Translations under genes and position numbers: made by a program
DNA from: Rozella allomycis CSF55
Lineage: Eukaryota
Direction: 5' to 3'
DNA: 20,000 bases
Assembly: GCA_000442015.1 (NCBI GenBank)
Contig: KE560678.1
Location: forward strand, 49,145 to 69,144
The notes under the pieces: model-generated
What the model saw: the letters and a program-made list of their open reading frames with translations, nothing else
What the model was told of the DNA's origin: nothing
Database searches by the model: none
In this document: positions 1 to 20,000 of the stretch, piece after piece
Position numbering within the stretch: position 1 is the stretch's first letter
Layout of the letters: the number at the start of each line of letters is the position of its first letter

Positions 1-497
1 TGAAGTTGAGGCCGCTTACCTTCCTGGAGACAGAACATATCGGTATTTTGGAAGAGCAAAAGAGCTTCCTGGAGTGAAAGAACTATTCGAAGCTCAGAAG
101 CCCGTTGAATTTAGAAAGACGAGATTTGAAATGATAAAAGCGATAGATCCAGACTATTTCGGATACCGAGACGAAGATGATGGCGTTTTGTTACACATTG
201 AAAGCGAATTTGAAAAGAATGGTATTTAATACAACAAATGTTTAACTAGAACTTATAGACGCATTTGAATTATGGAAGATGAAAACGGACGATGGATTTA
301 GCGTTAAAAGCCGGGAAATCGAGGAGCAATTTGAAAAAGAGTTGAATGAAAAAATTAGTGCATGGAATTTCCCGCCATTAAACACCGAAGTATGTTTAAC
401 ACACGACGTTCCAATACCCACACAAAAAGATGTTGAAGCCTATTTACTGGAACTTAAGAAACAAGAAATTCTGGAGAAATACACAAGCAAATCTTAA
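1..497 (+). CDS. ISY1: Pre-mRNA splicing factor ISY1 (NTC/Prp19 complex), 5'-partial; exons <1-221 and 250-497
   Basis: Frame from nt 2 reads YRYFGRAKELPGVKELFE...IDPDYFGYRDEDDGVLL, the Isy1 family motifs. C-terminus has VPIPTQKDVEAYLLELKKQEILEKY. GT-AG intron 222-249 (28 nt); an in-frame alternative acceptor lies at 258. Confidence 0.92.
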
Positions 498-557
498 TGT
501 AGAAATAAAACTTTTTTTATCAAGTTAAAAATTTTGATAGGATATTTTCGGTTTTTT

Positions 558-2447
558 ATGCTGATTTTGTATGCCACACAAACAGGGACTGCCCAATATG
601 TCGCAGAGAGAATAGCGAAAGACGCATACAGAAAGGCTGTAGATTTTAGAATAAGGGGAATGGACGAGATAGATTACGTAAAAAAACCAGATTTGTTATC
701 TTCTAGCTAGATTTACCAAATGAGAAGGTTATAATATTTGTGTGCTCAACTACTGGAGATGGCGAAGCTCCTGAACAAATGGTTAATCTATGGAAATTCC
801 TGCTCAAACGTTCACTACCTGGAGATTTCTTGGCTGACGTTTCTTGCTCAGTTTTTGGTCTCGGGGATTCTTCATACGCAAAGTAGACAAATATTTATAT
901 TATATCTAGATTCAATTATCCAGCAAAAAAGCTATGGAAAAGGCTTATTCAGCTTGGCGCCAAAATGATTGGAGATAGAGGTGACGGTGACGACCAGCAC
1001 CCACTTGGGTAATATTAACTTAATCGAATTAATTATAGGGTAGATGGTGCTTTTTTACCTTGGATAAAATCAGTCTGGGAAGGTTTGCGTAACGTGTTAC
1101 AGTGTGATGTCGACAAGCAAGAAATTACTTCGCTGCCATCAAAGTATAAATTTATTGAAAAAGAAGAATATAACACAGATATACTAAAGGATAATTCTGC
1201 TTTCGTTGTTAAAAATGAAAGAATTACAACTTTCGATCACTTTCAAGATATTCGTTTGATTACGCTTGACGGGGTATTTGATTACAACCCGGGAGATGTT
1301 GCTGCATTAAAGCCCCAGAATTTACCTGAATATGTTGAAAAGTTACTTACAAGACTTGATTGGCTAAAATATGCTGACACATCTTTTGAATTGACAATTA
1401 ACAGACCTGACGGATCAAATCATTTTCATAGCAAATGCTGGACGTTAAGAAAACTTTTGACAGAGGAATTAGATTGTTATTCAATTCCAAGGAAATCGTT
1501 TTTTGAAATCTTGGCTCAATTCTCACACGATGAAATGTTTACCGAGAGATTAAATCACTTTATATCTCCCGAAGGTTTAGTAAAATATACTAAATATCTT
1601 CATTAGGATGATTTCTTAGACTACAATCAAAGAATGAAAAAGACTGTTTTAGAAGTACTCGAGGACTTTCCTGGTTTAAAATTCCCTTACGAATATGCTT
1701 TTGACGCGTTTCCGTTAATTAAGAGTCGATGTTTCTCCATATCAAGCTGCATTAAAAATAGAATAGAGTTGGTAGTGGGGATTGTAAATTACAAAACCAA
1801 AATGAAAGTCCCCAGAGAAGGATTGTGCACTCGATGGCTTGCAACTCTAACACGTAAAGGCAGTTAAATAAATTAACAAGAAAATACCAAAGTAAATTTA
1901 AGCATCAAGAAAGGGTCATTCACGTTCTCAAACGGAGTTTTACCAACGACTCCAATTATACTTTGCTGTGCGGGAACCGGAATAGCCCCGATGAGGTCTT
2001 TGATTTACTACCTACTGATTCATCAAGATTTTAAACAAGAAATTTATCTCTTTTTCGGATGCAGAAATAAGAACAAAGACGACATATTCTATAAAGAATT
2101 CAATGAGTTATCAAATTCTTATCCGAATTTTACATACTTTTATGCATATTCAAGAGATCAAGTAAATATTGTTCTTGACATTTAATAGCCAAACAAAGTT
2201 TACATTCAAAATATCCTGCTTCAGAATCAATCTTTGATTTGGTCTCTAATAAATCACAAAAAAGCTTCCGTTTACATTTCTGGGTATAGAAAATGTTTTA
2301 TTTTTAAATAGAAACACAAGCCTGCCAAAAGAAATTAAGAAATCTTTACTCGAGATTTTCACAAACAACTTAAAAAATGATATTATCGCAAATCAACAAA
2401 TAGAGCAGCTAATAAATGAAAGAAAGATTCAATGGGAAGCTTGGTAG
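558..2447 (+). CDS. NDOR1: NADPH-dependent diflavin oxidoreductase 1 (Tah18), 8 exons
   Basis: ATG at 558: MLILYATQTGTAQYVAE (FMN loop), CSTTGDGEAP, VFGLGDSSYAKFNYPAKKL, GDDQHPLGVDG, RCFSISS, GLCTRWL, GTGIAPMRS, LFFGCRNKNKD, AYSRDQPNKVYIQ, terminal WEAW*. GT-AG introns 678-706, 883-909, 1009-1038, 1580-1606, 1854-1880, 2162-2188, 2284-2311. Confidence 0.93.
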
Positions 2448-2509
2448 AAATAAAAATAAAGATATAGGTTTATTAGCTGGCACCTCTGCTAAGCCCCTGT
2501 ACCCTTGTC

Positions 2510-3943
2510 ATGAAAATTATTCTATTATTCACCACGTGGTTAGGCTTAATCGCTTCAAATGAGATAAGTTATGATTTTTCTCAAATCCCAAAATGTCACG
2601 AAAATGATTTCAAAATAATTGAATCATTTCAGGGTTCACGTCATTATCAGGTACTTCAGAAAGCTATTCATAATCCTTCCGGCAGCTTAGCCTTGATTAA
2701 ATATTATTCTTTAAGTAACTCAGAGGCATCAAAGAGACATGTAAAAGAATTTCAAAGAGAAATACGCGTCCATCACTATGTAAACTCACCCATGATTCAA
2801 AAGTTGATTTGCTATAATGAGATGATAACTCCTGGGAGAATGAATATTCTTTACTTTGCCGTTGAATATTTTGAAGGAGTTCTATTAGAAAAACAATTAC
2901 AGGCTGGACGTTTTACTATTAGTGAAACAATTGAACTCTTTTACAAAATTTTGGCTGGTGTTAAAAGCTTACACGCTAGCCTTTTGATCCATGGAAATCT
3001 CACACCTTCAAATATTTTGATTAAAGATGGTGTAATTAAGCTGATCAACTTTGAATATTCATCTGCGGAAAATGACTGGGATATAAATGATCACTCTGTA
3101 TCATCTCCTTACCATATTAAAGATCCTATCTTCACTCTGGCTACGGATCTGTACAGCATTGGCGTGATCATTTATGAAACCCACTTTTTGTCAACTGCTC
3201 CAGAAGCGTATTCTTTAGAAAGGAAAGCGAAAGAGAAGTACCCATCAAAAAGGGTTGAGAATGATGACAAACCATATTTTATGAATCAAAGAATTTTCAA
3301 TGCCCTCCTACCATTAATTCAAGTGAACTTGAAAAAGAGAATACTATTCCTTCTACCCAAAAATTCTGATGATTTAAACAAAAATTTGTTTAATGAAATT
3401 GATTGCAAGGCTATGTCAATGAATGAAGTTTTCAGCTCAAACGCCGTTCTCGATTTATTTGTTTCAAAGTATCCATATGAGCAGTTAAAGGAATACTTGG
3501 GATCAGTGACTGAAGAGCACATAAATCTAATTGCTACGAAACGGGGGAAAACTTTATATCTCGAGAATAGATTGTTGGATCTAAAACAAAAAGAAGAGAA
3601 ATTGAATTTAAAGTCGCGTGAAGTCGAATCTTCCTCTGAGACTCTTAAGGAAAAGATGCAAGCATATGAAACGGCTAAAAAGAACATTTTCAAGCAATTC
3701 TATGGACTTGAAGAAATGAAACTTGACGTTGTAAATGAAGCTAGTAGATTAGCCAGCTTAGTGGAAGAGAGAAATACGTTAGACGATTTTGTAGATAATT
3801 TGAAAATAGAAATCGGAAGAGCCAAGGAGGACTATTCAATGTTTATAATGGCTTTTGAGAAAAAAATGGAGGACCTGGAGGAACTTAAAATGATTGTGGA
3901 AAAGGCCGTGGAGAAAACTCATCAAAAATTGATTGATGTTTAA
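2510..3943 (+). CDS. Predicted secreted pseudokinase: signal peptide, degenerate protein kinase domain, C-terminal coiled coil
   Basis: 477-aa single ORF. N-terminus MKIILLFTTWLGLIAS. Kinase subdomains ALIK, FQREI, AVEYFEG, IHGNLTPSNILI, IKLINFE, TDLYSIGVIIYE. E/K-rich helical tail from about aa 350. Confidence 0.8.
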   Translation: MKIILLFTTWLGLIASNEISYDFSQIPKCHENDFKIIESFQGSRHYQVLQKAIHNPSGSLALIKYYSLSNSEASKRHVKEFQREIRVHHYVNSPMIQKLICYNEMITPGRMNILYFAVEYFEGVLLEKQLQAGRFTISETIELFYKILAGVKSLHASLLIHGNLTPSNILIKDGVIKLINFEYSSAENDWDINDHSVSSPYHIKDPIFTLATDLYSIGVIIYETHFLSTAPEAYSLERKAKEKYPSKRVENDDKPYFMNQRIFNALLPLIQVNLKKRILFLLPKNSDDLNKNLFNEIDCKAMSMNEVFSSNAVLDLFVSKYPYEQLKEYLGSVTEEHINLIATKRGKTLYLENRLLDLKQKEEKLNLKSREVESSSETLKEKMQAYETAKKNIFKQFYGLEEMKLDVVNEASRLASLVEERNTLDDFVDNLKIEIGRAKEDYSMFIMAFEKKMEDLEELKMIVEKAVEKTHQKLIDV

Positions 3944-4143
3944 AATGTAAAGTTAATAAAGACCTTTTCAATATGATAAATTTTTAGATCTAAAAGATAC
4001 GTGAAAATTACTGCATATCAGTTACTTAATGACTATTGAATTGTTGATGTTAAAAGGTCACAGACGGTGTGATTGAAAATTCAATCAGATCTATTTATAG
4101 GAATTTCAAGAATTTAAAAATGAGTACGCGACCACGCCACACG

Positions 4144-4764
4144 ATGAAAATTTCTACCACCTTCGTTGCTGCTTTACTCGCATCCTTTGCTGCTGCTGAA
4201 AGTACTCTTCTTCCTGAAACCATTTCTTTGAGAATATATGGAGGACCTGACTGTTCTGGTGTACCTATTGTCATCCTTCACGGCGAAAGTGCTGGTGCTC
4301 AGGTTGATTTACCAGACAACGCTTGTGTTGCTCCATCTGCTATTACTGATATCGTTTCCAAGTCTTTCAGTAACGAGTTTGCTGGTATTTTCGGACAAGA
4401 AGATGTTAAAAGCGCCCTTCAAGAGATTTCTAAATTTAGAATTGAAATTGTTCGCCAGAAACCATTGAAAGAAAGCGTAAGTAAACTTGTGAAATACACC
4501 CGTGTGATTTCCAAGGACAAGTCTATTCAAGTCCTTGTTCAAGACAACTTGTGCCTCTCCATCATGGGAACTTCTATGAAGATGTCTTGCGCTGAAGGCA
4601 AAATTACAACTCAACAATTTAACGTTGAAAACTGCAAAGGAAAAGCTGATGTAGTTGACAAGGATTCCATGAATATGTTGTCAACAATGTTTGGTTTCGA
4701 TGTGCAATGTGGATTCAACGTACACGGAGTTGCTGGAACCGCTTCTATTGAAGAGCTACCATAA
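4144..4764 (+). CDS. Predicted secreted 206-aa orphan protein with 6 Cys
   Basis: ATG at 4144 gives a typical signal peptide MKISTTFVAALLASFAAA. Uninterrupted ORF rich in GCT/GTT/TTC/AAC codons. No family recognised. Confidence 0.75.
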   Translation: MKISTTFVAALLASFAAAESTLLPETISLRIYGGPDCSGVPIVILHGESAGAQVDLPDNACVAPSAITDIVSKSFSNEFAGIFGQEDVKSALQEISKFRIEIVRQKPLKESVSKLVKYTRVISKDKSIQVLVQDNLCLSIMGTSMKMSCAEGKITTQQFNVENCKGKADVVDKDSMNMLSTMFGFDVQCGFNVHGVAGTASIEELP

Positions 4765-4802
4765 AAATTTATTTATAATGCTATTTAAGACTTTATTTTA
4801 CT

Positions 4803-6203
4803 TTATTTGAAAATATTTGAAAACATTTCTTTAGATTTTTTGTATCGTTTGTTTTCTAGCTCCAACAATTTCTTTCGCTCCCTTGCAATATCCGAAACAT
4901 AGTCATTTTTCACAACATTTGGACAACTTTCTAATAATTTTTCAAACGCATTTAGGTCGTCCTTGGCAGAATCCAAGTCTCGCCCTTGAGAAATATACGC
5001 TTGAGCTCTTCTAAATAATGCTTTGAGGTTAGACGGATCTTTTTTAAGAATAATATCTGCCTGAGAAATCGCTACTTTATAATCGCCCAATTTTAGTGCG
5101 CAAAGAATGTAGTTCAATCTGCAAGAGACTTGGAACCCCTCAATCCAATCTTTTGAAACACAAGAAGTCGGATCAGATTCTACTAAAGGATCAGACACAT
5201 TATCTTTTCCTCTGGCGATTTCTGAAAACGATGGAAGCATTAGCAGATTTTCAATGTAGTCTAACACGAGTGCAAATTTAATAGACGCTTCCTTAAATTT
5301 ACCCGACTTTACTAAAGAAACTCCTTCGTCTTTAAGCTGAGGTATCTTTTTAACTTTTTCAATAGCCGACAGTGTAAATGGGTGCTCATTCTCTTCAGTT
5401 ATAAATTCAAGACATTCAATAGTAAACTCCAAAGGCATCCCGTCCAATTGATAAAGCTCTGAATAAGTGTCCAAATCTTCCATGAATCCGGCAGCGCAAG
5501 TTTTCTTTCCACCATTCTTCTTGTCTCTTATCTTCCTTAAAGCGATTTCTAGTTGAATATATCCTTTAGACAGAGAATTAGACAATACGAATACAGATTT
5601 TTCTCCGACATTCATAGTTTTTACTATTTGTTCTAATGGCGGAAAGGAGAATGATTTATTCAAAAGGAGCTCGAAAGGTTCACCCGACTCTTTTGTGTCT
5701 GTTATTACATTTATCTTATTGCACACTGATAAAAAATCAGTTTGTTGCCCAGTTTTGCAAGATTCTCCCTCATGTGTTGGCTTGCAGGAGCTAGCATGAT
5801 GATTACAATTCACATGTGCATGGCAATCTTTAGCATCATGTTTCTTCTCATCATCAGACTCATGCTCATCATCACCTTCAGTAATTTTCCGTTCCTTATG
5901 TTTATTAATGTCCACCCCCATAAATTTACTTAACAACTCTGAAGGGCTATCTTCTGATATCCGTTCACATTCATTTTTGACTTTGTTACAAATATTTTCA
6001 AAATTTTCTTTATTATCTATGTGAAGGGGTATGGTAGAAACTCGCAGATGCATCTTCACTTTAGATGCTGACCATTTGGTGTCGCAAATCTTTCCAGGTT
6101 TGAAGATTAATTTGTACATGTCGTTGTTTATTTTGGAAAAGTCTGTTAAATCTAAAGTTGGATGGGATAATTTTGAAATCCAGTCTGTTTGTGTTGAACT
6201 CAT
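4803..6203 (-). CDS. AIP: AIP/AIPL1-like co-chaperone (FKBP-like domain plus TPR repeats) with a long insertion
   Basis: KLIFKPG, SKVKMHLRV, VITDTKESGEPFELLLNKSFSFPPLEQIVKTMNVGEKSVF, PLEFTIECL and EKVKKIPQLKDEG match the AIP layout. TPR segments RLNYILCALKLGDY and NLKALFRRAQAY. Confidence 0.8.
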   Translation of the reverse strand: MSSTQTDWISKLSHPTLDLTDFSKINNDMYKLIFKPGKICDTKWSASKVKMHLRVSTIPLHIDNKENFENICNKVKNECERISEDSPSELLSKFMGVDINKHKERKITEGDDEHESDDEKKHDAKDCHAHVNCNHHASSCKPTHEGESCKTGQQTDFLSVCNKINVITDTKESGEPFELLLNKSFSFPPLEQIVKTMNVGEKSVFVLSNSLSKGYIQLEIALRKIRDKKNGGKKTCAAGFMEDLDTYSELYQLDGMPLEFTIECLEFITEENEHPFTLSAIEKVKKIPQLKDEGVSLVKSGKFKEASIKFALVLDYIENLLMLPSFSEIARGKDNVSDPLVESDPTSCVSKDWIEGFQVSCRLNYILCALKLGDYKVAISQADIILKKDPSNLKALFRRAQAYISQGRDLDSAKDDLNAFEKLLESCPNVVKNDYVSDIARERKKLLELENKRYKKSKEMFSNIFK

Positions 6204-6224
6204 TTAGAATTTTTCGGAAATCAT

Positions 6225-8635
6225 ATGAATGTGTTTCACGAAGATGTAGTGTGTTTAAAGGATAAGATTGATGTAAAAGGTGTTGTTTCTGATACTATAT
6301 TTGAAAATCAATCTATTCCTAAAGATTGTGTTGAAGTGTCATGGCATCAAGAACCTTATCCCGTGGAAATTATCGATAAGAAAGATTTGATAGTCACTAA
6401 TAGATATCCTTTTTGTCTTATATTATTTTAAGATTGATTTTCCTTAATTTCAAATCGTTTTTACCGAGTGACATTGTTATGGATCCAAACGATCCTAGGA
6501 AGCTGCAGGGACTTGTAGTAAATACTAGAAGTGTATTGCATGTTCAAAACTGTTTTGATGATTCAAAGAAAGAATATGTTGTTGGAGATGATATGGTAGA
6601 TATTGAAAAGGAATTTCTTGTTCAGGAAGGATCGTGGGTCAAATATAATGACTGGATAGGAATTGTTATTGAAGTATGATAATGGTAAATCTAATAATTT
6701 AGGTGAAAACTGACTTTTATATTGCATTCAGCAATGGTGCAGTTTGCATACCAAAAGACTCAACAAAGTGTAGGCCGGCAAATGAAATAGACGAAGACTC
6801 TTATTGGTATGAAAGACATTTACCAGGACAAGTTATGATTTCAAAAAGATCTAATTTTGAAAAGGGAAAGTGGATTAAAGGATCATTTAAGAGTGCATCA
6901 CATCATTGGAAAGGGGTACTAATGAAGACGGCCCATAAGAGTGTTTCGGTGATATGGAAAACAGTTAATCCAATTTTGCCCAATGATTCTGAAATTCTAT
7001 CGTCTCCAAAAACTTTGTATGGCAATGAATTGAATAATTTGGAGGTATTTGACACATTTTTATTATCTAAAATAAACATTGGATCAGTTGTGAAACTAAA
7101 GAAAGAAGCACTTGAAAACTTTAAAGATTTACCGATTGCCTGTAGCGATGAAAATTTCATGAACTATTGGATGGTTGTCGATCAAAAGACAACCGTAGAT
7201 GTGCATTGGCAGGATGGGAAAATAGAAAATGAAATTTCTTCAGAGAAAATAATTCCAATTTTAGAGGCTGGTGAAACTGATTTGAGTGCCACTGAATTTG
7301 TTAAAAAGAATGAATCTGATAAATTAGGCATTTTGCAAAGTTTTGATCCTAATGAAAGAACTTGTACAGTAGGGTGGATCTCGAGTAACAGTGGAATGGT
7401 TGAAGGTGAATTGGAAGAATTAAGTATTTACGATGTTAAGGCAGACCCACAAGTTTCATTTTACATTATGAACATTGTGTTAAAAATAGATTCGATCCAA
7501 GACCCGAATAGCTGGGCTGGTGAAATAAGAAATATTTTGCCGAATGGATTAATTGAAGTTAGATGGACGACGGGGGTTACAGAAAATATTCCTTTCAAAC
7601 ATTTACATTTTGTTTATGATAGTTCTCAAGTTGATGACGAAGATCTTGAAGATATTTGTTATCCCCATGTAGATGACGATTGGATGACAATTGCAAGTGA
7701 CGAGAATTCGGAAATAGATCAACAAGAAGAAAAAATATCTTTTGTAGATCTAGATCTAACTAAAAAGTTTAATATTTTGAGTATTAATGGAGATAACAAA
7801 GATTCTTTTAGCATTGATGAAAATGCACCATTAGATCATCTATTTTTACACAAAACAATTCAATTTGCATCAAACGCAGCCAATGTGGCCATAAGGAAAG
7901 ATTTTAAACTTTTAAAGGAATTACCTGAAAACATTTACGTTACAACTTTTGAAGATAGAATAGATCTATTTAGGTCTATCATAATTGGATCCAAAGGTAC
8001 CGTTTATGAATACGCAATGTTTCTATTTGATATTCAGCTTTCATCTAAACATCCATTTGAACCTCCATCCGCGTATTACCATTGTTGGACTGATGGGCTA
8101 GGAAAATTAAATCCAAATCTCTATGAAAATGGAAATAGTAATTTTCATTTTTATTTTTTATCTAGTTTGTTTATCTCTACTTGGAACATGGGAAGGATTT
8201 GAAAAGGAAACTTGGTCTTCAAATTCTTCCATTTACCAATTATTACTTTCTCTTCAAGCTCTTGTTCTCGTCAGAGAACCTTACTACAATGAAGCGGGCT
8301 ACACAAAATATCAGGGAACTGATGAAGGTCAAGTAGCTTCCATTCGATACTTGGAAAACGCTTTTCTGGGTTCCGTTAAATCAATTTTACATATCTTAAA
8401 TCATCCACCATCTAATTATGAGGCTCTGGTTAAATTCTACTATATAGATTGCGGAAATTTAGAAAAAGTCATTCAAAGGTGCGAAGCATTAGTACATTCC
8501 TCACAAGAACACGAAGAAAACATTTGTTCTTGGTATGATTCCACCAATCAAGATCAATTCCCTCTTAAAAGAATTTCAAAAGGTGGCGCGAAATTGTTAA
8601 CCCCCATCATAGAAACCTTGAAATCTTTTATTTAA
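6225..8635 (+). CDS. UBE2O: E2/E3 hybrid ubiquitin-conjugating enzyme UBE2O-like; exons 6225-6403, 6454-6673, 6703-8137, 8166-8635
   Basis: N-terminal conserved regions (NRSFLPSDIV after splicing, GSWVKYNDWIGIV, TTVDVHWQDG). UBC domain EDRIDLFRSIIIG..GTVYE, LNPNLYENGNICLSLLGTW (active Cys restored by intron 8138-8165), QALVLVREPYYNEAG. Intron 6674-6702 is GT-AG; intron 1 is non-canonical. Confidence 0.9.
6404..6453 (+). other. Putative U12-type (minor spliceosome) intron with AT-AA termini, 50 nt
   Basis: Starts ATATCCTTT (U12 donor consensus). TTTTCCTTAAT at 6438-6448 matches the U12 branch consensus. No nearby GT-AG pair joins the two frames. Splicing 6403 to 6454 gives DLIVTNRSFLPSDIV. 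Confidence 0.7.
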
Positions 8636-8822
8636 TAAAATAACAGTTTCAATTTTTTTGACAACATAGTTTATAGTACATGCAAATCTAAGCAAACTCT
8701 ATACACTCAACTCCAACAATTGATAACTTTGAGATTTATTATAGTTAAAGATTTTTATTCCAAAAATTGAAGCACTTGTTGACCCTTCCCAGTTGCCAAG
8801 CTTTTGAAAAATACAAAACACA

Positions 8823-10010
8823 ATGGCAGCAACAGAGGAAAGGTTAGCATTCATCGCCGAGTGGTTTGATAAAAGTGCTGATTTAACAAGAGTTTTTCAT
8901 TTTCTCTATTTTCCAACAGATCAGTCCATTGAACTCGTAAGTATAGTTCCAACAAATGTTAGGTGGACGACAAGACAAAGAAAATATTCTTAAAGAGAGC
9001 GCCATATCCAAACATCACTATCGATCAGGTATATCTGGGCGCTACAATCACCGTCTATTCAAGACCAATGACTTTGGTAAATTTTGGAGACGAACGGACG
9101 AGGAAAGTGTTCAAAACAGAATCATTGCAGTATAAAATATCTATATTATTGACAATTAGTGAATTCTTGGTGATAGCCGCATCCAAAGATAATAAGAAAT
9201 GTTTGGATGAAATTTACTCAATATGTCACACTAACAATACCCAAATCATTTCCATAGATCTAGTCAGCGCGTACATTCTCCCACAAAATTTGAGAGAAAA
9301 ATTGCCTAGAGGAAATGTCATAGTAGCTAAATTAAAAGGGGATCCAAGAAATGTTTGTGAGAATGCAAACATAGTACTGCCAGACAGAGAACAATGTGAA
9401 AAAGTAATTCCTATTTATCTTATTTAAATGATAATTAATGAACTTGCTTCAGCAAATTTTGATCTTCACGAGAATGCAAGTTTGTGCATCATCAAACCGC
9501 ATTCCATGATTCAAGGTATTCATATACGTTGATTAAAATATGGTCGGTGCCATGAAATAATTAAGGAAATCTCCGATGATTTCAATATATTGGCTATAAA
9601 AACTGTTCGATTGACTTTAGCAGAGGCCGAAGAATTTATGGAAGTTTATCAAAATGTTCTTCCTGAATATCATGTAAAAATTATGAAATTGCTTTAGTAG
9701 CTTTTAATAAACGAGCTCATCGCTGGAAATTGTGTGGCAATGTAGGTTTCTAGTCTGCAATTAATATAGTCAAGCACGTCCGTTAAATGGTGCTAATGCA
9801 GTGACATCATTACGAGAATATGCTGGTCCTTATGACCCTGAAATCGCCAAGCTAATAAAACCAGATTCTCTACGCGCTAGATTTGGAAACGATAAAATTC
9901 AAAACGCAATTCATTGTACAGACTTGATTGATGATGCCCCGCTTGAGGTAAGTTGATGCGTCGAGTATTTATAGATTCAATATATATTTCAAATAATAAA
10001 GGCCCAATAA
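8823..10010 (+). CDS. NME7: Nucleoside diphosphate kinase 7 (DM10 domain, degenerate NDK-A, NDK-B); axonemal/centrosomal protein, 8 exons
   Basis: DM10: ERLAFIAEWFD..FHFLYFPTDQSIEL|VDDKTKKIFLKR..VYLGATITVYSR. NDK-B: SLCIIKPH, AEEFMEVY, LREYAGPYDPEIAKLIKPDSLRARFG..IQNAIHCTDL..APLEIQYIF. Introns 8937-8962, 9130-9159 (in-frame, stop-free), 9404-9430 (GT-TG), 9516-9542 (GT-TG), 9674-9700, 9742-9769, 9948-9974. Confidence 0.9.
9404..9430 (+). other. Putative 27-nt GT-TG intron (NME7 intron 3)
   Basis: gtaattcctatttatcttatttaaatg. Removes an in-frame TAA. The first downstream AG (9451-9452) is out of frame. Confidence 0.55.
9516..9542 (+). other. Putative 27-nt GT-TG intron (NME7 intron 4)
   Basis: gtattcatatacgttgattaaaatatg. 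Removes an in-frame TGA and restores KPHSMIQGRCHEII. The next AG (9564-9565) is out of frame. Confidence 0.7.
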
Positions 10011-10022
10011 TCTGTGTATTTT

Positions 10023-11411
10023 TTATTTAAATAATGATTTTGTTGATCCTGATAGCTTTCGATTCAATCTATCCCAATGAAACGTGCAATTTTCAAAACT
10101 TAATTCTTCTAAACATGAAATGGAAAGTTCAAAAATATCACGATCATCTTGTGAAGCGAATTTCGCAGATTTTAACAAGTTTCTCTGAATCAGTACTACC
10201 TTTTTGAGTCTTTCTTTGTCAACATAATCTTTTTCTTTGTGGATGAAATCATTAACACTTGACTTGACAATGTAAATAACTCAAATTACTTGTATATCGC
10301 CGACCGTAGCTTGAATAGTTCCTTTAATTCGGTCACTCCTTTGTTTTAAGTTATTTTTAATGTTAATCCAGTCCCACACCTGCATGCTTTCGTTTTTCTT
10401 CAATTGGATATCCAGTAAACTTGGAATTTGTTCCAAGGGTGTTAGTTGTAATTGCTTTGAGCGATTGATGAGAGAATATATATCATCGATATCAGGATAT
10501 TCCATCAAAATCTTTATTCCATCAATCCCTTGTTCCAAAACTATTAGTCAAAAAGCAATACCTTACGCCTTTCCTTGACGTTAAATAACATCGTTAGACA
10601 AATGTACGGAAGAATTTCAAAATTTGATACAAAAATTTCATTCCATAAAGGAATAATCTGATCTAATCGAAACTCCCTCGAAAAAAGTAACCTAATCCAA
10701 CGACAATTGCAATAACAAAACCAATCTTACATGAAGTAAACGCTAGGATCTAATTTTAGTGTTTCATGAATGTATTCATAATATTCTTCATCTATTTTTC
10801 GTAACAGGTGCTCATGCACTTTTTCTGACAACGTTGATAATCCTGCCCCCTTTAATCAATTTTGAGAATCAAACATTACAAAATAGAATATCTTGACTTT
10901 TTCTATTAATTTCTCATAAATCTTATAAACATTATATGTGGAGGGATAGTTTGTTTGTTCTGAAAGCCAAAAGACCACCGCAAGTAGTTCATGCATTCCC
11001 TGGCGGTATTCAGTTCCCGTTAGTTTGTAATAACAGTAAAGTAATTTGGTCAATGATTCAGCAACTCTTCTATCTCTAAAATAGGGATTGTCAGGAAAAC
11101 TTGTATTATATTGCAGTTTTAAACATACATTCTGTCAACGTCCTTTTCAATTAGTTTTACAGTTTCTTCTTCCTTAAAATGTAAAGACCACGAACTCTTT
11201 GACATAAAATTAATTATTCTACTCCCTTCTTTAATGATAATGGATGATCTTGCTCCGTGTTTTCTTCTAATTTAATTTGTGAACTGATTTGAGTGAAAAA
11301 AACATTTTCTGGATCCTCAATAAGAATGTAATTGAAAATTTTCTGTTATAAAAGTGAGAACAATATTCTTACTGCCCAACCTTCAAAATAGCCTTGATAA
11401 AAAGTGGACAT
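10023..11411 (-). CDS. TBC1D5: TBC-domain Rab GTPase-activating protein, TBC1D5-like, 8 exons
   Basis: DHPLS...SSWSLHF, catalytic IEKDVDRIFP and YRQGMHELLA, YFIRWIRLLFSREF, LMEYP. Minus-strand introns 11372-11343, 11222-11197, 11128-11100, 10879-10850, 10730-10704 (GT-TG), 10566-10541, 10289-10263. The start codon is less certain. Confidence 0.82.
10704..10730 (-). other. Putative 27-nt GT-TG intron (TBC gene intron 5)
   Basis: Minus strand gtaagattggttttgttattgcaattg. Splicing gives AT|T CGT TGG ATT AGG = IRWIRLLFSREF, the conserved TBC1D5-family motif. Confidence 0.72.
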
Positions 11412-11474
11412 GAAATTTGATAAATAGGAAATTGGAGACTGAATCACCTATGAAAAAAGAATTGACATTTGTAA

Positions 11475-12768
11475 CTATTTTAATTTATTTGCTAGATTAT
11501 TTGGAGTCCATGGGCCCAACGAATCTTTGGCATAAAAGTCCATAGGGTAAACTGACTGCCATTCTATTTGATCCAAACATACATTCATTTCAAACGGAGT
11601 TAATAATGGCTTAGGATACGAATATCCCCAGTCAATCGATAATCTGGGACATGCGACTTGAACAAAAGTGTCAATGTCTTTAAATTGGGTGATTTTGCTG
11701 GCAAAAATTTCAGACATTAATATTCTGGTATATTTCTTTCCACAATCTTTTAACTTTTTCTCGATCGTTTCTAGGACCCTCGGATTACCTTGGCGTCCTA
11801 AAGTGCCCAAGATCAAACCCACAGACTTTGCCTGCCTCGCCTTAGTTATGGCTTCTTTTCTTAGTTTATGCATTTCCTCAATTTCATAATATTCTCTTGT
11901 CATTGTTTTCCCGTAGGGATCGTATTTGTATGCACACTTGGATGGATTGGCAATCATAATTGCCTCAAGATGGAACCTACCATCCCCCAGATATACAATA
12001 GCGTCAGTATCTTTGTCTAGCTTTGGTGCTGTGCAACCAAGAATTTCTCCTGGTGAAAGTGGTTTAATTTGCGGAATAAATATTTTTGGAAAGTCACTTA
12101 AAGCATTCTTTGCTGCATGAAGCGAAGTTAAAAACTGCACAGTGGACACAAAACAAATCTTTTGATCTGGATGAAAAAATGTCCTAATATGTTCGACAAA
12201 ATGTGAAATGTCAAACTTAATATCTACGAAAACGTACATAGTTTTTATCTTTGTAACATCAATAGGAACTATTTAAATTTTAATGTAAAGAAATACCTAA
12301 ACATGAGTGCCCATAATGAACCATAAAGTCACATCCTAAAGCAGTTGCTGTAAAATCATCAATGCAACAAGCACCATATGTGACATCACCCATAATAACA
12401 GTTTCCACTTGAGCAAATCTTAATCATTGTTTCATTGAATATGTACTTTTCCAATATATCAGATATTATGCAGGCATACATTAATAATCCTTCAGGAAAC
12501 TGAAGTGCCACTCTTTTAGACTGATTCTTTTTGCACATCCATATAGTTTTATGAATTTCAAAATTATAGTTTTTTGGCATCTATATTTTATTAAAGAATC
12601 TCAATCTCTTACCTGGGCGATCCAGTCATTCAGCTCTTTGTTTTCCAGAATGTCATCTGGAATCTGATTGAGTTTTCTAAAAGTTTTAACATTTCCTAAT
12701 ATTTAGATAATAATAAGAATACTTTTTGGATCATTCTTTTTCTGAACCAGAGCTGTTTCCTCCAACAT
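11475..12768 (-). CDS. DPH1: Diphthamide biosynthesis protein 1, 5 exons
   Basis: [107 protein letters not shown] introns 12722-12696, 12612-12581, 12446-12419, 12296-12269. Confidence 0.96.
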
Positions 12769-12903
12769 TTGTCAACTTAGCCACTAAAACTTTTCGAATT
12801 CAATTTGATGGCAATGATATATTTATATGAGAATGAAAATAATTAATAAAATTCGTATATGCATTACTTGTGAAAAGCGAATCCTGAAATTTACAATTTT
12901 TCA

Positions 12904-13596
12904 ATGAATGCTACCCTGCTTCAACAAGCGTGGTTCTTTTGCCACTCCACGTTCATCTCACTATATGTTGTCTCCTTAATATCCCCTGTTTTTGGATTAA
13001 GTAGCCAGTCTATGCAACTATTTGCTACTCTTTTTGCAACATTAGGATATATGATAGTACTGTACCAAACACATATGGTAACACCTTTTAACAAGACAAC
13101 AATAATGAAGAATGAAAACACACTATATTTTATCCTTCTTTTGAATATGTTAATGACAAGAACTAATTTCGGTAGCATAGTTTTTCCATTAATGGTTTAT
13201 TCAATATTTCACATTGCAGGATATCTTATTAGCGGTCCATACGCTATCAGTATGAATATGAAATCTCGCCTTCAAAATTTGGTCAGTATCCAGAGCCCAA
13301 TAATAATAATGGCTGCAAAACTAGAGGTCGTTTCAATTGCCTCCTTACTTGTGACATATCTTAGTGGCAAGACTCCATTGTATTTTTTCATCTTTTACGT
13401 GTGGTTTATCATTAACAGATACTTTTCGTCTGCAATAATGAAGACTGCATTCTCAGAGTTTCGAGTGGGTGCCAATCAAATAGCTTGCAGTTCGAAATGC
13501 CCAAAAATATTATCGAATCTAATACAATCTGGAATCAACGCTTTATCTCGATTTGGAACAACTTTGACGCATGTATCTGCAAACAAAAGTCAATGA
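12904..13596 (+). CDS. TMEM33: TMEM33/Pom33/Per33 family ER/nuclear-envelope membrane protein
   Basis: Multi-pass hydrophobic protein with AWFFCH, NENTLYF, PLMVYSIFHIAGY, FIINRY..S, and KCPKIL near the C-terminus. Confidence 0.8.
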   Translation: MNATLLQQAWFFCHSTFISLYVVSLISPVFGLSSQSMQLFATLFATLGYMIVLYQTHMVTPFNKTTIMKNENTLYFILLLNMLMTRTNFGSIVFPLMVYSIFHIAGYLISGPYAISMNMKSRLQNLVSIQSPIIIMAAKLEVVSIASLLVTYLSGKTPLYFFIFYVWFIINRYFSSAIMKTAFSEFRVGANQIACSSKCPKILSNLIQSGINALSRFGTTLTHVSANKSQ

Positions 13597-13700
13597 ACAA
13601 TAATAAATAAGTATAACTTTCAACTTGTCACACTTTCATTTTTATATTGCTTTATGACAGATCCATAAGAAGAAATTACCCAAAAGAAATTTCCAGAATA

Positions 13701-15429
13701 ATGAAACTCGACGCTTGTTTGGCTGCATTAACTGTTTTATCTTCGATCAATGTAATTGTATATGTTTAAATAAGAAAGGCTGAGGCGTTATTTGTTGAAA
13801 AGTTTGAATCAAAAAGCTTGTTGGGAGACAAATGGGTACCATCAGAAGCAAAGAAAGATTCCGGTGATGTTTTGGCGTATGATGGTCAATGGGAAATAGA
13901 GGAGGCTTCTGTGTTGAAAGCATTTGACGATGATTTTGGGCTTGTTGTAAAATCTCCAGCCAGACTTCATGGTATAACAAGAAAGTTTGACAAAGCTATC
14001 CAAATTGAAGATGAAAAGCCTTTCGTTGTTCAATATGAAGTGAAATTACAAAAAAGTCTTGAATGTGGAGGGGCTTATTTGAAACTGTTGACTGCAGGAG
14101 AAGAAGAATTCAATCCTACTCAGTTCCATGACAAAACACCTTATACAATAATGTTTGGACCTGACAAGTGCGGTTCTTCTAATAAAGTAATGAGACTAAA
14201 AAGAATTGAAAGGTTCATTTTATTTTTCGTCACAAGAACCCTGTGACTGGCCAAATTGAAGAAAAGGCTCTAAATAATCCACCGACTGCTAAAATCACAG
14301 AAAAATCTGTTCTTTATACTTTAATTGTTAAACCTGACAATAAATTTGAAATTCGCATTGACAGTGAAAAAGTTAGGGAAGGGTCTCTCCTTGAAGACTT
14401 TACACCATCAGTGATACCACCTAAAGAGATTGAAGACCCTAATGACACAAAGCCAGAAGATTGGGATGAAAGAGAAAAGTAAGTTTGACAGCAAGTCTAT
14501 TTTTAGAATTCCAGATGAAAGTGCAGTGAAACCAGAAGACTGGGATGAAGAAGCACCAAAGGAAATTGAAGATATTAATGATACAAAGCCTTCAGATTGG
14601 CTTGACGATGAACCTTTATTGATTCCTGATGTCGATGCAGCAAAGCCCGATGATTGGAATGAAGAAGAAGATGGAAAATGGGAGGCTCCATTAGTTGAAA
14701 ATCCTAAATGTAATTCTGGAAAATGTGGCGTTTGGCAACGAAGAAAAATCTCAAACCCTAATTACAGGGGTAAATGGAAAAGACCCTTGATAAGCAATCC
14801 AAATTACAAAGGAAAATGGTCACCAAAGAAAATACCAAATCCTGAATATTTTGAAGACGATAAAATATATAAATTCACCCCAATGGTAACATTCATGCAT
14901 GTAATTGAAATAGACTGCTGTTGGTTTTGAACTTTGGACCATGCAGAATGATATTCTATTTGACAACATTTTCATTTCAGATTCAATTCAAGATGCAGAA
15001 AAATTTTCTGACGAAACTTTTAAATTGAAATCTAAAGAAGAAGCTTTGAAAGAACCAAAGGAAGAAGAATCAACTGTGGAAGATAAACAAGAAAGTTCGT
15101 TTGAAGATTCTTCTTCATTTGGACCTTACCTGGATGCTTTAAAGAACATCGATATCTCTAAAATTGTTGAATTGTTGAAAACTGAGCCAATGACGTTTAT
15201 TCCATTCTTTGCTGCAGTTTTCTTTCCAATTCTTATTGTTTATTTCGTAAAATGGGCCATTTCAAACCCAGTTTCAGATTCAAAAGAGAAAATAGAAAGT
15301 GACGATGGATTTCAAGAAGAACAAAATGATGAAGTTGAAACAAACGAAATTAAAACTCAAGAAGAAAAGGAAGACAATTCTCTCAATCAAGTTAACGCCC
15401 AATCTGATGAATCAACTGATAATGAATAA
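13701..15429 (+). CDS. CANX: Calnexin, 5 exons
   Basis: Signal peptide [54 protein letters not shown]-domain repeats KPEDWDE and GKWxxPxIxNPxY, [16 protein letters not shown], one TM helix and an acidic tail. GT-AG introns 13752-13778, 14187-14212, 14479-14506, 14886-14913. Confidence 0.96.
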
Positions 15430-15516
15430 AATATTTAATTTGCTTAAAGTATTCAACTTTGATGGAACCTTCACTCTAAGCCTATCACACTTGTAATTTC
15501 AAAATCATAAATTTAT

Positions 15517-16103
15517 TTACAAAACTTTTTGCGATTCTCTTTGCTCAAGATCATGATATGCCAACACAAAATTACTGAACTCTAAAAGAATGTTCGCCGC
15601 CCCATCTTCCTCTTTCGAAAAATCTCCGACTGATGACGGTGGACTCAATGGAATTGGTATTTGGTGACTCTTGATATGTTCTTTCAAATTGTCCGACCTC
15701 GAAAACGCCTTGAAACATTCTTTGCATTCAAATGGCTTTTCCCCAGAATGGATTCGTAAATGTCGCTTCAAATGTCCAGATCTCGAAAATACTCTATGAC
15801 AATCAGGCTCTGAACACGCAAAAACACGCTTAACTGGTATGGTTGAATCTGGCTGTTTCTGTTTTCTAAAATGTGTTCGGATATGTCTCTTTAATTCATC
15901 TGACCTAGAAAATCTCTTCTGACATTCTTCATATTCGCAAACGTACGGTTTCTCACCTAGTTTAGATTATACCCCACACTCCTACCTGTGTGCACTCGGA
16001 TGTGTCTTGTTAAATGTTCCAAGCGGTTAAAAGCTTTTCCACATCCTTCGTAACTGCATAAATATGGTCGAGATGGTTTTGCTCGCTTCGTTTCTTCGCA
16101 CAT
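15517..16103 (-). CDS. C2H2 zinc-finger transcription factor with four fingers; first pair CreA/Mig1-like; exons 16103-15986 and 15956-15517
   Basis: [57 protein letters not shown] ... [57 protein letters not shown] intron 15985-15957 (29 nt) lies in the TGEKP linker. Confidence 0.88.
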
Positions 16104-16485
16104 CGGTTACCTCTTATCGGGTGGCTGTTACCCCATGAGGATATCGCCCCAAGTCCTCGTGATTTTGGGCGATAACGAATTTCTAAAATTTCTTTGTATT
16201 GCTATCACCTTGTTAAGATACATTTCTCTTTCTTTATCTCTATCTCTTCATAATTCCTCGTTATTACGAGTAAAGCAATTTCAGGTTTTGTTTTGGCTAA
16301 GGGTACCGTCACCAAGTCGTTGGAAAGTTCTAGATTCCACTTTACATCCCGAAAGCTATATAATTAAATCAATTAGATTACTTAAAATTTATTATTTTTG
16401 CACGATATGCACGATACGCCGAATATAACAATAGATCATTTCTAGTCAATTTATTAATGACCGAAATCTTGTTTATTAAAAAAGG

Positions 16486-16550
16486 TATTTGAATGAGTTT
16501 CCTGATCATGCTGAAAGNTATTCGAATGAGTTTCCTGATCATGCTGAAAG
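16486..16550. repeat. 32-bp direct repeat (1 mismatch) flanking a single N; probable scaffold-join artefact
   Basis: tatt(t/c)gaatgagtttcctgatcatgctgaaag at 16486-16517 and 16519-16550, separated only by N at 16518. Confidence 0.85.
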
Positions 16551-16791
16551 TTGAAGGATGCAAACAGCGTCGAATTTTAGTCACCCTTTTCAAGAGGCAA
16601 CTATGAATACCAATGCGAACCTTTAAAGGCGTTAAAGATTGAATGCAAAACAACTGCGAGAATTCATTCATTATGGCCAGAAAGGCCGGAATGTGAATTA
16701 GGAGTTCCAAGAATTGGTTAAAATTACTAAATAAAGTTGTTTAGTGATAAAATGTTTCTATTAATTTGGCTTTCTAAATTAGGCAGCACGC

Positions 16792-18336
16792 ATGCGTCTA
16801 TTCGTCTTCCTCTCAATTATAAAAGGTATGTTTGCAGGCAGTTTGGTTATATTAGTGCTGTCTTCTAATCCAATTAATGTCATTTTGATGATTTCCGACG
16901 GTTTCGGACCGTCGAGTGAAACATTTGGAAGAACAATTTACCAGTTTAAAAATAACCTTCCTTTTGATCATCCGACGCCACTAGATGAAATTCTAGTGGG
17001 AACTTCGAGAACAAGATCTAGTTCTTCCCTTGTTACAGACTCTGCTGCTGGGGCTACTGCTTTTTCATGTGGATTGAAATCATATAATGGTGCCATTGGA
17101 GGTAAAAATACACGCAAAGTTTTTCAGTTAATCCAAATAAGAAACCTTGCGGTACTATTTTCGAAGCTGCAAAAGCAAAGGGGCTTAAAACAGGCCTTGT
17201 AGCAACTTCCAGGATCACCCATGCGACCCCAGCATCTTTTAGCGCGCATGTAGTTCACCGCGATATGGAAAACTTGATAGCAGAATATCAAGTAGGAGAT
17301 TATATTTTGGGTCCCCAAATTGACTTAATGTTTGGCGGTGGACGTTGCCATTTCGTGTCCAACATAACCTTTTCTAGTTGTCGAAATGATGATAGAAACT
17401 TGCTTAAAGAGGCATCTGATAAAGGTTACCATGTTATCAATAACAAGTATCAAATGATGACAAGTAAATTGTTAAAGTATGTTTTGTTATAAGCAAGTCA
17501 ATTACCTGTTATTGGACTCTTCAATAATGATCATATGTCTTTTGAAATCGATAGAATACCTGATCAAGAACCTTCGCTAAGTGAAATGACTAAAAAGGCG
17601 TTAGATCTACTCGCGGTTGATTCTGAAAATGGATTTATTTTAATGGTTGAAGGGAGTAGAATCGGTAGCACATGTTTTGCCCTCTTATTAGATATGGCGG
17701 CTCACAATAACGATCCAGTAGGCCACGCATCCGACATTTTAGAGTATTACGAGACAGTGAAACTGGCGAAAATCTTTGTCGAAAACCATCCAAGCACTTT
17801 ACTTATATCAGTATATGTCTTATTTTCTTCATTACAAGGTATCCGATCATGAAACTGGTGGGTTGTCTTTGGCCAAGCAATTAGACCCAGACAAGTACCC
17901 CATTTACAAATGGCTACCGAAACCAATTCTTAAAGCTAAAAACTCAATAGAATATCTTGCCTTAAGATTAGTACTTTTAAAAAATGAAAACTTTGACGAT
18001 TTATTTGAATACATTGACAAAATTATCCTACGCCATGGATTAATGATAGATGAACCACTGCTTAATGACATAAATCAAATAGTCTCTGCTACAAGAACAG
18101 GAAATGTATATAAGATTATGGCAGAGTTGTCTAAAATAATAAGTACATCTGCCCAGATTGGCTGGTCTACCCATGGACACAGTGCCGTGGATGTAAATTT
18201 GTACGCAACTGGATATGAATCGCACAAATTGAAGGGTAACATTGAAAATACAGCGATCGGGAACTTTATTGCAGACTTGTTAAATTTGGATCTTCAAAAT
18301 ATAACAAGTATATTAAATAAGCATGATACAGTGTAA
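16792..18336 (+). CDS. PHO8: Alkaline phosphatase (Pho8/PhoA family), probably 6 exons
   Basis: NVILMISDGFG, VTDSAAGATAF (catalytic Ser), TSRITHATPASF, MFGGG, MVEGSRIDMAAHNND, SDHETGG, THGHSAVDV. GT-AG introns 16826-16855 (in-frame, tentative), 17102-17127, 17464-17493, 17665-17691, 17811-17838. Confidence 0.93.
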
Positions 18337-18438
18337 TTATTATTCCATGAATTAAGTAGACCTTCAGTGAAAGACGTTATCCAAGTGAGATGTAAAAGAA
18401 TAAAGTACCATTCATAAACATAAATTTATTTCGTAAAC

Positions 18439-19866
18439 TCATGCATTTTCATTTTCTTGATTCACTATGTTCACTATGTACCCGGGTGTTTTTCCTTTAG
18501 TTTCTCGACACATGAAATACACAAATACAGATGCCACAATTAGAACACCCATGTACGGCAGAAAAAATAATCTTCCAAGGCCACCGACCATTGATTGAAA
18601 TGTTATCGCAACAATAAAATTGGAGACCCAATTCATTGTCACAGATACAGATCCTGCAGCGGGCACTGCATTTGGGGGAAATATATCAGAAGTGATAATC
18701 CAAGGGATGCAACCTAAGCCAATAGCGAAAAACGCAATAAAAAAGTATATTGCAATCACAAAAGGAACATTAATCGAAAAATTTAAAAAGATGACAATTA
18801 GGATACTACACAGCGCCTGCCCTATTGTGCCAACCAATAGCAAAGAGCGTCTTCCAAATTTTTCAACGAAATAAACAGTACTTAGAGTAAATAGAAAATT
18901 TGTCAATCCTAATCCCATTGAGACATATGTTGCTATATCAGAATTGCCAGCCTGTTGGAAAATAATTGTCGAAAAAAAGAAAACACCGTTAATCCCGGAA
19001 AATTGGAGAAACATTTGCAGCAAAACGTTAATAACAAGAGATCTATATGCGATTTTCGTCCTCAATAGTTGAGGTATACTAACATGAGTGAATGACCTTG
19101 ATTCTTCACTTAACTTCTTAAATTCTTCTTCGTTAAACGGAGAATTGAAGGTTTTATAAGACTCTAAGGCATAATTGGTATCGTTTTGTTTAATATAAAA
19201 TGAAGGACAATCATAGCAGAAGATTAAACCGACGAACTGAATTGTCGTTGTGATTACTCCAAATCCAAATAGCAAACGCCAGTTATTAGCGTCAAACCAA
19301 GGAATACCAAGAACCTGAGCCATAAAAATTCCAAAGACTAAGCTAATCGGATGAAGGGAACCTATAGCACCCCTAATACGGGCAGGTGCAATTTCACCCA
19401 GATATCCCGGCGCCGCTACAGTCGACAATCCAGAGGCGATTCCAATCAAAAATCTTCCAACAATAACAAGTTCGACAATATTAGCTAAACCCATACATAA
19501 AAATCCAGATAAGAAAAATGCATCCGCCAACATGAGCGTTTTTCTTCGACCAAACCACCCTATCAATAATCCAGACGATATGGCCGATATTATTCCTCCT
19601 ATGCTAAACATCGAAACGACAAGATCCCATTGTGACGCAGACGATGGCACGCATGCCAACAAAAGGCCTGATGAAGTATCCTGGCAGTGTAAAAATGTAT
19701 CAATTGGAGCATTAACAACAGATAGATTGTATCCATAGTTAAACGATGCTAATACTATCACAAAAGATGTAAAATAGATTTTTGATGAGAAATTCCGATT
19801 GCGGGGTATTGTTGTTGACATTTCCGAAAAAGTGTAGCAACGATTTTCATCATTATAGTGCACCAT
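18439..19866 (-). CDS. MFS sugar porter (GLUT/SLC2-like hexose transporter)
   Basis: SFNYGYNLSVVN, FGRRKTL, GEIAPARIRGAIG, LQFSGINGVFFFST, VEKFGRRSLLL, IPWIITSDIFP, ETKGKT; about 12 TM segments. The true start may be the second Met (MSTTIP). Confidence 0.92.
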   Translation of the reverse strand: MVHYNDENRCYTFSEMSTTIPRNRNFSSKIYFTSFVIVLASFNYGYNLSVVNAPIDTFLHCQDTSSGLLLACVPSSASQWDLVVSMFSIGGIISAISSGLLIGWFGRRKTLMLADAFFLSGFLCMGLANIVELVIVGRFLIGIASGLSTVAAPGYLGEIAPARIRGAIGSLHPISLVFGIFMAQVLGIPWFDANNWRLLFGFGVITTTIQFVGLIFCYDCPSFYIKQNDTNYALESYKTFNSPFNEEEFKKLSEESRSFTHVSIPQLLRTKIAYRSLVINVLLQMFLQFSGINGVFFFSTIIFQQAGNSDIATYVSMGLGLTNFLFTLSTVYFVEKFGRRSLLLVGTIGQALCSILIVIFLNFSINVPFVIAIYFFIAFFAIGLGCIPWIITSDIFPPNAVPAAGSVSVTMNWVSNFIVAITFQSMVGGLGRLFFLPYMGVLIVASVFVYFMCRETKGKTPGYIVNIVNQENENA

Positions 19867-19942
19867 ATGGTTACAATTTACAGGTTAAATAAATGAAAAA
19901 TTTAATATTCAATTAAAAGAATCCAGTTTATCGGTATACATC

Positions 19943-20000
19943 ATGTTCTTTGAAACGTTAAACCCAGGGAAGCCTTCGAAGGAAGAAATAGACATCCTCA
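19943..20000 (+). CDS. Possible 5' end of the next gene (MFFETLNPGKPSKEEIDIL...), 3'-partial
   Basis: ATG 76 bp from the divergent transporter start, open to the window end. Spacing is typical of this window; no family recognisable. Confidence 0.35.
   Translation, partial: MFFETLNPGKPSKEEIDIL

What the first reader, a model, noticed from the sequence alone, without database searches (positions are those of the whole stretch)
6404..10730. Candidate splicing system in which the 3' AG is dispensable: three 27-nt GT-TG introns and one AT-AA minor intron within 4.3 kb
Seen: 4 of the 39 introns I reconstructed fit best with a non-AG 3' end. They are 9404-9430, 9516-9542 and 10730-10704 (all GTA...TG, all exactly the modal 27 nt) and 6404-6453 (AT...AA). 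The host genes otherwise look intact. Established: GT-AG is nearly invariant for U2 introns, and TG acceptors are known mainly as rare alternatives next to an AG. Inference: this lineage may define the 3' splice site mainly by distance from the donor/branch point, with relaxed U2AF/Prp8 AG checking, possibly in both spliceosomes. Weak TG acceptors could also gate stage-specific expression, since two are in a flagellar gene. Each TG end (aaatg, aatatg, caattg) is one base away from ends seen in canonical neighbours (aaatag, aatatag, caattag), so mutation, editing or consensus error must be excluded.
Basis: partly seen in the sequence, partly recalled or inferred. Interest (0 to 1): 0.88.

Follow-up and report, generated by a model that had tools for sequence, protein, structure and literature searches.

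The report
Tiny Rozella introns ending in TG
In this stretch of the fungus-like parasite Rozella allomycis, three otherwise typical 27-base introns end in TG instead of the near-universal AG, and a fourth looks like a minor-spliceosome intron, but no RNA data could be found to show how they are spliced.

Summary
The DNA observation holds. The window is Rozella allomycis CSF55. My own gene models give 38 introns: 34 GT-AG, 3 GT-TG and 1 AT-AA. The 37 GT introns are 26-32 nt long, 13 of them 27 nt.

An independent DNA run (X2) covers 1-11083 in one contig. It has no inserted or deleted base at any of the four acceptors, so loss of an A from TAG during assembly is excluded.

Homology supports removal of exactly 27 nt at 9516-9542 and at 10730-10704:
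- 9516-9542 gives gapless continuity with the Pfam NDK profile and with 28 of 31 aligned NDK7 relatives.
- 10730-10704 keeps four residues worth 5.6 bits to the TBC profile.

Intron 9404-9430 fits the local intron pattern but has an in-frame AG alternative.

The AT intron carries paired U12-type donor and branch motifs, found in 0 of 200 shuffles. Its 3' end is ambiguous: AA at 6453 or AG at 6468.

No RNA was available, so splicing at TG is inferred, not shown. AG ends 34 of 37 GT introns, so it is not dispensable. Verdict: a real, testable lead and a new variant of known TG 3' splice sites.

The parts
9404..9430 (+). 27-nt GTA...TG intron A in the NDK7-like gene. Phase 0, in-frame TAA, GC 0.19, starts GTAAT (the commonest donor pentamer in the window).
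   Evidence: Its removal keeps the frame. The next AG lies 22 nt downstream and gives a frameshift. An in-frame AG alternative exists at 9396-9452 (57 nt, GTG donor). The linker here varies in length among relatives, so homology cannot decide.
9516..9542 (+). 27-nt GTA...TG intron B in the NDK7-like gene. Phase 1, in-frame TGA, GC 0.22.
   Evidence: No GT-AG candidate restores the frame here; the best AG candidates run only 4 codons further. The exon after it matches the Pfam NDK profile from position 18 at its third residue, which is contiguous with the KPH motif at the end of the exon before it. Only 3 of 32 relatives have extra residues at this junction.
9431..9515 (+). Exon 4 of the NDK7-like gene, flanked by the two TG introns. 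It encodes the start of the second NDK domain, including K-P-H.
   Evidence: GC is 0.353, within the range of the gene's other exons (0.336-0.416). Among 32 relatives, K is kept in 28, P in 31 and H in 29. Public models skip this exon through a 162-nt GT-AG intron at 9404-9565.
10704..10730 (-). 27-nt GTAAG...TG intron C in the TBC (RabGAP) gene. Phase 2, the in-frame TAA directly follows the donor, GC 0.30.
   Evidence: A canonical alternative ends at the AG 12 nt further on (10730-10692, 39 nt, in frame).
10692..10703 (-). 12 nt between the TG and the next AG. They encode four residues (R-W-I-R) at the start of a conserved TBC helix.
   Evidence: Pfam RabGAP-TBC scores 20.2 bits (profile 169-212) with these residues and 14.6 bits (profile 174-212) without them. 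They align to the RW start of the same segment in Gyp1p chains 1fkm_A and 2g77_A (E about 1 on its own). GC is 0.417, which is exon-like.
6404..6453 (+). U12-type (minor) intron candidate in the UBE2O-like gene.
   Evidence: The paired motif search found 1 match in the window and 0 in 200 shuffles. The donor motif alone is not significant: 2 found against 1.6 expected. X2 and X6 DNA show no listed difference or indel here.
6454..6468 (+). 15 nt that are exon if the intron ends at AA (6453), or intron if it ends at the AG of 6467-6468. Both choices keep the frame.
   Evidence: GC 0.40. Homology could not decide between them.
6225..6403 (+). Proposed first exon of the UBE2O-like gene, upstream of the AT intron. 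It is absent from the public model, which starts at the Met codon at 6479.
   Evidence: It lies in a 77-codon open frame. The public protein P0121 starts at MDPNDPRK. It has no Pfam or PDB match. The language-model search gave only sub-threshold hits to small beta-barrel families, scores 0.84-0.88, a lead only.

Best explanation
The three 27-nt GTA...TG elements are ordinary U2-type introns of Rozella allomycis in which position -2 of the 3' splice site is T instead of A. The TG is the productive 3' splice site. In this genome introns are about 27 nt long, so the branch point sits only a few bases from the 3' end. My inference is that the first splicing step does not need the AG. In the second step, the site at the permitted distance from the branch point is docked mainly through its invariant last G, which pairs with the first G of the intron; that pairing is recalled structural knowledge. 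A U at -2 would be tolerated, probably with lower efficiency. The 50-nt AT intron is a separate matter. It is a U12-type intron, a class already known to accept several 3' terminal dinucleotides.

Shown: the DNA sequence, the intron-like anatomy, and the fact that only TG ends preserve conserved protein sequence at two sites.
Inferred: that splicing really occurs at TG, and how.
For: 1. TG is genuine DNA. Independent run X2 has no indel at the acceptors, and none of its 18 listed substitutions (of 19) lies there.
2. Apart from -2, the three elements match the local pattern. They start with GTA (37 of 37 GT introns), have the modal length of 27 nt (13 of 37), have GC 0.19-0.30 within the range of 0.14-0.41 across all 38 introns, and contain an in-frame stop.
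3. Intron B has no in-frame AG alternative. Removing exactly 27 nt gives gapless continuity with Pfam NDK. Only 3 of 32 NDK7 relatives have extra residues at this junction, and K/P/H are conserved in 28/31/29 of 32.
4. Intron C: the 12 nt that a canonical 39-nt intron would remove add 5.6 bits to the TBC profile.
5. Canonical alternatives break the local rules. They are 57, 162 and 39 nt long against the 26-32 nt range, and one uses a GTG donor, seen in 0 of 37.
6. All three non-AG GT introns are TG. If acceptors were lost at random among the six single-base neighbours of AG, this would have probability about (1/6)^3. This is my inference; it suggests that selection tolerates TG specifically.
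7. The TBC gene is under purifying selection on both sides of intron C. Of 16 coding differences between X2 and the window, 10 are synonymous, including 5 of the 9 downstream of the intron.
8. TG is the one non-AG 3' site validated in human U2 introns (PMC2374985, abstract and section 12 read).
Against: - There is no transcript evidence at all. No RNA run holds the locus.
- In humans, TG sites work only as alternatives beside an AG within 28 nt, and AG-to-TG mutations activate neighbouring AGs rather than the TG (PMC2374985, section 12). Here each TG has an AG 12, 22 or 23 nt downstream, so use of those AGs is conceivable.
- The NDK7-like gene already has a shortened, degenerate first NDK domain and could be decaying.
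- Four GTA...TG decoys of 26-30 nt and low GC lie inside exons and are presumably not spliced, so TG alone cannot define a site.
- X2 is only about 0.2% diverged over 1-11083 and has no difference in NDK7. Conservation of the TG between the two data sets therefore says little about age.
- One X2 substitution is unlisted.
Confidence: 0.5

Rival explanations
1. The TG ends are dead acceptors. The cell splices to nearby canonical AGs, giving a 162-nt intron (9404-9565) that skips exon 4 of NDK7 and a 39-nt intron (10730-10692) in TBC. The resulting proteins have small deletions. The coding look of the skipped parts would then be a relic of recent mutation.
For: Both alternatives are GT-AG and in frame. 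Both public annotations of NDK7 use the 162-nt form. Human AG-to-TG mutants behave this way (PMC2374985, section 12). Once one acceptor of exon 4 was lost, loss of the other would be neutral (my inference).
Against: The skipped NDK7 part holds the K-P-H motif, kept in 28/31/29 of 32 relatives, and has exon-like GC of 0.353. The four TBC residues score 5.6 bits in the family profile. Lengths of 162 and 39 nt lie outside the 26-32 nt range of all 37 GT introns. The public NDK7 models also keep one evident intron (9130-9159) and read into another (9948-9974), so they rest on no transcript (my inference). Three independent losses all to TG would be unlikely.
Confidence: 0.25
2. The genes are inactivated or poorly expressed. 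The TG introns are retained or mis-spliced to frameshifting AGs (9452, 9565), and the transcripts are degraded. NDK7, and possibly TBC, would then be young pseudogenes in a reduced parasite genome.
For: Two defects lie in one gene whose first NDK domain is already degenerate. Retention gives stops. The nearest AGs after introns A and B shift the frame.
Against: Apart from the three acceptors, both genes have intact frames over 8 exons each and 11 canonical introns between them. The catalytic-region segment of the second NDK domain matches Pfam NDK at 1.8e-9. TBC differences between X2 and the window are 10 of 16 synonymous. From recalled biology, Rozella has swimming zoospores and should need ciliary proteins.
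Confidence: 0.15
3. Sequence or assembly error: the true genome has TAG, and one A was dropped at each site.
Against: X2, a separate study and sample at depth 589, has no indel anywhere in 1-11083 except the 7-nt deletion at 1932. Three random errors all hitting the same base of an acceptor are implausible.
Confidence: 0.03
4. For the AT intron only, there is no U12 intron. Either the gene starts at the Met codon at 6479, as in the public model, or a 41-nt GTG...TAG intron (6363-6403) joins the upstream frame to a frame that reads through 6404-6453.
For: The public model P0121 starts at 6479. Exon 1 has no Pfam or PDB match. Its ATG at 6225 lies only 21 nt from the ATG of the divergent TPR gene at 6203. 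The 41-nt GT-AG candidate keeps a 91-codon frame.
Against: The paired U12 donor and branch motifs sit exactly where a frame change is needed, and appear in 0 of 200 shuffles. A 77-codon open frame lies upstream. The 41-nt alternative has a GTG donor (0 of 37) and a length outside 26-32 nt, and it would translate AT-rich intron-like sequence of GC 0.18.
Confidence: 0.2

Closest known systems
TG-AG tandem alternative 3' splice sites of human U2-type introns (Szafranski et al. 2007, PMC2374985; abstract and section 12 read)
   Same: These are U2-type GT introns whose 3' end is TG. An AG lies within 28 nt downstream; here the distances are 12, 22 and 23 nt. TG is the only non-AG class seen.
   Different: In humans TG is never the sole 3' site, and AG-to-TG mutants do not splice at TG. 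Here TG is the only end that keeps frame and conserved sequence at intron B and is the better end at intron C. The introns are 27 nt long. The local frequency is 3 of 37, against a tiny fraction in humans.
U12-type 'A-type' (AT-AN) minor introns (PMC8280824, passages read; it cites Levine & Durbin 2001 and Dietrich et al. 2005, which I did not read)
   Same: The donor ATATCCTTT and branch motif TTCCTTAAT match the consensus as I recall it. The literature lists AT-AC, AT-AA, AT-AG and AT-AT as known terminal pairs.
   Different: The branch adenosine is only 6-7 nt from the AA end, or 21-22 nt from the AG end, against a recalled optimum of about 10-15 nt. The intron is only 50 or 65 nt long. Three searches of the library turned up no paper linking Rozella with U12-type or minor introns; supplements were closed.
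Ultra-short intron regimes: R. allomycis introns of about 30 nt noted in PMC6349667 (passage read); Paramecium and nucleomorph introns recalled
   Same: Narrow length distribution, AT-rich introns and in-frame stops within introns.
   Different: As far as I recall, those systems are described as strictly GT-AG. No non-AG class is reported for Rozella in the papers I could search.
Yeast second-step 3' splice-site selection and PRP8 alleles that suppress 3' site mutations (recalled; no paper read)
   Same: The 3' site is chosen after branching, close to the branch point. The last G is critical and position -2 is partly tolerant in mutant backgrounds.
   Different: In yeast this tolerance is a laboratory mutant phenotype. 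Here it would be the natural state of some genes. Rozella Prp8, Slu7 and Prp18 could not be examined.

Membership tests
U2-type spliceosomal intron (the three GT-TG elements) | GT at the 5' end with the local donor consensus | tested here: met
   All three start with GTA, as do all 37 GT introns. The pentamers GTAAT, GTATT and GTAAG are all among the common ones.
U2-type spliceosomal intron (the three GT-TG elements) | AG at the 3' end | tested here: not met
   The ends are ATG, ATG and TTG. This was confirmed free of indels in independent DNA.
U2-type spliceosomal intron (the three GT-TG elements) | Removal restores reading frame and homology | tested here: met
   Intron B. Intron C. Intron A: frame only, because homology is uninformative there.
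U2-type spliceosomal intron (the three GT-TG elements) | Joined exons seen in RNA | not testable with these tools
   No RNA holder was listed. RNA run X9 laid 0 contigs.
TG-AG tandem 3' splice sites (PMC2374985) | A canonical AG within 28 nt of the TG | tested here: met
   The distances are 22, 23 and 12 nt. By my estimate an AG within 28 nt is expected by chance in most cases, so this is weak.
TG-AG tandem 3' splice sites (PMC2374985) | TG used only as an alternative to that AG, with both giving viable products | tested here: not met
   For introns A and B the downstream AG shifts the frame. Only intron C has an in-frame AG partner. Actual usage could not be tested.
U12-type (minor) intron (6404-6453/6468) | Rigid 5' splice-site consensus (A/G)TATCCTT | tested here: met
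   ATATCCTTT lies at 6404-6412. On its own this is not significant: 2 found against 1.6 expected.
U12-type (minor) intron (6404-6453/6468) | Branch-site consensus TCCTTAA(C/T) near the 3' end | tested here: met
   TTCCTTAAT lies at 6440-6448. Paired with the donor motif it gives 1 match and 0 in 200 shuffles.
U12-type (minor) intron (6404-6453/6468) | Branch point to 3' end distance of roughly 10-15 nt (recalled) | tested here: not met
   The distance is 6-7 nt to AA (6453) and 21-22 nt to AG (6468). No frame-compatible end lies in between with a known terminal pair.
U12-type (minor) intron (6404-6453/6468) | Minor-spliceosome snRNAs and proteins present in the genome | not testable with these tools
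   No genome is held. There is no Rfam match in the window.

The most novel reading that the evidence does not exclude
Rozella allomycis naturally splices a percent-level class of its tiny U2-type introns at TG as the sole productive 3' splice site. In introns of about 27 nt, the 3' site would be set by a fixed short distance from the branch point plus the invariant terminal G, and the check on the A at -2 would be relaxed. Public annotations that allow only GT-AG would then be systematically mis-modelling such genes, as they do for the NDK7-like gene here.
Probability: 0.35. Interest if true: 0.8.

Novelty: new variant of a known kind. Interest (0 to 1): 0.58.

Why it matters
The 3' AG of U2-type introns is among the most invariant signals in eukaryotic genes. 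In humans, TG works only as a rare alternative next to an AG (PMC2374985). A culturable organism in which TG is the only productive acceptor of several ordinary introns would give a natural system for studying how the spliceosome selects and proofreads the 3' splice site in the second step. It would also show how far that check can relax when introns shrink to about 27 nt.

There is a practical point as well. Both public models of the NDK7-like gene delete a conserved exon in order to keep GT-AG, and the UBE2O-like model drops a probable first exon behind a U12-type intron. Annotation of this genome, which is used as the outgroup for microsporidia, may therefore be biased wherever such introns occur.

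Tried and rejected
- RNA evidence: no RNA holder was listed. The one RNA run added by species label (X9, a metatranscriptome) laid 0 contigs. This says nothing either way about expression.
- Whole genome: none is held. Genome-wide GT-TG frequency, snRNAs, U2AF, Prp8, Slu7 and Prp18 could therefore not be examined.
- Relatives for intron comparison:
  - Two metagenome scans were run. The UBE2O exon gave no relative.
  - The DPH1 exon gave 60 loci at 38-81% identity, but tblastn with my NDK7, TBC and UBE2O models found none of these genes on them. No orthologous introns could be compared.
- Protein searches:
  - The calnexin exon gave only distant hits.
  - The TBC exon with 'longer' lengths gave nothing, so the public TBC model was not seen.
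- UBE2O N-terminus:
  - Alignment with five homologues was uninformative.
  - PDB searches with exon 1 and with the first 40 residues of exon 2 found nothing.
  - Whole exon 2 matched UBE2O chain 7yw1_A only over its last 29 residues, at E 4.8.
  - Pfam gave nothing relevant, and the Atlas gave only sub-0.9 leads.
  - The choice between AA and AG is therefore open. I recall a conserved motif in UBE2O that would favour the AA end, but I could not test this and give it no weight.
- Counting frame-bridging candidates by 3' dinucleotide was uninformative, because every real intron spawns many frame-compatible neighbours.
- Shifted boundaries: none of the three TG introns can be moved to give an AG end with the same product (read).
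- U12 reading of the TG introns was rejected, because their donors and branch regions do not match the recalled U12 consensus.
- Rfam and tRNA scans of the window found nothing.

Full report
**Source and setting**

The window is from Rozella allomycis CSF55. The 499-residue exon at 6703-8199 is 100% identical to the NCBI protein 'ROZALSC1DRAFT_28547 [Rozella allomycis CSF55]'. The NDK gene matches EPZ36057.1 and RKP19676.1 of the same organism.

The DNA is about 34% GC, uses the standard code with long open frames, and is extremely gene-dense. Pfam names the genes around the finding as follows:
- a UBE2O-like E2 enzyme at 6225-8635, plus strand;
- an NDK7-like kinase with the NDK7 N-terminal PH domain at 8823-10010, plus strand;
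- a TBC RabGAP at 11411-10023, minus strand.

**Observation**

I rebuilt the gene models with a script that extends each frame to its stop and scores candidate introns. I then curated the results by hand. tabulates 38 introns:
- 34 GT-AG, 3 GT-TG and 1 AT-AA;
- the 37 GT introns are 26-32 nt long (26 x5, 27 x13, 28 x9, 29 x4, 30 x5, 32 x1);
- all 37 start with GTA and all 37 end in G;
- the AG introns end TAG (22), AAG (10) or CAG (2).

Each TG intron contains an in-frame stop, so retention would truncate the protein. A published passage also notes introns of about 30 nt in R. allomycis that introduce premature stops (PMC6349667, passage read).

**Is the TG real DNA?**

Seven DNA runs hold the stretch and no RNA run does. 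I laid X2, X6, X7 and the RNA run X9 on 1-16400.

X2 comes from a different study and sample from the presumed source. It covers 1-11083 in one contig at depth 589, with 19 substitutions and a single 7-nt deletion at 1932. No base is inserted or deleted at any acceptor, which excludes the 'TAG lost its A' error. Of the 19 substitutions, 18 are listed and none lies at an acceptor; the 19th is not displayed.

X6 covers 122-8566, which includes the AT intron, with three listed differences elsewhere. It also covers 10474-10818 without gaps, but at low depth and with five unlisted substitutions. X9 laid nothing.

**Intron B (9516-9542)**

No GT-AG candidate restores the frame here. The best AG candidates read only four more codons.

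The exon before it ends with the K-P-H motif of an NDK domain. The exon after it matches the Pfam NDK profile from position 18 at its third residue. This is exactly contiguous if 27 nt are removed.

I aligned my model with 32 NDK7-like proteins of 300-400 residues from the representative search:
- K, P and H are kept in 28, 31 and 29 of 32;
- only 3 of 32 have any extra residue at the junction.

Both public models instead use a 162-nt GT-AG intron (9404-9565) that deletes this conserved exon. They also keep the in-frame 30-nt intron 9130-9159 and read into the last intron. They therefore look ab initio rather than transcript-based.

**Intron C (10730-10704)**

A canonical 39-nt alternative ends at the AG 12 nt further on and is in frame. 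The 12 nt in question encode four residues that open a conserved TBC helix. The exon scores 20.2 bits against RabGAP-TBC (profile 169-212) with them and 14.6 bits (profile 174-212) without them. They also align to the same RW start in Gyp1p (weak on its own).

TBC is under purifying selection between X2 and the window. Of 16 coding differences, 10 are synonymous, including 5 of the 9 downstream of the intron. This shows that the downstream frame is used, but it does not separate 27 nt from 39 nt.

**Intron A (9404-9430)**

It has the commonest donor pentamer, the modal length and a GC of 0.19. A 57-nt GTG...CAG alternative (9396-9452) also keeps the frame. The linker it lies in varies in length among relatives. 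The alternative would be the only GTG donor and the only intron longer than 32 nt among the GT introns.

**Why TG is probably functional**

- The canonical alternatives all break the narrow local length rule, and two of them remove conserved residues.
- The skipped NDK7 exon has exon-like GC, 0.353 against 0.336-0.416 for the gene's other exons.
- All three exceptions are TG. Random loss among the six single-base neighbours of AG would give this with probability about (1/6)^3 (my inference). TG is also the one non-AG site validated in humans (PMC2374985).
- Intron-like decoys inside 17,126 nt of exon end in AG 2 times and TG 4 times, against GA 13 and GT 8. This hints that both AG and TG are avoided, but the numbers are small.

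**Why caution is needed**

- There is no RNA evidence.
- In humans, TG never acts alone, and AG-to-TG mutants switch to nearby AGs (PMC2374985, section 12). Here AGs lie 22, 23 and 12 nt downstream.
- The NDK7-like gene has a shortened first domain.
- X2 is too close to the window to date the TGs.
- AG still ends 34 of 37 GT introns, so it is strongly preferred, not dispensable.

**The AT intron**

ATATCCTTT at 6404 and TTCCTTAAT at 6440-6448 match the U12-type donor and branch consensus as I recall it. The pair occurs once in the window and in 0 of 200 shuffles. The donor alone is not significant.

Two ends keep the frame: AA at 6453, which is 6-7 nt from the branch adenosine, and AG at 6468, which is 21-22 nt from it. 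Neither distance is typical of the U12 class as I recall it. Homology could not decide between them.

The public model avoids the problem by starting at the Met codon at 6479. Variable 3' ends (AT-AC, AT-AA, AT-AG, AT-AT) are established for this class (PMC8280824, passages read), so this intron is not evidence for a relaxed major spliceosome. Three library searches turned up no paper linking Rozella with U12-type or minor introns; supplements were closed.

**Verdict**

The most likely reading, at about 0.5, is that these are ordinary tiny U2-type introns spliced at TG. The rivals are use of nearby AGs giving deleted proteins (0.25), young pseudogenes or mis-splicing (0.15), and sequence error (0.03). 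A simple RT-PCR would decide between them.

Noticed in passing
window 8823-10010: Both public protein models of the NDK7-like gene (EPZ36057.1 and RKP19676.1) are at odds with homology. They retain the in-frame, stop-free 30-nt intron 9130-9159. They skip the conserved K-P-H exon through a 162-nt intron at 9404-9565. They also read into the last intron and so end early.
   Followed up: yes
window 9160-9403: The first NDK domain of the NDK7-like protein is short, about 81 residues in one exon, and poorly conserved compared with the relatives aligned. Only the second domain matches Pfam NDK well.
   Followed up: partly
window 16486-16550: A tandem duplication of about 32 nt flanks the single N at 16518. 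This may be an assembly join.
   Followed up: no
window 10191-10305 and 11313-12575: The X2 DNA differs from the window in clusters, for example 10 substitutions within 115 nt. In DPH1 all 12 coding differences are synonymous. In TBC 10 of 16 are synonymous, and in TMEM33 all 5 are non-synonymous. X2 contigs also split into two paths at 11054-11209 and 14868-14982, which suggests two haplotypes.
   Followed up: partly
window 16128-16740 (minus strand): Upstream of the C2H2 zinc-finger gene lie ORF-like pieces without homology and two 26-nt intron-like elements (16381-16356 and 16208-16183). A 27-nt GTA...CC element at 16131-16105 would keep the frame into the zinc-finger ORF. The region could be 5' UTR introns, a separate gene or noise.
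   Followed up: no
window 6203-6225 and 10010-10023: Gene spacing is extreme. The start codons of the divergent TPR and UBE2O-like genes are 21 nt apart if exon 1 is real. The stop codons of the convergent NDK7-like and TBC genes are 12 nt apart, so their untranslated regions must overlap.
   Followed up: no
window 9674-9700 and 13752-13778: In two canonical introns an AG 3-4 nt upstream of the used AG must be skipped to keep the frame: TTTAGTAG, where the upstream site would leave an in-frame TAG, and ATAAGAAAG. This fits a minimum distance from the branch point.
   Followed up: partly
exons of the whole window: Inside 17,126 nt of sense-strand exon, intron-like segments (GTA start, 26-30 nt, GC at most 0.32) end in AG only 2 times and in TG 4 times, against GA 13 and GT 8. 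This may reflect avoidance of cryptic introns, but the numbers are small.
   Followed up: partly

Follow-up and report, generated by a model that had tools for sequence, protein, structure and literature searches.

In the fungal parasite Rozella allomycis, a UBE2O-like gene probably contains a U12-type intron of the AT-AA subtype, at positions 6404-6453 of the DNA analyzed here. All positions refer to the window, that is, the whole 20,000-nt stretch of the CSF55 assembly under study, which is AT-rich (GC 0.31-0.38), and are counted from its first letter. We favor a U12-type reading because the donor is unlike those of the ordinary intron candidates nearby, both of the expected motifs fit the consensus, and AT-AA is the most frequent non-canonical subtype among the minor introns of plants and animals (PMC10639083). 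Moreover, the reading frame breaks at this point with no in-frame GT-AG or GC-AG intron to mend it, while a pair of U12 motifs lies exactly there, which lends further weight to a U12-type intron. The proposed gene structure is as follows.

6225-6403, plus strand: exon 1, with ATG at 6225-6227, 59 codons and the AG of a split Arg codon; outside the public protein
6404-6453, plus strand: candidate U12-type AT-AA intron, 50 nt, phase 2, placed by protein homology at the junction
6404-6412, plus strand: 5′ splice-site motif ATATCCTTT, a match to the U12-type consensus
6440-6448, plus strand: branch-site motif TTCCTTAAT, of U12-type consensus, with the presumed branch A at 6446 or 6447
6454-6673, plus strand: exon 2, which holds the annotated start ATG (6479-6481)
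6674-6702, plus strand: ordinary GT-AG intron in phase 0, 29 nt, implied by the public protein
6703-8137, plus strand: exon 3, encoding tSH3-B, SH3-B, SH3-C and the beginning of the UBC domain
8138-8165, plus strand: ordinary GT-AG intron, 28 nt, just 5′ of the catalytic-Cys motif, implied by the public protein
8166-8635, plus strand: exon 4, encoding the remaining UBC domain and the C-terminal region, with stop TAA at 8633-8635

In the mechanism that we propose, the 5′ motif ATATCCTTT would base-pair with U11 and U6atac, and TTCCTTAAT with U12, leaving A6446 or A6447 bulged as the branch nucleotide. A6453 would then serve in the second splicing step, only 6-7 nt downstream of the branch, and removal of the intron would join AG (6402-6403) to A (6454) as an Arg codon, restoring an N-terminal extension of 68 residues. 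The motifs, their placement, the coding nature of exon 1 and the homology-favored junction are shown here, whereas we infer that the intron is excised, that a minor spliceosome does so, which A acts as the branch, and that Rozella has minor snRNAs and proteins.

The UBE2O-like gene and its N-terminus

An earlier note on this DNA had named the gene UBE2O, an identity borne out by Pfam. Specifically, the UBE2O-specific SH3-like domains tSH3-B_UBE2O, SH3-B_UBE2O and SH3-C_UBE2O, as well as the UBC core (UQ_con), each exceeded the respective cut-off (PF23046, 40.2 bits with a cut-off of 22.4; PF23043, 32 with 22; PF23044, 21.1 with 21; PF00179, 36.7 with 27), and we therefore refer to the product as a UBE2O-like E2. 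A protein search that returned seven proteins at E ≤ 0.001 among 6561 candidates showed exon 3 to be 100% identical to a public 699-residue hypothetical protein from R. allomycis CSF55 (P0001), in which the catalytic Cys motif of the UBC core is present. The N-terminus of this protein, MDPNDPRK, corresponds to the ATG at 6479-6481, located 3′ of the candidate intron. The 68 conserved N-terminal residues that it lacks make up the N-terminal half of the first SH3-like domain, and we attribute their omission to a first intron that is not GT-AG. In its domain order, which runs from SH3-like domains at the N-terminus to a UBC core containing the catalytic Cys motif, the Rozella gene resembles the UBE2O/PHO2-type E2-E3 hybrids, but its re-modelled product is compact, at 767 residues versus roughly 900-1300 in many relatives.

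We examined the coding status of exon 1 and the position of the junction using relatives recovered by searching the public protein against 1.84 billion representative proteins, from which the best 150 of 5842 sequences at E ≤ 0.001 were used. Residues 1-140 of the AT-AA model aligned with the extreme N-termini of these relatives, and the junction was crossed without a gap in all nine of the alignments shown in full. In 24 of 25 relatives no residue was inserted directly after the conserved R, while the remaining one had a single extra P. Because the members of this 25-relative profile had been selected using the AT-AA model itself, the test was repeated with a profile of 14 relatives, for which the sole selection criterion was similarity to the annotated part of the protein, downstream of the intron.

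Using the 14-relative profile, the AT-AA model scored 89.7 bits, while the 29-nt AT-AG model scored 68.7, the 65-nt AT-AG model 69.8, and the protein from the annotated start 51.4. The corresponding scores with the 25-relative profile were 81.9, 69.0, 56.4 and 37.0 bits. On these values the junction 6403/6454 is favored by about 13-25 bits over the two AT-AG alternatives, and no other junction matches the relatives gap-free through the conserved DR-SF..GD motif. Protein homology thus favors the AT-AA end that the earlier note had put forward, at 6453, for its gap-free fit to the UBE2O motif.

Exon 1 alone scored 21.4 bits with the 14-relative profile, well over the best shuffled sequence (8.1 bits; 300 shuffles, of which 282 were scored), which argues that it is coding. 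Judged by this homology, the upstream ORF at 6225-6403 is a genuine coding exon 1. Its similarity was detected by profile only, as phmmer returned no match for exon 1 alone among 155 relatives at E ≤ 10, and neither exon 1 nor exon 2 alone retrieved anything relevant from Pfam, even at E ≤ 10.

Immediately upstream, on the minus strand, lies a divergent TPR/FKBP-like (AIP-like) gene whose first ATG (6203-6201) is 21 nt from the UBE2O ATG at 6225. With the two start codons this close, the transcripts must overlap unless the neighbor uses a later Met. The other genes in the window are of housekeeping types and comprise a FAD-binding reductase fragment, a protein kinase, an NDK7-like gene, a TBC RabGAP, a diphthamide synthesis gene, TMEM33/Pom33, calreticulin, a C2H2 zinc finger, an alkaline phosphatase and a sugar transporter. 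There were no spliceosomal components among the genes of the window (1-20000); proteins specific to the minor spliceosome are 65K/RNPC3, 35K, 31K/ZCRB1, 48K, 25K, 20K and 59K.

Splice signals at the frame break

The frame that opens at ATG 6225 reaches AAT AG at 6403, enters ATATCCTTTTT (6404-6414) and stops at 6429-6431. The downstream reading frame is open from 6404, and the two frames overlap across 6404-6431. At the start of the overlap, ATATCCTTT agrees with the U12-type 5′ splice-site pattern (/[AG]TATCCTT). Further downstream, TTTTCCTTAAT at 6438-6448 contains within it the 9-nt branch-site motif, which agrees with the pattern TTCCTTRAY near the 3′ end of the intron. Both are the signals given as the U12-type consensus in PMC3584512 and PMC7367187. 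The terminal dinucleotides, AT-AA as placed by the protein junction, are those of a known minor-intron subtype, and replacing A6404 with G would leave the GT-AG form of the U12 consensus, GTATCCTT.

We then enumerated introns from GT, GC and AT donors at 6380-6431 and AG, AC, AA and AT acceptors up to 6499. No GT-AG or GC-AG intron that was both in frame and stop-free occurred in this enumeration (6380-6499). From the donor at 6404, the biologically sensible in-frame ends were 6432 (AT-AG, 29 nt), 6453 (AT-AA, 50 nt) and 6468 (AT-AG, 65 nt). The second of these yields the in-frame product TNR/SFLPSD, while an end at 6432 adds LIFLNFK and an end at 6468 deletes RSFLP. The sole AC nearby, at 6463-6464, is out of frame (AGC GAG TGA) and leads to a stop after two codons. 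The mRNA junction implied by the favored end is a single one, which can be written in three registers, namely 6404-6453 (AT..AA), 6405-6454 and 6406-6455 (AT..AT). What the earlier note had read from this region therefore stands: exon 1 ends in AAT AG, both motifs lie where it placed them and agree with the U11/U12-type signals that it named, no GT-AG pair joins the frames (the same being true of GC-AG), the nearby AC is out of frame, and the two AT-AG alternatives, with their insertion and deletion, are in frame.

Ordinary introns in the window provided a local comparison. On both strands we collected 28 ORF-joining GTA..AG mini-intron candidates of 26-30 nt, individually unverified and with GTA used as a selection criterion (examples are 222-249, 1580-1606, 6674-6702, 8138-8165, 10541-10566 and 12269-12296). 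Six were 26 nt in length, six 27 nt, seven 28 nt, five 29 nt and four 30 nt, so that the 50-nt candidate is nearly twice as long. Following their 5′ GTA, the next base was mostly A. A C was present at +5 in 1/28 and at +6 in 2/28 of these candidates, and since C is rare at both positions the ATATCC donor is unlike the ordinary ones. The nearest yTrAy was 4-18 nt from the 3′ end and was absent in 5/28, but in such AT-rich sequence the motif calls are ambiguous, rendering the branch spacing of the ordinary candidates unusable as evidence. Together with PMC6349667, in which Rozella introns are about 30 nt, the size range of the 28 candidates supports a genome with tiny introns.

We also considered how often the two motifs would meet by chance. 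The window contained two copies of RTATCCTT (1.62 expected) and two of TTCCTTAAY (0.81 expected), so that neither motif stands out by itself in such AT-rich DNA, whereas the pair is rare. A second-order Markov model of the window, used to generate 8 Mb, produced 409 donors and 146 branch motifs but two pairs, a pair being defined as a donor and a branch motif on one strand, 5-90 nt apart; the simulation put the chance rate of a pair at ~0.0032 per 20-kb window. The window contains a single motif pair, sited exactly at the frame break. The Rozella genome is roughly 12 Mb in size. A few chance pairs are expected genome-wide, such that it is the placement at the frame break that gives this pair its significance.

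Other occurrences of the motifs were noted. A second ATATCCTT, at 5559-5566 on the plus strand, is antisense to the TPR/FKBP-like gene, and a second TTCCTTAAT, at 9560-9568 on the minus strand, is antisense to the NDK7-like gene. As each is antisense to the local gene and without its partner motif, both look like chance matches. Additionally, a relaxed pair, ATATCTTT ... TTTCTTAAT, spans 132 nt of the minus strand at ~2334-2465, a little upstream of the protein-kinase gene.

Branch spacing and alternative readings

With A6446 or A6447 as the branch, the inferred 3′ end at 6453 is 7 or 6 nt away. This is shorter than the ~10-15 nt typical of U12-type introns, spacing being a usual property of the class and not part of its definition. 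Major-type introns in Giardia and Trichomonas use spacings of about 7 nt. The compressed geometry at the Rozella locus would follow solely from the homology-favored junction, and it plausibly fits a genome in which whole introns are 26-30 nt. Either a Rozella minor spliceosome works at compressed spacing, or some of the splicing here is unproductive.

Measured from the same branch, the AC ending at 6464 is 17-18 nt away but out of frame, and the AG ending at 6468 is 21-22 nt away but 20 bits lower in score. Both distances are nearer to the usual U12 spacing (PMC3584512), which speaks for a U12-type intron with a 3′ site other than 6453. Such an intron would end either at AG 6468 (65 nt, in frame) or at AC 6464 (61 nt, frameshifted and stopped early, for example in unproductive or error-prone splicing). 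Moreover, U12-type 3′ site selection is described as error-prone in PMC3584512, and the 6468 model is free of stops. However, an end at 6468 would lose the conserved R-S-F/L..P, with a cost of 20 bits in the 14-relative profile and 25.5 bits in the 25-relative profile, and would require AT-AG, which is described as a disfavored combination (PMC3584512), while an end at 6464 encounters its stop after two codons. We consider another 3′ site unlikely, although it survives best among the alternatives to a U12-type AT-AA intron ending at 6453.

Next in order is the possibility that the public model is right and transcription or translation starts downstream (ATG 6479), the upstream ORF being a decaying remnant or a uORF and the motifs being chance matches or relics of a lost minor spliceosome. 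The annotated protein does begin at this ATG, just 21 nt separate the upstream ATG from the divergent neighbor, some chance motif pairs, a few in number, are expected in a genome this large, and Microsporidia appear to be without a minor spliceosome in the account of PMC2396436. Yet exon 1 is an intact ORF of 59 codons with significant similarity to the N-termini of relatives, and the annotated protein would open partway through a conserved domain (51.4 versus 89.7 bits). The agreement of both motifs with the consensus would also be unexpected for unselected relics. We accordingly give a downstream start a low probability.

The length typical of the window would be retained if the interval 6404-6432 were an ordinary 29-nt major-type intron with A in place of G as its first base, whether because the assembly is in error, because the strain carries a variant, or because non-canonical splicing is tolerated. 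This intron falls within the 26-30 nt range of the local candidates and is in frame and stop-free. It would nevertheless insert the seven residues LIFLNFK into a motif that is uninterrupted in 24/25 relatives, score 13-21 bits lower in the profiles, and reduce both U12 motifs to coincidence. In major splicing, the second step is blocked by G1A donors. Should the true base be G, the donor would still be of U12 type (GTATCCTT), with C at the +5 and +6 positions where C is rare in ordinary donors here. A major-type intron at this position is, in our view, very improbable.

Finally, readings without splicing, in which a −1 ribosomal frameshift, a translational bypass or an assembly indel joins or separates the frames, could draw on the overlap at 6404-6431 and on an in-frame 47-nt hop between the AAT codons at 6399-6401 and 6446-6448, but were rejected on the protein alignment and retain almost no credence, given that a canonical slippery heptamer is absent, every such route adds or alters residues in the conserved motif or drops the near-invariant R, the extra 50 bases resemble an intron and are rich in T, and nuclear bypassing is not known.

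The U12-type AT-AA intron that we prefer has points against it as well. These are the 6-7 nt spacing, the out-of-frame AC at 6463-6464, an intron position that is unshared (see below), Microsporidia that appear to lack the minor spliceosome (PMC2396436), the 21-nt gap to the neighbor's start, the annotated start at 6479, and an exon 1 that alone had no phmmer match among 155 relatives.

Comparison with relatives and known minor-intron systems

Conservation of the intron position in other UBE2O genes, which the earlier note had suggested as a check, did not emerge. Among 80 metagenomic loci with UBE2O relatives, the N-terminal region was present in 40, of which one (L062) was uninformative. In all 39 informative loci a single HSP crossed the position equivalent to the junction (36 ungapped and three with a one-residue insertion), such that 0/39 had an intron at the Rozella position. 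A shared position would be supportive of a U12-type intron and is not defining for one, but its absence from the 39 loci means that there is no comparative support for an ancient minor intron. Searches for close relatives in metagenomes with the public protein as query gave 10 pattern matches, of which 0 were confirmed.

Two of the metagenomic loci had introns or motifs of their own. In L016, a UBE2O relative contains a GT-AG intron of ~190 nt (1355-1549), which lies near the Rozella intron position but does not coincide with it, as 4-5 codons separate it from the conserved DR motif downstream. On the minus strand of a eukaryotic metagenomic contig (L029, ~5012-5260 in the reversed locus), GTATCCTTT is followed ~215 nt later by TCCTTAAC and then CAG; this motif pair may represent a U12-type GT-AG intron of an unrelated organism.

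The candidate shares with U12-type introns of the AT-AC class the consensus motifs ATATCCTTT and TTCCTTAAT, a branch site near the 3′ end, and a phase other than 0. The last of these agrees with the known tendency of minor introns to avoid phase 0 (PMC10639083), the candidate being in phase 2. It differs from known U12-type introns in its 6-7 nt spacing, versus an optimum of 11-13 nt between branch and 3′ splice site (PMC3584512), in its length of only 50 nt, and in coming from the Rozellomycota/Cryptomycota lineage, for which we found no report. Gain of minor introns is held to be rare (PMC10639083).

A genome of very small introns that also contains minor-type introns is found in Blastocystis sp. 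subtype 1, for which the shortest mean minor-intron length has been reported, at just under 42 bp (median 39; PMC10639083). Blastocystis, however, has hundreds of such introns, mostly AT-AC and mostly in phase 0, and all four minor snRNAs have been found, whereas Rozella has one AT-AA candidate in phase 2. Among the fungi, early-diverging lineages outside the Dikarya (Mucoromycota, Chytridiomycota, Blastocladiomycota including Allomyces, and Rhizophagus) keep U12-type snRNAs and introns (PMC2396436, PMC10639083). Specifically, minor snRNAs were described in Zygomycota and in Chytridiomycota including Allomyces and are seemingly absent in Ascomycota and Microsporidia (PMC2396436), while a large survey, from which introns <30 bp were excluded, recorded minor introns in several non-Dikarya fungi (PMC10639083). 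Unlike those early-diverging fungi, Rozella is the sister lineage to the Microsporidia, a group from which the system appears to have been lost (PMC2396436).

Our literature search found no report of a minor spliceosome, minor introns or U12-type splicing in Rozella. Cryptomycota and Rozellomycota go unmentioned in the main text of PMC10639083, the supplementary species lists of which may record Rozella, and PMC5701793, on Paramicrosporidium, contained no text on introns or spliceosomes. As the candidate intron is unannotated, surveys based on annotation could not have seen it. An Rfam search of the 20-kb window matched no family, and one metatranscriptome with the same species label had no coverage anywhere in the window.

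A retained minor spliceosome with compressed geometry, as the earlier note inferred, may operate in Rozella. To the fuller interpretation, that Rozella keeps a working minor spliceosome adapted to miniature introns, which carries out the second step 6-7 nt from the branch in a 50-nt AT-AA intron, we assign about even chances. If confirmed, the intron would extend U12-type splicing to the Rozellomycota, and the loss of minor splicing in Microsporidia would fall after their split from the rozellids. The candidate would exemplify a minor intron in which the distance from branch to 3′ splice site is far below the accepted optimum, in a genome with ordinary intron candidates of 26-30 nt, and, at about half the usual optimal spacing, it would allow the limits on the minimum geometry of the U12-type active site to be studied in a natural setting. 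For the gene itself, the public model is corrected by the addition of 68 N-terminal residues of a conserved domain. More broadly, annotation pipelines restricted to GT-AG introns hide those introns that are needed to detect a minor spliceosome, and surveys built on such annotation would therefore miss it.

Follow-up and report, generated by a model that had tools for sequence, protein, structure and literature searches.

It is probable, judging from the DNA and from comparison with homologous proteins, that an intron of only 27 nt in a RabGAP-TBC gene of the fungus-like parasite Rozella allomycis CSF55 uses TG as its productive acceptor, at position 10704 of the window (the whole stretch of 20,000 nt that was analysed, positions 49,145 to 69,144 of contig KE560678.1). 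The intron, of the GT-TG kind and in phase 2, lies on the minus strand (10704..10730); it opens with GTAAG and closes with TTG. Since two further introns of this kind lie in the neighbouring NME7-like gene, splicing at TG is probably a regular event in Rozella allomycis. Genes in the window follow the standard genetic code; its GC content is about 35%, it holds about 13 genes in its 20 kb, and an Rfam scan of the whole of it matched no family.

On the minus strand the coding sequence runs GTT TAC TTC AT up to 10731, is interrupted by the segment 10730..10704 (GTAAG...CAATTG), and resumes with T at 10703 followed by CGT TGG ATT AGG TTA CTT TTT TCG AGG GAG TTT, the Ile codon being split AT|T by the intron. 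The sequence-only reading had pointed to a strong GTAAG donor and to an unspliced frame that stops at once; the donor is present at 10730, and the in-frame TAA at 10729-10727 lies inside the segment and is the sole stop between the two RabGAP-TBC exons. The ORFs 10727..10855 and 10544..10726 share one frame, and 27 is a multiple of 3. Because these same-frame ORFs are parted by a single TAA, any intron here is required to have a length that is a multiple of 3 and to cover the TAA. The borders of the segment cannot be slid, since the T preceding it differs from its last G and its first G differs from the T of the next exon. The coordinates 10704-10730 of the GT-TG segment are confirmed as exact. 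The segment begins with the GTA donor, its 27 nt fall within the length distribution of the GT-AG introns in the window, and it ends with TTG, not with AG.

The first downstream AG is 12 nt away from the TG (10692..10703, minus strand), and the only frame-keeping GT...AG pair, from 10730 to 10692, would remove 39 nt and change IRWIR to M, with the product YFMLLFSREF; it was rightly stated before that this AG is in frame and deletes conserved residues. Other borders were tried and rejected. Moving the borders by 1-2 nt, or making the intron 24 or 30 nt long, produces AT...AT, TA...GT, GT...AA or GT...CG ends or altered conserved residues, and a donor at 10742 joined to the AG at 10726 gives 16 nt and a frameshift. 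A ciliate code with TAA as a sense codon was rejected as well, as the long ORFs carry no in-frame TAA or TAG and the genes stop at TAA or TAG, in agreement with the standard code. Eliminated sequence of the ciliate type was rejected on sequence alone, TA boundaries being absent at suitable spacing.

The whole RabGAP-TBC gene model (10023..11411, minus strand) encodes 397 aa from ATG at 11411 to TAA at 10025-10023, with seven introns at 11372-11343, 11222-11197, 11128-11100, 10879-10850, 10730-10704, 10566-10541 and 10289-10263. Six of the seven are GTA...AG introns of 26-30 nt. Exon 5 (10731..10849) ends with ...LDPSVYF plus AT and was aligned to the homologue profile, and exon 6 (10567..10703) starts with T followed by RWIRLLFSREF... 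and covers positions 169-212 of the Pfam RabGAP-TBC profile. The catalytic motifs of RabGAP-TBC proteins are the Arg finger IxxDxxR and the Gln finger YxQ, and both were identified in the spliced translation as IEKDVDR and YRQ (YRQGMHE). Against Pfam PF00566 (cut-off 25.2 bits), exon 4 scored 25.8 bits and exon 6 scored 20.2 bits, which alone is under the cut-off; the spliced model scored 201 bits with our own homologue HMM. We take the gene to be of the TBC1D5-like type, a subfamily label which the family matches themselves do not carry by name. A PDB search with the TBC homologue P0004 matched other TBC families, the TBC domain of TBC1D5 being absent among the matches, and a PDB search with the TBC read-through translation gave no usable match. 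The TBC start codon is separated by 63 nt from the stop of the DPH1 gene (11412-11474). At the other end (10008-10025) only 12 nt separate the stop codon of the NME7-like gene from that of the convergent TBC gene, and therefore the 3' ends of the two genes must overlap.

Exact removal of the 27 nt gives ...VYF-IRWIRLLFSREF..., which aligns without gap to the homologues. It had been claimed that RW-x-RLLF-x-REF is a conserved block, and this is borne out by four of four homologues fetched via exon 4, that is, independently of the exon 6 motif, which all carry [YF]xIRW[IL]RLLFGREF. The exon 6 query returned 81 matches from 1.84 billion representatives searched. The expression RW...L[F]..RE was found in 77 of 85 proteins, a count which is partly circular, and circular for RW, as 81 of the 85 were fetched with exon 6. 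A profile HMM was built from 31 longer homologues; these were fetched with exon 6 and filtered by the expression including RW, so that a preference is partly built into the following scores. For the C-terminal TBC half the TG splice scored 118.5 bits, retention (X at the stop) 100.1 bits and the 39-nt AG splice 90.3 bits. The AG splice appears in the profile alignment as a four-residue deletion of RWIR and lies 28 bits under the TG splice.

Among the exon 6 matches, 37 were without the usual P-Q-x-Y context upstream of RW. Four of them are explained otherwise, two starting with M just ahead of RW and two having a variant of the true context. The other 33 matches are fragments of ORFs, short and with an upstream part that is an unrelated, pyrimidine-rich translation, and in all 33 the residue immediately ahead of RW is S or R, as expected from an AG|N reading. 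AGY encodes S and AGR encodes R; therefore these genes have an intron there, at the same position, in the same phase 2 and with an AG end. The check for an intron in orthologues that had been proposed is thus positive, and the intron position of 10730..10704 is common to homologous genes. To judge from these fragments, the intron ahead of RW is old, widely conserved in this TBC subfamily and AG-ending elsewhere. As an observation on the databases, fragments P0013-P0078 include 33 short ORF calls from genomic or metagenomic contigs that start within the intron ahead of RWIRLLF.

Our models of the window contain 37 introns, of which 34 are GT-AG and three are GT-TG, and all 37 donors are GTA; the census is hand-curated from our own models of nine intron-containing genes, with only the four introns of DPH1 checked against annotation. 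The 34 GT-AG introns measure 26-32 nt, with 26 nt in five, 27 nt in ten, 28 nt in nine, 29 nt in four, 30 nt in five and 32 nt in one. The length of 27 nt is therefore the mode (10/34), and Rozella allomycis is, on these 34 introns, among the shortest-intron eukaryotes. The 39-nt alternative exceeds them all, which agrees with the earlier remark that it would be longer than the other introns. The census was curated manually because automatic intron scans were too noisy and greedy. A control based on dinucleotide counts did not discriminate, since any border near a real intron bridges the ORFs as well.

The diphthamide-synthesis gene DPH1 (11475-12768, minus strand) was modelled by us with four introns of 27, 32, 28 and 28 nt, and the product is identical, letter for letter, to the annotated Rozella protein P0086. 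The ultra-short introns and the method of intron placement are therefore validated. Two segments, 390-429 (40 nt) and 499-524, were removed from the census, as they are probably intergenic, lying between the gene that stops at 495 and the ATG of the one after it. The region 1-560 (plus strand) probably holds two genes, first an ORF whose TAA stop is at 495 and then, from an ATG near 555, a flavodoxin gene of the Tah18/NDOR1-like kind. Two GT-AG introns, 17665-17691 (27 nt) and 9130-9159 (30 nt), both on the plus strand, are in frame and stop-free and are passed by plain ORF reading; read through, the former puts nine extra residues into the alkaline-phosphatase motif EGSRI|D. A single N occurs in the window, at 16518, in intergenic sequence; it parts two direct repeats of 32 nt that differ at one base (16486-16517 and 16519-16550). 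This stretch (16486-16550, plus strand) could reflect either a join made in assembly or a genuine small duplication.

A signal score was calculated from intron length, from positions 3-8 at the donor and from positions -12 to -3 at the 3' end, with the -2 base omitted. The three TG introns scored 2.3 (10730..10704), 0.2 (9404-9430) and -0.4 (9516-9542), all within the limits set by the AG introns (-3.6 to 5.7, median 2.2). The corresponding AG alternatives scored -5.1 (39-nt TBC), -12.7 (9396-9452) and -6.9 (alternative to 9516-9542); the gap between 2.3 and -5.1 is mostly due to the length term and depends on the smoothing of the length distribution. The TG introns end with ...CAATTG, ...TAAATG and ...AATATG, compared with ...CTAATAG, ...TTTAATAG and ...AAATATAG in AG introns, and apart from the replaced A they resemble the usual 3' ends of Rozella introns. 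In two introns on the plus strand, 13752-13778 and 9674-9700, an internal AG 3-4 nt upstream of the used AG is skipped (positions 23 and 24, respectively), as would be expected if the 3' site is chosen by a minimum length or by distance. With its GTA donor, its modal length, its gapless site in the homologues and the intron found there elsewhere, the segment 10730..10704 is beyond chance.

The NME7-like gene (8823..10010, plus strand; 331 aa, seven introns) is convergent with the TBC gene and contains a second 27-nt GTA...ATG intron at 9516..9542, with an in-frame TGA at 9530-9532, and a third, probable one at 9404..9430, with an in-frame TAA at 9425-9427. In each case a single stop splits same-frame ORFs just past a GTA, and when both introns are removed the ORF is 331 aa long and stop-free. 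For 9516-9542 an in-frame GT-AG alternative is absent: the first AG, at 9564-9565, would remove 50 nt, and the product is frameshifted with its first stop after 207 aa. Retention of this intron would add 8 extra residues relative to solved NME7/CFAP67 proteins, in three of the three alignments shown. The exon after it aligns to the Pfam NDK profile from position 16-18, which by our own count on the NDK consensus presumably continues the K-P-H segment of the preceding exon. For 9404-9430 the canonical rival is 9396-9452, which has 57 nt and would be the only intron with a GTG donor. A PDB search with domain A of the NME7-like protein gave no usable match, the first NDK domain being too divergent. 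If the NME7-like protein is made as modelled, the organism must be able to end introns without AG. The three TG introns are all within 1.3 kb and are all of 27 nt, two facts that count against the TG reading.

That the TG is a dead acceptor, with the AG at 10693-10692 used and 39 nt removed, or with both sites used and the AG dominant, is unlikely. Such a protein would be without IRWIR and, in net terms, four residues shorter, and would be hypomorphic or non-functional. In its favour, the 39-nt intron has GT-AG borders and keeps the frame, and the behaviour of human genes points the same way: in the parts of the study consulted, human AG>TG mutants activate nearby AGs, a TG is never alone, and the 12-nt distance found here is inside the 28-nt limit of human TG-AG tandems (PMC2374985). 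However, the product would lose the R-W pair common to all 77 motif-bearing homologues, at a cost of 28 bits against the profile, and the length of 39 nt is above the maximum of 32 in 34 AG introns, with a score (-5.1) lower than that of the lowest true intron (-3.6). In addition, the NME7-like intron 9516-9542 is without any workable AG, and therefore the organism must be able to manage non-AG intron ends. While both products of the TBC intron are in frame, the AG product of 9516-9542 is frameshifted, which is against the use of TG as an alternative only.

It is quite improbable that the intron is simply kept, either in a recent pseudogene or to give a truncated product of 189 aa ending at the TAA. 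This would fit the outcome of queries with exon 4 (129 aa or longer) and exon 7 (147 aa or longer), which did not find the TBC protein in a collection of 5.8 billion proteins, in contrast to the neighbouring DPH1 protein, which is present in the same collection at 100% identity. The TBC gene thus seems to be absent from deposited annotations, for models reaching exon 4 or exon 7 length. But this absence is equally explained if gene callers that require AG dropped or fragmented the gene, as they may have done. There is no decay elsewhere in the gene, which has six canonical introns, a frame of 397 aa and both catalytic fingers, and the same lesion occurs twice more in a conserved neighbour, contrary to the prediction of neutral decay. 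It is very improbable that the intron is an ordinary one with a real AG end, obscured by an error in base calling or assembly or by a polymorphism of the strain. A single T-to-A change at 10705 would restore a canonical acceptor, and the N at 16518 beside the duplicated 32-mer indicates that the assembly is imperfect. Against this, the T at -2 is also found in two introns of the next gene, and three independent errors at -2 bases are very unlikely by our own, uncomputed estimate; the flanking coding sequence is free of frameshifts, and the DPH1 model equals the annotated protein exactly. The recurrence of TG introns makes a base-call error very unlikely. The use of TG as acceptor, which the sequence-only reading had put forward as its inference, is thus supported by the advantage of 28 bits, the shared intron site, the two more TG introns and the intact gene.

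In the mechanism that we propose for splicing at the TG, 10730..10704 would be an ultra-short spliceosomal intron at an anciently conserved TBC position, in which the 3' terminal AG became TG. The spliceosome would most likely cut after the terminal G, 27 nt from the donor, and the joining of AT|T to Ile would yield the conserved ...YFIRWIRLLFSREF... helix and an otherwise intact GAP. In introns so short and uniform, with 26-32 nt, a GTA donor and an A/T-rich 3' end, the branch A would likely lie only a few bases before the 3' end. The position of the 3' cut might be fixed mainly by the distance from the donor and branch point together with the terminal G, and the T at -2 might then be tolerated at the optimal length of 27 nt. 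The downstream AG (12 nt) may act as a minor alternative site, or it may be a partner in early recognition, as could be compared with human TG-AG tandems.

U12-type introns tolerate varied 3' dinucleotides, and their 3' end is chosen by the distance from the branch site. They are marked by an RTATCCTT donor and a TCCTTAAC branch box, and known U12 introns are far longer than 27 nt. The non-AG 3' end is thus common to both, whereas the U12 motifs and the size are wanting here: by direct reading, the RTATCCTT donor and the TCCTTAAC branch box are absent from all three TG introns.

The human TG-AG tandems, of which GNAS and TSPYL2 are examples (in the part of PMC4176328 consulted), resemble the Rozella introns in being U2-like, in starting with GT and in ending with TG. 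In the consulted parts of the main study, which validated human TG acceptors in 36 genes, each acted as an alternative to an AG no more than 28 nt away and none alone; human AG>TG mutations activated neighbouring AGs and not the TG, and the human TG sites preferred a pyrimidine at -3 (PMC2374985, Szafranski et al. 2007). An AG within the 28 nt described there is also found here, at 12 nt in the TBC intron and at 22 and 23 nt in the NME7-like introns, although AGs are common and this likeness is weak. In contrast to the human TG, which by that account is never the sole site, the TG here is, for the TBC gene, the one splice from which a conserved protein results and, for 9516-9542, the one that keeps the frame. 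Unlike the human tandems described there, the Rozella TG introns have only 27 nt and no room for a polypyrimidine tract, and the -3 base is A in two of the three, against the pyrimidine preference of the human sites (PMC2374985).

In a curated annotation of Ganoderma lingzhi, GT-TG accounts for 22 introns, or 0.024% of the splice-site table that was consulted (PMC11590231); these are likewise fungal U2-type introns with GT-TG borders, and such a low prior counts against the TG reading. The frequency in Rozella is different from this figure, with three of 37 introns in 20 kb of our own models, all of one length and in a genome with ultra-short introns. Ultra-short introns are described, in the examined parts of PMC13644364, from myxobolid myxozoans, Dicyema, ciliates and microsporidia, with a median near 27 nt, a GTa donor, no polypyrimidine tract and A residues near the 3' end. 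The introns of the Rozella window fit this description. In those same parts AG is the remaining 3' signal, and non-AG ends and Rozella are unmentioned (PMC13644364). Short Rozella introns of about 30 nt are mentioned in the consulted part of PMC6349667. In the literature searched, a set outside which the original 2013 genome paper lies, no report of TG acceptors in Rozella was found.

Few signals in eukaryotic gene expression are as constant as the AG at the 3' end of introns. Recurrent and apparently sole TG acceptors would be new, as known TG acceptors are rare and need an AG nearby, the human TG being known only beside an AG. It is possible, though slightly less likely than not, that for a percent-level fraction of the ultra-short introns of Rozella allomycis the TG is the one productive 3' splice site, where the cut would be set by a fixed distance of about 27 nt from the donor and branch point and not by the AG dinucleotide. 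If this is true, no eukaryote before Rozella would have shown a constitutive relaxation of the 3' AG rule, and it would offer a natural test of how the site of the second catalytic step is chosen and of how far the AG requirement can relax once the distance is fixed. It would also explain genes that are missing or broken in the published annotations. Gene finders that accept no end other than AG would split or lose genes with TG introns. Rozella proteomes are much used in reconstructing the origin of microsporidia and fungi, and the proteomes of Rozella, and perhaps of its relatives, may miss genes for this technical reason.
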